DNA of 64,000 bases from an uncultured archaeon. Lineage in GTDB: Archaea; Asgardarchaeota; Lokiarchaeia; Sigyniarchaeales; SOKP01. The first letter of the stretch is position 1, and every line of letters begins with the position of its first letter. The position numbers were made by a program, and so were the translations under genes. Below the pieces are notes generated by a model. The model ran no database searches and was not told the DNA's origin. It saw only the letters and a program-made list of their open reading frames with translations. The DNA lies in contig CAYUTF010000004.1 in assembly GCA_964447495.1 (NCBI GenBank), positions 24,592 through 88,591 of the forward strand, written 5' to 3'. This document shows, in pieces, positions 1 through 64,000 of the stretch.

Positions 1-1
1 T

Positions 2-3000
2 ATTTTTCCTCTACCTGGAGATAAGAAATTAGGTGATATTCATATAATTCAAGATCTTTTTGAAAAATCATTTGTAAATATTATTAAGTGGCGGGAAGCA
101 GATCGTATATTTTCACGAGTGATGGATACAATAAGGACATTATGGTTAAATTCGCCTTGTCCTATTGAACAAATCGATATCAATATTCACCAAGGGTGTG
201 GATATTGTCAATATATAGAAGACTGTAAAATAACTTTAGGAATGGGAGAGGATAATGATCCAAAAGAATGGTCCTCTCGATTACTACCATTTACTTCTCA
301 ATCTATTGCCCAACAGTTGATAGAGGAATATAATTGTAATACTATTGGAGATGTATTAAATAAAATAGATGATATTAAAATCGGTACCATTCCAAAACCA
401 TTATACTCTGAATTACCCACTCTTAAAATGAAAGCGGAGGCTATTGTAAATAATAGAACTGTCTTTCCGTCAGCAGGACAAACACATTCTTATGCCATAC
501 CTCGCTACTCTCCGATTGCGATTAATTTTGATGTAGAATATGATAGGAATAATGACAAGATTTTTGCTATAGGTATTTATTTAAAGATTTTTATCCATTC
601 TAAACTGAGTTATCATGCAATTTTTGATAATTGGTGGAGAGTTTGGAAAAATTCTTTAACCAAAAAAAGTTCTCCAGCTGAGATTCAAAAGGAATTAAAT
701 CAATACCTTATTCGAGAGATTCCTTTAGAAATAGTTGAGCGTTTTTTAAAAAATCTTTCCATATTAAAATCAATTCAGATATATTTAAGAGGAGAAAAGT
801 CAAAAGAAGGGACAATTATACACTATAACTTTGCCAGAATAAATAAAGACAATATAAAAGACAGTGAAGCAAAATTAATTGTAAATGCCATACATCGGTT
901 TAATATAATTTTGGAAATTTGTAATATTCTTGAAGATTTTATTGTTATTGATGACCAATATGGAAGATATTTTGGTCCTGACACTAGTATATTCTATTGG
1001 TCACGAAACCAATTAGATCATTTTCAAGATATGATGGAACGTCACTTAGATTACATTTTAAGCAAACAAGAAGCACGTGAAGCCTATCAATCAATATTAA
1101 TGTATTTTACTCCTTCAGATAGTGAGGTAAGTCACCCTTACCAGCATAAAAAATTATTTGATGTCCAAGCATTTGTAGATTCGTTTATAGGATTTCCAGA
1201 TATAATTAATTATACATGGCATGGTATAGCTGAAAGGTTGTTTAATTATCATAGTCATCCAAAATATTGGATTCCGCATTTCAATTTTTTAGATCTAACT
1301 AATTGGTTAAAATATCTTTCTAAGACAGATAAGTTGGATAAATTGAAAATAGAGAATGAGATTAAACATCAAATAGTTATGAAACTTAACTTCATCAATA
1401 GAATTAGAGAGCATTTCCAAAGAGAAGGACGTTATAATTTATCTAAAAATGCAAGGGTAATTAGTAAATCTCAATATGGAAGTGCGATATTACCTTATTT
1501 CTATCACGATATTGCTCATGTATGGTATCTCTTTTCAAAATTGAATAACGCCTTACAACAACAGGATGATGAATATTATCGAACGATCTTTCCTCAATTT
1601 AGTATAGGTAAGTTATTTTCAGCACGAGTAAATAAACTTGAATTACATGATTCATCAGGTAAGACGAAATATTATACTTTTGAAACAAGAGATTTATCCA
1701 GTAATATGAAAATAAGTGAAGGTGACGTTGTATTATTAATTCCAAACTTCAAACGTGGGATGAAACTAGACAAACAAATTTTTAAGTGGCAAATATATAT
1801 TGAAAAAATAACATGGGATAATTCTATCAATGGAAATCGCATAACTACCAAACCTACTTATAGTAATATATTTGAACAATGCGAAGCAGAAGATATAGAT
1901 CCTAAAACTCAGCAATGGTACCTTTATCCTATAAGTTCTGACAATTGGTCGAATAAACTTCACAAACCTAATAACACAGGCTTATTAGAACGTGAAGGAT
2001 TTGGACGTTCCTGGTTAGGATTTCGACTCGCTTATTTATGGGGCATACGTACTGATCCTACTTTACTTTGGCCTCCAAAATGGGATTATTCTACTCCAGT
2101 AATTTATTTTTTTGCTCCGGAATTATTGATGCATTTTTCGAATTCATTTCAAAATGAACTTTCAACTCCTATATATCCTATCCCCGATCCTTCTCAAAAA
2201 GAAGCAATTATAAATTCCTTAAATCATGTTATTTCTGGAATTCTTGGTCCTCCTGGCACTGGAAAATCACAAACTATAGCTGCTTTAATTGATGAGTTTA
2301 TAATCCGCAAGAAAAAAGAAAAAAAACCGTTCAAAATATTAGTTACATCATTTTCTTATGCAGCACTTCGCGTTGTTATTGAAAAAATAAGAACAGGGAG
2401 AACTATAAATAATACAACTACAGAATCCTCAAAAATACAGATGGTATTTTTGCGATCGGAAACACAAGACCCTATTGAATCAAAAAGAGGGAGTAGATAT
2501 ATTGATGATTTACTCAGAACGGGAACATCATGGAAGTTGAATGGAGAAAGTCGTATTGTAACTCCTAAAAATTCTTTAGAACAATCATTAGAAGAATCAT
2601 TTATCCTTTTTACAAATGCACATCATTTGTATTATTTACATGAGCGAGTAGAAGATGATTTTGCTTTTGATTTAATCTGTGTAGATGAGGCAAGTCAATT
2701 ACCCACTGATTATTTCATGTCAAGTTTATTATATATCCATAAATTTAATTTGAATCTGAAAAAGCCAGAAAATCTTGACATTACTTTTAATCATGATGTT
2801 AAGAATAAAGAGGATGTTATTAATCTTCAAATCGATAAAAGTTCGATTTCGTTTGGAATTGAAGACCTCACAAAAATTGTAATTGTAGGAGATCATAATC
2901 AGTTACCCCCAGTGAGGGTGAAAAATCCACCAAAAAATTTGGAACTTATTCTTGATAGTCTTTTTAGTTATTATATTAAAGGACATAAAATATCAAAAAA

Positions 3001-3763
3001 ACAACTTAAGATTAATTATCGCTCACACCAAGATATTGTATCTTTTACTTCACTATTGGGGCTTTACAAGAATATTAAACCCTACAAATCTAATGCGTCA
3101 AGAGTCTTGGAAGGAAATCTAAATAATATGAAACTTTCATGGGTTAAAGAAGTATTGTCACCCGAAAGAGTTGTTTGTTCCCTAATTCATAATCGTAAGT
3201 TTGAAATCGGGATTAGTGAATTTGAAGCAGATTTAGTATGTGAATTAGTATCGGGATTCTTTGATATGATAAAACCTCAAAGTATTAAAGAGGAAAAAAA
3301 ATTTTGGGCGGAACGCATAGGAGTCGTAGCGCCCCATAATGCCCAAGGGCGGGCAATCATTAGGAAAATATTTACAAAATTTCAGGAAAGAACGTATTTA
3401 ACTGATGCCCGATTAATGGAATATCTTAAAAGTACTATCTATTCAGTAGAAAAATTTCAGGGTTCTGATCGAGATTTAATAATTACCTCAATTGGATTAT
3501 CAGATGAAGATAAAATAAGTACTGAAGAGGATTTTATTTTTAATTTGAATCGATTCAATGTCTTGACATCTAGAGCTAAAAATAAAATTATTTTTATTTC
3601 CAGTGATAAATTTTTGCAATATATTCCTGAAGATAGAAAAGCACTGGAAAATGCGTCTAAAGTGTATCTATATGCAGAAGATTTTTGCAATCAACAAATT
3701 CTTCTCACCGTAAAGAATGAAAAGAATGAAAATGAACAAATCATATTTAAGTATAAAAATTAA
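2..3763 (+). CDS. Dna2/Cas4-like Fe-S nuclease - RNase H-like - SF1 (UPF1/Dna2-type) helicase, 5' partial
   Basis: Frame is open from position 2 (IFPLPGDKK...) into the 119..3763 ORF, so the gene starts upstream of the window. CxxCx5C (GCGYCQYIEDC) as at the C-end of Cas4/AddB/Dna2 nucleases; FDVEYD RNase H-like motif; Walker A GPPGTGKS; DEASQ; VGDHNQLPP; NYRSH; SVEKFQGSDRD; RFNVLTSRAK. Confidence 0.85.
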   Translation: MFPLPGDKKLGDIHIIQDLFEKSFVNIIKWREADRIFSRVMDTIRTLWLNSPCPIEQIDINIHQGCGYCQYIEDCKITLGMGEDNDPKEWSSRLLPFTSQSIAQQLIEEYNCNTIGDVLNKIDDIKIGTIPKPLYSELPTLKMKAEAIVNNRTVFPSAGQTHSYAIPRYSPIAINFDVEYDRNNDKIFAIGIYLKIFIHSKLSYHAIFDNWWRVWKNSLTKKSSPAEIQKELNQYLIREIPLEIVERFLKNLSILKSIQIYLRGEKSKEGTIIHYNFARINKDNIKDSEAKLIVNAIHRFNIILEICNILEDFIVIDDQYGRYFGPDTSIFYWSRNQLDHFQDMMERHLDYILSKQEAREAYQSILMYFTPSDSEVSHPYQHKKLFDVQAFVDSFIGFPDIINYTWHGIAERLFNYHSHPKYWIPHFNFLDLTNWLKYLSKTDKLDKLKIENEIKHQIVMKLNFINRIREHFQREGRYNLSKNARVISKSQYGSAILPYFYHDIAHVWYLFSKLNNALQQQDDEYYRTIFPQFSIGKLFSARVNKLELHDSSGKTKYYTFETRDLSSNMKISEGDVVLLIPNFKRGMKLDKQIFKWQIYIEKITWDNSINGNRITTKPTYSNIFEQCEAEDIDPKTQQWYLYPISSDNWSNKLHKPNNTGLLEREGFGRSWLGFRLAYLWGIRTDPTLLWPPKWDYSTPVIYFFAPELLMHFSNSFQNELSTPIYPIPDPSQKEAIINSLNHVISGILGPPGTGKSQTIAALIDEFIIRKKKEKKPFKILVTSFSYAALRVVIEKIRTGRTINNTTTESSKIQMVFLRSETQDPIESKRGSRYIDDLLRTGTSWKLNGESRIVTPKNSLEQSLEESFILFTNAHHLYYLHERVEDDFAFDLICVDEASQLPTDYFMSSLLYIHKFNLNLKKPENLDITFNHDVKNKEDVINLQIDKSSISFGIEDLTKIVIVGDHNQLPPVRVKNPPKNLELILDSLFSYYIKGHKISKKQLKINYRSHQDIVSFTSLLGLYKNIKPYKSNASRVLEGNLNNMKLSWVKEVLSPERVVCSLIHNRKFEIGISEFEADLVCELVSGFFDMIKPQSIKEEKKFWAERIGVVAPHNAQGRAIIRKIFTKFQERTYLTDARLMEYLKSTIYSVEKFQGSDRDLIITSIGLSDEDKISTEEDFIFNLNRFNVLTSRAKNKIIFISSDKFLQYIPEDRKALENASKVYLYAEDFCNQQILLTVKNEKNENEQIIFKYKN

Positions 3764-3772
3764 GGTATCATC

Positions 3773-5344
3773 ATGAGTTCTGTAAAGTTTTTACATTTAG
3801 CAGACATTCACTTAGGAAAAAAACAATACAATATTTTACAAAGATATTTTGATTATTTTGAAGCCTTCCGATCAGTATTACATAAAGCAATTGAACAAGA
3901 AGTAGATTTTATTCTAATAAGTGGAGATTTAATTGATAGTGATGAAGGTGTAAATCCTTCTATGTTAAGAGAGATTATTAATATTCTTACTTCTTTTAAA
4001 ACTGAATGTATCAAAAATCTACAAAGAGAAATACCAATAATATGTATTGAAGGAAATCATGAAAATCCTCTTTTCTCTGATCTTACTTGGTTAAAACTAG
4101 TGGCAGATTTAGATTTTATAATTTTACTATCAGGAGATTACGATAATAAAAAAAATCAAATTTCTTTTGAAGAATATTCCTCTACTGCGCATTCGGGTGG
4201 TAAGATTGTAATTAAAAATTGTAGTATTTATGGATTGAACTATTTTGGTAGTGCTACTTCTGATTTACTCCCTCTTTTGGAAAATGCTATTTCGAGGAAT
4301 GAAAATACTTTTAATATTTTAATGATGCATTTTGGTATTACTAATTACGATGATAAGAAAACGGGGATAAATTATTCTCCTATTCTTGAAAAGTTACATC
4401 AATCAATTGATTATTTAGCATTAGGGCACTTCCATAAGCAATATAGTATACCGGACCGTCAACCATGGATTTTTAATCCGGGAAGTCTGGAAGTGAATGA
4501 GGTCTCTGAAACCTTTCAGGAAAGAGGAGCATTTCTGATTGAAGTCTTAGACAATAAGAAAATGCAAGTGAGAAGATTACTATGCGTTGAAGGAAATACA
4601 ATGGAACGTCTTTCAATTCCTAATCGAAGGTTCATGGTTTTGAAATATCTTTCGATTGAAGGGCTTAATTCATTCCATGAAGCTCAAGATTACATTATTA
4701 GAGAATTAACTAAGTATGGTGTACCTCTTAAATCAAATCAAACTCTTGAAAAAACAAACTTAGATAAACCCATTCTCTACTTTGCTGTTGGAGGAGTAAT
4801 TAGCTATTCACAATTAGAAGTGGATTTAACTTCACTCAGAAATAGAATTAATGAAAAATTTGATATTTTAGGATTAAAATTAAGCAACAGACTAATTTCT
4901 AGTATGGACCAAGAAATAGCCTTTGACAAGGATTTAAGTGTGGAAGATATTGAAAAAGAGATATTCCTCGGAACACTTGATTTAGAAAAGCGTTTTAAAC
5001 CCTTTAAAGGACAGATATATGATATATTTCAAAATTTAAAAACGCAATTAGGTGGGAAAATAAATTATAAGAAGATAAAAAGTCAAGTAGAATTATGGAT
5101 TGTTTCTGATAAGGACATCTTCAATCAATTCTTATCTGAAATTAAACATAAAAATGCTCTGACAGAAAAAAAAGAAGAACAGATTTCGCCTAAAAAAAAA
5201 GATAGAAAAAAGAAAAACCAAAAAATTTTAAAAGGTGAGGAAGAGAAGGAAGAAGAACAAGATCTAAGTGATATTGATTACAATGACTTATTCGATGGGG
5301 AGGATATTGATGATTTAATTGATGATGAGGATTTAGATTTATAA
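3773..5344 (+). CDS. mre11: Mre11/SbcD DNA double-strand break repair nuclease
   Basis: Phosphoesterase motifs ADIHLG, SGDLID, GNHE, MMH, LGHFH, NPGSLE; directly upstream of rad50; basic then acidic C-terminal tail. Confidence 0.92.
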   Translation: MSSVKFLHLADIHLGKKQYNILQRYFDYFEAFRSVLHKAIEQEVDFILISGDLIDSDEGVNPSMLREIINILTSFKTECIKNLQREIPIICIEGNHENPLFSDLTWLKLVADLDFIILLSGDYDNKKNQISFEEYSSTAHSGGKIVIKNCSIYGLNYFGSATSDLLPLLENAISRNENTFNILMMHFGITNYDDKKTGINYSPILEKLHQSIDYLALGHFHKQYSIPDRQPWIFNPGSLEVNEVSETFQERGAFLIEVLDNKKMQVRRLLCVEGNTMERLSIPNRRFMVLKYLSIEGLNSFHEAQDYIIRELTKYGVPLKSNQTLEKTNLDKPILYFAVGGVISYSQLEVDLTSLRNRINEKFDILGLKLSNRLISSMDQEIAFDKDLSVEDIEKEIFLGTLDLEKRFKPFKGQIYDIFQNLKTQLGGKINYKKIKSQVELWIVSDKDIFNQFLSEIKHKNALTEKKEEQISPKKKDRKKKNQKILKGEEEKEEEQDLSDIDYNDLFDGEDIDDLIDDEDLDL

Positions 5345-5355
5345 GGTGAAAAAGA

Positions 5356-8076
5356 ATGTTATTAAAAAAAATTGAATTGGAAAATATTAAAACTCATAAG
5401 AAAACAGTAATCCCTTTCAAGAAAGGGTTAAATGTCTTTCATGGAAATAATGGTACAGGAAAATCAACGGTATTAGAGATGATTGGGTTTACATTATTCG
5501 ACTATTTAGAAGGAAGATCCCATGATGTATATGTGAGAGATATTAATAATGATAAACAAGTATTTGGAACTATAAAATTATGGATAATCGGTCTGAATAA
5601 CGAACCATATATTATAGAACGTAATATTGGCAAATCTGAAATAGCAGTATATAATGCTTTAACTAATCGTAAAATAGTTAAGATAGAGAAGATATCTCAG
5701 TTAAAAAAGTGGATCGAAACTCAGATAGGGCTTAGTAAAGGTATTGAACTTGATAAATTATTTAAAACATCAATTGGAATACCTCAAGGAACCTTTATTG
5801 ACCCTTTCCAAAGGGAACCTAGAGAAAGAAAGAATTACTTTGATCCAATTTTAAGTTTAAAAATTTATGAAGTTATTTGGAGTGAACTAGGAAAATTAGG
5901 AAAAGGAGCATATGAGAGACTTTTACATGAGATTAAGGAAGAAATCAGTGAAATCACTGGTGAGATTAAAAATAAGTCGGTTTTAATTAATAACATAGAT
6001 AAAGTAACTAAGGATTTTGACGCTTTAGAAATAAAAGTTGGTAAAATAAAAGAAGTGGGAAAAAAGATTAAAGAGAAATTTGATGAGTTAAAAAATTTAA
6101 AAGAGGAGAGTAAAAGTGTTCAAGAAGATTACGAAAAGTTACAGCTTAGAGAAAAAGATGCACAAATAAGGGTTTCTGAATTCATTATTAAATTGAATCA
6201 GGTTAAAGAAGCTAAGCTTATTTGTGATAAAGCAAAGAATAATTATGAGCAATATGAACTACAAACAAAAGAACAGAAGAAACTTGAAGCTGAACTGAGC
6301 GATCTTCAAGAAAAACAAAAAATATTACAAGATTTAAAAACGGACCACTTACATATAGAAAGTGAGAAAAATAATTTAATAAATCAAATTAATGAAGCAA
6401 AAGAAGCCCTCGAAAATAGTATTAAACTTAAAAGCAAATACAATCGATATCAGGAACTTGAAGCAGATTTATTATTAATAAATGAAGATTTGACCCGATT
6501 TAAGACTATAGATGAGGGTTTAACTAAAAAAAGATCAGATTCAGAAACTTTTAAAAAACAATTAGAGCTATCCCATAAAAAAATTGAATCATTTTCCAAA
6601 TTAGAAACGAAGCTTAAAGAATTAGAAACCCTTGAATTAAAAAAAGAGGGTATAAAATTAATTATATCCGATTTAGAAAAAGAAATAGCTTTAATTAATC
6701 AAAATTACGAGTATTTATTAACAGGTAAATGCCCTTTCTTTAATCAAACTTGTAGAAATATTGAAGAGAAGAAATCTGATCCGAAATCTCTTTTAAAACA
6801 AGTAAAATATAAGAAAGATTTATTGAAAAAAAGCATAGACGAAGTAAAACAATTAGAAAAAGACTTAGAAGCAAAAGAAGAATTTCATATCAAAATTGAG
6901 AGTTTAAAAGAAGTAAGAATTAGATTAGCGATTAATCAAAAACGATTTGAAGAACTAAATGAAGAAATAAAAAAAGAGAATGAATATATAAAAAATAAAG
7001 ATACTTATTGGGAAAGAAAGAAGAAATTGGATGATGAGAAGAGAGCCTTAGAAAATTCAATTAATGATTATATCACTTTCAGTAAATTATCTGAGAAGCT
7101 TCCTGAATTAGAAAAAAGAATGAATCCTTTAATGTCAAAATTAGAGGAAATTGAAAAAGTAATGCGTGATATGGAGAAAGAAACCAAAAAATTGGATCAA
7201 ATTCCCAAATTATTCAAAAAAATCCAAGAAGAATTAGCGAATTTAAAGAAAGACTACACATTATATCAAACTCATATTAAGCAAGCAGAAGAACTTCCTA
7301 AAATAGAACAAGATTATAATTCTAGCCTATCTGCTTTAGAGAACCTCAAATTACAAATACAAGAAAACCAAAAGCTGATAAAAGACTTGAATTCTAAATA
7401 TGATGAAGCTGAGTTTCAAAAGTACGAAGAATATTACAGAAAAAACGAGAAAACTAAAACTGAGTTAGAAACACGTATGAATGAACGAAAATTGAGACTA
7501 AATGAATTAAATGAAGAACTTAAAAAAATTGAGGAAATTGAAACTAATTTAGTTAAGTTAAATAAAGAAAAAGATAATTTAGAAGTCCAGCAGTTATTTA
7601 TTGAAAAATTAAGGATGTGGATAAGAGAATTTATCCCGAAAATGAGAAGTGCATTAATAAGCAAGATAAATATTATTGCTTCGGAAATATATAGAGATAT
7701 AAGAGAGGAAGAGGATGCGGTTCTCAAATGGCGGGATAATTATGATATTGAAATCGTTACTCCTAAAACTGTTAAAAATTTCTTTAGACTATCTGGAGGA
7801 GAGAAAATGTCAGCAGCATTAGCAGTCCGATTAGCAATACTAAAAGTGCTAACAAATGCTAATTTTGCTTTTTTTGATGAACCCACTACTAATTTAGATG
7901 AGACAACCCGTAAGAATTTGAGTAAATATATTTATAATATAAAAGGGTTTGAACAATTATTTGTTATCTCCCATGATGATTCCTTCAAACGTCACAGTGA
8001 ATACGTTGTAAGATTTACTAAAGATGCAAATGAGATTACGCATATCGATTATCTTACTAAGGTTAATGAAGAATGA
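5356..8076 (+). CDS. rad50: Rad50/SbcC SMC-family ATPase
   Basis: Walker A GNNGTGKS, Q-loop IPQG, long coiled coil with central CPFFNQTC, signature LSGGE, Walker B FFDEPT, ISH; GGTGA Shine-Dalgarno upstream. Confidence 0.93.
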   Translation: MLLKKIELENIKTHKKTVIPFKKGLNVFHGNNGTGKSTVLEMIGFTLFDYLEGRSHDVYVRDINNDKQVFGTIKLWIIGLNNEPYIIERNIGKSEIAVYNALTNRKIVKIEKISQLKKWIETQIGLSKGIELDKLFKTSIGIPQGTFIDPFQREPRERKNYFDPILSLKIYEVIWSELGKLGKGAYERLLHEIKEEISEITGEIKNKSVLINNIDKVTKDFDALEIKVGKIKEVGKKIKEKFDELKNLKEESKSVQEDYEKLQLREKDAQIRVSEFIIKLNQVKEAKLICDKAKNNYEQYELQTKEQKKLEAELSDLQEKQKILQDLKTDHLHIESEKNNLINQINEAKEALENSIKLKSKYNRYQELEADLLLINEDLTRFKTIDEGLTKKRSDSETFKKQLELSHKKIESFSKLETKLKELETLELKKEGIKLIISDLEKEIALINQNYEYLLTGKCPFFNQTCRNIEEKKSDPKSLLKQVKYKKDLLKKSIDEVKQLEKDLEAKEEFHIKIESLKEVRIRLAINQKRFEELNEEIKKENEYIKNKDTYWERKKKLDDEKRALENSINDYITFSKLSEKLPELEKRMNPLMSKLEEIEKVMRDMEKETKKLDQIPKLFKKIQEELANLKKDYTLYQTHIKQAEELPKIEQDYNSSLSALENLKLQIQENQKLIKDLNSKYDEAEFQKYEEYYRKNEKTKTELETRMNERKLRLNELNEELKKIEEIETNLVKLNKEKDNLEVQQLFIEKLRMWIREFIPKMRSALISKINIIASEIYRDIREEEDAVLKWRDNYDIEIVTPKTVKNFFRLSGGEKMSAALAVRLAILKVLTNANFAFFDEPTTNLDETTRKNLSKYIYNIKGFEQLFVISHDDSFKRHSEYVVRFTKDANEITHIDYLTKVNEE

Positions 8077-8298
8077 GTTCATTAATTTACACACGATCTT
8101 ATTCTAAGAATTATATTGATTGAGCATAAGGCACAACTCAAGGGAAAAGAATTTACATCTTGAATATCATAGGCATTCCTAAAAGTTTGATGTTTGACCT
8201 TTTTTATATATTGATGAGATTTGATAAAAATGTCAAAATTTATATAGTTAACCCGAATACATTTTCATTACCAATCAATCAAAAAAATATATAAATTT

Positions 8299-8616
8299 GT
8301 GATGACTATGGGCTTATTTATGATGACTGTATGGTATCCTCCCCATAAAGCTCCAGATATGGCAAAACTATATTTAAAGCAACCTAAAAAGCTACCCTTT
8401 GTTAGTAAATGGAGAGTATTTAATACTTCCGGTGGTTTAAATGGTATAAAGCAATATCATTTAATATATACCGAACGAGGCAAAGCAGAAGAAGCCTTGG
8501 TAGAATTAGAAAAATATTTTATGCCTTTTTTAACTGTTGATGGTTTCAGATACGATATCGAACATTTAATGGGCGTATCTGATGGTTTCAAATTGCTTGG
8601 GATGGAATGGAAATAA
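8299..8616 (+). CDS. small hypothetical protein (start may be ATG 8302 or 8308)
   Basis: 105-aa ORF with protein-like composition, followed by a T10 tract. Confidence 0.7.
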   Translation: MMTMGLFMMTVWYPPHKAPDMAKLYLKQPKKLPFVSKWRVFNTSGGLNGIKQYHLIYTERGKAEEALVELEKYFMPFLTVDGFRYDIEHLMGVSDGFKLLGMEWK

Positions 8617-8621
8617 TCATA

Positions 8622-8642
8622 TTTTTAATTTCTTTTTTTTTT
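8622..8642 (+). terminator. archaeal oligo-T terminator
   Basis: TTTTTAATTTCTTTTTTTTTT immediately after the stop at 8616. Confidence 0.5.
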
Positions 8643-8751
8643 AATAGAGGTCCCATATCTTTATATTCACTACGCGTAACCCACTTTTTAGGATAGAGTA
8701 TCTAAAAACGGTCTTCATATATTTAAATATTAGTTTGGTGATTAGTACTAT

Positions 8752-9138
8752 ATGAGGAAAAAGTGGACAATAATTATTAGGACTCCCCTGCTAAGGAAAA
8801 TACGGGATAATTTGAGGGATCTTTGGGTTGCATGGGCAAGAAGTCAGTATGATGACTTATTCAATAAACGCAGAACCTTGGAGCGAAATGAAGACGGAAA
8901 GTTGAAAAACCTAGATGGGTTTAATCAAGAAGAACGTAAAAAAATTGAAGAATTGGGAGGAAAAATATCTTTGTTGCGTGATATTGAAAATGATTCAATT
9001 TGCATATGCACTGTTTGCGGAAAAGAACATAGAGATATGACTTATAACCCTGTAGATAAGAGTTGGTACTGTGTGGAATGCTATCACGAAAATCAAGAGT
9101 TCTATAAGGATACTAAAGAATCCTTTTTATATCCCTGA
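8752..9138 (+). CDS. hypothetical protein with C-terminal Zn finger
   Basis: CTVC...CVEC cysteine pairs; GGTGA upstream; T11 tract at 9164-9174 downstream. Confidence 0.7.
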   Translation: MRKKWTIIIRTPLLRKIRDNLRDLWVAWARSQYDDLFNKRRTLERNEDGKLKNLDGFNQEERKKIEELGGKISLLRDIENDSICICTVCGKEHRDMTYNPVDKSWYCVECYHENQEFYKDTKESFLYP

Positions 9139-9304
9139 CTTCTTTCTCTTGTTTTGCCATAGGTTTTTTTTTTTCATGTTTATATTAACAAGAATGATTA
9201 CTAAAGCCCTTTAATGTAATTTTTTTAATAAAATAATAAAAAGTAAAAAATAAAAAACTTAAATAAAAGGTTATTTTTTTAATTGGGCATAGGAGATTAG
9301 CCCA

Positions 9305-10450
9305 TTAGAAGCATCGGTGTATTACCTGCGGTCCCATCTCCTTATACTCTCGACGGGTAACCCACATGCGATGAAATGTTTTCAGAGAGCTTAAAATTGA
9401 GCCACCAATCCACACGGAGTACATACGCTCGGGAGGAGCGATAATTTTAACATCAACTGATTCTGGAATTTGTTCTTTAATTTCTTTAGTCAAACGTTCC
9501 TTAATTCCAGGAAACATTGTGGAACCACCAGAGAGCACAATATTGCTGTAAAGATCTCTTCGCAAGTCAACATCACACTCTGAAATAGAACCTACAATCA
9601 CATCGTCTAAAGGTTCTAATTCTTTTCCAATAACAGAGGGATTAAAGAAACATTCAGGGGCTAAAAATCGCTCTACGCCAACATTAATTGTTTCTCCATC
9701 CGGAAGCATATAGCTCTTCTCCATTCCAGCAACTTTCTTACTAAGCATCATTTCTTTCTCGGGATCTATTGCCACATAGCATAATTTCTCCTTTATATCT
9801 CGTACAATTTCCTTTTCAGCGGATGTAGTGAATGAATAACCTTTTTGTCGAAGCAATCTTTGTAAATAGGTAGTGATATCACGTCCTGCAAGATCAATTC
9901 TCTGGATAGCGTGACTTAAGGCGAATCCTTCGAATATTGGAACAACGTGAGAGACTCCATCTCCAATATCTATAACACATCCAGTAGTACGACCAGAAGC
10001 ATAAAGAGATAAGACTGCTTGCATTGCAACATAGAGAGCAGGCACATTAAATGTTTCAAACATTATTTCGGCCATTTTTTCTCTATTTGGTCTTGGATTT
10101 AGAGGAGCTTCAGTTAAAAGAACGGGATGTTCACTTGGATCAATTCTCAAATCGGTGTAAAAGGTATAATGCCAGATTTTTTCCATAGCGGTCCAATCTT
10201 CTATAATACCATGCTCGACGGGGAACATTAATTTTAATACACCCTTCAATTGCATAGCTTCTTCACCGATGTAATACTCACGAGTATAATGCTCAACATC
10301 AGTCATTATAGATTCATATTTTGGATAACCTATAAGTGTAGGAAAAACCGATCGAGGTTGATCTTCACCTGCGAAACCATTCTTGGAAATACCGGTACCA
10401 TTGTCTACGACTAAAGCCTTAGCGTTTAAAAAACTTTCTTCTTCTGCCAT
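9305..10450 (-). CDS. actin (lokiactin, Asgard actin)
   Basis: DNGTG phosphate-1, [60 protein letters not shown]-terminal IHRCF; very close to eukaryotic actin. Confidence 0.98.
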
Positions 10451-10896
10451 ATTTATCTGCCTTATTATTTTTAATTTTTATTGATTTTATGATTTATATT
10501 CCAAATGGTTTTTTTAATTTTTATATGTTTATCAATAATATTATTTTTTATATGTATAATAATATCGATAAATTATAACAAATTAAAATTAAAAATATAA
10601 TATATTTCGCATTTATAAATTTTTTTAATACAAAAACTAAATTAAAGCATTACAAAAAGAAATCTATCAATTTCTTTAAAAATCTTCACTCTGTAATTAA
10701 GTATTGACATTTAATTTGTTGTTCTAATGGATGCCACATAATTTTTGAACAAAATTTGTTATAAAAAAAAAATTAATTTTGATATACAACTGATTTTTTT
10801 ATCAAAATCAAACTAGTTCAATTAAAAGATTCAAATGAATTCGCAAATTATATTAATTTAATTATTTAAGTGATTCAATTTTTATTCGATTAAAAA

Positions 10897-12336
10897 ATGG
10901 GCTTCAATCCTCGATATATTAAAGAAAATATATCTCAAATTGGTATTAAAGAAGCAAAGACTCACTTGAAAAGATGGATTAGTGATTCAAATGATCCTCA
11001 GCTTAGAAATGAAGCTTTAGAAATATATGGTGAGTTGGAACAAGGAAAAGATTATAAATTTTTAGAGGAAATTTTCTTATCGGATGAAGATATAAGTTTA
11101 AGATTATTATCAGGAAAAATATTAGGAGCTCATTATTTTCAAAACAAAAAACTCATTAAACTTCTCGAGTTTGTTCTATACTCAGCGGAAAACATAAATC
11201 AAAAATTCTTTGCATTGGATCTTTTAGCGAAATTTAATTTAAAAAAATCTCGCAACATAATTCAAGATTTTATGGAAAATGTCATAATTGAAAATTTAAA
11301 TGGAGAGGCGAGAGAAAATTTAACAAATTTACCTATTACCGAATATAATATAGACATAAACAATCAAACTTTAGAATTATGTTATAATCTCATCCTTTTT
11401 AATTACTATAAAAAAGTGTGTGGATATAACGTTACTCTAAGAGATGGATTCATCATTTTATTGAATTGTGAAGGTTCAAATTTAAGAAAAATATCTGATA
11501 TACCAGGAATAAACAAGCTTTACAAATTAGAATATCTTATGCTTAAAAGAAATAAAATATCCGAGATAGATGCTCTAGAATATTTAACAACTTTAAAATT
11601 CCTAAATTTAGCTTATAATCAAATAGAAAAGACAAAAAGTTTAGATTATTTAAGTAAATTAGAGGAACTCATATTAACTGGTAATAAAATTAAAATCGTA
11701 GAGAATTTTAAATTACCAAACCTTAAAAAGCTCTTTTTAGACAAGAATTTGATTTCTGAAATTCGAGATTTAGGAAACTCATTGAAATTGGAGCAACTAA
11801 ACTTGAGTTCAAATAATATAAGAAAAATGGTGAATCTTGCAAACTTTCAAAGGTTAAAGGCATTAAATTTATCAAATAATGATATCGAGGTCATATCCGG
11901 CCTTGAGAATCTTCATAACTTAATCTTTTTAAACTTAAATGATAATAAAATCTCTAAAATTGAAGGTTTGAATCATTTAGTCAATCTTAAATTCCTAAAT
12001 ATCTCTAATAATAATATTGCAAAGCTTCAAAATCTAGAAAATGTCCATAACCTCACACACTTAGAAATATCAAAAAATAAAATCTCTAAAATTGAAGGTT
12101 TAGATAATTTAATTAATCTTCAGGAACTTTTCCTTGATAAAAATAATATTACTAAGATCGAGGGTTTGGAAAATCTAAATAGCTTGATTATTTTGTTTTT
12201 AGAACGTAATGATATTAAAAGCTTTGATTTGAAGGATATAGAACTCTTGAAAAATTTAAATTTTATTTTCTTGAACGAAAATCCATTAGATATAGAGAGT
12301 AAGCGTAATTATGAAAAACGTACTCGATTTCCATGA
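10897..12336 (+). CDS. leucine-rich repeat protein (SDS22-like) with helical N-terminal domain
   Basis: About 12 repeats of LxxLxLxxNxIxxIEGL in the C-terminal half; HEAT-like helical N-terminus. Confidence 0.9.
   Translation: MGFNPRYIKENISQIGIKEAKTHLKRWISDSNDPQLRNEALEIYGELEQGKDYKFLEEIFLSDEDISLRLLSGKILGAHYFQNKKLIKLLEFVLYSAENINQKFFALDLLAKFNLKKSRNIIQDFMENVIIENLNGEARENLTNLPITEYNIDINNQTLELCYNLILFNYYKKVCGYNVTLRDGFIILLNCEGSNLRKISDIPGINKLYKLEYLMLKRNKISEIDALEYLTTLKFLNLAYNQIEKTKSLDYLSKLEELILTGNKIKIVENFKLPNLKKLFLDKNLISEIRDLGNSLKLEQLNLSSNNIRKMVNLANFQRLKALNLSNNDIEVISGLENLHNLIFLNLNDNKISKIEGLNHLVNLKFLNISNNNIAKLQNLENVHNLTHLEISKNKISKIEGLDNLINLQELFLDKNNITKIEGLENLNSLIILFLERNDIKSFDLKDIELLKNLNFIFLNENPLDIESKRNYEKRTRFP
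11944..12101 (+). repeat. 26-nt exact direct repeat inside the LRR array
   Basis: AATAAAATCTCTAAAATTGAAGGTTT at 11944-11969 and 12076-12101, 132 nt (two 22-aa LRR units) apart. Confidence 0.8.
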
Positions 12337-12361
12337 TGCTACCTTAATATATTAATTACGA

Positions 12362-12931
12362 TTAAACTTGATTATTAGCTAAATAATCATCAATCCATAT
12401 TTCCATTAAGATCTCATCATAATAACGAGCATTCATATAGAATTGCCTTTTTCTTACTCCCACAATTTTAAATCCCATTTTTTTGTAAAGATGGAGTGCA
12501 CGTTTATTTTCAGTAAAACTACTGAGAATAATTTTTTCTTTTTTATTAATTCTTTTTGATTCCCGAATAGCTAGATCAATTAAATGAAAACCAATGCCCA
12601 AATTTCGATAATCCGATTTTACAATAACTCCAAGCTTACCAATATGAGTGGCAGCATCCCATTCTGAATTTGATATTTCACATTGTCCAAGGATATTAAA
12701 AGGTGCTTTCATATTAGAGTTAACCGCAACGATACATATCTCATTTTCTTTTTTTAGGGAATTAAACCATGAATGTTTTTCATATTGAGATCTCACGGGG
12801 AAAAGAACTGGTAGATAAATTGCTTCATCTATAACTTCATTAAAATTACTCCAGACTCCATCAATATCAGATTCCTCGATATGTCTGATTATAATTCTTT
12901 CTCCGTTTTTTATCTCAATGATCTTTTCCAT
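12362..12931 (-). CDS. GNAT family N-acetyltransferase
   Basis: VKSDYRNLGIG motif A; NKRALHLYKKMGF motif B. Confidence 0.88.
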   Translation of the reverse strand: MEKIIEIKNGERIIIRHIEESDIDGVWSNFNEVIDEAIYLPVLFPVRSQYEKHSWFNSLKKENEICIVAVNSNMKAPFNILGQCEISNSEWDAATHIGKLGVIVKSDYRNLGIGFHLIDLAIRESKRINKKEKIILSSFTENKRALHLYKKMGFKIVGVRKRQFYMNARYYDEILMEIWIDDYLANNQV

Positions 12932-12976
12932 TATTTGAATATAAATTTTTATAATTAAATTCCTTATGGTATTATT

Positions 12977-13438
12977 ATGGATGATAAAAAAGATGATCTA
13001 CCTTCAGATCGAGAGTCAGATGAACGTGAAAAGATAAGAAATTATATCGAAGAGATGACCAAGAAAAAAAAAGCACCTGTAGCAAAAGATTTAGTGCAAC
13101 TTAAACATGTAGAGGTAAAAAAACAAAAAGTTGATCAAGAAACTTTGGATTTGGCAAAAACGCTCAAAGAGCAATATATAAAGCATGATCAATTTGAACA
13201 TCTTTCAAATGATGAACTAACGATACTCGAATCTTTTATTGGGGGTAGAATGTTTCTTTCTCGCATAGCAATTGTCGCTAATCAAAGTAGAATCCCCTTA
13301 GGAATTGAACCTTTTAGAAAAGCAGATTTAGAAAAAGTTCTAAATAGTTTGATTGCAAAAGGTTATGTTGAATTTGAACAAGTAGGAGATCAGCTCGTAT
13401 ATTTTCTTACAGAGAGAGGAAAATATCGAGTACAATAA
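12977..13438 (+). CDS. hypothetical protein with C-terminal winged-helix domain
   Basis: LEKVLNSLIAKGYV...YFLTERG wHTH pattern; charged N-terminus. Confidence 0.65.
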   Translation: MDDKKDDLPSDRESDEREKIRNYIEEMTKKKKAPVAKDLVQLKHVEVKKQKVDQETLDLAKTLKEQYIKHDQFEHLSNDELTILESFIGGRMFLSRIAIVANQSRIPLGIEPFRKADLEKVLNSLIAKGYVEFEQVGDQLVYFLTERGKYRVQ

Positions 13439-13451
13439 AAAAGAGGTTGTT

Positions 13452-13754
13452 TTAGTCTTTTTTGAGAATTAATTTACTAATAGGTATATCTTGGAACTCT
13501 CCGCTTGGGAATTCTCTCCTAATAGTTAACGGTAAAATCCCTGCTCTTAACTCTATAAGTGCTATTTTAATAGGATCTATCATGTCTCTAGGTTTATCAA
13601 CCAATATAGGAGCACCGTAACTTAATTGTAATGCTCTCGCTCCGGTAATTCTAGCTTTTTCATAACGAGTTAGAAAAATTGAACCAATTTTAACATAGTC
13701 TCTAACTTCTTTATATTTTTTTCTTAGTTCACGAGACTCTAAAAAAGAAGACAT
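13452..13754 (-). CDS. rpoK: DNA-directed RNA polymerase subunit K (Rpo6/RPB6)
   Basis: [35 protein letters not shown]; ATG at 13754 preferred over TTG at 13766. Confidence 0.95.
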
Positions 13755-13865
13755 AGCTTGTACCAAAAATTAGTGATTATAATGTGAAATGTATAATAAA
13801 ATAAAACTTTTATGATTCTTACCATGGTTTAAGGGAATAAAGATTTTATACTTATAAAAATTTAA

Positions 13866-13938
13866 TGCGCAAGGGGGGATTCGAACCCCCGAGCTACACG
13901 GTGTGAGCGTGTCGTTATAGCCACTAAACCACTCGCGC
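13866..13938 (-). tRNA. tRNA-Val (anticodon CAC)
   Basis: Minus strand: acceptor GCGCGAG/CTTGCGC, anticodon stem ACACG/CGTGT with loop CT-CAC-AC, T arm GGGGG-TTCGAAT-CCCCC, discriminator A; CCA not encoded. Confidence 0.93.
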
Positions 13939-14096
13939 GAATAACAATAGGACTTTATTTAATAATAAATAGGACTTAAAATTATATTATTAAAAAGTTA
14001 TTAATAGAATTTAAGAGATTCCATTGACTCATTAACTTTATAATATTTAATATTTAGAAAATCATAAAAATTAATAGAGATAATTTTTTAACATTT

Positions 14097-16430
14097 ATGG
14101 TCGCAAAGGAAGCAGGTTATATCTCTCATCCCCTAATCAAGGAAAATTTGGTATTAAGACGTGCATATCAGGAAAAAATTTTTATAAATTGTTTAAAACA
14201 TAATTGTCTAGTTGTAATTCCTACTGGATTAGGAAAAACTGTCATTGCTTTAATGTTAGCAGTACAAAAACTATCAGAAAACCCTAATTCGAAAGTTATT
14301 TTTTTAGCGCCAACTAAACCATTAGTTGAGCAACATTATAACTCATTTGTTGATTTAACAACAATCCCAATCGAAAATTTAAAATCAATAACAGGTACAA
14401 CCGCACCGGAAAAGCGTAAGGAAATCTGGAAAGAGATTAAAGTAGCCTTTATGACGCCTCAAGTTCTACAAAATGATATTATATCTCAACTTTATCCAAT
14501 TGATGATGTGCGTTTAATCATATTTGATGAATGCCATAGAGCAACAGGGGATTATGCTTATGGCTTTATTGCTCAAAAATACATTGAGTCTGTGAGAAAT
14601 GCTCAAATATTAGGATTGACAGCAAGCCCTGGCTCTACAGAAGAAAAGATTAGCGAAATCAAAAATAATTTATATATAGACCATATAGAAATTCGTACTG
14701 AGACAGATATAGACGTAAAACCGTATATTCACCAAGTAGATAATGAATGGATTAAAATCAAACTTCCTCTGGAATTTATTGAAATAAATCAAATTTTGAA
14801 GGAGAAATTAAAAGCAATTTATAATTGGCTAAAGGAAATTGAACTTTTAGGAACATCAGATATTAATAAAGTAACAAGGAAAGCCCTACTCTCACTTAAT
14901 AGAATTATTAATAATAAAATTTCCTCGTCCTTAAATGAAAATGAAAAATTTCAATTATTTAAAGCGAAAAAATTAGTCTCTAATGCAATTAGACTCTCTC
15001 ATATGGGAGAATTAATCGAGACTCAGGGGATCAACGCATTAAGTGATTATATTCATAAGAATCAAGAAAAAATAAAAAAAAATACTGCCAATAAATCTCT
15101 AAAAGAGTTATTTAGTGATGGTGATTTTAAACGTCTCATTAATTTAAGTGACTCTACTAAAGCCAATGGGATTGTTCACCCCAAACTTGAAAAATTAAAA
15201 TCCCTATTACATACGCAGATAATACAAAATGCAGAGTCAAGGATATTAGTATTTTGCCATTTTAGAGATTCGGTTAATAATATTGTTAAGTATCTCAAAA
15301 GCGATGAGGTAATAAAGGTACATCGCTTTGTTGGACAACAATCAAAATCTTCTGATAAAGGATTGACTCAAAAAGAACAAATACAATTATTGGAGGATTT
15401 TAAAGAAGGAATCTATAATACTCTTATTGGTACAAGTGTGGCTGAAGAGGGATTAGATATTGCTGAATGTGATTTGGTAGTGTTTTACGATGTAGTACCA
15501 AGCGCAATTCGTTCAATTCAGCGTCGAGGGCGTACAGGAAGAAGAAAAGAGGGTAAAGTGTATATCCTAATGGCGGAGGGAACAAGAGATGAGGGATATT
15601 ACTGGGGAGAAAAGAGGAAAGAAAAGAATATGAAAGATTCTCTTAAAAGGATAAAGGATAAAGAGGATCCTACTAAGAAAGGACAAGCTAATCTATTGGA
15701 TTTCATAAAAAAAGAAAAGAAAAATGAATCCAAATCCAAACCTAATGTTTTGTCTATTGATAAGGAACAGATTAATGAAGCTGAGTCTCTTACAATAATA
15801 TGTGATCACCGAGAAACTGCCTCCCCAGTAGTTCGTAATTTATCTATTATTGGTGTAAAGCTCAAATTAGAGCAACTTGAAATAGGTGATTATATTATAT
15901 CAGACAGGGTTGGAATTGAGAGAAAATCAGCACAAGATTTTAATGATTCGATTAAGGATGGAAGATTATTTAAAGAACTATTTGATTTAAAGAATAATTT
16001 CGAAAGAGCCATTTTAATATTAGAGGGAGATCCTTTCCTCAATTCAAACTTAAAAGAAAATGCTCTTTATGGAGCTATAACATCAATAATATTAAATTTA
16101 GGAATCAATTTGTATAAAACTAAGGATCCCGATGAATCTGCTGAATTTCTATATAACTTGGCAAAAAAAGAAAACTCAATTTCAAAAGGAGAGCCAAAAT
16201 TAAGATTTGATAAAAAACCTATCGAAATTTCACATCTGTTAGAATACATTGTAGCAGGTATTCCGGGTATAAATGCTCTTCGTGCTAAAAACTTGTTAAA
16301 AGAATTAAAAACGCTCCAAGAGATATTTAATGCGGATATTGGAGATTTGTTGAAAATCGAAAATATCGGAAAAAAAATAGCTCAAGAAATTTATAAAATT
16401 AGTAGATATAAATATAAAGAAGATTCATAA
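14097..16430 (+). CDS. hef: Hef (FANCM/XPF-like) SF2 helicase-ERCC4 nuclease
   Basis: PTGLGKT, DECH, TASPG, EEGLDI, QRRGRTGR; ERCC4 GDY...ERKSAQDF; C-terminal HhH; linker PIP-like QANLLDF. Confidence 0.93.
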   Translation: MVAKEAGYISHPLIKENLVLRRAYQEKIFINCLKHNCLVVIPTGLGKTVIALMLAVQKLSENPNSKVIFLAPTKPLVEQHYNSFVDLTTIPIENLKSITGTTAPEKRKEIWKEIKVAFMTPQVLQNDIISQLYPIDDVRLIIFDECHRATGDYAYGFIAQKYIESVRNAQILGLTASPGSTEEKISEIKNNLYIDHIEIRTETDIDVKPYIHQVDNEWIKIKLPLEFIEINQILKEKLKAIYNWLKEIELLGTSDINKVTRKALLSLNRIINNKISSSLNENEKFQLFKAKKLVSNAIRLSHMGELIETQGINALSDYIHKNQEKIKKNTANKSLKELFSDGDFKRLINLSDSTKANGIVHPKLEKLKSLLHTQIIQNAESRILVFCHFRDSVNNIVKYLKSDEVIKVHRFVGQQSKSSDKGLTQKEQIQLLEDFKEGIYNTLIGTSVAEEGLDIAECDLVVFYDVVPSAIRSIQRRGRTGRRKEGKVYILMAEGTRDEGYYWGEKRKEKNMKDSLKRIKDKEDPTKKGQANLLDFIKKEKKNESKSKPNVLSIDKEQINEAESLTIICDHRETASPVVRNLSIIGVKLKLEQLEIGDYIISDRVGIERKSAQDFNDSIKDGRLFKELFDLKNNFERAILILEGDPFLNSNLKENALYGAITSIILNLGINLYKTKDPDESAEFLYNLAKKENSISKGEPKLRFDKKPIEISHLLEYIVAGIPGINALRAKNLLKELKTLQEIFNADIGDLLKIENIGKKIAQEIYKISRYKYKEDS

Positions 16431-16547
16431 TTATTATTCAATTAAAAATCATAAATTATATTTTTATTGGTAAATCTGATATTATATAATAGCAAATATT
16501 TTTAAAATTAATTTAAAAATTATGCTAAAATTACGATTTTATAATAA

Positions 16548-17150
16548 TTGGTGGTAAATATAATCAAATTCAAAGTCGTGGTTGCCGGAGCAAAAAATGT
16601 AGGCAAAACATCCTTAATTAGGCGCTACGCAACAGGGAAGTTTGATAAGTCGACTCTATCAACGATAGGAGTAGATTTCGAGACTAAAAAGGTCGTTGTA
16701 GATGATACAGAAGTATTACTTAACATTTGGGATTTTGCTGGAGAACGTAAATTCCGTTTGCTATTACCTTCCTATGTTTCAGGTGCTTCAGGGGCATTGA
16801 TACTATACGACATAACTAACAAAGATTCATTGGAAGATCTTCATAATTGGATGAATGTTATCTCTTCAGTACCTAATAGTCCTAAAACCAAAATATTAAT
16901 TGAGGCAAAAATCGATTTAGAAGATCAAAGAGAAATTACGGCTGAACAAGGTAAAGAAGTTTATAATATGTATGACTTCAAGGGTGAAATCATAGGAACT
17001 TCATCAAAAACAGGAGAAAATGTCGAGAAAGTTTTTGAAATGCTCGGAAGAGAAATTCTTAATAATTCATTAAAGAAATGTTCCAACTGTGGGAAACATT
17101 ATCCTCTTGAATTAAAATTCTGCCAATTTTGTGGAAATCGTACTAAATAA
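16548..17150 (+). CDS. Rab-like small GTPase with C-terminal Zn ribbon
   Basis: GAKNVGKTS, TIGVDF, WDFAGE, LYDIT, AKID, TSSK; tail CSNCG...CQFCG. Confidence 0.9.
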   Translation: MVVNIIKFKVVVAGAKNVGKTSLIRRYATGKFDKSTLSTIGVDFETKKVVVDDTEVLLNIWDFAGERKFRLLLPSYVSGASGALILYDITNKDSLEDLHNWMNVISSVPNSPKTKILIEAKIDLEDQREITAEQGKEVYNMYDFKGEIIGTSSKTGENVEKVFEMLGREILNNSLKKCSNCGKHYPLELKFCQFCGNRTK

Positions 17151-17297
17151 TTTGATAACATTTTCATTTCTTTCTTAATTCTTCAACCTTGCTCTTATAT
17201 TATGATTCATTTCTTTAAAATACAAAAATCTTAAAGAAAATACTAAATTAAAATTAAATTAAAGTTAAATTTTATTTTTACGTGAAGGTTTTTTAAA

Positions 17298-18365
17298 TTG
17301 AATTATGATATTAACCAAGATATAAAGGAAATTTCTAATCGTTTATCTAAAGATGGAATAACGTTTAAAGATAAAACAATTCTTGTTTCTGGTGGAGCCG
17401 GGTTCTTAGGGTCATGGGTGTGTGACGTTTTAGTAAGTCAAGGTGCTGAAGTTATTTGTTTAGATAATCTCTCCTCTGGAAGAGCAGTTAATATTTCACA
17501 TTTAATGAATAAAGACAATTTTCGATTTATTAATCATGACATCTCAAAACCAATATATTTTGGTTTTAGTTATCATCCAAATGGAATTTCTATCGGAGAT
17601 ATTAAAAAAATAGATTTTGTTATGCATATGGCAAGTAGAGCATCTCCATTTGAGTTTGAAAGATACCCAATTTCAATCTTAAAAAGTAATACATTCGGAA
17701 CTATGAATATGTTAGGAATAGCAAAGACACATAGTGCTGTATTTTTTTATACTAGCACATCAGAAACGTATGGTAATCCCCCAGATGACGCAATTCCAAC
17801 CCCAGAAATATACTTTGGAAATGTAAACCCCACAGGACCAAGAAGTTGTTATGATGAATCAAAAAGAGCGGGTGAAGCTTTTGTAAAAGCTTATGAACTC
17901 GAACATGATATAAAAGCTAAAATAGTTAGAATTTTTAATACATCAGGCCCGAGAATACGGCATGGACCTCATTTTGGAAGAGTTGTGCCAAATTTCATCC
18001 ATCAAGCATTAAATAATGAAGATATTACTATTTTTGGTGATGGGTCACAAACTCGATCTTTTATTTATATTGTAGATGAAATTGAAGGGATTTTAAAAAT
18101 CGTATATAAGGATGAAGCAACTGGTGAAGTTATTAATTTAGGAAATAACATTGAATACACTATTATAGAATTAGCCAAAATCATAATAAAGTTAACAGAG
18201 TCTAATTCAAAGATGATATTTAAACCGTTACCTGTTGATGATCCTATAAGAAGATGTCCAGATATCTCAAAAGCAAAAAGATTATTGAATTGGGAACCTA
18301 CTACTCCTTTAGAGGAAGGTCTAAGAAAAACTATTGCTTGGTTTAAAGAATATGAAGGGAAATAA
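17298..18365 (+). CDS. UDP-glucuronate decarboxylase-like NAD-dependent epimerase/dehydratase
   Basis: GGAGFLG, STSETYG, GPRSCYDESKR (YxxxK), GDGSQTRSF, DDPIRRCPDI. Confidence 0.9.
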   Translation: MNYDINQDIKEISNRLSKDGITFKDKTILVSGGAGFLGSWVCDVLVSQGAEVICLDNLSSGRAVNISHLMNKDNFRFINHDISKPIYFGFSYHPNGISIGDIKKIDFVMHMASRASPFEFERYPISILKSNTFGTMNMLGIAKTHSAVFFYTSTSETYGNPPDDAIPTPEIYFGNVNPTGPRSCYDESKRAGEAFVKAYELEHDIKAKIVRIFNTSGPRIRHGPHFGRVVPNFIHQALNNEDITIFGDGSQTRSFIYIVDEIEGILKIVYKDEATGEVINLGNNIEYTIIELAKIIIKLTESNSKMIFKPLPVDDPIRRCPDISKAKRLLNWEPTTPLEEGLRKTIAWFKEYEGK

Positions 18366-18873
18366 TCACATATCAGAAAGTAAAGAAATACGGGAAAACC
18401 GTAAAATATTTGAAAAACTCGTCAAAATTTCTTTATTAATAGGGATATGTGTAGTTTCAGGGTTTATCATTTATTATGCATTGACTCCCGAACCGGGATA
18501 TGTTTATTTTGCTGTATTGGAGGATGGTGAAGAATTAGAAAATTACACAAAAGTAGCAAAAGTAGGAGAACCTATCAATTTTTCTGTTATTGTAGGTAAT
18601 TATTTGAATCATGATTATAGATTTCGAGTAAAAATATTGAAAGGAAATAATAACACAATTTTATACCCAGGCCCTTCAAATGGGACATTATATCGCACAT
18701 TGGAGAACACAACACTAGCTCATAATACAGTTTGGGTTTCTGATATTGTGAACGTGACTTTTAGTCAAACTGGTTCAAATCAGTTAATAATTATTGAGTT
18801 ATGGAATATAAAATCTGAAGTTGAATATTTTTTTAATATTCTCTTACTCAAGTTAAATATCACTCTTAGCTAA
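18352..18873 (+). CDS. membrane-anchored DUF1616-like protein
   Basis: One N-terminal TM helix then an Ig-like beta domain (ENY...VGEPINFSVIVGN) with several NxS/T sequons; ATG at 18352. Confidence 0.65.
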   Translation: MKGNNHISESKEIRENRKIFEKLVKISLLIGICVVSGFIIYYALTPEPGYVYFAVLEDGEELENYTKVAKVGEPINFSVIVGNYLNHDYRFRVKILKGNNNTILYPGPSNGTLYRTLENTTLAHNTVWVSDIVNVTFSQTGSNQLIIIELWNIKSEVEYFFNILLLKLNITLS

Positions 18874-20239
18874 CACTACCAATGATCTGAACCTCACTTA
18901 TTTTTACATACGGTGCTTGAAGTGAGCCGTATATCTTAAATTCTTTAGAAATCGCTTCAATTTTTTTAAATAAATCTAAAAGATTTACTGCCAACATTGT
19001 TTCATTGAGTGGTTCTTTCATTTCTCCATTTTTTATGACATTTCCTTGTAAAATTAATCCAGAAAAATCTCCTGTTGTTAAGTTTGGTCTATCACCAGTA
19101 TAATTTAGAAGAATTCCTTCTTTTGTATCATTAAAAAGTTCATCCTTACTAATATTCCCTGGTTTTAAGAGAAAATTAGAAATTCCAATTTTGGGAATAG
19201 AGCTATATGAGGATCGAGCAGCATTACCAGTACTTTCAACTCCTTCTTTACTAGCAGTATAAAAATTATGAAGTAATCCCTGTTTCTGAAAAACACCATT
19301 TATTATAATTTGTTTATTGCGACAAGGAATACCTTCTGCATCGAATATTGATGATCCTACAGCTCCATCATAGAGAGCATTATCATCAATATTGAGTTTT
19401 TCTGTACCTATAGTTTCTCCACGTAAACCAACAAGAAAACTCCTGTTATATTGGAAAGATTCCGCATTTATCGCTGCAGCTAATGGCTTTAATATAATAT
19501 TAATTGTCCCTTGAGGTGTTAGAATCAAGGGTACTTTCATTTTTTTAATCTTTTTCCTATTTAAATTTACCTTTGCATTGTTAAGAGCTATTTTAGCCAC
19601 ATTTATTGCATCAATATTCTTTAACTCTCTTTCAGTTTGATATTCAAATCCAAATGAAGTATCATTAGTTATTTTGTCCTTTACAATCATATTTGAGGAT
19701 ATTGAGCATAAAGATTCTTTGGAATAAGCTTCTAATCCATTAGAATTGAATATAAATGTTTTTGAAAAACTCACTGAAAAATTTCCAGATTGTGATATTG
19801 CCATATCATCGTTGTTGCATATGCTAATTATGTCATTTATATAGTTTGTAGTATCTTCTATTGTTAAGTTTCTTATTTTCTTATCATAGAGTAAATTAAC
19901 TTTAGGATATGTACTAGGAGGTGGAATATCCTTAAACTCAGGATCAGGTGTTCCAGAGCTCATCATTTTTAAAGCATTATCAATGATTTTTCGAATGATT
20001 TTTTTTTCTATTCTATTAGCAAAAGAAAAACCTAAAGCCCCACGATTATCAAAAACTCTTACAGAAAATCCATTATCAAATCCAATTTCATTATTTTTTA
20101 TTGAATTCTCTTCAATTTCAACACTAATATCTTTATTTAAAGAAAAATAAATTTCTATGCCCTTGAGTTTAGAATCAGTCTTATTTGCATAATTCAATCC
20201 AAATCTTGCTAAACTATAGATATCAGGTTTGGTCTCCAT
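18866..20239 (-). CDS. pmbA: PmbA/TldE family protein
   Basis: FDAEG, STGNA, TTGDFSG; paired with tldD. Confidence 0.88.
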   Translation of the reverse strand: METKPDIYSLARFGLNYANKTDSKLKGIEIYFSLNKDISVEIEENSIKNNEIGFDNGFSVRVFDNRGALGFSFANRIEKKIIRKIIDNALKMMSSGTPDPEFKDIPPPSTYPKVNLLYDKKIRNLTIEDTTNYINDIISICNNDDMAISQSGNFSVSFSKTFIFNSNGLEAYSKESLCSISSNMIVKDKITNDTSFGFEYQTERELKNIDAINVAKIALNNAKVNLNRKKIKKMKVPLILTPQGTINIILKPLAAAINAESFQYNRSFLVGLRGETIGTEKLNIDDNALYDGAVGSSIFDAEGIPCRNKQIIINGVFQKQGLLHNFYTASKEGVESTGNAARSSYSSIPKIGISNFLLKPGNISKDELFNDTKEGILLNYTGDRPNLTTGDFSGLILQGNVIKNGEMKEPLNETMLAVNLLDLFKKIEAISKEFKIYGSLQAPYVKISEVQIIGSVS

Positions 20240-21691
20240 TTAATTTAGACCTCCAAGAGTTAATTGTTCGATTCTAATATAGGGTCCACCATCACAAACT
20301 CTTAATCCCTGACCCCCTTTACCACAAACACCATCAGAATAGCTAAAAGTATCAACATTACCGATAGCAGAAATTTTATTTAAGACTTCCAAAGTCATAC
20401 CAGAAAGCGCTACATCTCTTAAAATTTCCTTTTTTTCCCCATTCTCGATTTTATAAGATAACTTGCATTTGAATTGAAAGTTTCCAGTAGTAGGATCGGT
20501 ATAACCATATTGAAAATCCTCGCATAAGACGCCTAGTTTTGTATCTTTAATCATCTCGTCCAGAGTCCAATCTTTAGGTTCAAGATATGTAAAACCCATC
20601 CTAACTTGAGGTTTTGAAACATTAGAGTTGGCTCTGCCATGACCATTAGGAGCTTCATTCATCCGTGAAGAGGTTTCTAAGTTATGTAAAAAATTTTTTA
20701 GAACACCATGCTCAATTAATTTTGTTTTTTGTGATTTTATGCCTTCTTCATCGAAGGGATAACTTCCGTATAATTCATAATTTAAATCAAATTTCTTACC
20801 TTGACCCATTGTTGGATCATCAATAATATTTATCTCATCTATAGCAACTTTTTGACCAATTTTACCTTCTAGTATACTTTCTTTATTTAATATTAAATCT
20901 GCTTCACATGCGTGCCCAAATGCCTCATGAATAAAAGTACCTGTTAATTTTGGATCCATTATTACAGTAAATTTACCTCCAACGGGTGATTTTGCGGATA
21001 ACAATTCAATTGCTTGCTTAGCGGATTTCAAACTTATATTTTGAGCAGTTTCATTTTCTAATATCTCAAAGCCCCCTATCCCACCAACAGAATTTAATCC
21101 ATTTTGAGTGATACCATTTTCATTTGCATATACAGAAGAAAATAATCGTAACATCTCATATTCTTGATTTAGAAAACTACCAAATGAATCTATAAAAAGG
21201 GAGTGGATATATCTGTCTAAATATACAGTTCGGGTATTTTTTACTTGGCTAGAAAAGTTGGAAGCGATTTTCTCATGCTCTTTTACAATAGCTATTTTTT
21301 GGTCAATTTCTGTATCTTTAATGGCTTTTTTACTTGAAATTTTGACGTTTTTATTTATAGGTTTTCTATCTTGTATTTTAAATTTAGTTTTTGATAACTT
21401 TTCTGATTGAATAGCTAACTTAATCGCTGTTAAAAAGCCCTCGAGTATTGATGACTTATTAATATCATTTAAGGTATAAAAACCCCAACCTCCATTTAGA
21501 AAACTACGAATTCCACAATTAAATATTTCATAAGAACTAACTTCTTTACTTCTTTGATTTGTAAAATCTAAATTTGTTCCTAAATTCAATCCTGCCCTAA
21601 TATCCCAGTAATCTATCTTATTATAAGATATTTGGTTCAATTTTTTGATGAGATTATCGTCGAAAACCTTTAGTTCCTCAATTAACTCCAT
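20240..21691 (-). CDS. tldD: TldD family metalloprotease
   Basis: HEAFGHACEAD, FDEEG, NGHGRA, C-terminal CGKGGQ...DGGP. Confidence 0.92.
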   Translation of the reverse strand: MELIEELKVFDDNLIKKLNQISYNKIDYWDIRAGLNLGTNLDFTNQRSKEVSSYEIFNCGIRSFLNGGWGFYTLNDINKSSILEGFLTAIKLAIQSEKLSKTKFKIQDRKPINKNVKISSKKAIKDTEIDQKIAIVKEHEKIASNFSSQVKNTRTVYLDRYIHSLFIDSFGSFLNQEYEMLRLFSSVYANENGITQNGLNSVGGIGGFEILENETAQNISLKSAKQAIELLSAKSPVGGKFTVIMDPKLTGTFIHEAFGHACEADLILNKESILEGKIGQKVAIDEINIIDDPTMGQGKKFDLNYELYGSYPFDEEGIKSQKTKLIEHGVLKNFLHNLETSSRMNEAPNGHGRANSNVSKPQVRMGFTYLEPKDWTLDEMIKDTKLGVLCEDFQYGYTDPTTGNFQFKCKLSYKIENGEKKEILRDVALSGMTLEVLNKISAIGNVDTFSYSDGVCGKGGQGLRVCDGGPYIRIEQLTLGGLN

Positions 21692-21795
21692 AAATGTTAA
21701 CCAAAAAATAAGTTATTCCAAATTTAAGCCATATAATATATAACTAATATATTATAGAAAAGACAAGGATGTAAGCTTAATTAATTTTTATATTT

Positions 21796-22026
21796 CTATT
21801 TATTTAAAAAATGAGAGAGCTTTTCTTTTTGAGTTCCTTCTTTCAATTGTTTAATTATTGTGATTGCTGTGTTAATAGTGCAAGTTTTTGAGAATTTAAT
21901 CGAATTTTTAAATTGAAAAGAATGATTGCATCTCCAACATTTTTTTGATTTGATTCTTTTATTAGAATAATACCAGGCGCCACAGTGGTAACACCTATAA
22001 AAAAAAAATTGTTGTGAATAAGGCAT
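21796..22026 (-). CDS. small Zn-ribbon protein (DUF1922-like)
   Basis: RCYHCG...KKCWRC. Confidence 0.65.
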   Translation of the reverse strand: MPYSQQFFFYRCYHCGAWYYSNKRIKSKKCWRCNHSFQFKNSIKFSKTCTINTAITIIKQLKEGTQKEKLSHFLNK

Positions 22027-22203
22027 CTTATTATCATCCTATTTCTGATTGCTTTTAATTGCTCTCAGCAATATGAATTACTAATTTATTAATAAAAATC
22101 TACTTATTTTTAGATTAAAATAATTCTTAACTAAAATTTAAGAAAATAATAATAGGGAATAAAAAATTATTTTAATTAAGAGATTTAAAATTATATACTT
22201 ATT

Positions 22204-23562
22204 ATGACACATAAGTTTGTAAATCCAATAGAAACACGCTATAGAACTGAAATTGCTGCGTTGTTTACTGAAGAAAGAAAGCTTGAAAATTGGTTAAAAG
22301 TTGAAGCGGTATTAGCTAAAGTCCATGCCCAATTAGGCAATATCCCTCAAGATGCGGCTCTTGAAATCAATAAAAAAGCTAATCTAACTTATGTTAAGCT
22401 CGATCGGGTTAAAGAAATAGACAAAGAGATTCATCATGATTTAATGGCCATGGTAAAAGCTCTAACGGAACAATGTAAAGGAGATGCGGGCAAATATATT
22501 CATTTAGGCGCGACCAGCTATGATATAGAAGATACCGCTTTTGCACTACAACTAAGAGAAGCGTTGCTATATACACAAGATTCTCTAAAGAGTTTATTAA
22601 AGGAACTAATTAATATCGTAGAAATGAAGAAAAACTTAGTTTGTATAGGCAGAACTCATGGTCAACATGCAATTCCTACTACCTATGGCATGAGGTTCGG
22701 AGTTTGGGCTTATGAAATTGATAGACATCTTGATAGATTAGAGCAAGTACTCCAGCGTATTTCTTATGGAAAGATGTCAGGAGCAGTTGGAACTATGGCA
22801 AGTTTTACGGAGAAAGGTTTTCAAATCCAAGAGAATCTAATGAAGGAACTTAATTTAAATACATTATTAATTTCAAATCAAATTATCCAAAGAGATCGGC
22901 ATGCTGAAGTTATTTTTTTAACTGTTTTAATTTCTCAAACTTTAGCTAAGATTGCGAGACAATTTAGAATTTTACAACGAAATGAAATTGCAGAGATGTT
23001 TGAACCCTTCAAAGAAAGTCAAGTTGGAAGTTCCACAATGCCCCATAAGAGAAACCCACATAAATCTGAAAGAATTTGTAGTCTAGCTCGTTTAATCAAA
23101 TCAAATATTATTCCCGCATTGGATAATATTATTTTAGAAGATGAGAGGGATCTTACCAATTCTGCAAATGAGAGAATTATTTTTGCTGAAAATTTCATAC
23201 TTTTAGACTATATAATTAAAGAATTGATTTTTAACCTGCAAAATATTGTTTTTGATGAGAGAAAAATTGAAAATAATTTAAATCTCACGAAAGGCGCATG
23301 CTTAGCTGAGAAAGTTATGGTCAGTTTAGTTAATAAAGGAATAGGAAGACAAGAAAGCCATGAGATTCTTAGAAAAGCCGTAATTAAAGCAAAAAATGAA
23401 AATTTATTGATTAAAGATATTTTGGCTCAAGATAAGTTAATATCAAGTAAATTTACATTAGAGGAATTGGATAATTTATTGAATCCACATATTTATATTG
23501 GAGAAGCAAAAACATTAACTGAGAATCTTGTAAAATATATTAAAAAGAAATATCAATTTTAA
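22204..23562 (+). CDS. purB: adenylosuccinate lyase
   Basis: HHDLMA, HLGATSYD, GRTHGQHA, GSSTMPHKRNP. Confidence 0.95.
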   Translation: MTHKFVNPIETRYRTEIAALFTEERKLENWLKVEAVLAKVHAQLGNIPQDAALEINKKANLTYVKLDRVKEIDKEIHHDLMAMVKALTEQCKGDAGKYIHLGATSYDIEDTAFALQLREALLYTQDSLKSLLKELINIVEMKKNLVCIGRTHGQHAIPTTYGMRFGVWAYEIDRHLDRLEQVLQRISYGKMSGAVGTMASFTEKGFQIQENLMKELNLNTLLISNQIIQRDRHAEVIFLTVLISQTLAKIARQFRILQRNEIAEMFEPFKESQVGSSTMPHKRNPHKSERICSLARLIKSNIIPALDNIILEDERDLTNSANERIIFAENFILLDYIIKELIFNLQNIVFDERKIENNLNLTKGACLAEKVMVSLVNKGIGRQESHEILRKAVIKAKNENLLIKDILAQDKLISSKFTLEELDNLLNPHIYIGEAKTLTENLVKYIKKKYQF

Positions 23563-23564
23563 TC

Positions 23565-24755
23565 ATGACTGATAATCTAGATATTTACTCAAAACTAGGA
23601 GTATCTTCAAAAAAGGATGATGTTCATAAAGCAATTAATGCACTTGATAAAGGTATATTCCCAGGCGCTTTTTGTAAAATCGTAAATGATGTTGAGAATC
23701 GTAATTCTCATTGCTCAATATTTCATTCTGATGGTGCGGGAACAAAAGCAAGTTTAGCCTATATGTATTTCAGAGAAACCAATGACATTGAAATTTTTAG
23801 GGGAATAGTAAAGGATGCTGTAGTTATGAATATTGATGATATCTTATGTGTAGGAGCTACTGGTAATTATTTTATATCAAATAATATAGGAAGAAATAGT
23901 AAATTTATAACTGGAAATATAATATCCGTTATTATTGATGAGTATGATAAATTCAGTAAAAAATTATCGAATTTAGGGTTAAGTACTATATTATGTGGGG
24001 GAGAGACTGCTGATGTGGGTGATATTGTAAAAACAATTCTTGTAGATGCTTCTGCTTTTACCACTATGAAAAGAAAGGACGTTATTAATACTGTAAATAT
24101 TAAAAAAGGAGACGTGATAGTTGGTTTAGCAAGTTCTGGAAAAGCAATATATGAAGATGAATTTAACAGCGGAATAGGAAGCAATGGATTGACATTAGCT
24201 CGGCATGGTGTTCTATCACATGACTATTATCAGAAATATCCTGAGTGTTACGACCAAAATCTTGATGAGAAGTTTCTTTTTTTTGGTAATTATAAGTTAA
24301 CTGATTTTGTTAAGGAATTAAGTTTAACTACTGGAAAGGCGCTTTTATCTCCAACTAGAACCTATGCCCCTATTGTTCTAGAAGTATTAAAAAACTATAG
24401 AGCGTCTATTCATGGCATTATACATAATACTGGTGGAGGTCAGACGAAGGATTTGAATTATGGCCGAGGGATAAAATATGTCAAAGATAATTTCTTCAAA
24501 ATTCCAAGAATATTTGAAATTATTCAGAGATCTTCTGAAACTAGCTGGAAAGAAATGTATCAAGTTTTTAATATGGGACATAGAATGGAATTCTTTACAA
24601 ATGAAGAAATTGCAAAGGAAATAATAAAAATTGCAAATAAGTTCAATGTGGAGTCTAAGATTATAGGTTATTGTGATAATTCTCCTTCTGATTCAGAGAA
24701 TCATCTTGTTATTAATTCTGAATTTGGTTCATTCAATTATAGTAGACATATATAA
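23565..24755 (+). CDS. purM: phosphoribosylformylglycinamidine cyclo-ligase (AIR synthase)
   Basis: DGAGTK, MNIDD, GGETA, GSNGLTLAR, HNTGGG, VFNMG; follows purB. Confidence 0.88.
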   Translation: MTDNLDIYSKLGVSSKKDDVHKAINALDKGIFPGAFCKIVNDVENRNSHCSIFHSDGAGTKASLAYMYFRETNDIEIFRGIVKDAVVMNIDDILCVGATGNYFISNNIGRNSKFITGNIISVIIDEYDKFSKKLSNLGLSTILCGGETADVGDIVKTILVDASAFTTMKRKDVINTVNIKKGDVIVGLASSGKAIYEDEFNSGIGSNGLTLARHGVLSHDYYQKYPECYDQNLDEKFLFFGNYKLTDFVKELSLTTGKALLSPTRTYAPIVLEVLKNYRASIHGIIHNTGGGQTKDLNYGRGIKYVKDNFFKIPRIFEIIQRSSETSWKEMYQVFNMGHRMEFFTNEEIAKEIIKIANKFNVESKIIGYCDNSPSDSENHLVINSEFGSFNYSRHI

Positions 24756-24772
24756 AATTTTTGAGAGTTGAT

Positions 24773-25736
24773 GTGAATTTTTGATGTAATCTGCATAGGA
24801 GCTGCCCTTGTAGATATGATCGCTCAAGTGGAGAGATATCCTAGAAATGATGATGAAGTTTTTGTATCAGATTTGAACCTAATGTCCGGAGGCGCCGCCG
24901 CAAATACAGCCTGTGCATGTGCTAAGTTAGGGTTGTCAACAGCTTTTATAGGGATGATAGGAAAAAATGATATATTTGCTGAAAAAATAATTAATGATTT
25001 TCATGCTATGAAGGTATCAACTCATTATTTAAAATATAATAAAGATTATGTAACGGGATCTGCATTCATAGCGCTTAATAAAGAGGGTGAACGAAGGATT
25101 TTTGCTCATAGTGGAGCCGCAAATTATCTTTCAAAAGAGGAGATATTAATCGAGGAGATTGAAAATACTAAAGTATTATTTCTTAGTAGTTTGAAGAATT
25201 TAGAGCCTTTTATAAAAGCTGCTGAATTTGCTAAAAGGAAAGGAATATATGTAATTCTGAATCCCGGTATGTTAATAATTAATCAAGGATTTGAAAATGT
25301 GAAAGAATTATTTGGATTAATAGATATTTTAATACTTTCAAAAAATGAATTTATGACGTTATATAACTTAGATATTTTAGATTTTAAAGCTAACACTGTT
25401 AATAAGAAGTTCAAATCTCTTTTTTCTTTAGGGATTAAAATATTAATTATTACTTTAGGAAAAGAAGGAGCCTATTTAATAAACCAAACCTCAAAAATTC
25501 TTATAAAATCATATCAGGTAAATAAAGTAGTTGATACGACAGGAGCGGGTGACGCCTTTTCTGCAGGATTTATCTTTAGTTTCCTCAATAATTTAAGTTT
25601 TAATTTTAATCATTTAATACCAAATGTGAGAATTGGGAATTTTGTTGCCAGTAAGTGCATTCAAGAATTAGGAGCAAGAAATGGAATTCCTAATTTAGAA
25701 GAAGTAAAAAATTTTATTAATAATATTCAACTGTAA
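24773..25736 (+). CDS. PfkB/ribokinase family carbohydrate kinase (5' end uncertain)
   Basis: GGAAANTA, DTTGAGDAF. The conserved first strand DVICIGAALVD lies upstream of the ORF-track start (24816) in the same frame, preceded by in-frame ATG TGA at 24771; GTG at 24773 reaches it only with a +1 shift. Confidence 0.85.
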
Positions 25737-25797
25737 AGATAATAATTTTTTATATTATTGTTTTTTATTTATATTATTCAGAATATGGAGATAGATA

Positions 25798-26868
25798 ATG
25801 AGAAGGAGACTAAATACTAGAAAGAGGATATTTAAGGAGAGATTCTATTTCTTTGCAGAAGTTTTAGTAGTGTTTTTAACAACTTTTATTTTGCTCTTAT
25901 ACCCCACTTTATTTACTTTATTAATTAATGATACAAATAAAAGTATAATATCACCTATTTATTATTTATTAAGAGCTCTAGTAATAATCATAGCTATTGT
26001 ATTAGCTTTAATTTTTAGTAATTACATATTTCAATCTCAGAAGAGGAAGATAATTTTAAAAGAAGATATTAATCCGTCTGTAAAGTTTTTAAACCTTTTC
26101 AAGATTTCAAAGTCAAATTTTAAATATCAACTTCTTTATGGTATTTTATTGTTATTTTTAGTATTTATTCCTCTTGATTTTTTTACGTATCTATTTATTC
26201 CCGAGATGTTAAACTATATCTCATATTCCTTAGGAGCCTATTCTGAAGCATCTATTAATTCTTATCTATTAGAAAGTTATTCAATTTTCTTAATTTCAGT
26301 ACTAGTAATTCAATTTTCCGTTGCAATTTATGAGGAAGTTTTAAATAGGGGTTTTTTGACTAACAGAGGAAGTGAATACTTGAATAATATGTCTGCTGTG
26401 ATAATTTCTGCATTTTTCTTTGGGCTTGGTCATTTTGCGTATATCTTATATCCAAGCTCAACTGGAGTATCCTTTATTTTCCCTCTTATCTGGTTATTCC
26501 AAAGCTTCTTTGTTGGAATAATTTTATCAATGATCTTATTAAGAAAAAGATGGATTTTTCCCGGGATTTTCGCACATGCTTTAAATAATATTATTTCAGC
26601 GCATGCTATTTGGAATTTTTTACAAGGAAATGATTTCAGTATTATTGCCATATATTTATATTTACCCTTGTTAGTAATTAGTGTATTTTTACTGATATGG
26701 CAATTTTCACGAGTAAAAGAAAGTCTTTCAATTGGAATAAAAGAATTTTCTTCATATTTTAAGAACGACAGAAAGATTAAAGAAACTACAACTGATAAAA
26801 TTATCCGAATATTATTAGATTTCTTATTTGGTTTAATTATTTATGCAGTTGGAATTATTTTAATTTGA
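25798..26868 (+). CDS. CPBP/CAAX-type intramembrane glutamic protease
   Basis: YEEVLNRG, FFGLGH, AHALNN; multiple TM helices. Confidence 0.88.
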   Translation: MRRRLNTRKRIFKERFYFFAEVLVVFLTTFILLLYPTLFTLLINDTNKSIISPIYYLLRALVIIIAIVLALIFSNYIFQSQKRKIILKEDINPSVKFLNLFKISKSNFKYQLLYGILLLFLVFIPLDFFTYLFIPEMLNYISYSLGAYSEASINSYLLESYSIFLISVLVIQFSVAIYEEVLNRGFLTNRGSEYLNNMSAVIISAFFFGLGHFAYILYPSSTGVSFIFPLIWLFQSFFVGIILSMILLRKRWIFPGIFAHALNNIISAHAIWNFLQGNDFSIIAIYLYLPLLVISVFLLIWQFSRVKESLSIGIKEFSSYFKNDRKIKETTTDKIIRILLDFLFGLIIYAVGIILI

Positions 26869-26883
26869 AGGTAAAATGATCTG

Positions 26884-27405
26884 ATGGTTAAATATGGTAT
26901 AATCTCGGATACACATTTTAAATCAAACAGTGATTCAGAGGGCTCTGATTTTGTTCTTAAACAATTGAAAAAAATTTTTCGAGACGTTGATGAAATAATT
27001 CATGTTGGAGATATCTGCCAAGGATTTTTTTTGAATGAATTAAATAAAATAGCCCCAACTAAAGCCATTGCCGGTGAATGTGACCTTATAAAAAGCTTGC
27101 CTAAATACTTGGAGTTTTATTCAGGAAAATATAAAATAGGAGTAATACATGAAAAACCTATTAATTTAGAAAATTTTTTTATTGAAAATAAATTGCATAT
27201 TTTAATTTTTGGTCATACTCATCAACCTTTAATAGAAGGGACACCGTTTAATACACTATTAATCAATCCTGGTAGCCCTACTCTGCCAATAGCGCCCTCA
27301 CAAAAGAGAGGTTTCAATAAACCAATTGCTAGACCGAGTGTTATCACAATGAATATAAATAAGAATGATATATTATCGACTTACATTATAAATTTAAAAA
27401 TATAA
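26884..27405 (+). CDS. YfcE/Vps29-like metallophosphoesterase
   Basis: ISDTH, HVGD, GHTH, NPGSP. Confidence 0.85.
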   Translation: MVKYGIISDTHFKSNSDSEGSDFVLKQLKKIFRDVDEIIHVGDICQGFFLNELNKIAPTKAIAGECDLIKSLPKYLEFYSGKYKIGVIHEKPINLENFFIENKLHILIFGHTHQPLIEGTPFNTLLINPGSPTLPIAPSQKRGFNKPIARPSVITMNINKNDILSTYIINLKI

Positions 27406-27485
27406 AAACAATTAAGTTAAAATTAAATATTAAATAGTCCATATTATTTATTATTTAATCAAAGTATTGAGTTGTTTATTTTTCT

Positions 27486-27884
27486 ATGGTTAGCAGACTT
27501 GAGATGGTTCTTAAAGAACTCAATGAAAATGGGAATTTTAGGGCTTCTTTATTCGCAACCTCTACAGGATTGGTTCTAGCTTCTCAAAAATCCGATGAGA
27601 TTGATGAGAGAGCTGTTGCCGCAATGGGATCATTACTAAGTGACTCTGCATACAAAGCTTCTGAAGAATTAGACTTATCTTTGTTAAGTAGCTTAAAGAT
27701 AAAATATAAAAATGATTTTATCGTATGTCGCAATATAATCATGCCCGATGAAAAAACACAATTTTTATTAGCTGTTCTCAGTAAAGCTCCTGATTCTGAC
27801 GACGTGGAAAAATATTTTGATCAATTATTAGATTGGGCAGTTGAAAACTCAGCTGAGGATCTTCAAAAATTATCCTCCATATAA
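27486..27884 (+). CDS. roadblock/LC7 domain protein
   Basis: SLFATSTGLVLAS...VAAMGSLL pattern; 132 aa. Confidence 0.8.
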   Translation: MVSRLEMVLKELNENGNFRASLFATSTGLVLASQKSDEIDERAVAAMGSLLSDSAYKASEELDLSLLSSLKIKYKNDFIVCRNIIMPDEKTQFLLAVLSKAPDSDDVEKYFDQLLDWAVENSAEDLQKLSSI

Positions 27885-27999
27885 TTACGCTAGTTTTTAG
27901 TCATTTCCTCCTCTTTTCTATTTTTTATAATCCTAAATAGTGTAGATTTTATAACTTAGAAATAATATATTTAAAAATGTTAATTGCAATTGACACTAT

Positions 28000-29034
28000 A
28001 TGAAAGCAGCATTTATAGAAAAACATGGAGAATTAGAACAACTGAAAATTGGACAACTATCAACGCCAAATGTACATTCAAACGAAGTACTAATCGAAAC
28101 TAAGTTTGGTGCTATAAATCACATTGATTTATTTATTATTAAAGGTTGGCCGGGGTTAAATATCCCTCTTCCTCATGTTATTGGCAGTGATGGAAGCGGA
28201 ATAGTAAAAGAGGTTGGATCAGAAGTTACTACTCTAAAGGTTGGAGATAGGGTTACTGTTAATCCTGGTTTAAGTTGTGGAAAATGCCAATCATGTCTCT
28301 CGGGAAAACAAAATTTTTGTAAAGATTTTTCCATTCTAGGAGAACATCAATGGGGCACTTATTCAGAGTACTTTAAAGTACCTGATATAAATGTTTTAAA
28401 AGTTCCTACAAATTTTCAACTAGAAGCAGCCGCGGCTGTACCTTTAACTTTTTTAACTGCTTGGAGAATGCTTACTACTCAAGCTAATCTAAAAGCAGAA
28501 GAATTTGTTTTCATTCATGGAGCTGGAGGAGGTGTTTCTACGGCGGCAATTCAAATTGCAAAACATTTAGGAGCAATTGTTATTACTTCGACAAGTTCCA
28601 GAGAAAAAATGGAAAAGGCACGAAAATTAGGAGCAGATCATGTAGTTAATTATGTTGAGAACCCGAATTATAGCAAAACAATATATTCTGAAATTACAAA
28701 AAAGCGTGGGGTTGATATAGTTATAGATAGTATCGGTAAAGATACTTTTCAAAATAGTATTCGCCTATTAAGACCAGGAGGACGTATAATTATCCCTGGA
28801 GCTACATCTGGACCTATTTCAGAAATAGATCTTAGGCAAATATTTTGGAAGCAACTAAAAGTTATCGGATCTACCATGAGTAACCAAAAGGAATTTCGAG
28901 AAGTAATGAGTTTATTATTTACTGGTAAATTAAAACCAATTATAGATAAAATATATCCATTAGAGAATATTATTGAGGCAGAGCAATATTTAAACAGGCA
29001 CAAACAATTTGGCAAGGTTCTATTGAAAATCTAA
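28000..29034 (+). CDS. Zn-binding alcohol dehydrogenase/quinone oxidoreductase family
   Basis: GSDGSG, structural Zn CGKCQSC...C, GAGGGVS, GSTM, FGKVLL. Confidence 0.9.
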   Translation: MKAAFIEKHGELEQLKIGQLSTPNVHSNEVLIETKFGAINHIDLFIIKGWPGLNIPLPHVIGSDGSGIVKEVGSEVTTLKVGDRVTVNPGLSCGKCQSCLSGKQNFCKDFSILGEHQWGTYSEYFKVPDINVLKVPTNFQLEAAAAVPLTFLTAWRMLTTQANLKAEEFVFIHGAGGGVSTAAIQIAKHLGAIVITSTSSREKMEKARKLGADHVVNYVENPNYSKTIYSEITKKRGVDIVIDSIGKDTFQNSIRLLRPGGRIIIPGATSGPISEIDLRQIFWKQLKVIGSTMSNQKEFREVMSLLFTGKLKPIIDKIYPLENIIEAEQYLNRHKQFGKVLLKI

Positions 29035-29048
29035 GCCAAAAGTAGTTT

Positions 29049-29687
29049 CTATTTAATAGAGGAATAAAAATTGTATACTTTTTCAGCTACTTGATTTTCA
29101 TATCCCCAATAAAAGTGATCAGCACCATCTATTATATCAAATTTTTTGGGTTCATTATAATCATTGTAATGTCCAAGAAATTTATCATAATGTGCTAAAG
29201 TATCCCTATTACCTTGAAGGAATAATTTTGGTTTATCCGTTTGAGAAAGAATTTTATATTTTTGACCCATAAAATCCCATGGAAATGAAATTGCGATAAA
29301 TCCAATAATTTTAGATGAATAGCTAACGATACTACATCCAATAGCAGCGCCATAGGAGTAGCCACATATTAATATAGAATCTATTTTTAAATTTTTAATT
29401 AAATAATCAACACATGCCTTCACATCACTTATTTCTCCTTCGCCATTAGTGTGACTTCCAGTAGAATTACCTACTGCCCTGAAATTAAACCTTAAAGTGG
29501 TTTTATGATTTTCTATAAATTTATTAAATATACTTGAAACCACATTGTTATGCATATCACCTCCATATAGGGGATGTGGATGGCAAATCAATATAGATGT
29601 TTTAATCTTTTCATTCTTAGGTTGGTAGTATTCTGCTTCCAGTTTTATATCAGTATTGGAAATAAATATGTGTTGAATGTCTGGCAT
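29049..29687 (-). CDS. alpha/beta hydrolase
   Basis: HPHPLYGG, GYSYG nucleophile elbow, GADHFY. Confidence 0.88.
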   Translation of the reverse strand: MPDIQHIFISNTDIKLEAEYYQPKNEKIKTSILICHPHPLYGGDMHNNVVSSIFNKFIENHKTTLRFNFRAVGNSTGSHTNGEGEISDVKACVDYLIKNLKIDSILICGYSYGAAIGCSIVSYSSKIIGFIAISFPWDFMGQKYKILSQTDKPKLFLQGNRDTLAHYDKFLGHYNDYNEPKKFDIIDGADHFYWGYENQVAEKVYNFYSSIK

Positions 29688-29749
29688 AATTTTAATTAAT
29701 TACCACTATATAATAATAATACTGAAATTAAATTCAATTAATCTAATTC

Positions 29750-30604
29750 ATGAGTTATAATAAAATATTAATTGAAAGAAAGCTAAGGGAATTTCTTGAG
29801 GAAGATTCTAATTATACAGATGTGAGTTCATCTACTATCCCCATAGAAGCGATATCATCGGCAAAAATTATTTCTAAAAGTAATGGATATATCTCAGGCT
29901 TAGAGGAATTGAAGATCTTATTTGATTTATTGAATGTACAAATAAATTTAAAGAAAAATGATGGAGATCCCATTAAAAACGGGGATATCATTGCTGAATT
30001 AACAGGAAATACGCGTAATATCTTAATTGGGGAAAGAATTGGACTTAATTTGATTACTCACATGAGTGCAATAACTTCAACTACACGGAAATATGTATCA
30101 ATAATACACGATTCAAATAAGCGCGTCAAAATCGCTTGTACAAGAAAGACAACTCCGGGATTAAGAATATTTGAAAAAAAAGCTACAGTTTTAGGAGGAG
30201 GAGACCCTCATAGATTTTCATTAGATGATATGATCCTTTTAAAAGACACACATCTTAAGTTTTATGATGGGAAAATATCACTATTACTCTCAGATATAAA
30301 AAAATCTGCAAGCTTCTCAAAAAAAATTGAAATTGAAATAGAGAAAGTCGATGATGTTTTAATTGCAGCAAGAGGTGGAGCGGATATAATTATGTTAGAT
30401 AACTTTACAGCAGAAATGGTAGATAAGGCAATCAAATTATTAAATAAACATAATTTACGAGAACATGTATTAATTGAGGTTTCAGGTAATATCAATCAAA
30501 AAAATATAGCAGATTACTTAATTTCAGAACCAGATATTATTAGCACTAGTGAGATTACCCAAAGGCCATCTGAATTTGTGGATTTATCCCTTAGATTTAA
30601 TTAA
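29750..30604 (+). CDS. nadC: nicotinate-nucleotide pyrophosphorylase (QPRTase)
   Basis: TRKTTPGLR, HRFSLDD, LKDTH, DIIMLDN. Confidence 0.95.
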   Translation: MSYNKILIERKLREFLEEDSNYTDVSSSTIPIEAISSAKIISKSNGYISGLEELKILFDLLNVQINLKKNDGDPIKNGDIIAELTGNTRNILIGERIGLNLITHMSAITSTTRKYVSIIHDSNKRVKIACTRKTTPGLRIFEKKATVLGGGDPHRFSLDDMILLKDTHLKFYDGKISLLLSDIKKSASFSKKIEIEIEKVDDVLIAARGGADIIMLDNFTAEMVDKAIKLLNKHNLREHVLIEVSGNINQKNIADYLISEPDIISTSEITQRPSEFVDLSLRFN

Positions 30605-30606
30605 AG

Positions 30607-30999
30607 TTAATCTATTAATATTTCGTGTATACTAGAAATTACTTCGCGAATTCTTGCCAGACTCTGATAAAAATCTTTAATCAGTCCAAATTCGCCAACC
30701 ACTAAGACATTTTCAATTTTTTTTTCAGCAATCCTCCAATCTGTTGCTGCCTTTATTATTGAATGGAAGTTATGATAAATTTCGGAAATTTCGTCAGCAA
30801 TTTGTTCTTTGAATGGATAAACTAAGTTTATAGCCATTATTTTGTAACCTTCCAAATTCTCAAATTTCTCATGATTTTCAATAAATTTCACTATTGCGTC
30901 CCTTAAAGCTTCACTTTTTGAATTGAAACCACTTTGATTTCGAACTTTCTCAAATCTATCTAGTAAATCATCACTTACTTGTAATGAAATAATTTTCAT
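30607..30999 (-). CDS. NikR-like ribbon-helix-helix regulator
   Basis: MKIISLQV...SKSEALRDAI RHH plus ACT-like C-domain; ATG at 30999. Confidence 0.8.
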   Translation of the reverse strand: MKIISLQVSDDLLDRFEKVRNQSGFNSKSEALRDAIVKFIENHEKFENLEGYKIMAINLVYPFKEQIADEISEIYHNFHSIIKAATDWRIAEKKIENVLVVGEFGLIKDFYQSLARIREVISSIHEILID

Positions 31000-31075
31000 T
31001 ATAAATTCTATTAAAGAATTGTTTATTAAAAACATGTAAGAAAAGTTCTTGATACTATGTTTAAAAATGGATTTT

Positions 31076-31906
31076 TTAAATGAATGCTTTAATATATTCG
31101 ATGCTTTGCTTTAATCCCTTCGCAGAGGATAATTCAATAATTAAAGATCCTTTATAATTATAATTTTTAATAGTATTAAGTATCCTTTTAAAATCTATTT
31201 TCCCACTACCAAGCGGAGGATGAGGATCTGCTTCCTTAGTATAATTATCAACAAGATGAACGTTTTTTATTACATTATATATTTCTTTCCATAGAAGATT
31301 GACATCTCCTGTATTTGTATAATAATGACTTGTATCAAAAGTCATAAAAAGGTCGTTTCTATTTACACTTTTAAAGATATCGATAATATTGTTATGATCA
31401 AGCATAATAAAGGTGTCTTTTGGCATATTTTCTAAAGCTACAATAAAATTTTGATCATTAATGGAATCTATTAAATTATTTAAAGCTTTTACGAGTTGTA
31501 TTTTATTATATTCTCTAAGTGATTTAATCATAGAATTCGCTACCCCTGGATGGATAGTCATTAAATTAATGCTTAATTCTTTGCAAATTTTGTAGGTTTC
31601 GATGTAAGCTTCTATAGAGGCGAGAGAAATCGTCGAATTATGAGAACAGAGGCTTATATCAATATAAGGGCCATGAACTTGTTTTTTGATAGAATAAGAT
31701 CGAATTAGGTTAAAAAATTTATGTTTTGAATCCTCTCTGAGCAAATCTTGAGGTTCGATGACTATTTCTACAACATTAATATCATTTTCTTCGGCAAAGT
31801 TTAAACAAGTTTCTGTTGCTTCATAAAAATTCTTAAACATGTCATTGAATTTGTTAGCTATGGCAAAATCAATGAGATGTCCAAGTGTACTAATTCCTAA
31901 TTGCAT
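31076..31906 (-). CDS. sugar phosphate isomerase/epimerase (AP-endonuclease-2 TIM barrel)
   Basis: HGPYID, TIHPG, LENMP, FDTSH, VHLVD, H..LGSG, IIE. Confidence 0.85.
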   Translation of the reverse strand: MQLGISTLGHLIDFAIANKFNDMFKNFYEATETCLNFAEENDINVVEIVIEPQDLLREDSKHKFFNLIRSYSIKKQVHGPYIDISLCSHNSTISLASIEAYIETYKICKELSINLMTIHPGVANSMIKSLREYNKIQLVKALNNLIDSINDQNFIVALENMPKDTFIMLDHNNIIDIFKSVNRNDLFMTFDTSHYYTNTGDVNLLWKEIYNVIKNVHLVDNYTKEADPHPPLGSGKIDFKRILNTIKNYNYKGSLIIELSSAKGLKQSIEYIKAFI

Positions 31907-31927
31907 TATTGAACACTTTAATTATGT

Positions 31928-32608
31928 TTATAGATCTTTAAGCATATTTCGAGGGCAATTAGAAAACAATGTTTTAAACATATTTTTAAATTTATCCAAA
32001 GGCTCCTTATCTAGAACATAAGGATTACCTATTTGTAGTGCCCCCCAATACACTTTTGCTAATTTTTCTACGAATTCCGCATTTTTAACAGCATTTGGAA
32101 TAGATTTTCCACATACAATAACTCCATGATTTGCTAAGAGGGCTCCGTTCTTATATCCCAATGCTATAAGAGCAGATTCACCTATATCATCTGTATGAGC
32201 TTCTCCATAGGGTGATATATCTATTGAGCCCCCCAGGTAAATAACCTGTTCTTCCATAATAATAGGAATGTTTTTTCTAACTATAGAAAGCATAGATGCA
32301 TAGGTTGAATGGGTATGAATGACGCATTTTACTTTAGGACGCGATTTATAAAGCACGGAGTGTAATTTAACTTCTGTTGAAGGTAATTTTCCAGAGCTTA
32401 ATGCTGTGCCATCAAATGTTATATGTACGATTTGATCAGCTGTAAATGTTTGATAATTATTTCCTGTAGGGGTTATTAACAGTTCATCTTTTTTTGGAAT
32501 TCTAAGACTAATGTTTCCTTCATTATTTTCTAATATACCTTTATTAAATAAATCTCTTCCAGCATTAACTATTTCTTCCCTTAAACTATTTAGATAGTCA
32601 TCATCCAT
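31928..32608 (-). CDS. class II aldolase (FucA-like)
   Basis: GNISLR, ITPTG, PSTEVKLH, HTH, LANHG. Confidence 0.9.
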   Translation of the reverse strand: MDDDYLNSLREEIVNAGRDLFNKGILENNEGNISLRIPKKDELLITPTGNNYQTFTADQIVHITFDGTALSSGKLPSTEVKLHSVLYKSRPKVKCVIHTHSTYASMLSIVRKNIPIIMEEQVIYLGGSIDISPYGEAHTDDIGESALIALGYKNGALLANHGVIVCGKSIPNAVKNAEFVEKLAKVYWGALQIGNPYVLDKEPLDKFKNMFKTLFSNCPRNMLKDL

Positions 32609-32831
32609 ATTTTAACATCTCAAAAAATTAATATATTTAAGAGTAATAAAAATGCAATTTAAATAAAATATTCGATACAAATATTTGGAAATTGCTAATA
32701 ATTTATTAAAATCAGAAGATTGTCGCTTTGGTAGTTAATAAACAATAATTCTAGATGGTCATTTTTTTTAAAAGGTTTCTAATTATTTCATTTTTGACAC
32801 ATTAAAAAATAGTTTTAAATTACGATGATAT

Positions 32832-33920
32832 ATGTCTCGAATAATTTTTCATTGTGATATAGATTGTTTCTTTGCTGCTGTAGAGATTCGAGATAACATT
32901 GAATATAGGAACAAGCCAGTCATTATTGGGGCTGATCCTAAGGAAGGAAAAGGGCGTGGTGTAGTATCAACATGTTCTTATGAAGCAAGAGAATTCGGGT
33001 TGCACTCTGCAATGCCAATTTCAAAAGCTTATAGATTATGTCCCAATGGTATCTATTTAAAGCCAAATTTTAATAAATACCAAAAAGCCTCTAAAGAGGT
33101 TATACAGATTCTAAGATCATACTCCCCTAAAATTCAACAAGTAAGCATAGATGAGGCTTATCTTGATATGACTGAAATTTGCTCTTCTTTCGAGGAAGCG
33201 AAACAACTAGCAAAAAGGATTCAGGAAGTGATATTTAATAATGTTGGAATTACAATATCTATAGGATGTGCTTCTAGTAAATCTATTGCTAAAATAGCAT
33301 CAGATTATAATAAACCAAATGGAATAACGATCGTAAAAGATGAAGAAAGAACCGAATTTCTTAAGGATATGGATATAACGCGAATTCCAGGCATAGGAAA
33401 AAAGTCTAAATTGTATTATAGCAAAAAAGGTATCAATACAATTGGAGATATTATTCGTTTGTCGCGATATCAGATGATTGAAAAATTTGGAAAAAATGGA
33501 GAATGGGTCTGGAATGTTGCAAATGGTTTAGATATGAGAGAAGTGAAAGAGTTCCATGATGAGAGAAAATCAATTAGTAAAGAAAGAACTTTTTATGAGG
33601 ATACAAATAATTTTAAAGAAATAATTTCAAAATTGGAAGAAATTAATAACAAAATTCATAATAAATTAGAAAAAAAGGAGATTTTTTATCGGACAGTGAC
33701 TCTGAAGATAAGATTTGAAGGCTTTCAAACTTATACAAGGTCTAGATCCTTTTCCAACTATATAAGAAATAGAAATAAAGCCTTAAGAATTATCATCGAA
33801 TTGATGAGGGAATTTCGAAGTAAAAATAAGAAAGTTAGATTAGTTGGTGTTCGAATCTCTAATTTAAAAACAAAGTTAAATAACGCACAAACCAATATGT
33901 TGAATTATATTCAAATATAA
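32832..33920 (+). CDS. dinB: DNA polymerase IV (Y family)
   Basis: HCDIDCFFAAVE, SYEAR, SIDEAYLD, AKIASD..KPNG; C-terminal PIP-like QTNMLNY. Confidence 0.93.
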   Translation: MSRIIFHCDIDCFFAAVEIRDNIEYRNKPVIIGADPKEGKGRGVVSTCSYEAREFGLHSAMPISKAYRLCPNGIYLKPNFNKYQKASKEVIQILRSYSPKIQQVSIDEAYLDMTEICSSFEEAKQLAKRIQEVIFNNVGITISIGCASSKSIAKIASDYNKPNGITIVKDEERTEFLKDMDITRIPGIGKKSKLYYSKKGINTIGDIIRLSRYQMIEKFGKNGEWVWNVANGLDMREVKEFHDERKSISKERTFYEDTNNFKEIISKLEEINNKIHNKLEKKEIFYRTVTLKIRFEGFQTYTRSRSFSNYIRNRNKALRIIIELMREFRSKNKKVRLVGVRISNLKTKLNNAQTNMLNYIQI

Positions 33921-33936
33921 TTATAAAATTTAAGTG

Positions 33937-34866
33937 TTAGTTAAAGATATTACTATTATTTCTTATTGCTTCTAAAATCTCCTTATGAAAGTTTCCATTT
34001 GAGGAAATAAGTCCCGGTGCAGTTATGACGCATTTATTTTGCACATATTGGGCTGGTTTTCCATTTAGATCAGTTACAACCCCACCCGCTTCATTTACCA
34101 ATAAATCTCCGGGTAAAAAATCCCAAATATAAGAAAGATCCATTTTCATCGGTTTAAGATATAACTCAGCGGATCCATCCGCAATCATGCAGAATTTAGC
34201 CATACTATCTATTTGAATAAATTTTTCTATTCCTAATATTTTAGCTAATTTCATCACCCATGGCTCATCATAATGTAATGAATGGCATAAAAAAGATTGG
34301 TTTATATTTTTTTGTTCACTCACTTTAATCGTTACGAATTTTTTGCCACCATAAGATGCTTGAGCACCATGATTTTTATTTGCAACGAATATTGCTACGC
34401 CCTCCTCATTATAATTCGGAACACCGATAATACTAAGTGTTTTTTCATAATTAGACATTAATCCTATACCTATAGCATAAGATAAACCTTCTTGGTAACC
34501 CTTTGTTCCATCAATTGGATCAATAGACCATTGTCTTTCAGATTTAGGTCCTCTATAGTTAAGAATGTCTCTGAAATTAAGTTTAACATTGAGATTTAAA
34601 GCATTAAAGCAGTTTTGTATTATTTTTTCAGGCCTCAAATTAAGTTGAGAGGAATAACTTTCTTCAGCGACTATTGAATCATTGGGATAAATTTCTTTCA
34701 GTTTACTAATTATATAAATTTGGGAAGCATAATCCGCAAGAGTGACGGGAGATTTATCTTGTTTTATATATGATTGATAACCCTCTTCCCTGAACCATTC
34801 AGTTATGTTAATAGCGTTTTTGATTATTGCAATCATTAATTGAATATCTTTATTATTATCAATCAT
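33937..34866 (-). CDS. 3'(2'),5'-bisphosphate nucleotidase / inositol monophosphatase family
   Basis: KQDKSPVTLADY, DPIDGTKG, WD...G...EAGGVVTD. Confidence 0.88.
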   Translation of the reverse strand: MIDNNKDIQLMIAIIKNAINITEWFREEGYQSYIKQDKSPVTLADYASQIYIISKLKEIYPNDSIVAEESYSSQLNLRPEKIIQNCFNALNLNVKLNFRDILNYRGPKSERQWSIDPIDGTKGYQEGLSYAIGIGLMSNYEKTLSIIGVPNYNEEGVAIFVANKNHGAQASYGGKKFVTIKVSEQKNINQSFLCHSLHYDEPWVMKLAKILGIEKFIQIDSMAKFCMIADGSAELYLKPMKMDLSYIWDFLPGDLLVNEAGGVVTDLNGKPAQYVQNKCVITAPGLISSNGNFHKEILEAIRNNSNIFN

Positions 34867-35044
34867 TTTCCTAATGAAAAATTTTGATTTTATTATTGAT
34901 ATATTGTAAAAAATTAACCTTCTTAATTTAGATTTTTTTTCTTTTTTTATAAATTAAAAATATATTGGATAGATCTTTTTATGTTCTATAACCTAAACTT
35001 ATATTATTATTTCCTAACTGATATTAATTAATAAAATAATAAGG

Positions 35045-35410
35045 ATGAGATTATATTTGAAAGCATTAGGAATTGTGTTTTTATATGATAGAAATATAGG
35101 CAATCCTGAAGAGATGTCGAAAAAGTTTAGTGAATATTTCACAAATGTTACTGAAAATCTGGTTATAGAAAAATTAGTTCAATTGGCTAATTTAAAAGAA
35201 ATTATGGATGCTGGAAGGATTTATTGGGCAGGAATTAAAGACGATTTCCAAAAAGTAATAAATGATGAAGAAATGATTGGTAAACTCGCTTGGAAAGTGT
35301 TTAAAGATCACTCCGCTATTGAACCCTCTGATGAGGTCAAATCGTTAATATACAATGAGAAGAAAGTACCTTGGAATTTTCCATTAATGGTATGCGTACT
35401 ATACAAATGA
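35045..35410 (+). CDS. hypothetical protein
   Basis: 121-aa ORF filling the gap between convergent genes; no motif recognised. Confidence 0.7.
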   Translation: MRLYLKALGIVFLYDRNIGNPEEMSKKFSEYFTNVTENLVIEKLVQLANLKEIMDAGRIYWAGIKDDFQKVINDEEMIGKLAWKVFKDHSAIEPSDEVKSLIYNEKKVPWNFPLMVCVLYK

Positions 35411-35414
35411 TTCT

Positions 35415-37487
35415 CTAATTAGATATGATTCTTTTTATTTCATTTAGGTAATAATCATTCGAATAGGGTAAGGATTCAGAAATTTTAGTTGTATTAGACT
35501 CCTTAATTTTTTGTAATTCATAATTAAGCATTTTTGCTAACCAAAATACAGTATATAATTCAACTTGTTTATGAAATTCCGAATTTATAACATGATAATT
35601 TTTATATCCGCTTAAAAATGAATTTATAATGTCAGTATTTTTAAACAAATCAAATGTAAAGAAATATAACTTTATAAAATCTTGAGCTTTTACACCTACT
35701 CTCCAATCATCAAAATCAATTATCCCATTTATATCGATTTTCCCAGATTCTTCTTTAACTATAATATTGCTCAATTGAAAATCATTATGAATAAGTACGG
35801 GATTTTCCTCAATTTGTATAAGGGATTCATGATCTTTAAAATATTTTATTAAATCTATAACAATATCTATTTTATTTTTTTTTAATTCTTGAAGCTCTTG
35901 ATCTAGTTCTGCATTAAAAATGTCTATCCAGTGCTTCGTAGATTCTTTACCAATATCATTAATATCTTCTTGAAAAGAATTAAATTTGATATTATGTAAT
36001 TTTCCTAAAAGATCACCTAGATTATAAAATAAATTAAGAAATTTGGTCCTTGATAAGTTCACTTTTTCTTCATCTAATAATCTATCTAACGATTTTCCAT
36101 GTAGGTATTCTTGTATACTGAAATTATATGGTATTCTTTCCTTAGTTTCATCATAATATAATAAGCTACTTACTGGAATAACGGGTGGTTTATCCTTATC
36201 AAAAATATATTCACCTTTATGAGTAGTGATAAGTTGTTTAATAACTTCTCGTAAATTAGGGATGTTGCTATTAAGCGAACCATCAAGGAAAGGAAAAATT
36301 ATTTTTTCTTTTATTATATCTTCAAATTTGTAATATTTAGAAGTATGAAATCGAAATAGTAAATTTGATTTCTCAAAATTCACTCTATATATTGTATTAA
36401 TATTTGAGGTAAAGGGCCCAATTACTTTTTTAATTTTACCTTGATCCAATAAAACTTTAATATCAGAAAAGATTTTGATGATATCGTTTAGCTGATAAAT
36501 CTCTTTTTTACCTAGCGAATACAATTTATAAATGTATTTTTGATTAATTAAAAAATTTACAGTCGCATTGATTCTTCCTATTGTAATTTCATCTAAGTTT
36601 CTCTTGAGTTCTGGAGATAGATTAAAATTATACTCTAAAGGAGTAGATATAATATCTTTATAAAGGTAAAGAAAAGCATACTTTAAACCTCTTCTAACTT
36701 TTCCCTCATCAATTTTGATATCATAAATTTTTGTGAAAAGATCATTTAACTCATCTTGATATTGATGCATTTCTAATATCTTCTCCTCTAGTGCACAATA
36801 GTAGATTTTAGAGCATAAATTCACTAAGTTACTAATACTTGGAACAATTCCACTTATTTTATAGTGCTCTGGGGGTAAAATTTGGAAATATTTTTGAAAA
36901 TTTCGCTCATTACAACAAAATACCGAAAAATTATCACTTATGATGGAAGAATAAAACTTGGCATAGTTTATATTTTCAAAATCATCGATGAGCCCTCTTA
37001 AATTTGAAAACTCACTTATTCTAGTAATAATTTCAGGATTTACTTCGTTGCCATGAAACTTAATAGGGTTGTTATAGAGTATTAAGGGATTTTTTATATT
37101 AATTGAACTAAAAATATTTTCAAAATAAGAAATCAATGATGAGTTATTTTCATATAGTGGTGGAGCAAGGACAAAGATTAATTTTGGATATCTTTTTCCT
37201 AATTCATTTAATTGATCAATTGCATTTTCTTCATCATTTCCAATGATATTTAAAAGAATTGGTGTCTTATTTCCAGAAATTTCGTAAGTGAGATCAATTA
37301 AGTTATAAATTTGCTCGTTATCCTCAGAAAAAAGTAAACCCTCCCCTATTCGACTGAGAAGGAGTATAGCATCAGCTCCATTTATGAGTAAATGCTTAAT
37401 TAATAGTGTCTGAATTTCACTATTTATAATATGATTTTCATCAAAGAAAGTCAAAGAAGGAACAATAACACCGTTTAGACCCATCAT
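35415..37487 (-). CDS. DHDPS-like TIM barrel (degenerate) fused to APH/choline-kinase-like phosphotransferase
   Basis: N-terminus GVIVPSLTFF, SRIGE, LYNNP; C-terminus LGKLH, LIHNDFQLSNI, GIIDFDD. Confidence 0.8.
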   Translation of the reverse strand: MMGLNGVIVPSLTFFDENHIINSEIQTLLIKHLLINGADAILLLSRIGEGLLFSEDNEQIYNLIDLTYEISGNKTPILLNIIGNDEENAIDQLNELGKRYPKLIFVLAPPLYENNSSLISYFENIFSSINIKNPLILYNNPIKFHGNEVNPEIITRISEFSNLRGLIDDFENINYAKFYSSIISDNFSVFCCNERNFQKYFQILPPEHYKISGIVPSISNLVNLCSKIYYCALEEKILEMHQYQDELNDLFTKIYDIKIDEGKVRRGLKYAFLYLYKDIISTPLEYNFNLSPELKRNLDEITIGRINATVNFLINQKYIYKLYSLGKKEIYQLNDIIKIFSDIKVLLDQGKIKKVIGPFTSNINTIYRVNFEKSNLLFRFHTSKYYKFEDIIKEKIIFPFLDGSLNSNIPNLREVIKQLITTHKGEYIFDKDKPPVIPVSSLLYYDETKERIPYNFSIQEYLHGKSLDRLLDEEKVNLSRTKFLNLFYNLGDLLGKLHNIKFNSFQEDINDIGKESTKHWIDIFNAELDQELQELKKNKIDIVIDLIKYFKDHESLIQIEENPVLIHNDFQLSNIIVKEESGKIDINGIIDFDDWRVGVKAQDFIKLYFFTFDLFKNTDIINSFLSGYKNYHVINSEFHKQVELYTVFWLAKMLNYELQKIKESNTTKISESLPYSNDYYLNEIKRIISN

Positions 37488-37682
37488 TTATTTCACCTTT
37501 TATGTGCTAATAAATTTGTCTCATCTATTCGCAGTTAAGATTTTTCTTTTGAATTATTCCCTCTTAGATTAATTAAATATTCACTTAATATTGCTTAATA
37601 ATTTTTCATACTTTAATTATAATTACTTAATTTTAACAATAGTGTGGAATTTATATGTAAGAGTAAAATCTATGGGAAAAAA

Positions 37683-39365
37683 TTAAATCTTTTTTGATTC
37701 CTTGAAAATCTCGAAAATATCCTTCTCATAATCGATTGTATCCTCAGGTAGTAAATTTGGGTCTTTTAGCAACTTAGCTAGGTAATAAATTTTTGCGCCA
37801 CGTTCTAAATATTTAAGAACCATATAAGCGCCATCTAAGTGACTTCCACAGCAGATATTTCCATGATTAGCAAGCAACACAGCATTATTTTCTTCAAGGC
37901 CTTTTACTACATTATTTGCTAATTCTTCCGTACCAGCTTCACCATATTCAGCACATACAATCTCCCCCCCTAAATATGGTACTAATTCTTCAATAATCGG
38001 GGGTAACGACAAATTTAGAGTACTCAAGATTGTAGAATATATCCCATGCGCGTGAATAATAGCATTTACATCTTCTCTAGCTTTATAGATACCCAAATGA
38101 AGATGCTTTTCCACTGAAGGATTTCTCTCTCCTTCGATAACCTTTCCTTCTAAATTTATTATTAAAATGTCCTCGGGTTTCATTTCATCGTATCTTACGT
38201 TGCTTGGAGTAATTAAAATCATTTGTTTTCCTTCAAATATTATGCGCATGCTTACATTTCCAGCAGATCCGATAACATATTCTTCATTTAATAAGTTATT
38301 ACATAAATCTAAAATCTGCTTTTTTTTATTATAGAGCGCTTCATTTAATTTTGAATTTATCTGAGGATGATTTTTGAGAACTTCAGGATTTAAAATGTTA
38401 GTTAGTGGTTCTTTATTTAACCATGCTTTTAAATCTCTTAGTATCATGTTAGATTGTCTTTGAATTACATCAATTGTATTCCCACCAAAATGAGGACTCA
38501 CTATGACATTTTCTAAGTCTAAAAATTCGTTATCTTCATCGATCGGTTCCAAGGGAAATACATCTAAAGCTGCACCAGCGATTTTTTTTTCTTTTAAAGC
38601 GTTGAACAGAGCATCATAATCTACTATACTTCCTTTTGCTAAATTTATAATATATGCTGATTTCTTCATCATTGCTATTCTTTTTTCATTTATTAAATTA
38701 TCATTATCATCTGTAGCTACCGCATGGATGGTAATGAAATCAGATTCTCTTATTATTGTATCTAATTCAACTTTTTCTCCATAATCCGAAATAATTTCAT
38801 CTGATAAAAAGGGATCATATATTAGATTTACACAGCCAAACGCTTTTAATATTTTAGCTACCTTACGACCGATCGCTCCTAAACCAATTATGCCAATTTT
38901 TTTGTTTAATAATTCTATTCCCATATATTTATTATACACATCAACCCAATCTTCAAAATCAACAATTGTAAAATTTTTAGAATGTAAAAATCTATCTAAG
39001 GGTGTTAAATTTCTTGCTAGGCAGATCATATATCCCAAAGTTAACTCTGCGACAGCATCAACATTCCTTAAAGGAGTATAAAGAATTGGTAAATTTTTTT
39101 TATTCGCAGCTTTAAGATTCACATTAAAAGGGTCTCCTCTACAAGTCGCTATTAATTTCAATTTAGTTAGCTCAAAAAATTCATCTTTTTTTAAATCATC
39201 GGCAGCAGTGATAAAGATATCATATCCTTCCAACTTCTCAAGTAATTCTTTAGCATCAAAATAAATTATTCCAGTGTCCCTCCAGCTTTCATATGTCACC
39301 TCCATTAGATTCTCTAATTTTTTGAGTACTTCTTTAGTTAAGCTAGCTGTGATTAATGCTTTCAT
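37683..39365 (-). CDS. D-2-hydroxyacid dehydrogenase fused to class II aldolase
   Basis: GLGAIG, INLAKG, ALDVFPLEP, SPHFGG; then GNVS, ITPS, PSVEKHLH, HAH, LANHG. Confidence 0.88.
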   Translation of the reverse strand: MKALITASLTKEVLKKLENLMEVTYESWRDTGIIYFDAKELLEKLEGYDIFITAADDLKKDEFFELTKLKLIATCRGDPFNVNLKAANKKNLPILYTPLRNVDAVAELTLGYMICLARNLTPLDRFLHSKNFTIVDFEDWVDVYNKYMGIELLNKKIGIIGLGAIGRKVAKILKAFGCVNLIYDPFLSDEIISDYGEKVELDTIIRESDFITIHAVATDDNDNLINEKRIAMMKKSAYIINLAKGSIVDYDALFNALKEKKIAGAALDVFPLEPIDEDNEFLDLENVIVSPHFGGNTIDVIQRQSNMILRDLKAWLNKEPLTNILNPEVLKNHPQINSKLNEALYNKKKQILDLCNNLLNEEYVIGSAGNVSMRIIFEGKQMILITPSNVRYDEMKPEDILIINLEGKVIEGERNPSVEKHLHLGIYKAREDVNAIIHAHGIYSTILSTLNLSLPPIIEELVPYLGGEIVCAEYGEAGTEELANNVVKGLEENNAVLLANHGNICCGSHLDGAYMVLKYLERGAKIYYLAKLLKDPNLLPEDTIDYEKDIFEIFKESKKI

Positions 39366-39467
39366 AATTTTTTACCTAATGTTTTTTAAATACTTTAATT
39401 AATATTAATTCAAAAATACGGTAATTATATGAAAAATGAATTTAATAAAAAAATGACTGAAAATTTG

Positions 39468-39815
39468 TTAAAACATTAAACTTTTTAGTTTCATAAGATT
39501 ACGAATTTTTCCCTCAACAACTTTAATTTTTCCTGCAGAATATGCTTTAACCGCTCCAATTTCTTTATTAAATAAATCAAGCATCACTTTTTCTGATGAA
39601 AATTCAATTTTAACTGGAGCATTATCATCACTGCTATTATCCTTTACTTCAATCCCTTGATCCTTATTAATTAATAATAAAACTTTATGCTGATTATCTA
39701 AAAATGTAAGTTGAATTGGTTCATCGTAATTGGCTAATTTTTTTCTAGCTTTTTCATCATTATTATAACGATTTTCTATTTCTTGCAAACATGATTCTAT
39801 CTTCTCTAAAGACAT
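39468..39815 (-). CDS. SCP2 sterol/lipid-binding domain protein
   Basis: C-terminal AVKAYSAGKIKVVEGKIRNLMKL matches the SCP2 pattern A...GK.KV.G....MKL. Confidence 0.72.
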   Translation of the reverse strand: MSLEKIESCLQEIENRYNNDEKARKKLANYDEPIQLTFLDNQHKVLLLINKDQGIEVKDNSSDDNAPVKIEFSSEKVMLDLFNKEIGAVKAYSAGKIKVVEGKIRNLMKLKSLMF

Positions 39816-39907
39816 CTAAAAGCACTCATTGATTTTTTTAATTGAAAGATATAATTTAGATAAGAATGTAATATGTATTTAAATATATTTGGCTTTTAAA
39901 ATGAAGA

Positions 39908-41416
39908 CTATAATTTATCAACCTTATTTTTAATATTTTTCCATTGTGCATATATTTCTTTATACTTCTCTGAGATTGATGAATCACTTGATATAATTTC
40001 AAATTTGATAAATTCTTCTATGAAAGACCGATAATCTTTAAAATAATCTAGAGCTTTCAAAGTATTCATTGCAGCCCCGATAAAAGAGGAATCCTTAAAT
40101 TCAGGCACATTTAAATCTGTATCTAATACATTAGCAATCACTTTCAATATTTCTTTTGATTTACTCATTCCACCAGCACAAAACACTTTTGAAATTTGAA
40201 AATTGTGAAGTGCCTTAAAGTTTTCATAAATTCCAAATGCGATATTTTCAATAATACTTCTCGCAAAGTCATCGATCTTAGGTAAAACTTCTGATACCAT
40301 CATAGGAGGGGGAAAAACAAAAACACCTCTTTTAATGGAAGTTTGATCTTTAAGGTTCATAAGTTCAGGACCTAAGTAGGCAAAAGTTGATAAGGCTCCA
40401 GGATTTGAGTTTTGAAGGAAAGTATCTATTATAGAATCAGATTCTTCTGAAAACCTTTGTAAAAAACTCTCCTTAAACCAGCTGTATGAAGCACCAGTAT
40501 TACCTGCGTGAGCTTCAATAATCCATTTACCTGAAATCGAATGAAATGATGTCCAAAAAGTTAAATTTGGATCAATGTAAGGTTTATCTATGATTAAATG
40601 TAATGGAGCAGTAGTTCCTAAAGTTATTCCTAAATCAGCATTTTCAATCGCACCCATTCCTAATAATGATGCTTGTGTATCGCCTCCTGATTTAATTATA
40701 GGAATTTTACTGCTTTTTAGTTCAAATTTAGATGTTAGATTTGGTACTAAGTAACCTATAATTGATCCAGACTCAACAATTTGAGGAAGTATATCGGGAT
40801 TTAGATCAAATTTTTCTATGATCTCTGAACTCCAATTACTTTTTTTTATATCTATTAATTGAGACTCTGCTGAAGAGGTTAAATCAGTACAAAATACTCC
40901 TGAGAGTTTGTAAACTAACCAATCATCTAGCATTAAAACCTTATTAATTTTATTGTAAATCTCCTCTTCTTCTTCCTTAAACCATAATAATCTTGCCAAG
41001 CAAAATAATAACGAGGGGTTATGAGCTGTTATTTCAAATAATTCTTCTTCCGAAAACGTATCTTCAATTATATAGGCCGAATCAATCCCTCTTATATCTG
41101 TATTAGGTCCAGCATATATTATTTTTCCTTTTTTGTCTAAAAAAACGGTCGCTATTCTTTGAGCGCAAGTTGAGATACCAATAATCTTATAATTATCAGA
41201 ATGACATTTTTGGATTATATCTTTAATATTAATACAGATTTTATGCCATAAATCATCCATATCGATTCTTTTTGCAAAACCATCTAAATCTTCATTCAAT
41301 ATTTTAATATCCTGACTAGTTGTAAGATTTATCTTTAAATTATCTGATACTAACGCTGTTTTTACAGAATTAGAAGAAATATCTATTGTTAAAATTTTTT
41401 CGATAGGATTATTCAA
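39908..41416 (-). CDS. FGGY family carbohydrate kinase (YoaC/LsrK-like)
   Basis: TIDISSNSVK, AQR, D.RG, GGDTQ, GTTAP, AGGMSKS. Confidence 0.85.
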   Translation of the reverse strand: MNNPIEKILTIDISSNSVKTALVSDNLKINLTTSQDIKILNEDLDGFAKRIDMDDLWHKICINIKDIIQKCHSDNYKIIGISTCAQRIATVFLDKKGKIIYAGPNTDIRGIDSAYIIEDTFSEEELFEITAHNPSLLFCLARLLWFKEEEEEIYNKINKVLMLDDWLVYKLSGVFCTDLTSSAESQLIDIKKSNWSSEIIEKFDLNPDILPQIVESGSIIGYLVPNLTSKFELKSSKIPIIKSGGDTQASLLGMGAIENADLGITLGTTAPLHLIIDKPYIDPNLTFWTSFHSISGKWIIEAHAGNTGASYSWFKESFLQRFSEESDSIIDTFLQNSNPGALSTFAYLGPELMNLKDQTSIKRGVFVFPPPMMVSEVLPKIDDFARSIIENIAFGIYENFKALHNFQISKVFCAGGMSKSKEILKVIANVLDTDLNVPEFKDSSFIGAAMNTLKALDYFKDYRSFIEEFIKFEIISSDSSISEKYKEIYAQWKNIKNKVDKL

Positions 41417-41442
41417 TACTATTCACATTAAATTATCGTTTA

Positions 41443-42078
41443 TTATGGCATTAAATATTTCCTAACAACCTCGCCTCGAGGTTCTTTTTCTTCAAACAAA
41501 ATTGCCTGAAAAGAATAAATTTTAGTATTTTTTTCCTTCCATGCATCATCTGGGAGATAGGCTTTGTTACAAGTGTGTTTTAGAAATGTTTCCACATCCC
41601 AATTCCTTCCTTGATCAATAGGTACTTGAGGTAATAACAAACCGCGTCTCATGGTTCTCTCTGCAATTAAACCATCTCTACCAATAACAATTTTAGTTAG
41701 ATACTCTTCTGGACTATTGACCTCAAGTAATTTAGGTGGAGTAAGAATTGACAATTCTATTGTAATCTTATCCATCTCCTCAGGAGATACTGATTGAAAA
41801 CGTGGGTCTTCTACTGCTGAGCTGATTGAGACTCTATGAATGATGTCATATAATGGATATACGGGTTCTATATATCCAATACACCCTCTTAATGGATTTC
41901 CCTCCATATCTATCCGATTAAGTGTGACAAATGCGCCATATTTACCTGAATATCTCTTTTTAATTTCTTCAGGAATAGGAATGCTTCTATCATTCTTTAA
42001 ATAAAATTCTATATTCTCCCTTGCAAATTTTATAAGCAAAATACCATCTTCTAAGCTAAATTTCTCTTGTTCAGTCAT
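41443..42078 (-). CDS. AMMECR1-domain protein (AmmeMemoRadiSam protein A)
   Basis: GAFVTL...LRGCIG, EDPRF, GRDGL, GLLLPQV. Confidence 0.92.
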   Translation of the reverse strand: MTEQEKFSLEDGILLIKFARENIEFYLKNDRSIPIPEEIKKRYSGKYGAFVTLNRIDMEGNPLRGCIGYIEPVYPLYDIIHRVSISSAVEDPRFQSVSPEEMDKITIELSILTPPKLLEVNSPEEYLTKIVIGRDGLIAERTMRRGLLLPQVPIDQGRNWDVETFLKHTCNKAYLPDDAWKEKNTKIYSFQAILFEEKEPRGEVVRKYLMP

Positions 42079-42127
42079 TATTTAATTAGGATAGTTATTT
42101 TAATTTATTATTATTATCATTACATTT

Positions 42128-43540
42128 TTATATATTTATTTTAATAATTCTCCCATCTGGTAATGCCTTTTCAGTATTTATCTCGTTGCCTCTTAAAAAT
42201 ACTTTCCAAATTAAAACTTGAGTCTTTCTATCAGATAATTTGGAGTTCTCGAAAGGGGTGAATTTTGCTTTTGTTTTAAATTTTTCCGAATTTAATGAAT
42301 ATTTCGGTACTATTTCTATGATAATAACGTCTGCATCATTTCCTTCTTCAATAAAACCTTTACTCATCAAATTAAATCTTTTAGCAGGATTCTCAGATGA
42401 TACTTCTACAAATTTCTTCAAGGATAATTCTTTTTGAAACACTTTATTTAATAAGAGAGAAGAATATGTTTCAAAACCAGGAAAACCAGAAGGGGCTTCA
42501 AAGTTATTAAGTAATTTTTCGTTAACCGAATGTGGAGCATGATCTGTTCCTATAAAAGATATGTTTCCTTTTTCTAATTGTTTAAATAGAAATTCAGAAT
42601 GAGCTTTATCTCTTAAAGGAGGAAGTACTTTACCTATATTATCATTTTTTAAAATAATATCATTCGATAAGAGGAGATGGTGAGGTGTTACTTCAAAAGA
42701 AATGTTTGCTTTAGATTGTTCTTTATTCTCCTCTAGGAATTTTTGAATTAAATTAAAGCTTTCACTACAACTTATATGACAAAAATGAATGATTGGAGGT
42801 TTATCGGATGAAGATTTTAAGCCTTTTGTTAGAAGTGTATAATTTTCTAGAATGAAATTTACATATTTTGCTTCACTTGTTTCTGAATGTAATTTATTAT
42901 GGAGTTTAAGAAAAGAAAAATTAGAATATTCATTTTTTATAATTTCTTCTTCATCACTTGTTAATGGCCAATCGGGGTGAATGAAGATGGGTATTTGATA
43001 ACGTGAGGAAATGTGAAGAATTTTTTGAATATTATCAGAGTTGGTCCAGTCTATTCCATTTAATGATTTTAAAGGATATATTTTAAATCCAATAATACCA
43101 ATAGCTATTATCTTTTTAATTTCTTCTTCGTCAATGGAGTTTGGTACGCCTGAAATAAATCCAACATCGATAAATATATTATTTTTCGCTTTATGCTGCC
43201 ATTTATTTACTTGCTTGGCATTAATCGCTGGGGGTATTGTATTCGGCATATTAAATACAGTTGTAATTCCCGAATATGCCGCTGCTTTTGTTCCAGAGTA
43301 AAAAGTTTCTTTATCACATTGACCCATATCTCGTAAATGTGAATGAATATCTATTATTCCCGGTAAGATATATCTATCTTTGCAATCGATTTCAATTCCA
43401 TCTTGATTATTCTCTCTAAATTTCTTAAAATTATTATTAAATGATTTTTGAAAAATAGATGTAATAATACCATCTTGAATTAATATAGCTCCTTTATTTA
43501 ATCGGCCATTATAGTAAATATTAGCGTTCTTTAGAATCAT
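42128..43540 (-). CDS. pyrC: dihydroorotase / amidohydrolase family
   Basis: PGIIDIHSHLR, MPNTIP, CHIS, EVTPHHL, PPLR, GTDHAPH, SGFPGFE. Confidence 0.82.
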   Translation of the reverse strand: MILKNANIYYNGRLNKGAILIQDGIITSIFQKSFNNNFKKFRENNQDGIEIDCKDRYILPGIIDIHSHLRDMGQCDKETFYSGTKAAAYSGITTVFNMPNTIPPAINAKQVNKWQHKAKNNIFIDVGFISGVPNSIDEEEIKKIIAIGIIGFKIYPLKSLNGIDWTNSDNIQKILHISSRYQIPIFIHPDWPLTSDEEEIIKNEYSNFSFLKLHNKLHSETSEAKYVNFILENYTLLTKGLKSSSDKPPIIHFCHISCSESFNLIQKFLEENKEQSKANISFEVTPHHLLLSNDIILKNDNIGKVLPPLRDKAHSEFLFKQLEKGNISFIGTDHAPHSVNEKLLNNFEAPSGFPGFETYSSLLLNKVFQKELSLKKFVEVSSENPAKRFNLMSKGFIEEGNDADVIIIEIVPKYSLNSEKFKTKAKFTPFENSKLSDRKTQVLIWKVFLRGNEINTEKALPDGRIIKINI

Positions 43541-43542
43541 TA

Positions 43543-44202
43543 TTAGTGAATATTATTCATTATTTCTAGTCTATCTATTTGAAAATTAATATATAAAATT
43601 TTATTTTCTATTTCTTTAATAAATGGTAGTTTATAGCTTATTATATGATCCGAATCACTTAATTGTTGTAATATTTCATGATTTTGAATAGAATCATAAT
43701 TTAAAGGAAATAGAAGAAGAGAATTCCTAAATTTTAACAAGGCATTTCTTTTTATTTCTAAAAAATTGCTATTTAGATCATTACTATTATGAAATAATAT
43801 AATATGTTCTTTCTTCAATGAATGAATAAAATGTATTAAGTTATGAGTGTTTGAGAGTTTTTGTATAAAAATTCCAGGAGTTGATTTTTTCCAAGATCCC
43901 ACATTTTCAATTTGCATTTGAAATGAGAAAGATAAAGCTTTACTTAATAGTAAAGCTTGTGATCTTTCATCTGGACCTAAATATCTTAGTGTATTTCCTT
44001 CAAACTTTATTACATTATGAAATTTTTCAATATAAATATATAAGTTATTGTCTTTTCTTATAGAATATGAAAGACAAAAAGTTTCTCTTATACATGAACA
44101 AATTTTATAAATATCAAAGGGTATCTTCCCTTGATCAACATCTTTCTTGCAGAACTTTGATATTTCATTAGTAATTATTAGAAATTCTGGCAAAATTATC
44201 AA
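43543..44202 (-). CDS. TrmY-like SPOUT protein (tRNA pseudouridine-54 methyltransferase homologue, divergent C-terminus)
   Basis: FCLSYSIRKD, IKFEG..LRYLGPDERS...LLSKAL, STPGI; downstream of srp54 as in many archaea; TTG start at 44202 or 44193. Confidence 0.7.
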   Translation of the reverse strand: MIILPEFLIITNEISKFCKKDVDQGKIPFDIYKICSCIRETFCLSYSIRKDNNLYIYIEKFHNVIKFEGNTLRYLGPDERSQALLLSKALSFSFQMQIENVGSWKKSTPGIFIQKLSNTHNLIHFIHSLKKEHIILFHNSNDLNSNFLEIKRNALLKFRNSLLLFPLNYDSIQNHEILQQLSDSDHIISYKLPFIKEIENKILYINFQIDRLEIMNNIH

Positions 44203-44214
44203 AAAATTAATATT

Positions 44215-45594
44215 TTATGAGAATTTAAAATCTTTTCCCATTTTATTCATGAATTGGGTAACGCCCTTACCAGTTCCCGGCATTCCGGGCATACCTTTAC
44301 CTTTCTTTTGTAATTGTAAAAATCGCTTCATAAATTTTTTCATTTGATTGTACTGATCTAACATTCGATTAATTGTAGAATAATCTGAACCGCTACCAAT
44401 AGCAATTCTTCTCTTTCTTGTTTTTTTAATAATTTTTGGATTCTCCTTCTCCTCTTTTGTCATAGAGTTTAAAATAATTTCCCATTTGTCTAAATTTTTT
44501 TCAGCATCATCTTTTAATGCATCGGGAATGTTACCACCACCTACCATTGCAAGAATTTGTTTCATTTTCCCAACTTTTTTAATTGATTTGAGTTGATAGT
44601 AAAGATCATCCAAGGTAAATTTCCCTCTCATCATTCTTTTAGCCATTTCAGGATCCATATCTACTTCAGCTTCTTGAACTTTTTTAACTAATCCTTCGAT
44701 ATCAGGAATACCTAATAATGACCCTACAAAAGATGTGGGATTAAATTCATCAAATTCTTCAATTTTTTCACCTAATCCTATAAATCTAATCGATTGATTT
44801 GTAGCTGCACATGCTGAAAGGGCTCCACCCCCCTTAGCAGTTCCATCCAATTTTGTTACAATAATACTCCCAATATTAGTTGTTTTTGCGAATTCTTCTG
44901 CCTGGGAATAAGCTAATTGACCTAAAGTGCCATCAATAACGAGAATTACTTCATTTGGTTTTAAAGCACTTTCAATTTTTTGCATCTCAATCATTAGATC
45001 TTTCTCTTCTTTATGTCTCCCTGCAGTATCAACTAAAATAATGTCAAAACCTTCATTTATTGCTTTTTTAGTTTCCTTTACAGCGATTTTAATGGCATTT
45101 TTTTCAAGTGGATTACCATAACATTTCACTCCAATTTGATCAGTAAGCTGTACTAATTGTTCATAAGCACCAGGTCTATATGTATCAGTTGTGACTGTGG
45201 CAACTTTATAACCTTTATTCTTATAAAATCGTGCAAGTTTTGCAATGGTGGTTGTTTTTCCCGACCCTTGAATACCAACTAACAATATCACATTACTCTT
45301 TCCTGCTTTAATTCTTATCGGAGCGGGTTTTCCACCAAGTGTTTTTATTAGTTCGTCATGAACAAGTTTGATAATAAAATCTTTCCTTTTAGCTTTAGTA
45401 AGTTTAGTATTCATAGCATCTTTTTTTATATTTTCAGTCATTTCGAATACTAATTCAACTTTTACGTCAGAACTCAGTAATGCTCGTTGAAGATCTTGAA
45501 TTAATGCATTAATAGCATCTTTATCTACTATAGGTAATCTCCTTACTTTTCTTATTGCTTGTTCCAAAGAACGTCCTAATTTTTCAAGAACCAT
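44215..45594 (-). CDS. srp54: signal recognition particle protein SRP54
   Basis: GIQGSGKTTT, DTAGRH, TKLDGTAKGGG, M domain FTLDD...SMT.EE...R.RIA.GSG. Confidence 0.96.
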   Translation of the reverse strand: MVLEKLGRSLEQAIRKVRRLPIVDKDAINALIQDLQRALLSSDVKVELVFEMTENIKKDAMNTKLTKAKRKDFIIKLVHDELIKTLGGKPAPIRIKAGKSNVILLVGIQGSGKTTTIAKLARFYKNKGYKVATVTTDTYRPGAYEQLVQLTDQIGVKCYGNPLEKNAIKIAVKETKKAINEGFDIILVDTAGRHKEEKDLMIEMQKIESALKPNEVILVIDGTLGQLAYSQAEEFAKTTNIGSIIVTKLDGTAKGGGALSACAATNQSIRFIGLGEKIEEFDEFNPTSFVGSLLGIPDIEGLVKKVQEAEVDMDPEMAKRMMRGKFTLDDLYYQLKSIKKVGKMKQILAMVGGGNIPDALKDDAEKNLDKWEIILNSMTKEEKENPKIIKKTRKRRIAIGSGSDYSTINRMLDQYNQMKKFMKRFLQLQKKGKGMPGMPGTGKGVTQFMNKMGKDFKFS

Positions 45595-45756
45595 GATAAA
45601 ATCGATAAAGTAATTTTATTCTCTAATATTTAATATTGATAAAAACTAATATTTTTTTTTAAATAAACATAATAATATATAAAAAAGATAAGTGAAAATT
45701 AAAAATATTGGAAAAAGAATAGATATAATAATAGAATAGAAAAAGTGATATTTTAT

Positions 45757-46185
45757 ATGAGTATTAGAAGAACTGAAATCCAGAAATTAAAAAGTGGTCA
45801 GTATATTATGGTAGATGAGGAACCATGCATAATTAAATCGACTGAAAGAAGTAAATCGGGAAAGCATGGTCATGCGAAAGTGCGAGTTGTATGTGTTGGT
45901 GTGTTTGATAATAATAAAAAATCACTCACCATACCTTCGGGACATATGGTAGAAGTTCCGGAAATTATCAAGGGAACAGCTCAGATTAATTTCATTGATG
46001 ATACGGTAATAAACGTTATGGACCTTGAGTCTTATCATTCAATGGATGTTATTTGGCCTGTTGATGAGGATTTGGTATTAAAATTAAACGATTTAAGAGC
46101 AAATCCTGCAAAGATGTCATCAGCACAAGTTGAATATTGGCAATTAGCGGGAAAAACATTAATTAATAGAGTTATCACTAATTAA
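45757..46185 (+). CDS. eif5a: translation factor aIF5A/eIF5A
   Basis: Hypusine loop SKSGKHGHAK; ATG at 45757. Confidence 0.95.
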   Translation: MSIRRTEIQKLKSGQYIMVDEEPCIIKSTERSKSGKHGHAKVRVVCVGVFDNNKKSLTIPSGHMVEVPEIIKGTAQINFIDDTVINVMDLESYHSMDVIWPVDEDLVLKLNDLRANPAKMSSAQVEYWQLAGKTLINRVITN

Positions 46186-46286
46186 AATTCAAACATTTCA
46201 TTATACTTATGTGTAAATAAATTTTCTTTAATTTTTTATGTAATATAAATCATTATAATCAAATTTTACTAAAAATTTGGAAGCAA

Positions 46287-47213
46287 ATGGAAAAAAAAGC
46301 GATTTCATTAGCTTGTCGGATGGATTCAGAAAGGGCTATTAAATTAACTAAGAAAATTTTTGAATTCTTAGTTAAAAAAGGAGAGATCGTTCATTTAGAA
46401 ACAAGAATTTCTCCTAAAATATTTCCTCACTATGGAAAAGATCTAAATGAGATGACTTCTAAAAATACTAAATTTATTATTTCTATTGGTGGAGATGGAA
46501 CGATATTAAGAGTAGCAAATAGCTTATCTCAAGATGATCCTCCACCAATTTTAGGAGTAAATATTGGGTCTATAGGTTTCTTAGATGAATCAAATGAAAG
46601 AAATATATTTAGTGATTTAAACAGAGCTTTAAATGAAGAATTTATAATAGAGAAATGTTCTAAAATTACTCCCTATATTATCAAGAATGATGAGGAGTAT
46701 AAGTTAGACAATGCGTTAAATGAAATATTAGTGATTTCCTCAAAAAGCACTAAAGTTTTACTCATATCTGTGAAAATTGATGGAACTTTTTTGAATAGAA
46801 GTTATTTAGATGGGGTTATTGTTTCTACTTCAGTTGGTTCGACAGCCTATAACCTAAGTGCAGGAGGATCTATTGTCAAACCTTCTTTAGATATAATGCA
46901 ATTAACACCATTAAACAGTTTTGCAAGATCTGGGTTAAAACCTATTATTCTGCCCATCGATAGTGAAGTAGAGATACAAATATTAAGGCATCGTTTAGAT
47001 GCAGATATTGTAATAGATGGTCAGAAATCAATAAGAAATATCTCACCTAAAACAATTGTAAAAATTCGAAAAGCTAACTCTTATTCTAAATTTATTCGCT
47101 TTTCAAGGAATCTTAGTGATAATTATTTTAGACGCTTAAGAAAAAAAATTATAGGCACCATAAGAGTTCCCTTAGATGACAGTCCGGAAGAAGAGAGCAA
47201 TTCTCATTTTTGA
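46287..47213 (+). CDS. nadK: NAD kinase
   Basis: GGDGT, G..GFL, ALNE, DG...ST..GSTAYNLSAGG. Confidence 0.93.
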   Translation: MEKKAISLACRMDSERAIKLTKKIFEFLVKKGEIVHLETRISPKIFPHYGKDLNEMTSKNTKFIISIGGDGTILRVANSLSQDDPPPILGVNIGSIGFLDESNERNIFSDLNRALNEEFIIEKCSKITPYIIKNDEEYKLDNALNEILVISSKSTKVLLISVKIDGTFLNRSYLDGVIVSTSVGSTAYNLSAGGSIVKPSLDIMQLTPLNSFARSGLKPIILPIDSEVEIQILRHRLDADIVIDGQKSIRNISPKTIVKIRKANSYSKFIRFSRNLSDNYFRRLRKKIIGTIRVPLDDSPEEESNSHF

Positions 47214-47736
47214 TACTAATATTTTCCTAATAGGAATAGATATTAATATTTTCAAAGAAAAAATCTATACAACTCCAAGTGTCATTGATGAGATCAATGT
47301 AATAAAGTATTCTGATAAAAATAGAAACATTCTAAACAAAATTGAAGCTGCAATCGCAAATAATCATTTAATTATCAAAAATCCTAAAAAAGATTATATA
47401 AAGAGGGCATTAGAAAATTCGAAATCTACCGGAGATATAAATGCACTTTCTAAAGCAGATCTTGATTTGATTGCATTAGCACTAGAATTAACTGAAAGTA
47501 CAGATAAAGAAGTTCTATTATACTCTAATGATTATTCGATACAAAATCTGTCTTCTGAGATGAATATTAAGTTTGCTTCACTCTTTAAAAATGGAATAAA
47601 AGATAAAAGAATATTTGAATTTTTTTGCCCTATTTGTGGAGAACGTTATGCAGTTGGAAGTATCTACAAATTTTGCGAAGTTTGTGGTTCAAAATTAAAA
47701 AGAAGACCGATAAAAATGGATAAAAATAACGTGTAA
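47176..47736 (+). CDS. nob1: Nob1 PIN endonuclease with Zn ribbon
   Basis: FDTN, TGD...LSKADLDLIALA, NDYSIQN, CPIC...CEVCG. Confidence 0.9.
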   Translation: MTVRKKRAILIFDTNIFLIGIDINIFKEKIYTTPSVIDEINVIKYSDKNRNILNKIEAAIANNHLIIKNPKKDYIKRALENSKSTGDINALSKADLDLIALALELTESTDKEVLLYSNDYSIQNLSSEMNIKFASLFKNGIKDKRIFEFFCPICGERYAVGSIYKFCEVCGSKLKRRPIKMDKNNV

Positions 47737-47790
47737 AATATAAATGAATAATACTACACAATTATTGAATTACTAGATAAAAGGAAAAGA

Positions 47791-48846
47791 ATGGGCACTA
47801 AAATTAATGAATTAGTAAAGGATACAATAAAAACAATTTCATTTGAAAATCTACTTAATAAGGAAATTGCAATTGATGCTTTTAATACTATATATCAATT
47901 TTTAGCAATAATCAGGCAAAAAGATGGCACACCACTAAAAGATTACAATGGAAATGTTACATCCCATTTATCTGGATTATTTTATAGAACCATTAACTTT
48001 CTTGAGCACAATATTAAACCTATCTATGTTTTTGATGGGAAACCTTCTGAATTAAAGTTAGATACCATTAAAGAAAGAAGAAAAGTAAAACAAGAAGCAC
48101 AAAAAAAAATGGTTGAAGCTCAAGAAAAAGGAGACTTTGAAAAAGCAACTAGGTATGCTCAACTCACATCCTCATTGAACGAAAGTATGATTGAAGAGAG
48201 TAAAAAGTTAATAGATTATCTTGGCATCCCTGTTATTGACGCAAATTCGGAAGGTGAAGCTCAAGCAGCATATCTAGTAAATAACGGAGATGCTTGGGCA
48301 TGTGCTTCACAAGATTATGATTCCCTCCTATTTGGTGCTGAGAGGTTAATCCGTAATTTTGCGATAACAAGAACTAAAAAGTTTAAAGACACAACTACTC
48401 CTGTGGATATTGAATATATTTCTCTATCCAAATTTTTAGATACTTTAAATATTACTCGGGAACAATTAATCGAGATGGGTATTTTGATTGGTACAGATTT
48501 TTTTCCAGGAATAAAAGGTATTGGACAACACACAGCATTAGATTTAATTAAACAATATAAATCCTTAGAGAATATGATAAAAAATAATGTAACAATTAGA
48601 AAGAAAACTATAGATATAAGTTTAGATGTTGTTGATGAGATAAAGGAAATTTTCTTAACACCAAACGTTAATAAAGATTATTTAAAATTAAAATGGAAAA
48701 AAGTAAACTATGAAAAAATTGAAGAATTGTTGATAGAGCAGCATAATTTTTCACCCCAGAGAGTAAAAAATGCCTTAAAAGGATTAAAAAAGCAGGATCT
48801 TTCAAAAAAACAAGCTTCTATAGATGATTTCTTCAAGAAGAATTAG
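47791..48846 (+). CDS. fen1: flap endonuclease 1
   Basis: AIDAFN.IYQFL, TSHLSGLFYR, SEGEAQ, SQDYD, GTDF; PIP box QASIDDFF. Confidence 0.96.
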   Translation: MGTKINELVKDTIKTISFENLLNKEIAIDAFNTIYQFLAIIRQKDGTPLKDYNGNVTSHLSGLFYRTINFLEHNIKPIYVFDGKPSELKLDTIKERRKVKQEAQKKMVEAQEKGDFEKATRYAQLTSSLNESMIEESKKLIDYLGIPVIDANSEGEAQAAYLVNNGDAWACASQDYDSLLFGAERLIRNFAITRTKKFKDTTTPVDIEYISLSKFLDTLNITREQLIEMGILIGTDFFPGIKGIGQHTALDLIKQYKSLENMIKNNVTIRKKTIDISLDVVDEIKEIFLTPNVNKDYLKLKWKKVNYEKIEELLIEQHNFSPQRVKNALKGLKKQDLSKKQASIDDFFKKN

Positions 48847-48923
48847 GTAAAAATAAGAAAAGTTTTTACAAAAATAATAATTCTATTAATTAACTAAAGT
48901 TGAGTTAATAGTGAGGAATTAAG

Positions 48924-51170
48924 ATGGACCCTAAGGATGATACAAATAGTGATGATAAAGAAAAATTTGCTGAACAAGAATCTGAAAAAGTGACATTACG
49001 AGTTCAAAATGCGAAAAAAAGAGATATTGGAAGAAATATCATACGAATTGATCGTCAAACTATGGAACAACTCAAAATTCAGACTGGTGATGTTATTGCT
49101 TTATTTGGAAAAAAATTAAGTGCAGGTATTGCGTGGCCAAGTTATCCGCAAGATAACGAATTAGGTATTATTCGAATTGATCCAAGAATAAGGAAAAATA
49201 CGGGAACAGCTATAGATGATATGATAGAAATTAGAAAAATTAAAACTCAATCTGCTCAAAGTATTGTTTTAGCACCATCGAGTGTGAAGATTAAAACCAA
49301 TCCGAAATTTGAAACCTTTGTTAAACGCAAGTTAAATAATTATCCAGTTACTATTGATGATTACATTTATATTTCTATAGGAATTAGCAGGGAAATAACC
49401 TTTAAAGTTATTAGTATGAAACCCAATGGAATTTGCACTATTAAACAAGAGACTATTCTTCATATTAGCGAACATATTACTGAAGATGAAGAAGGAGGGT
49501 CAGAATATGTTACCTATGAAGATGTAGGTGGTTTAGATAGAGAAATTCAGAGAGTTAGAGAAATGGTTGAATTACCACTTAGGCATCCTTCATTATTTAA
49601 GCGTTTAGGAATTGATCCTCCAAAAGGAGTATTACTTAGAGGTCCTCCTGGATGTGGAAAGACATTATTAGCTCGTGCGGTAGCAAATGAAAGTGAGGCT
49701 CATTTTATATCAATAAATGGACCAGAAATCATGAGTAAATTCTATGGTGAATCTGAAAAAAAGCTAAGGAAATTATTCATTGAAGCAGAAGAAAAAAATC
49801 CCTCAATAATTTTTATTGATGAAATTGATGCTATTGCACCTAAGAGAGAAACTGTTACAGGAGAGGTTGAGAGAAGGGTTGTTGCTCAACTATTAGCATT
49901 AATGGACGGATTACACAGCAGGGGTAGGGTAATAGTAATTGGAGCTACTAATAGACCAAATAGTCTTGATTCTGCCTTAAGGCGGCCTGGTAGGTTTGAT
50001 CGTGAGATTGAAATTAAGGTACCAAATGAAAAAGGGCGCAAGGAAATTTTCCAGATACACACTCGAAATATGCCTTTAGATAAAAATATTGACTTAAAAC
50101 AATTCGCTAATATAACTCACGGTTTTGTCGGGGCAGATATTTCAGCAGTAGCTAGGGAAGCTGCGATGTCTGCATTAAGGCGATATCTACCAAAAATAGA
50201 TTTAGAATCAGATGTTATTGATCCCGAATTATTAGATACCATAATCGTTACTCTGGAGGATTTTGAAAGTGGATTAAAAGAAGTGTTACCTTCTGGAATC
50301 AGAGAAGTCTTTGTTGAAGTTCCTAATCAAACGTGGGATAGTATAGGAGGATTAGACGATCTAAAACAAATGTTAATTGAAGCAGTAGATTGGCCACTGT
50401 CAAATCCCAAAATTTTTGAGCGTATGGGAATAAATCCTCCAAAAGGGATATTATTATATGGTCCTCCCGGTTGTGGAAAAACATTATTAGCTAGGGCAGT
50501 AGCAAATGAAAGTAAAGCTAATTTTATATCCATAAAAGGTCCAGAACTTTTATCTAAGTATGTTGGAGAAAGTGAAAAAGCAATACGAGAAGTTTTTCGC
50601 AAAGCTAAAATGGCAGCACCGTGTATTATCTTTTTTGATGAGTTTGATTCTATAGCACCTAGTAGAGGTCGATACACGTCTGATTCAGGAGTATCAGAAA
50701 AGGTATTATCACAATTTTTGACAGAGTTAGATGGTTTAGAGATAAAAAAAGATATTTTAGTTATTGCTGCTACTAATCGTCCTGATATTTTAGATCCTGC
50801 TTTAATTAGACCTGGAAGGATTGATCGGATTCTATTGGTTCCTCCTCCTGATGATAAAAGTAAATTTGAAATCTTAAAGATATTTACTAAAAATATGCCT
50901 TTAAGCAATGATGTCAATATTGAAGAATTAAGCAAAGAGCTTAAGGGTTATTCAGGAGCAGATATTGAAACATTGTGTCGTGAAGCTGCTATGATCGCAC
51001 TGAGAGAAAACATACGAGCACGAAAAGTTACAAGTGACCATTTTAAAAAAGCTATGGAAACGATATATCCTTCAATTTCGCCCGAAATACTTAAGTGGTA
51101 TCAAGAATTTGGGGCGAATCTAAAAAGTAGAATTATTGAAAAATCAAAAGAAGATCGTTTATTTGTTTGA
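48924..51170 (+). CDS. cdc48: CDC48/VCP family AAA ATPase
   Basis: N domain plus two AAA modules (GPPGCGKT twice, [28 protein letters not shown]). Confidence 0.96.
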
Positions 51171-51218
51171 TTGGAAAAATTAATTAAAAAAGCATTATTT
51201 ATAGATGTTAGGTGAATT

Positions 51219-51494
51219 ATAATCGAATCACATCGCTGGAATCAAAAACCTGTTGTTAATTCAATCATTGATATTTTGATAAAAAATAAAGGAGAAATAT
51301 TAGATAAAAGAATGGAGGAACTCCTTAAAAAAGAATTTCCTTTTGTAAATTCATTATACTTGGAAGAAATTTTTATGAAATTAGAATGTATGAATATAAT
51401 AAATGTTTTTAGAGTATCTAAGAGCAAGAAAATGATTGTTTATAATAAACGCAATCAAAATATTAAAGAAGACATCCTAAACGAATCAATTTAA
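51219..51494 (+). CDS. small winged-helix-like protein downstream of cdc48 (start uncertain)
   Basis: ORF track starts at TTG 51276, but the frame is open from 51216 (ATT ATA ATC GAA...WNQKPVVNSIIDIL) right after GGTGA at 51211. Confidence 0.6.
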   Translation: MIESHRWNQKPVVNSIIDILIKNKGEILDKRMEELLKKEFPFVNSLYLEEIFMKLECMNIINVFRVSKSKKMIVYNKRNQNIKEDILNESI

Positions 51495-53012
51495 TTTTGT
51501 ATTTTTCCAAATTAAGCACATATTTGATAAAGTGTTACTTTCTGTACTGGATTTGAAATTCCTTTTTCTCACTTTTATAAAGATAGGATAATTTACAGCA
51601 TTTCCCATTAGAAGCATTTCTCCGACCCCAAGACTGGATATCATATCAGTGTATTCTTTAGTTATGGCTTCAGAACTATCCATCAAATGTTTGAGGTCAT
51701 ATGGATTTTTGATATTTAGTATTAGCTTTGAATTTGATTGAGATAATGCTGTTGTACTTAATTTTTTTGGTCTTTGACTGATCAAGCAGAGACAAGCCAT
51801 GAATTTTCTGCCTTCTCTAGCGATTGTTTCTATAATACTTTTTGATAGCGCTTTAGATTGAGCTGCTTCAGGACAAAATTGATGAGCCTCTTCTATAATT
51901 AGCAAGAAAGGAGGGATTTGCTGCATTCTTCTTAAATAAAATAAACGATTACAGATGTAATCGACTAAAATTTGTTTTTTCCGTATTGAAATTTCATTTT
52001 CAAGGTTAAAAATTAATAAGTCTCCTTGTTTTACAATTTCATTTATGATCGGGTTTTCTTGAGGTCCAAAAATAGTCAATCTGTCTAATTCAGATAACCA
52101 ACCTACTAAAGCTTGTTTTGTTGATTTGTTGCCATCATTTTCATTTTCTATAACTTCTATTAAATCTTTTAATCCATAATAATTCTTTTTATCTTTTTTT
52201 TCTCGTAATTTCTTAATAAGTTTTGCCAATTCCCTAATCTGGACATGAGATATTTGTTCTTGGTATTTTCTAAATGAATAAGCGCTCATTTGAGGGACAG
52301 AAACTTGAAAATAAGAAATATCAATTACTTTCACTTTATTTTTAATTTGAGGGACATTCTTCAAATAAGTATACTCACCATGCACATCTATTAGCACTAT
52401 AGCAGGATTTCCATGAGCCTTATCCCTATTAAGTAATTCTTCAATAATTATCGATGTCAAATAGCTTTTACCTCCTCCAGAAATCGAAAGGATTGAAAAA
52501 TGTTTATTTAATAAGCGGTCCATATTTATTGATGCATCAATTTTAGTTGAACTTAATTTTCCTAAATTTAAACCCTTTTCGTGATCTAAACCAATGAAAT
52601 TGATAAGAGTATTATCATCGACAAGGTAAACTTCCTTTCCAGGGCTTGCAGGATAAGTCATCCTTGATATTTTATTAATTTCATGATCAGAAGCGTCGTT
52701 AAACTCAATGATTCCTAAATTTCTTACGATAGCTATAGCATATTCAAAATCATCACTAGGAAAAAGCCCCTTAAGGATATTGGGATTGTCATTATTATTA
52801 TATGCTTTTATGGTTAAGGCATCTGAAAAATATTCGTTTAATAAAACAATTTTTTCTACTATGCCTATTAAAAAACCTTCTATTGATTGAGTATATACAA
52901 ATATTCCTTTTTTGATTAGAATTCCATCTTTCCTTTTATTGATCACAAATGGATATTGTAATACATCTGGTAACTGAAGATAATTGAAAACAATTCCAAC
53001 CTTTGAGGGCAT
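51486..53012 (-). CDS. herA: HerA/FtsK-like ATPase (DUF87)
   Basis: KHFSILSISGGGKSY, IDVHGEY, IEEAHQF, IAREGRKF, ISQRP, L.VGE; likely ATG at 53012 (MPSKVG). Confidence 0.8.
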   Translation of the reverse strand: MPSKVGIVFNYLQLPDVLQYPFVINKRKDGILIKKGIFVYTQSIEGFLIGIVEKIVLLNEYFSDALTIKAYNNNDNPNILKGLFPSDDFEYAIAIVRNLGIIEFNDASDHEINKISRMTYPASPGKEVYLVDDNTLINFIGLDHEKGLNLGKLSSTKIDASINMDRLLNKHFSILSISGGGKSYLTSIIIEELLNRDKAHGNPAIVLIDVHGEYTYLKNVPQIKNKVKVIDISYFQVSVPQMSAYSFRKYQEQISHVQIRELAKLIKKLREKKDKKNYYGLKDLIEVIENENDGNKSTKQALVGWLSELDRLTIFGPQENPIINEIVKQGDLLIFNLENEISIRKKQILVDYICNRLFYLRRMQQIPPFLLIIEEAHQFCPEAAQSKALSKSIIETIAREGRKFMACLCLISQRPKKLSTTALSQSNSKLILNIKNPYDLKHLMDSSEAITKEYTDMISSLGVGEMLLMGNAVNYPIFIKVRKRNFKSSTESNTLSNMCLIWKNTKLN

Positions 53013-53108
53013 TGTGTAAAAATAAGAAATTTGAAAAATAAAAATGAAGTAAGAGCATAAATTTAGTAATTTGAATAAAAATGAAGAAAAAATCATTAAT
53101 TATAAAAT

Positions 53109-53705
53109 CTATTTTTCTAGTGTACCCATAATTTTTAGAATAAGATAATAACCATTTTTCCAAAAGTAGACAATAAATAATGAGATTGCAATTGCTGCAA
53201 ATAATGCCAATCCTATAAACAGTGTCCAGTTTCCTGAAGTGAAAGTACGTAAAAGGTTTGAGAACGGAGAGTCTGTACCCGGTTCTAGCAAAAGATCACT
53301 AATTAACGCATATATAGTACCTCCAATGAGCGCTATAACGCTTATCAATAATCCTCCAGCTGCGATTTTAACGTCTAGTCTATTCTTGAATCTCTCTTCT
53401 ATGTTGCGAGTCTTAAATAAAAATTTGAGAACCCATTTACTTCCTTTTTTGAAGAGACCAAAGAAAAAGATGAGTAAAAAAAATAACCCTGCTAAAAACC
53501 CTGCTACAATAGCAATTTGATACCCTAAATTTAATTCTAAAAATGCTCCTAATTTTCCTGCTGGCATCCAATAATCAACAATAGTCCATACAAGACCTCC
53601 AATTGTAATAATACAAGCAGCAACAATAAAAATATAATATATTTCTCCAGCAGCTCTTTGTCTAGACGAGTAATCTGCTTTAATACTTGAATGACTTTCT
53701 TCCAT
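53109..53705 (-). CDS. 4-TM membrane protein
   Basis: Four hydrophobic segments in two similar halves, ending FKKG and WKNG. Confidence 0.75.
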   Translation of the reverse strand: MEESHSSIKADYSSRQRAAGEIYYIFIVAACIITIGGLVWTIVDYWMPAGKLGAFLELNLGYQIAIVAGFLAGLFFLLIFFFGLFKKGSKWVLKFLFKTRNIEERFKNRLDVKIAAGGLLISVIALIGGTIYALISDLLLEPGTDSPFSNLLRTFTSGNWTLFIGLALFAAIAISLFIVYFWKNGYYLILKIMGTLEK

Positions 53706-53812
53706 TTTTTTCTGAACCTTTTATAACTATTTAATGAACTTATAACAATAAAACTATATAAAATTGAGTATTAAAGCCAAAATTAATAAAAAGTATAAAA
53801 GAGGTAAAAATT

Positions 53813-55351
53813 TTAATCCATATCTTTGTTTTGAATAATTTCGTTGAAGCGTTTGAAGGTATTTTTACTTTGAAGCAGATTATATAAATCATAAGAAAAT
53901 TTGTAAAGTTCATTATATTTGGTTTGTCTACTTTTATCTGGAAGCCATTTTTGATCGACTTTGCAGATGCTTTCAGCTGCTTTTGCTATATCGGGGAATA
54001 TTCCTGCCCCGGAAGCTGCTAATATAGCAGCTCCTAATGAAGTTGCCTCTTCAATAACATTACGAACACAGGTGATTCCTAAAACATCTGATATAATCTG
54101 ATTCCATAGATCAGAACGTGAACCTCCTCCAGTTAATCTTAGTTCTATTGGTTTGATATTTAATTCTTGAAATACCTCAACATTTTTTTTTACTTCAAAA
54201 GCAACACCCTCAAGTATAGCACGAGCTAAATCTCTCCTTTTTTGCCCTAATGCTAATCCAAAAATAATACCTCTAGCATAAGGATTCCAATGTGGAGCAC
54301 CTGCTCCAACTAAATGAGGAATGGTTATTATCCCATTGGCTCCTACTTTAGATCCATTTGCTTCTCGAGTTATTATATCATATGCGTCCTGATTTTGATT
54401 TTGTGCTTCTAAGCATTCTTCACGAGCTAATTCATCTCTAAACCATCTTAAATACGCTCCAGTTGTAAAAATACTTGCTTCTTGAACCCAGGCACCAGGA
54501 ACAGCATGACAACTACACAAAACTCTTTTCTTAGGATCAAAGTTCGGTTTGTCTAAATATGCTAACATAAAACTTCCTGTCCCTGTCGTTAACTTAATCG
54601 TTCCTGGTGATGTGACTCCAACTCCTAGTGCCGCTGACTGTTGATCTCCTGCACCTGTAACGACCAATGTTTTTTTATCAAATAAAGTTTCATCTGTGGT
54701 TATTTCACCGACATCTGTGCCACTTTCTAGAGCTTCAGGCATTTTATCTAAATCTAATTCAAGCTCTGATGCAATTTCCTCAGAATATTTTAGTTTATTA
54801 ATATCAAACAGCATAGTCCGGCTAGCATTAGAATAATCGGTAAGAAATTGACCTGTTAGCTTAAATAGTATATAATCGGATACTAATAGAAATTTGTAAG
54901 CTTTATTATAAATCTCAGGTTTGTTATCTTTAAACCAAAGAATTTTAGTGGCAGAAAAATAAGGATCTATGGTTAAACCGGTTGTTTTGTAAATTTTATC
55001 TATCCCGATTTTTTTCTTTATAAATTCTACTTGATCTGTAGTTCTCCTATCTTGCCATACTAAAGCATTATGTAAGGTATTGCCATCTTTATCCACTGGA
55101 ACAATAGTTTCCCGCTGATTTGTAACGGATAAACTTACAATTTCAGTTTGATCAATACCACTTTTCTTAATTGCTGCTTCAATTGTTTTTTTTAGTGATT
55201 CCCACCAAGAATTTGCATCTTGTTCAACATATGAAGGAATAGGATAATAACTCTCCCATTCTTGGTAATCACTCGCTAAAATAGTACCAGCAACATCAAA
55301 AATAAAGGTTCTAACTCCTGTTGTACCAAGATCAAGACTTGCGATAAACAT
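53813..55351 (-). CDS. FGGY family kinase (xylulokinase/glycerol kinase-like)
   Basis: DLGTTG, TNQRET, WQDRRT, PYFSATK, TDYSNASRT, GDQQ, GAPHW, GGGSRS. Confidence 0.92.
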   Translation of the reverse strand: MFIASLDLGTTGVRTFIFDVAGTILASDYQEWESYYPIPSYVEQDANSWWESLKKTIEAAIKKSGIDQTEIVSLSVTNQRETIVPVDKDGNTLHNALVWQDRRTTDQVEFIKKKIGIDKIYKTTGLTIDPYFSATKILWFKDNKPEIYNKAYKFLLVSDYILFKLTGQFLTDYSNASRTMLFDINKLKYSEEIASELELDLDKMPEALESGTDVGEITTDETLFDKKTLVVTGAGDQQSAALGVGVTSPGTIKLTTGTGSFMLAYLDKPNFDPKKRVLCSCHAVPGAWVQEASIFTTGAYLRWFRDELAREECLEAQNQNQDAYDIITREANGSKVGANGIITIPHLVGAGAPHWNPYARGIIFGLALGQKRRDLARAILEGVAFEVKKNVEVFQELNIKPIELRLTGGGSRSDLWNQIISDVLGITCVRNVIEEATSLGAAILAASGAGIFPDIAKAAESICKVDQKWLPDKSRQTKYNELYKFSYDLYNLLQSKNTFKRFNEIIQNKDMD

Positions 55352-55434
55352 TTTAATTATTTTCTCCTTAATTTATTAATATTAATATATACCATATTAT
55401 CTAATAAAAATCATTATCTTATTTTTTAAAATTA

Positions 55435-56118
55435 TTACTTTTTTTCATATCCACATTGGGGGCATACTAGTTTCTTGAAACCCAATTTATAATCTTTTAA
55501 CTCTGTCATTATCCCTTTACATACTGGACATCTTGGATCAAAAGAAGGAAACCATTCTCCCTTAATATTAGGCATCTTCTTTAATGTGTTTATAAATTTT
55601 AAGTTATCAAGTTTTGACTCACTAATGGGTAAGAGTTGTTGTTCTTCAGCAATAGACTTACCTTTAGGAACTAAAACTATCAGAAATTTCATTTCTTTGG
55701 GATTATTAAGAATTGAGAGGGTTCTTAATATAGCTTCTTCTTTATATTCGGAAAATAATTTGCCTATTTCGGGTGGGGCAAGAGCCACTAACGTTGCTTG
55801 TGAACCTTCTGTTTCATTTTTCATTTTCTGGAATAAAAGTTGATAGATTCTTCTTACAGAATCCATTGCCCAGATGAATATCCATGGACTAATATCATAA
55901 TCTTCTTTATTCGTTCCATTAATCCTTTTAATACTTTTGATTCTAGAATAATGTTGAAAATTATAGAGATTGGACACTAAATCATCAAAAAATGCAGGTT
56001 CGATGACAGGATAACTCTTTAATAGGCTTTTAAGAGAGAGTAATCTAATTTCTGTTAATTCATTTGTTCTAAGATTATCCCAGGGAGTATAGGTGTAAAT
56101 TGTAAAGAAATCATTCAT
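55435..56118 (-). CDS. hypothetical protein with C-terminal Zn ribbon
   Basis: CPVC...CPQCG at the C-terminus. Confidence 0.75.
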   Translation of the reverse strand: MNDFFTIYTYTPWDNLRTNELTEIRLLSLKSLLKSYPVIEPAFFDDLVSNLYNFQHYSRIKSIKRINGTNKEDYDISPWIFIWAMDSVRRIYQLLFQKMKNETEGSQATLVALAPPEIGKLFSEYKEEAILRTLSILNNPKEMKFLIVLVPKGKSIAEEQQLLPISESKLDNLKFINTLKKMPNIKGEWFPSFDPRCPVCKGIMTELKDYKLGFKKLVCPQCGYEKK

Positions 56119-56255
56119 AATTCTCTTAAGAGGAGAATACTATTTATACTATTTTATATTAAAATTAAATTCGATAATAGATTAATACGATTGGATTTAT
56201 AATATAGAAAAATTTATGAATCATATATTTAGTAATTTTTAACAATATTAAGTAT

Positions 56256-57416
56256 GTGTTTGATATGAAGGGAATATGGGATATACAAGCGGATGCAATG
56301 AAAAAGGGAGACAATCTTAGGGAAGTTTCGTCTCTTTGGGATAAGAATTGGAAAGATAGTAATGGATTTTCCCATTATGTTTTTGAAAAAGCAATTTTTG
56401 CTAATCCTTGGTATTCAATTCCTCAAAACGACTTAACACTATTTGAAAGATTTGTTGAGGGAGGATCAAGACAATATCCTTCAGATGGGAATATTCCCTG
56501 TGATTTAGTTGCACGTGAAGCAAGAAAGGTTCTAAAAAAATTGGAGGAGTGTTCAAATAATCCAAATCATCATTATTGTCAAGAGGCACGTGATTCTTTA
56601 AAATTTGGTAAACTTGGGTTGCTTAGAGGGACCTTAAAACTTTATCTGGGTAAATATACTACACGGGATTGGAGAAGAAAACGATTTACAGATGACATTG
56701 ATTTTTGGATGTTTCACATTGCTTTATTAGATTCTTCACTTAAGGATTGTGCATTTGTCAAAAATAAAGATACTGGTGAATGGGAGAAAATAATAGAGTG
56801 GAAAAACCCAAATACTAATGAAATTCGGCGTGAAATGCTTTTTGCAGCAAATAATTTGAACCAATTGTTAGATTTCGGTGCGGGTAGTTATCTTGAGGGA
56901 TCGAGTCTTAAGAATATCTTCGATAAGAAAATAAAAAGAGGACATGATGTTGATCTGAGTGATATTATTAATGTTGCTATGATAAATGATGGAATTAATG
57001 GAATTCATAACGATGAATGGTTAAAAGCATGGTCCTGTTTTGAACAAGCGGCAAATACTAGAAATACAAGAACGACATCTAATCTAATAAGTCTATGTCG
57101 TTATTCATTAGGTGTTGCTGATTATCTCGAAAGTGTAAGTAAATCTCTAATAAAATATAACCACTTAATTTTAGATAATTCAAAATATCCAGATGATATA
57201 ATAAAATCGATATGTAGGATTTCAATACATTGGGAAAAGTTTTTTAAAGAAAATGGCCCAGAAAAAACAAGAAAGATGCTTCATGAGTTCTATCACAATC
57301 AAGCAGACGAGAAGGCAATTCATGCACTAAATTTAAAGAACTTTGCAACAAGAATACTAGATCTCCTTAATTCAAGGTATGAATATTTAAATATTAAATT
57401 TGAAATCAAGCTATAA
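56256..57416 (+). CDS. putative nucleotidyltransferase (AbiEii/MenT-like motifs)
   Basis: LRGT...Y...RFTDDIDFW and KIKRGHDVDLSDI resemble the R.T.DID and K...R...D..D motifs of that family. Confidence 0.55.
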   Translation: MFDMKGIWDIQADAMKKGDNLREVSSLWDKNWKDSNGFSHYVFEKAIFANPWYSIPQNDLTLFERFVEGGSRQYPSDGNIPCDLVAREARKVLKKLEECSNNPNHHYCQEARDSLKFGKLGLLRGTLKLYLGKYTTRDWRRKRFTDDIDFWMFHIALLDSSLKDCAFVKNKDTGEWEKIIEWKNPNTNEIRREMLFAANNLNQLLDFGAGSYLEGSSLKNIFDKKIKRGHDVDLSDIINVAMINDGINGIHNDEWLKAWSCFEQAANTRNTRTTSNLISLCRYSLGVADYLESVSKSLIKYNHLILDNSKYPDDIIKSICRISIHWEKFFKENGPEKTRKMLHEFYHNQADEKAIHALNLKNFATRILDLLNSRYEYLNIKFEIKL

Positions 57417-57468
57417 TTTTCAAATTATAAGATAAAGATTTAATTTTCTTTTTTAGAATTTTATAATC

Positions 57469-57765
57469 ATGACCAAATATAAAATTGTTATTAAAAAAAG
57501 TTGCTTTTTCTGTGAGAAATTATTAGAATGGTTAAAAGGAAAGAATGTCGAATTTAAAGTGTTAGATTATCAGGATCCTAAAGATTTTGATGTTTCATTA
57601 ATGAAGAATCCTACGTTTAATAGTTTATACTGTGATATGAGTGCTTGTGTGGAAAGTTTACCCCTTGTGGTTAAAGATGATAAGCAGTTTTTCTATAGTG
57701 AAATCTGGGATTTAGTAAATAATACTATTAATGAGGATAAGGCAAGAAAAATATTTGAAATTTAA
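57469..57765 (+). CDS. glutaredoxin-like protein
   Basis: CFFC near the N-terminus, thioredoxin-fold spacing, SLP cis-Pro region. Confidence 0.72.
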   Translation: MTKYKIVIKKSCFFCEKLLEWLKGKNVEFKVLDYQDPKDFDVSLMKNPTFNSLYCDMSACVESLPLVVKDDKQFFYSEIWDLVNNTINEDKARKIFEI

Positions 57766-57830
57766 TCAATATAGTGTCTTTTTATAAATTTTAAATAGCT
57801 TTTTTCTTTTTAATATTTAGATCGCTTTTT

Positions 57831-57933
57831 GGGAAGGTAGTCTAGCTTGGTATGATTCTTGGTTCGGAACCCTTTCAATATATTGATCGAGCAAAACACC
57901 AAGAGGTCAGGGGTTCGAATCCCCTCTTTCCCA
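57831..57933 (+). tRNA. tRNA-Pro (anticodon CGG) with a probable 29-nt intron at 37/38 (57869-57897)
   Basis: Acceptor GGGAAGG/CTTTCCC plus A; Pro-type D loop GTCTAGCTTGGTATGAT; anticodon stem CTTGG/CCAAG interrupted after TT-CGG-A; T arm AGGGG-TTCGAAT-CCCCT. Confidence 0.85.
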
Positions 57934-58072
57934 TTGGAGATCGTCAATGTCAAGAAAGGCTAACTCTTTTTATATGTATTTTAGATATAAGTTTGATAAT
58001 ATAGACATAAAACTTAAATAATTTACATCTCTCTTAGATAAAAGTTAGTTTTAAATATGAACATGTGGAGAT

Positions 58073-59289
58073 GTGAAGATTTTTTAGTTCGAAACTACCA
58101 GCTCAAGAAATAAAATTTGATAAACGCCTATTAATCATTTTCCTGATTCAATTTACGGAAGTCTTAGGATTTAGCAGTGTGATGCCTGTAATCCCATTTT
58201 TGGGATTGTCTCTAGGGTTAAATGCTTTTCAGATTGGTTTAATTCTGAGTATCTTTAGTATATGCCAACTGTTTGCCAGTCCAATTACTGGCAAACTCAG
58301 TGATCGATTCGGAAGAAAACCATTGTTATTATTTAGTCAAACGAGCACACTAATAGGATTCTTTCTTCTTGGAATAGCTAATAATGTCTGGATATTAATC
58401 GCTGCTCGTCTCGTAGACGGACTTTTAGGAAGTAACATGACTGTTAGCCAGGCGTATATTAGCGATGTAACAGATCCAAAGTATCGAACTAAAATATTTG
58501 GTTATTCAAGCGCGGTTTTTGGTGCTGGATTAATTTTTGGACCGTTAATTGGGGGATTATTGTTATCAATTAACTTTTCAACTCCCTTTTTTTTTTGCTG
58601 CTGGAATTAGCCTTCTTTCAATAATTTTAGTAATAGCATTTTTACCCGAATCTCTAAGTAAAAGAGAGGAAAAATTAGCTTTCAAGGTTGGAGACATGAT
58701 TCCTATTAAAGAAGCAAAGTATTTCTTTAAATCTACTATAACTAGAGGTTTAATTTTGGCTTTTTTCATTTATAATTTAGGATTTTTCCTCTTTATGAAT
58801 TCATCTGCTTTATTTGCTTATAAACAAATATATGCGACTGCCCAAGAGGTTGCTTTTTATATGGCTTGGATTGGCGTGCTTAGGGTTATTTTTCAAAGTA
58901 TTCTCATTAATCCATTGTTGAAAAAATTTAGTGAAAACAAAACTTTAGGAATGGGCATTTTTTCTATGATTTTTGCAATGGTTTTTCTTATATTTTCTTC
59001 GACGTACTGGATAGTTTATGTACCTTATTTCTTTATAGCGTTTGGAACAGGGGTAGCTCGCCCTATTCTTACAAGCAAATTAACAAATGCTGTCAAAAGA
59101 GAAGAAGCTGGTAGTATATTAGGTGTTAATAACTCTTTAACCAGTATTGGTCAGATAATATCACCCATTCTCGGTGGAGTGATTATAAATTATTTACCTT
59201 CACAAACGCTTCCAACCATTTCAGCTCTAATTTTTGTTCTCATGATTGTCCTATGGAAATGGTTAATTGCTAGAGATGAGAAGGAATAA
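58073..59289 (+). pseudogene. TetA-like MFS transporter, frameshifted in this sequence
   Basis: GKLSDRFGRKP motif A; ORFs 58179..58610 and 58549..59289 join with a +1 shift at T10 (58587-58596); TM1 (RLLIIFLIQFTEVLGF) lies upstream of 58179. Confidence 0.75.
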
Positions 59290-59518
59290 GTTATTAGATT
59301 ATAAATTATTCAAAAATTTTCTCCAATTTTCATACTATGAGCGTGATATCATAGTAATATTGATGTATATCTATTTAATCGTGAAACTGAACATTTATTC
59401 TTAAAGAGTATAAAGTTTATACTTTATTAACAAAATCCAAGTTTCGAAAAGATTAAATTTTAGTTAATTAAAGAATTATGCAGTTATCATTTAAAATTAA
59501 CAATTAACACAATTAAAG

Positions 59519-59959
59519 ATGTCAAATTCTCAAAATTTTTTTTTTAATGATTTAAAGGAACAAGTTAATACCAAAAATTTAGGTTCTATATTGCGAACTG
59601 TCTTTGAGAGAGTAGCATCAGTTGATATTAAGATATTTTACGATTTTCTCGGAGAACTCCTACTCGAAAAAACACAAGTCCTTGGTTCAAAAAAGAAAAT
59701 TATTAGATCCTATTTAGAGATTCTCAAAAGAGCTAAAATAGATTCTAATCAACTAATTGAACTGGAAAAATATCTTGTAGAAAAGTTCTTCATTTTAGAT
59801 AATGAAAAACTATTATTATACTTTCAAGGAAAGCTTCGAAATAAAAGTCAATCAACCTTATATAAAGGCAGGATCTTTATAACTAACCAGCGAATCATGG
59901 TTATTGGTAAAGAAGAAAAGGATACAAGTCTTTGGGATATTATTTTGGGAGGTTTTTAG
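59519..59959 (+). CDS. hypothetical protein ending in a partial PH/GRAM-like fold
   Basis: YKGRIFITNQRIMV matches the G.LY.TN.RL pattern; ends abruptly at GGF-stop. Confidence 0.55.
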   Translation: MSNSQNFFFNDLKEQVNTKNLGSILRTVFERVASVDIKIFYDFLGELLLEKTQVLGSKKKIIRSYLEILKRAKIDSNQLIELEKYLVEKFFILDNEKLLLYFQGKLRNKSQSTLYKGRIFITNQRIMVIGKEEKDTSLWDIILGGF

Positions 59960-59963
59960 AAAA

Positions 59964-60608
59964 ATGTCTGTAGAAATTAATGGAAAGAAATATTTTGTCA
60001 AAATGAAAAGAGGAGTTTCATATTTAAATCTTTCAAAAAAAGGAATTTCAAATATTTTAGATATTAAAGGTCTTGAGTCACTCATAGATTTGAAAAATTT
60101 AGATTTAAGCGGTAATAGCATAACGGAAGTTAAAGGTCTTGAACCACTTGCAGGATTAGATAAATTAAATCTTAGTTCTAACCAAATAGAGATATTAAAA
60201 GGGTTTGATGCCTTAAAAAATTTGAAATTTTTAGATCTTAGCGATAATCAAATTTCTGATGTTGAGAGTTTAAATGTAAATTTATCGGCTACTCAATTCT
60301 TTATCTTAGGTAACCCAATTGTAAATAAAATACGAGATATTTATGGTCTGTACACAATTCAAAACTTAAAGGATTATAGTAAACGATCGAAAGAGGAGAA
60401 AATCAAAATTAGAGAACAAGTAAATAAAAAAAAACACTTTATTGGTTTCCAATTCTCGATAAAGGAACCAAAAATCATAAAAATCTTAGATTTTTATAAA
60501 ATTATTTTCTCTATGAAAGGAAATATATTCGAAATAAATACAAGTAAAGAGAGAAACTACAAAATTATACATGAGATCGAAAATTTCCTTATGTCTTATA
60601 CATCTTAA
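59964..60608 (+). CDS. leucine-rich repeat protein
   Basis: LDLSGNSITEVKGL, LNLSSNQI, LDLSDNQI; ATG 59964 with GGAGG upstream; may be fused to 59519 by a +1 shift. Confidence 0.8.
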   Translation: MSVEINGKKYFVKMKRGVSYLNLSKKGISNILDIKGLESLIDLKNLDLSGNSITEVKGLEPLAGLDKLNLSSNQIEILKGFDALKNLKFLDLSDNQISDVESLNVNLSATQFFILGNPIVNKIRDIYGLYTIQNLKDYSKRSKEEKIKIREQVNKKKHFIGFQFSIKEPKIIKILDFYKIIFSMKGNIFEINTSKERNYKIIHEIENFLMSYTS

Positions 60609-60650
60609 AGCAAAATATAAATAATGGAATTAGAATAAACAAGAATATTC

Positions 60651-60755
60651 GTAGAAGAAGCTTGAGTTGGGTAATTGGGGAATAAATTCAAATATTATAT
60701 ATCGTTGAGAAAAAAAATTCCCTGAATATCCGTGAACTCAACTTTCACGATCTAT
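60651..60755. other. long imperfect inverted repeat / candidate structured RNA between convergent genes
   Basis: TTGAGTT 60662-68 pairs AACTCAA 60735-41; GGGTAATTGGGGAAT 60669-83 pairs ATTCCCTGAATATCC 60717-31 with G-U pairs; inner TTCAA/TTGAG; outer GTAGA/TCTAT. Confidence 0.55.
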
Positions 60756-60773
60756 CGTATATATAAAAAATAA

Positions 60774-62036
60774 TCAGGTTGTCTTTTCCTCAAATTTTAC
60801 ATTTATCAATGCCTTCTCTTCAGAAAAACGAGCTTTCGCAGCTCCTCGAAGTAACCAAAACCCTATCATTGAAATGAAACATAAAATGCCTGCAAAATAC
60901 CAAACCCAATTGGGTCCAATATTATCCATAACTAACCCTGCTAAGATTACTCCAAAAAGATTTGGTATTGCCCAGTGGAATCCAAACATTGCCATATACC
61001 TCCCTCTTTTATCCTCGGGTGCAAAAAGTGCAGCTGCACTTGTTCCAATTGGAGTTACAATCATTTCTCCGATCGTAATGATTGCCATGGCTATAAAAAA
61101 AAGATATACATCTGATATAAACCCATACATAGTAAATCCTACCAAGTAAAATAATGTTCCAAAGATCATCATCTTCATAGGATCATATTTTGATATTTTT
61201 CTTGTGATCGAAAATTGGAAAAGGACCACCATTAATGCATTCATGCTTAATAATAATCCAAAACTTTCTGTAGGAAAATTGTGATATGTATTTAAGAATA
61301 CTGAAAGTGTGCTATTCATTTGAATATATACTAAAACCATTATTGCTGAGACCGATAGAAAAGCCATATATACTCCGTCTTTTAATACTTCCTTATATCC
61401 TGTAATCGTTTTAAGCATTGATTCTTCTGGTTTATCTTCTGGTTTTTGAGGTTTTGTCTCTGGAATAACTACAAACACAATTACACCTGTTACTATACTA
61501 CTTATGGCATCAGCAATAAACAAAAACATATAAGATTGATAAGCTAAAAAGCCTCCCAAAACTGGTCCAATGGTTGCTGATAAATTAAATGCCACTCGAA
61601 GAATTCCGAATCCTTCTGTTTGTCTTTCCTTTGGAAGCAAATCTGCAACCATAGCTTGGCGTGCTGGACCTCCAAAACTACCTATCAGACCTAAAAATGT
61701 AACAAGTATCAATAAGGTGTTTAAATCATTAACTAAACCCATTAATATACTTCCTAACCCACTCACAACTAAACCAAATAAGAGTATTTTGCGGCGACCA
61801 TATTTATCTGCCAATGCACCTCCTATTACTCCTCCTATTATATTTCCTGCTGAAAAAATTGATAGGATAAATCCTACTTCTGTCATCCCTACTTTGAAAC
61901 GCCAGGTTATATAGATAGCAAAAAAAGGAAATAAAAGGAAAGTCCCCAGTTGGTCAATAAACGTAGCAAGAGTCAATACCTTAAATGATTTGGGATACTC
62001 GCTGAATGTATGTTTAAATTTTGCAAACATATCCAA
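60774..62036 (-). CDS. MFS transporter (MDR-like), paralogue A
   Basis: GALADKYGRR motif A, about 12 TM, APEDKRGRYM. Confidence 0.92.
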   Translation of the reverse strand: MDMFAKFKHTFSEYPKSFKVLTLATFIDQLGTFLLFPFFAIYITWRFKVGMTEVGFILSIFSAGNIIGGVIGGALADKYGRRKILLFGLVVSGLGSILMGLVNDLNTLLILVTFLGLIGSFGGPARQAMVADLLPKERQTEGFGILRVAFNLSATIGPVLGGFLAYQSYMFLFIADAISSIVTGVIVFVVIPETKPQKPEDKPEESMLKTITGYKEVLKDGVYMAFLSVSAIMVLVYIQMNSTLSVFLNTYHNFPTESFGLLLSMNALMVVLFQFSITRKISKYDPMKMMIFGTLFYLVGFTMYGFISDVYLFFIAMAIITIGEMIVTPIGTSAAALFAPEDKRGRYMAMFGFHWAIPNLFGVILAGLVMDNIGPNWVWYFAGILCFISMIGFWLLRGAAKARFSEEKALINVKFEEKTT

Positions 62037-62236
62037 TCTACCAGTTTCGTTGTATCTTACTTACTAATTGTTAATTTAAATTGATATAATATTTATAAAT
62101 AAAAGGATTTACTCCATATAAAGTGATTTTGTTTGAACTCTAAACGAACTCCAAAGTTTATTTGAAGTTTTATTTGAAAAATTAAACTTTTTTGCTTTAT
62201 TAAATTTATTTCATCTAATTATTATTTTTTTTAAAG

Positions 62237-62256
62237 CTATGATTATATAATCATAG
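62237..62256. promoter_or_regulatory. perfect 20-bp palindrome, putative operator
   Basis: CTATGATTAT|ATAATCATAG; a one-mismatch copy lies at 63663-63682. Confidence 0.55.
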
Positions 62257-62314
62257 AATAATTGTTCTAGGGAGATTAAAACATGTTTGATTATATTATT
62301 TCTAAAGAAGCGAA
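62237..62314 (+). repeat. 78-bp direct repeat, copy 1 (upstream region and first codons of the acyl-CoA dehydrogenase gene)
   Basis: Matches 63663-63740 with 2 mismatches; contains GGGAG and ATG TTT GAT TAT ATT ATT TCT AAA GAA GCG. Confidence 0.92.
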
Positions 62315-63546
62315 TTTGAAGATTCATGAATACCTTTAAATCTATCTTTTGTTATTCTATGTAATAACCAAAATCCAATTGCAGCAACGAGAGAAAGAAT
62401 GCCAGCAAAATACCAAATCCATTGACCACCCAAAGTATCACCAACTAATCCAGCGAGTAATACTCCAAAAAGGTTGGGAATTGCCCAATGGAAGCCAAAA
62501 ACTGCCATATATCGCCCTCTTTTATCTTCTGGAGCAAAGATTCCTGCAATAGACAGTCCTAATGGCATTTCAATCATTTCCCCTATAGTTATGATTATCA
62601 TAGCTATGAAGAACAGATATACTTCAGAAATAAAACCATACATGCCAAAACCAATCATATATAATAATGTACCTACTGCGATTACCCTCATCGGTGCATA
62701 TTTTGACATTTTTTTTGTAATCCAAAATTGAAATACTACCACCATTAAAGCGTTCATGCTCAACAAAAAACCAAACATATTTTTTGGAAAACCATAAGTG
62801 TAATATAAATATACTGACAAGGTACTATTCATTTGCATATATACTATAACAGTTATTGCAGATATTGCTAAAAATAATATATACTGCCAATCTTTCAATA
62901 CTTCTTTATATCCTTTAATAGTCTTAATAACAGAATCATGTTGTTTTCCCTCTTCTAATTGTGGTTTTGTTTCAGGGATGACCGCTATGACAATAATTGC
63001 TGTAATTATACTACTAATAGCATCTAAAATAAACAGAAGTAGATAGGATTGAGACACAATAAAACCTCCAAGTATTGGACCCCCAACAGCCGCAAGATTA
63101 ACAGCTACACGAAGAATTCCAAAACCTTCAACTTGCTTTTCTTTTCCTAATAAATCGGTTACCATTGCTTGTCGAGCAGGGCCCCCAAAATCGCCGAGTA
63201 TACCTAATATAGCTGCAACAATATAGAATAATGCCAAATTATCTATAAAACCCAGAATGATGCTACCAGTTCCACTAGTTATCAATCCAAACACTACCAT
63301 CAAGCGACGGCCATACTTATCAGCCATTGCACCTCCAATAGTACTACCAATTAAACTTCCAGCTGAAAACATTGTAAACATGAACCCTACTTCAGTCCAT
63401 CCTACATTAAAACGCTCTGTGATATATAAAGAAAAAAATGGAAAAAGAAGAAAACCCCCGAACCGATCTATAAAAGTGGCAAGTACTAGGATTCTAAAAG
63501 GTTTTGGATATTCAGAATACTTCTTGAACATTAATAAATCAATCAA
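62302..63546 (-). CDS. MFS transporter (MDR-like), paralogue B
   Basis: GAMADKYGRR, APEDKRGRYM; clear paralogue of 60774..62036; its stop codon lies inside repeat copy 1; ATG at 63531 is an alternative start. Confidence 0.92.
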   Translation of the reverse strand: MIDLLMFKKYSEYPKPFRILVLATFIDRFGGFLLFPFFSLYITERFNVGWTEVGFMFTMFSAGSLIGSTIGGAMADKYGRRLMVVFGLITSGTGSIILGFIDNLALFYIVAAILGILGDFGGPARQAMVTDLLGKEKQVEGFGILRVAVNLAAVGGPILGGFIVSQSYLLLFILDAISSIITAIIVIAVIPETKPQLEEGKQHDSVIKTIKGYKEVLKDWQYILFLAISAITVIVYMQMNSTLSVYLYYTYGFPKNMFGFLLSMNALMVVVFQFWITKKMSKYAPMRVIAVGTLLYMIGFGMYGFISEVYLFFIAMIIITIGEMIEMPLGLSIAGIFAPEDKRGRYMAVFGFHWAIPNLFGVLLAGLVGDTLGGQWIWYFAGILSLVAAIGFWLLHRITKDRFKGIHESSNSLL

Positions 63547-63662
63547 TTTAAGCAGTTATTAGTTTGTAATATAACATTTGTTGCTTAATATAGGTTCTTA
63601 TACTAAAGTTTTAATAAAGTAAGCAAATTTATGTTATTTTGTAAAATTTATTTTTATTGAAC

Positions 63663-63740
63663 CTATGATTATATTATCATAGATTAATTGTTCTAGGGAG
63701 ATTAAAACATGTTTGATTATATTATTTCTAAAGAAGCGAA
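63663..63740 (+). repeat. 78-bp direct repeat, copy 2
   Basis: Matches 62237-62314; here it continues into the full acyl-CoA dehydrogenase ORF. Confidence 0.92.
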
Positions 63741-64000
63741 AGAAATAAAGGAAGAGGTTCGAAATTTTGTAAGAGATGAAGTTCCGCATTCTCTACTAAA
63801 GCAAATGGATAAGGAAGAAATAAATTATCCAATCGAATTTTTACAGAAACTTGGTAAGCATAATTTAATAGCTATGAGAACACCAAAGAAATATGGGGGT
63901 CGAGGATTAAATTGGGAATGTGAGGTGGTTGCTCTTGAAGAAATTGGAGTGTTAGGAAGCTCTCTACCCTGTTTATTTTCTTTACCAATAATTTGTGGAG
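63709..64000 (+). CDS. acyl-CoA dehydrogenase, 3' partial (not in the ORF track)
   Basis: Translates to MFDYIISKEAKEIKEEVRNFVRDEVP...YPIEFLQKLGKHNL...PKKYGGRG...VALEEIG, the ACAD N-terminal pattern; open to the window end. Confidence 0.88.
   Translation, partial: MFDYIISKEAKEIKEEVRNFVRDEVPHSLLKQMDKEEINYPIEFLQKLGKHNLIAMRTPKKYGGRGLNWECEVVALEEIGVLGSSLPCLFSLPIICG

Follow-up and report, generated by a model that had tools for sequence, protein, structure and literature searches.

In Sulfolobus, Pyrococcus and Thermococcus, the end-resection machinery is described as being encoded by a herA-nurA-mre11-rad50 operon (PMC13748450). In eukaryotes, Dna2, for which the mouse structures 5EAN and 5EAW are available, acts after MRN/MRX in long-range resection (PMC4716839). 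In both Dna2 and the Bad protein of Geobacillus stearothermophilus, an iron-staple nuclease is fused to an SF1B motor of 5'-3' polarity (PMC4716839, PMC7430649), and according to its description Bad additionally has a central domain of unknown fold that is absent from Dna2 (PMC7430649). Cas4, whose nuclease domain also contains four cysteines, has been described as a 5'-3' exonuclease (PMC3466216). Here, we describe an operon of a Lokiarchaeial (Asgard) genome in which a single-chain nuclease-helicase with a Dna2-like layout, hereafter NH, is followed by mre11 and rad50. A literature search returned no paper describing such an NH-Mre11-Rad50 module, although the lists of DNA2-like proteins in figures S1-S3 of PMC7430649 may include members of the superfamily.

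The window, by which we mean the whole 64,000-nucleotide stretch that was analysed (G000:C4:24592-88591), opens inside the NH gene. The complete ORF spans C4:23882-28354 (L003:13883-18355) and encodes 1490 residues; its start, G000:C4:23882, precedes the window by 710 nt, and hence its first 237 residues are located outside it. An earlier reading made from the sequence only had described an ORF of more than 1250 codons with mre11 placed 9 nt and rad50 a further 11 nt downstream, and the ORF coordinates agree with both gaps. The domain order of NH is iron-staple nuclease, HhH-like linker, DnaQ-fold domain, beta-barrel and SF1B helicase (Table 1). NH is the sole AAA_12-type helicase of the genome, and a phmmer search with NH against all ORFs of the genome retrieved only NH itself. 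Public records give the protein no name beyond "DEAD/DEAH box helicase", "AAA domain-containing protein" or "hypothetical". A scan for bacterial-type promoters and terminators, which is inapplicable to archaea, gave 30 and 3 hits against 29.4 and 1.8 in shuffled sequence. All 24 sequencing runs listed for positions 1-8076 of the window are DNA metagenomes.

Table 1. Features of the NH-mre11-rad50 locus (positions are those of the window; residues are those of the complete protein).
Feature	Position	Strand	Remarks
NH (nuclease-helicase), in-window part, residues 238-1490	2..3763	+	5'-open ORF, 1253 aa in window
C303-x2-C306-x5-C312, three C-terminal cysteines of the iron-staple nuclease (residues ~3-335)	197..226	+	24/24 kept
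Helical linker, residues ~330-400, possibly helix-hairpin-helix	278..490	+	model helices 337-346, 352-361, 372-387
DnaQ-fold (DEDD-type 3'-5' exonuclease-like) domain, residues 406-723	506..1459	+	VIA structural search
Beta-barrel, residues ~778-853, preceding the helicase core	1622..1849	+	five strands, model of residues 741-1490
SF1B helicase core, Upf1/Dna2 type, residues ~960-1490	2168..3763	+	Pfam AAA_11 2.2e-14, AAA_12 1.7e-20
mre11	3773..5344	+	523 aa, long type
rad50	5356..8076	+	906 aa, long type
In-window part of ~10.2-kb insertion/deletion (C4:23587-33810)	1..9219	.	flanks collinear in relatives

The sequence-only reading had recognised three clustered cysteines of the Cas4/AddB/Dna2 type and had predicted that the catalytic motifs of the nuclease would be found outside the window. 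Both expectations are borne out by the complete protein, which upstream of the window contains the first Fe-S cysteine, C19, together with E117, R148-P149-D150, D192-x-K194, E208 and Y212. In an alignment of 24 NH sequences drawn from Loki-type, Heimdall-labelled and Myxococcota loci, C19, E117, D150, D192, K194, E208, Y212, C303, C306 and C312 are each conserved in 24/24. The iron-staple cysteine pattern (C...CxxCx5C) is thus accompanied by intact PD-(D/E)xK motifs, as is the case in DNA2-like enzymes. In the structural model of residues 1-740 (pLDDT 87), residues 3-335 superpose on Cas4 7mi4_A with a Z of 9.3 and an rmsd of 4.7 over 198 aligned residues (VIA). The likeness to Cas4 is structural only: NH gave zero matches to the nuclease models of Pfam and NCBIfam, no match to PDDEXK models, no Pfam match to Cas4 PF01930 at E <= 1 (PF01930 is absent genome-wide) and no match to TIGR03491 at E <= 0.1 (cut-off 97.45 bits). 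A Foldseek search with the 740-residue N-terminal model returned nothing at E <= 0.001, its top rows including Prp8 (E 0.01, TM 0.09) and Cas4 8d3l_I (probability 0.84).

The nuclease is connected by the helical linker to a domain that the sequence-only reading had called RNase H-like and for which it saw no final catalytic aspartate. The linker of NH itself has no match to Pfam HHH_5, which does match the second-tier relative P0211 at the same position (8.5e-4, below cut-off). The fold that was suspected downstream of it is present, in the form of a DnaQ-fold domain. In a VIA search covering 48,161 chains, this domain matched polymerase-B exo domains and DEDD exonucleases with Z values of 12.5-8.3, the best being the exo domains of family-B polymerases (Pol alpha 8d0b_F, Z 12.5; Pol epsilon 4m8o_A, 12.2; P. 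abyssi PolB 4flt_A, 11.9), with ExoI 1fxx_A (10.8) and MrfB 8un9_B (10.6) among the further matches. DEDD/DnaQ exonucleases have four invariant acidic residues (DxE, D, D) and an H or Y in motif III. Candidate counterparts in NH are D414-x-E416, D418 and H663-x4-D668, which in the 24 sequences are conserved as D414 in 12/24, E416 in 21/24, D418 in 24/24, H663 in 22/24, and D or E at position 668 in 24/24; none of the candidates is assigned to motif II. The claim that the last aspartate is missing is therefore probably wrong; the residue that varies is the first one, D414 of the FDVEYD motif.

The C-terminal half of NH contains a complete helicase of the UPF1/Dna2 type, as had been proposed, with the Walker A, DEASQ, GDxxQLPPV and QGxxR motifs unchanged in 24 Loki-type relatives. 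The beta-barrel that precedes it occupies the position that it has in Upf1-family helicases and Dna2, and a C-terminal Upf1-branch SF1B helicase carrying such a barrel is the second trait that NH has in common with DNA2-like enzymes. Comparison with solved structures, which the sequence-only reading had suggested, places Dna2 at the top both in Foldseek (5ean_A, E 6.2e-25, followed by Upf1 2xzp at 7.2e-22 and IGHMBP2 at 1.5e-21) and in the profile search (E 7.7e-17). By VIA, in which NH model residues 1-743 align with Dna2 5eaw_A 440-1053 and with IGHMBP2 4b3g_B 9-648, the three are tied: the Z values are 22.9 for IGHMBP2, 20.9 for Upf1 and 20.8 for Dna2, the last having the highest identity (24%). 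Among the best 120 of 506 matches, a search with the helicase region found family members only. Within SF1B, the NH helicase falls in the Upf1/Dna2 branch.

Taken over its whole length, NH resembles eukaryotic Dna2 in that an iron-staple PD-(D/E)xK nuclease precedes a beta-barrel and an Upf1-type SF1B helicase in the chain, but it differs from Dna2 by the DnaQ-fold domain of ~320 aa and the helical linker that separate nuclease and barrel. It also lacks the N-terminal OB domain and the Rpa-binding alpha1 helix of eukaryotic Dna2; since the nuclease fold begins at residue ~3, an OB domain could not be accommodated ahead of it. In terms of sequence, the nuclease half of NH has no match to Dna2 in the profile search of solved structures. 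The layout, iron-staple nuclease, central domain and SF1B helicase, is also that of Bad, as far as can be told from Bad's description, but the genomic neighbour that PMC7430649 reports for Bad is a type III methyltransferase and not Mre11-Rad50. The second-tier relatives of NH (1416-1570 aa) provide a lead in that look-alike Atlas clusters have been automatically labelled "bifunctional RecB family nuclease/DEAD/DEAH box helicase". With TM0106 (TIGR03491) and Cas4, NH shares the four-cysteine nuclease, the helical linker and the RNase H/DnaQ-like fold, and TIGR03491 weakly matches 2/11 second-tier relatives (9.3e-8 and 4.5e-10, both below cut-off), but unlike TM0106 and Cas4, NH carries a helicase.

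Mre11 matches Pfam Metallophos (4.7e-16) and NCBIfam Mre11_Pyroc (1.2e-30), the latter with 106.7 bits against an equivalog cut-off of 600; its phosphoesterase residues H13, D52, N95, H96, H186, H219 and H221 do not vary across 15 sequences, and its C-terminal tail (window ~5246-5341) is acidic and conserved. Rad50 matches NCBIfam PRK03918 (2e-51) with 175 bits, the cut-off being 700, and the Walker A motif, the SGGE signature, the DEPT Walker B and SHD can be read in its translation. Its apex is a C-x6-C (window 6730-6753) and not a CxxC, and this form is found in 13 of 15 Rad50 proteins of the long type. Compared with the proteins of herA-nurA sets, Mre11 is ~90 aa longer, with the acidic tail, and Rad50 is ~200 aa longer, with the C-x6-C apex. 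Protein and profile searches of the genome found no other Rad50, the next matches of the Rad50 profile being ORFs of 1489 aa (1.7e-11) and 1157 aa (3e-10). A predicted co-fold of NH 741-1490 with Mre11 400-523 scored 0.00 in both runs, which is uninformative either way.

NH, mre11 and rad50 lie, together with two small ORFs (window 8299-8616 and 8752-9138), on the ~10.2-kb segment, which is bounded by a gene of 321 aa and an actin gene and is surrounded by housekeeping genes (actin, F420-hydrogenase-type, heterodisulfide-reductase-type, aminotransferase, CDC48). In the genomes G065, G201 and G057 this site is empty, the collinear flanks being 858, 194 and 274 bp apart, respectively, and in G264 it is occupied by herA (582 aa), a nurA-like gene (408 aa), mre11 (437 aa) and rad50 (696 aa). 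The aminotransferase gene marks another site, which is empty in G000 itself: of the 36 genomes of the genus that have this gene, 27 carry an Mre11-Rad50 cassette on the same contig at a distance of no more than 6 kb. Thirteen of these are "S2" cassettes with herA-nurA, eight are "S1" cassettes with nurA-herA (7 plus 1 S1-like), five are of the NH type and one contains another Rad50 type; gene content was verified in G071 and G264 (S2), G117 and G201 (S1), and G083 and G338 (NH). Of 41 genus genomes, 37 were found to have at least one Mre11-Rad50 cassette, for the most part of only one type, and the four without a cassette are 70-89% complete. The only genus genome combining the NH type with an S type is G332, which has 8% contamination. 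The NH cassette is thus found at no fewer than two chromosomal sites, does not contain herA or nurA genes, and behaves as a cassette that swaps with herA-nurA-mre11-rad50 at the same sites.

Between G000 and G083 the cassette proteins are 46% (NH), 43% (Mre11) and 34% (Rad50) identical, as compared with 40-80% for nine flanking genes, including 78% for the aminotransferase; actin (99-100%) is too conserved to calibrate divergence. The divergence and the presence at two or more sites also fit a mobile accessory or defence element. Besides the cassette, G000 has a solo nurA on C36 and a HerA paralog at window 51486-53096, 43 kb downstream, and HerA-NurA-type resection may therefore persist in this organism. 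We considered that this HerA might be a remnant of an S1 cassette, but rejected the idea because it is distant from the cassette HerAs (1.4e-13; 6e-6) and because the G201 cassette is located at the aminotransferase site.

The adjacency of the three genes recurs in other genomes. Of 59 NH loci fetched, 46 could be assessed, and in 28 of these mre11(-rad50) lies directly downstream of NH on the same strand. All 28 are among the 30 assessable loci of the Promethearchaeota type, Lokiarchaeum ossiferum included, as the sequence-only reading had expected for other Lokiarchaeia; in Promethearchaeum syntrophicum MK-D1, a two-gene insert of 2.8 kb separates NH from mre11-rad50. At the 16 assessable loci that are Heimdall-labelled, from Myxococcota or otherwise distant, mre11-rad50 is never adjacent to NH, nor is it at L027, showing that NH can dispense with Mre11-Rad50 next door. 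The same reading had suggested that this Asgard lineage may have such a module, but as a property of the lineage this does not stand: the trio was found in 31 of 301 Asgard genomes searched and is put at about a quarter of the family, NH being counted in 13 of 68 family genomes and in 4 of the 27 genomes sampled from the genus. Five genus genomes that are 98-100% complete have neither NH nor long Rad50. This patchy distribution indicates that the gene set is dispensable for the lineage. Long Rad50 is co-present in 10 of the 13 NH-bearing family genomes, long-type mre11-rad50 remains beside a 52-aa NH remnant in G297, and three family genomes (G030, G302 and G305) have long Rad50 and S1 Rad50 together.

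The other part of that proposal, a role in resection, gains support, because the cassette alternates with herA-nurA-mre11-rad50 at the same chromosomal sites. None of the three outcomes that the sequence-only reading had listed as refuting it was observed, since the nuclease domain is present upstream, the helicase groups near Dna2 and the adjacency recurs in other Lokiarchaeia. Like the herA-nurA-mre11-rad50 operon, the NH operon couples Mre11-Rad50 to a motor and a nuclease, the latter being a 5'-strand nuclease in the archaeal set, but while the HerA hexamer and the NurA dimer are separate, the motor and nuclease of NH reside in one polypeptide. We therefore favour, with a probability of about 60%, the view that NH is the nuclease-plus-motor partner of long-type Mre11-Rad50, taking the place of HerA and NurA in end resection; the NH cassette would probably be another route, resembling that of Dna2, by which broken DNA ends are trimmed. 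We infer the activities of NH, its polarity and its contact with Mre11-Rad50 from its domains and from what is known of the families. Mre11-Rad50 would find and open the break, after which NH would thread onto the 5'-ended strand and travel 5'->3' by means of its SF1B motor; the iron-staple nuclease, located ahead of the motor, would cut the 5'-ended strand, as in Dna2 and Bad, so that a 3' tail would remain for RadA. The DnaQ-fold domain could trim 3' ends or flaps, or it could be only a DNA-binding or structural module.

Several features of the locus could be explained in other ways. NH might act alone, as an enzyme that, like Dna2 or Bad, processes flaps, forks or Okazaki fragments and that in Lokiarchaeia is merely co-regulated with mre11-rad50. 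It stands alone among metabolic genes in the Heimdall-labelled, other distant archaeal and Myxococcota loci, the Mre11-Rad50-linked rows form one subclade of the NH tree (21 rows, support 99), and Dna2 is described as having replication roles besides resection (PMC4716839). Against this, the genes are separated by just 9 and 11 nt, NH and long Rad50 are gained and lost jointly, and NH holds the position that herA-nurA has in the alternative cassettes, so that we regard independent action in this lineage as unlikely. A role in RNA surveillance, with NH being an RNA helicase-nuclease like Upf1, Sen1 or IGHMBP2, could be argued from the VIA comparison, in which IGHMBP2 and Upf1 are as close as Dna2, but the DNA nuclease of Cas4/AddB type and the exonuclease fold of polymerase type to which the helicase is fused, and the operon shared with DNA-break repair genes, make it highly improbable.

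The sequence-only reading had itself raised the alternative of a module directed against mobile elements. In a module of this kind, a SMC/Rad50-type sensor, the Mre11 nuclease and a Bad/Nhi-like nuclease-helicase would recognise the DNA ends or replication intermediates of plasmids and viruses and degrade them. Patchy presence, cassette-like gain and loss, insertion at two or more sites, empty sites in relatives and a divergence faster than that of most flanking genes are all compatible with such a role, and so is the type III methyltransferase adjoining the Bad genes that PMC7430649 describes in Geobacilli. PADLOC likewise gave partial matches, of Rad50 to LmuB (3.5e-28) and mad3 (1.4e-25), and of the helicase end of NH to MkoA (1.2e-30) and DpdJ (2e-18). 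However, these matches are confined to generic ATPase and helicase parts, Mre11 has none, the LmuA/LmuC partners and the PLD nuclease MkoB that Lamassu and Mokosh call for are absent, and the NCBIfam repair models of Rad50 (2e-51) and Mre11 (1.2e-30) outscore the defence models. No further defence genes and no integrase were found at the site, nor any words of at least 12 nt common to the two cassette borders on either strand. Moreover, the NH cassette and the herA-nurA-mre11-rad50 sets stand in for each other one-for-one, and hardly any genome is without one of the three types, whereas defence systems usually accumulate or are absent. Weakened in this way, the defence alternative seems rather unlikely to us, and we retain end resection as the preferred reading.

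In summary, NH is a single-chain nuclease-motor of Dna2-like layout in an operon with Mre11-Rad50, and as such bears on end resection in archaea without operonic HerA-NurA. How eukaryotes exchanged HerA-NurA for Dna2 and Exo1 is stated to be open in a 2026 review on NurA (PMC13748450). It is conceivable, though we consider it doubtful, that eukaryotic Dna2 descends from a prokaryotic member of the NH family, which is represented both in Lokiarchaeia and in genomes labelled Heimdall/Hodarchaeales, that it shed the DnaQ fold on the way, and that operonic and physical coupling to Mre11-Rad50 in Lokiarchaeia was the forerunner of long-range resection by MRN/MRX-Dna2. If true, such a descent would account for the absence of HerA-NurA from eukaryotes. 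For the archaea studied here, the results suggest that the end-resection machinery is modular and exchanged as cassettes, which is unusual for genes that are usually counted as core repair genes.

The nuclease-helicase gene (NH) starts upstream of the window (G000:C4:24592-88591), and its complete product carries the nuclease domain that the sequence-only reading had expected there. All 24 N-terminal regions aligned, from Promethearchaeota-type, Heimdall-labelled and Myxococcota loci, keep each of C19, E117, D150, D192, K194, E208, Y212, C303, C306 and C312, among them the PD-(D/E)xK residues, the first cysteine (C19) and the CxxCx5C cluster (C303/C306/C312) already recognised as being of the Cas4/AddB/Dna2 type. 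As judged from these residues, the N-terminus is a complete PD-(D/E)xK site with a four-cysteine staple, in the AddB/Cas4/Dna2 pattern. In a structure model of residues 1-740 (23-row alignment, pLDDT 87, pTM 0.81), residues 3-335 align with Cas4 (7mi4_A; Z 9.3, rmsd 4.7, 198 aligned) in the structure comparison by VIA, and residues 406-723 resemble the 3'-5' exonuclease domains of family-B polymerases and DEDD exonucleases (Z 12.5-8.3). The latter region had been described as an RNase H-like segment lacking the final Asp; the fold is indeed of the DnaQ type, but position 668 is D or E in 24/24 sequences. The other site residues are kept in 12 (D414), 21 (E416), 24 (D418) and 22 (H663) of the 24; the site of this putative exonuclease domain is only partly canonical. 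Pfam and NCBIfam match helicase models alone and none for the nuclease half, for which the family profile likewise gave no match among PDB sequences, and NH falls short of the TM0106 and Cas4 family models. The top Foldseek rows for residues 1-740 are weak matches to spliceosomal Prp8 (E 0.01, TM 0.09, 520-600 columns). In Prp8, too, an endonuclease-like domain precedes an RNase H-like one; the modelled resemblance is probably due to chance.

The helicase half matches AAA_11, AAA_12 and, under its cut-off, the IGHMBP2-family model, and the model of residues 741-1490 (pLDDT 81) places a five-strand barrel ahead of the helicase. Foldseek places Dna2 at the top (E 6.2e-25), followed by Upf1 and IGHMBP2 (~1e-21), and the family profile finds Dna2 first among PDB sequences (7.7e-17, across helicase domain 2A only), whereas VIA gives a tie of IGHMBP2 (Z 22.9), Upf1 (20.9) and Dna2 (20.8), of which Dna2 has the highest identity (24%). 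These results agree with the UPF1/Dna2-type SF1 helicase proposed earlier. NH is the sole AAA_12 helicase of the genome, which is 98.4% complete. Its layout is like that of Dna2 and also fits Bad, the bacterial DNA2-like enzyme. Compared with Dna2 by layout and helicase fold, NH differs in having no OB domain and an extra DnaQ-fold domain; the paper describing Bad reports a central domain, conserved but of unknown fold, which is absent from Dna2 (PMC7430649).

A word-based search with NH residues 1-960 retrieved 61 proteins, mostly of ~1470-1500 aa; a few are partial or exceed this size, reaching up to 1653 aa. Members with a name have Lokiarchaeota, Promethearchaeota or Hermodarchaeota labels. 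Among 1.84 billion representatives, a profile found 412 matches at E <= 0.001 and 130 at <= 1e-30, and revealed a second tier of 1371-1570-aa proteins in which the match is confined to the nuclease and linker; those scanned also contain AAA_11 and AAA_12. As a lead resting on automatic naming, Atlas clusters resembling one second-tier protein bear names such as 'bifunctional RecB family nuclease/DEAD/DEAH box helicase' and belong to various bacterial phyla and to Methanobacteriota. In a quick LG+G4 tree of 41 rows, whose root (five second-tier proteins) lies on long branches and is unsure, seven Myxococcota/proteobacterial MAG sequences (support 99) stand beside an archaeal clade (support 80) that contains, besides the Heimdall-labelled group, 21 Promethearchaeota rows grouped with support 99. 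A 'Myxococcales' MAG sequence (L079) is placed within the Heimdall-labelled clade. In Myxococcota MAGs, the gene 5' of the NH homologue encodes a beta-CASP metallo-beta-lactamase nuclease at two loci and a DEAD/Cas3-like helicase at one.

Coordinates of the NH locus and of related features
Feature	Position	Strand	Remarks
NH ORF	G000:C4:23882-28354	+	1490 aa; 5' end outside the window
mre11		same as NH	523 aa; directly after NH
rad50		same as NH	906 aa; directly after mre11
Insertion/deletion	G000:C4:23587-33810		10.2 kb
Mre11 C-terminal stretch and tail	window 5246-5341		residues ~492-523
Rad50 coiled-coil apex	window 6730-6753		residues 459-466
ORF after rad50	window 8299-8616		105 aa; no known family
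Tandem gene pair, two copies	G000:C4:10543-18111 (L003:544-8112)		
HerA-family ATPase	window 51486-53705, including the 198-aa ORF	-	536 aa
Solo NurA	G000:C36:7951-9222 (L008)	-	423 aa
Second Mre11 paralog	G000:C175:376-2790 (L009), including the 393-aa neighbour		397 aa
NH C-terminal remnant	G297:C190:9342-9497 (L096)		52 aa
Myxococcota genes preceding NH homologue	L067:4737-7241, L070:5373-7241, L065:4901-7930		
S2 cassette			herA(582)-nurA-like(408)-mre11(437)-rad50(696); G264, actin site
S1 cassette			nurA-like(376)-herA(~520)-mre11(~430)-rad50(~705); G117 and G201, aminotransferase site

The gaps between NH and mre11 (9 nt) and between mre11 and rad50 (11 nt) are those reported before. 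A 295-nt AT-rich spacer lies immediately 5' of NH, on which side are found a 321-aa gene without known family and hydrogenase/heterodisulfide-reductase-type genes; rad50 is followed by two small ORFs and then by an opposite-strand actin gene and an LRR protein gene. The 105-aa ORF after rad50 has a counterpart after the S2 rad50 of G264 (E 4.6e-55) and three weaker paralogs in the genome (C189, C90, C14). The tandem pair on the same contig consists of a FlpD-like gene (256 aa) and a ~1003-aa flavoprotein gene with ferredoxin and pyridine-nucleotide-disulfide-oxidoreductase domains (Pfam scan of the second copy only).

The adjacency of the three genes recurs elsewhere. Among the 46 of 59 public NH loci with enough DNA to judge, 28 have a same-strand mre11 directly 3' of NH, with rad50 following wherever the contig extends. 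All 28 are Promethearchaeota-type; L. ossiferum is among them, as is the MK-D1 group, in which a 2.8-kb insert of two unrelated genes interrupts the arrangement. Two further Promethearchaeota-type loci depart from it: mre11-rad50 adjoin NH in divergent orientation at L049, and both are absent within 8 kb of NH at L027. At the 16 assessable loci of other kinds (Heimdall-labelled, Myxococcota and further distant ones), mre11-rad50 are absent from beside NH. The trio is not, as had been suggested, a property of this Asgard lineage as a whole: in the MAGs compared, the NH N-terminal profile matches 31/301 phylum, 13/68 family and 4/27 genus (g1) genomes (the group codes g1 and f1 are the tool's own). 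Long Rad50 occurs in 24/101 family genomes, this one included, and in 10 of the 13 NH-bearing family genomes; five genus genomes that are 98-100% complete have neither.

Comparison of sister genomes shows what occupies these sites in the absence of NH. In G065, G201 and G057 the DNA flanking the cassette is collinear with C4, and the flanks lie only 858, 194 and 274 bp apart, which identifies a 10.2-kb insertion/deletion. G083 and G338 carry the trio beside an aminotransferase gene, flanked by sequences that are contiguous on C32 of the genome under study (G000); the latter genome has its cassette at the actin site and an empty aminotransferase site. The S2 cassette of G071 is at the aminotransferase site. 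The HerA assignments of S1 and S2 are sound (1.4e-13 to 2.9e-22), and those of NurA weak (Pfam 0.002, 5.7e-4). Taken together, the positions of the aminotransferase gene and of the Rad50 types place a cassette no more than 6 kb from that gene, on one contig with it, in 27 of the 36 genomes where it was found (13 S2, 8 S1 or S1-like, 5 NH type, 1 other); gene content was inspected in six genomes, the remainder being typed by Rad50 match and distance. A 41-genome genus sample contains 11 NH/long-type, 16 S2, 11 S1-type only and four without a cassette, these four being 70-89% complete. Long and S types occur together in this sample only in G332 (8% contamination); in the wider family, G030, G302 and G305 carry long and S1 Rad50 together. 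At the aminotransferase site of G297, the NH remnant lies directly 5' of an intact long-type mre11-rad50, a sequence arrangement indicating that NH was lost by deletion and Mre11-Rad50 retained; a second long-type copy is truncated at the end of its contig.

The long-type proteins and their paralogs have features of their own. The Rad50 apex is C-P-x5-C (C-x6-C) and not a CxxC zinc hook, a form shared by 13 of the 15 long-type Rad50 compared; CxxC occurs in two Harpocratesius-type long Rad50 (L059, L062) and in all four S1/S2 Rad50. Mre11 ends in a lysine-rich stretch and a conserved acidic tail (~D-L-D-D-x-I-D-D), a possible docking motif, which is missing from the MK-D1-type Mre11 (473 aa), whose gene is split from NH by the insert. 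The second, shorter Mre11 paralog (38% identical) adjoins a 393-aa protein without known family, and paralogs of its type occur in 30/41 genus genomes irrespective of cassette. The HerA-family ATPase (NCBIfam HerA 2.4e-45, below cut-off) is only a distant relative of the cassette HerAs; it adjoins CDC48 and is followed by a 198-aa ORF weakly matching a SAVED-fused 2TM effector (4.1e-5, below cut-off). The solo NurA (Pfam 2.6e-18) has rRNA adenine dimethylase/methyltransferase genes on one side and a CAAX protease gene on the other, and HerA is absent next to it on C36.

The mobility of the cassette, its patchy presence and the greater divergence of its genes relative to their flanks (34-46% versus 40-80% identity between G000 and G083) could point to a defence or plasmid-restriction module; however, the PADLOC defence models gave only generic and partial matches and the partner genes were not found, and we consider this explanation improbable. 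By their gene content, the three cassettes have Mre11-Rad50 in common but not the motor/nuclease module, which is HerA and NurA in two and NH in one; they substitute for each other at shared loci, and almost all genomes contain one of the three. Such mutual replacement together with near-universal presence is as expected for a needed function that has undergone non-orthologous displacement, and is the strongest argument for NH doing the job of HerA-NurA.

We therefore favour, with a probability of about 0.6, the view that NH takes the role of HerA-NurA in Mre11-Rad50-linked end resection, the trio working in the mode of herA-nurA-mre11-rad50. Mre11-Rad50 would act first, and NH would then carry out long-range 5'-strand processing as a 5'->3' SF1B motor with the nuclease ahead of it, a polarity inferred from that of Dna2 and Bad (PMC4716839, PMC7430649). 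It should be noted that NH genes stand alone in Heimdall-labelled archaea and Myxococcota, which shows that NH can work without neighbouring Mre11-Rad50. The literature searched, including a 2026 NurA review (PMC13748450), contains no description of an NH-mre11-rad50 module. In that review, Asgard resection is taken as HerA-NurA-based, and the question is raised whether NurA was replaced by Dna2 or Exo1 in eukaryotes; in the Asgard genomes with the trio, NH may have taken the place of HerA-NurA.
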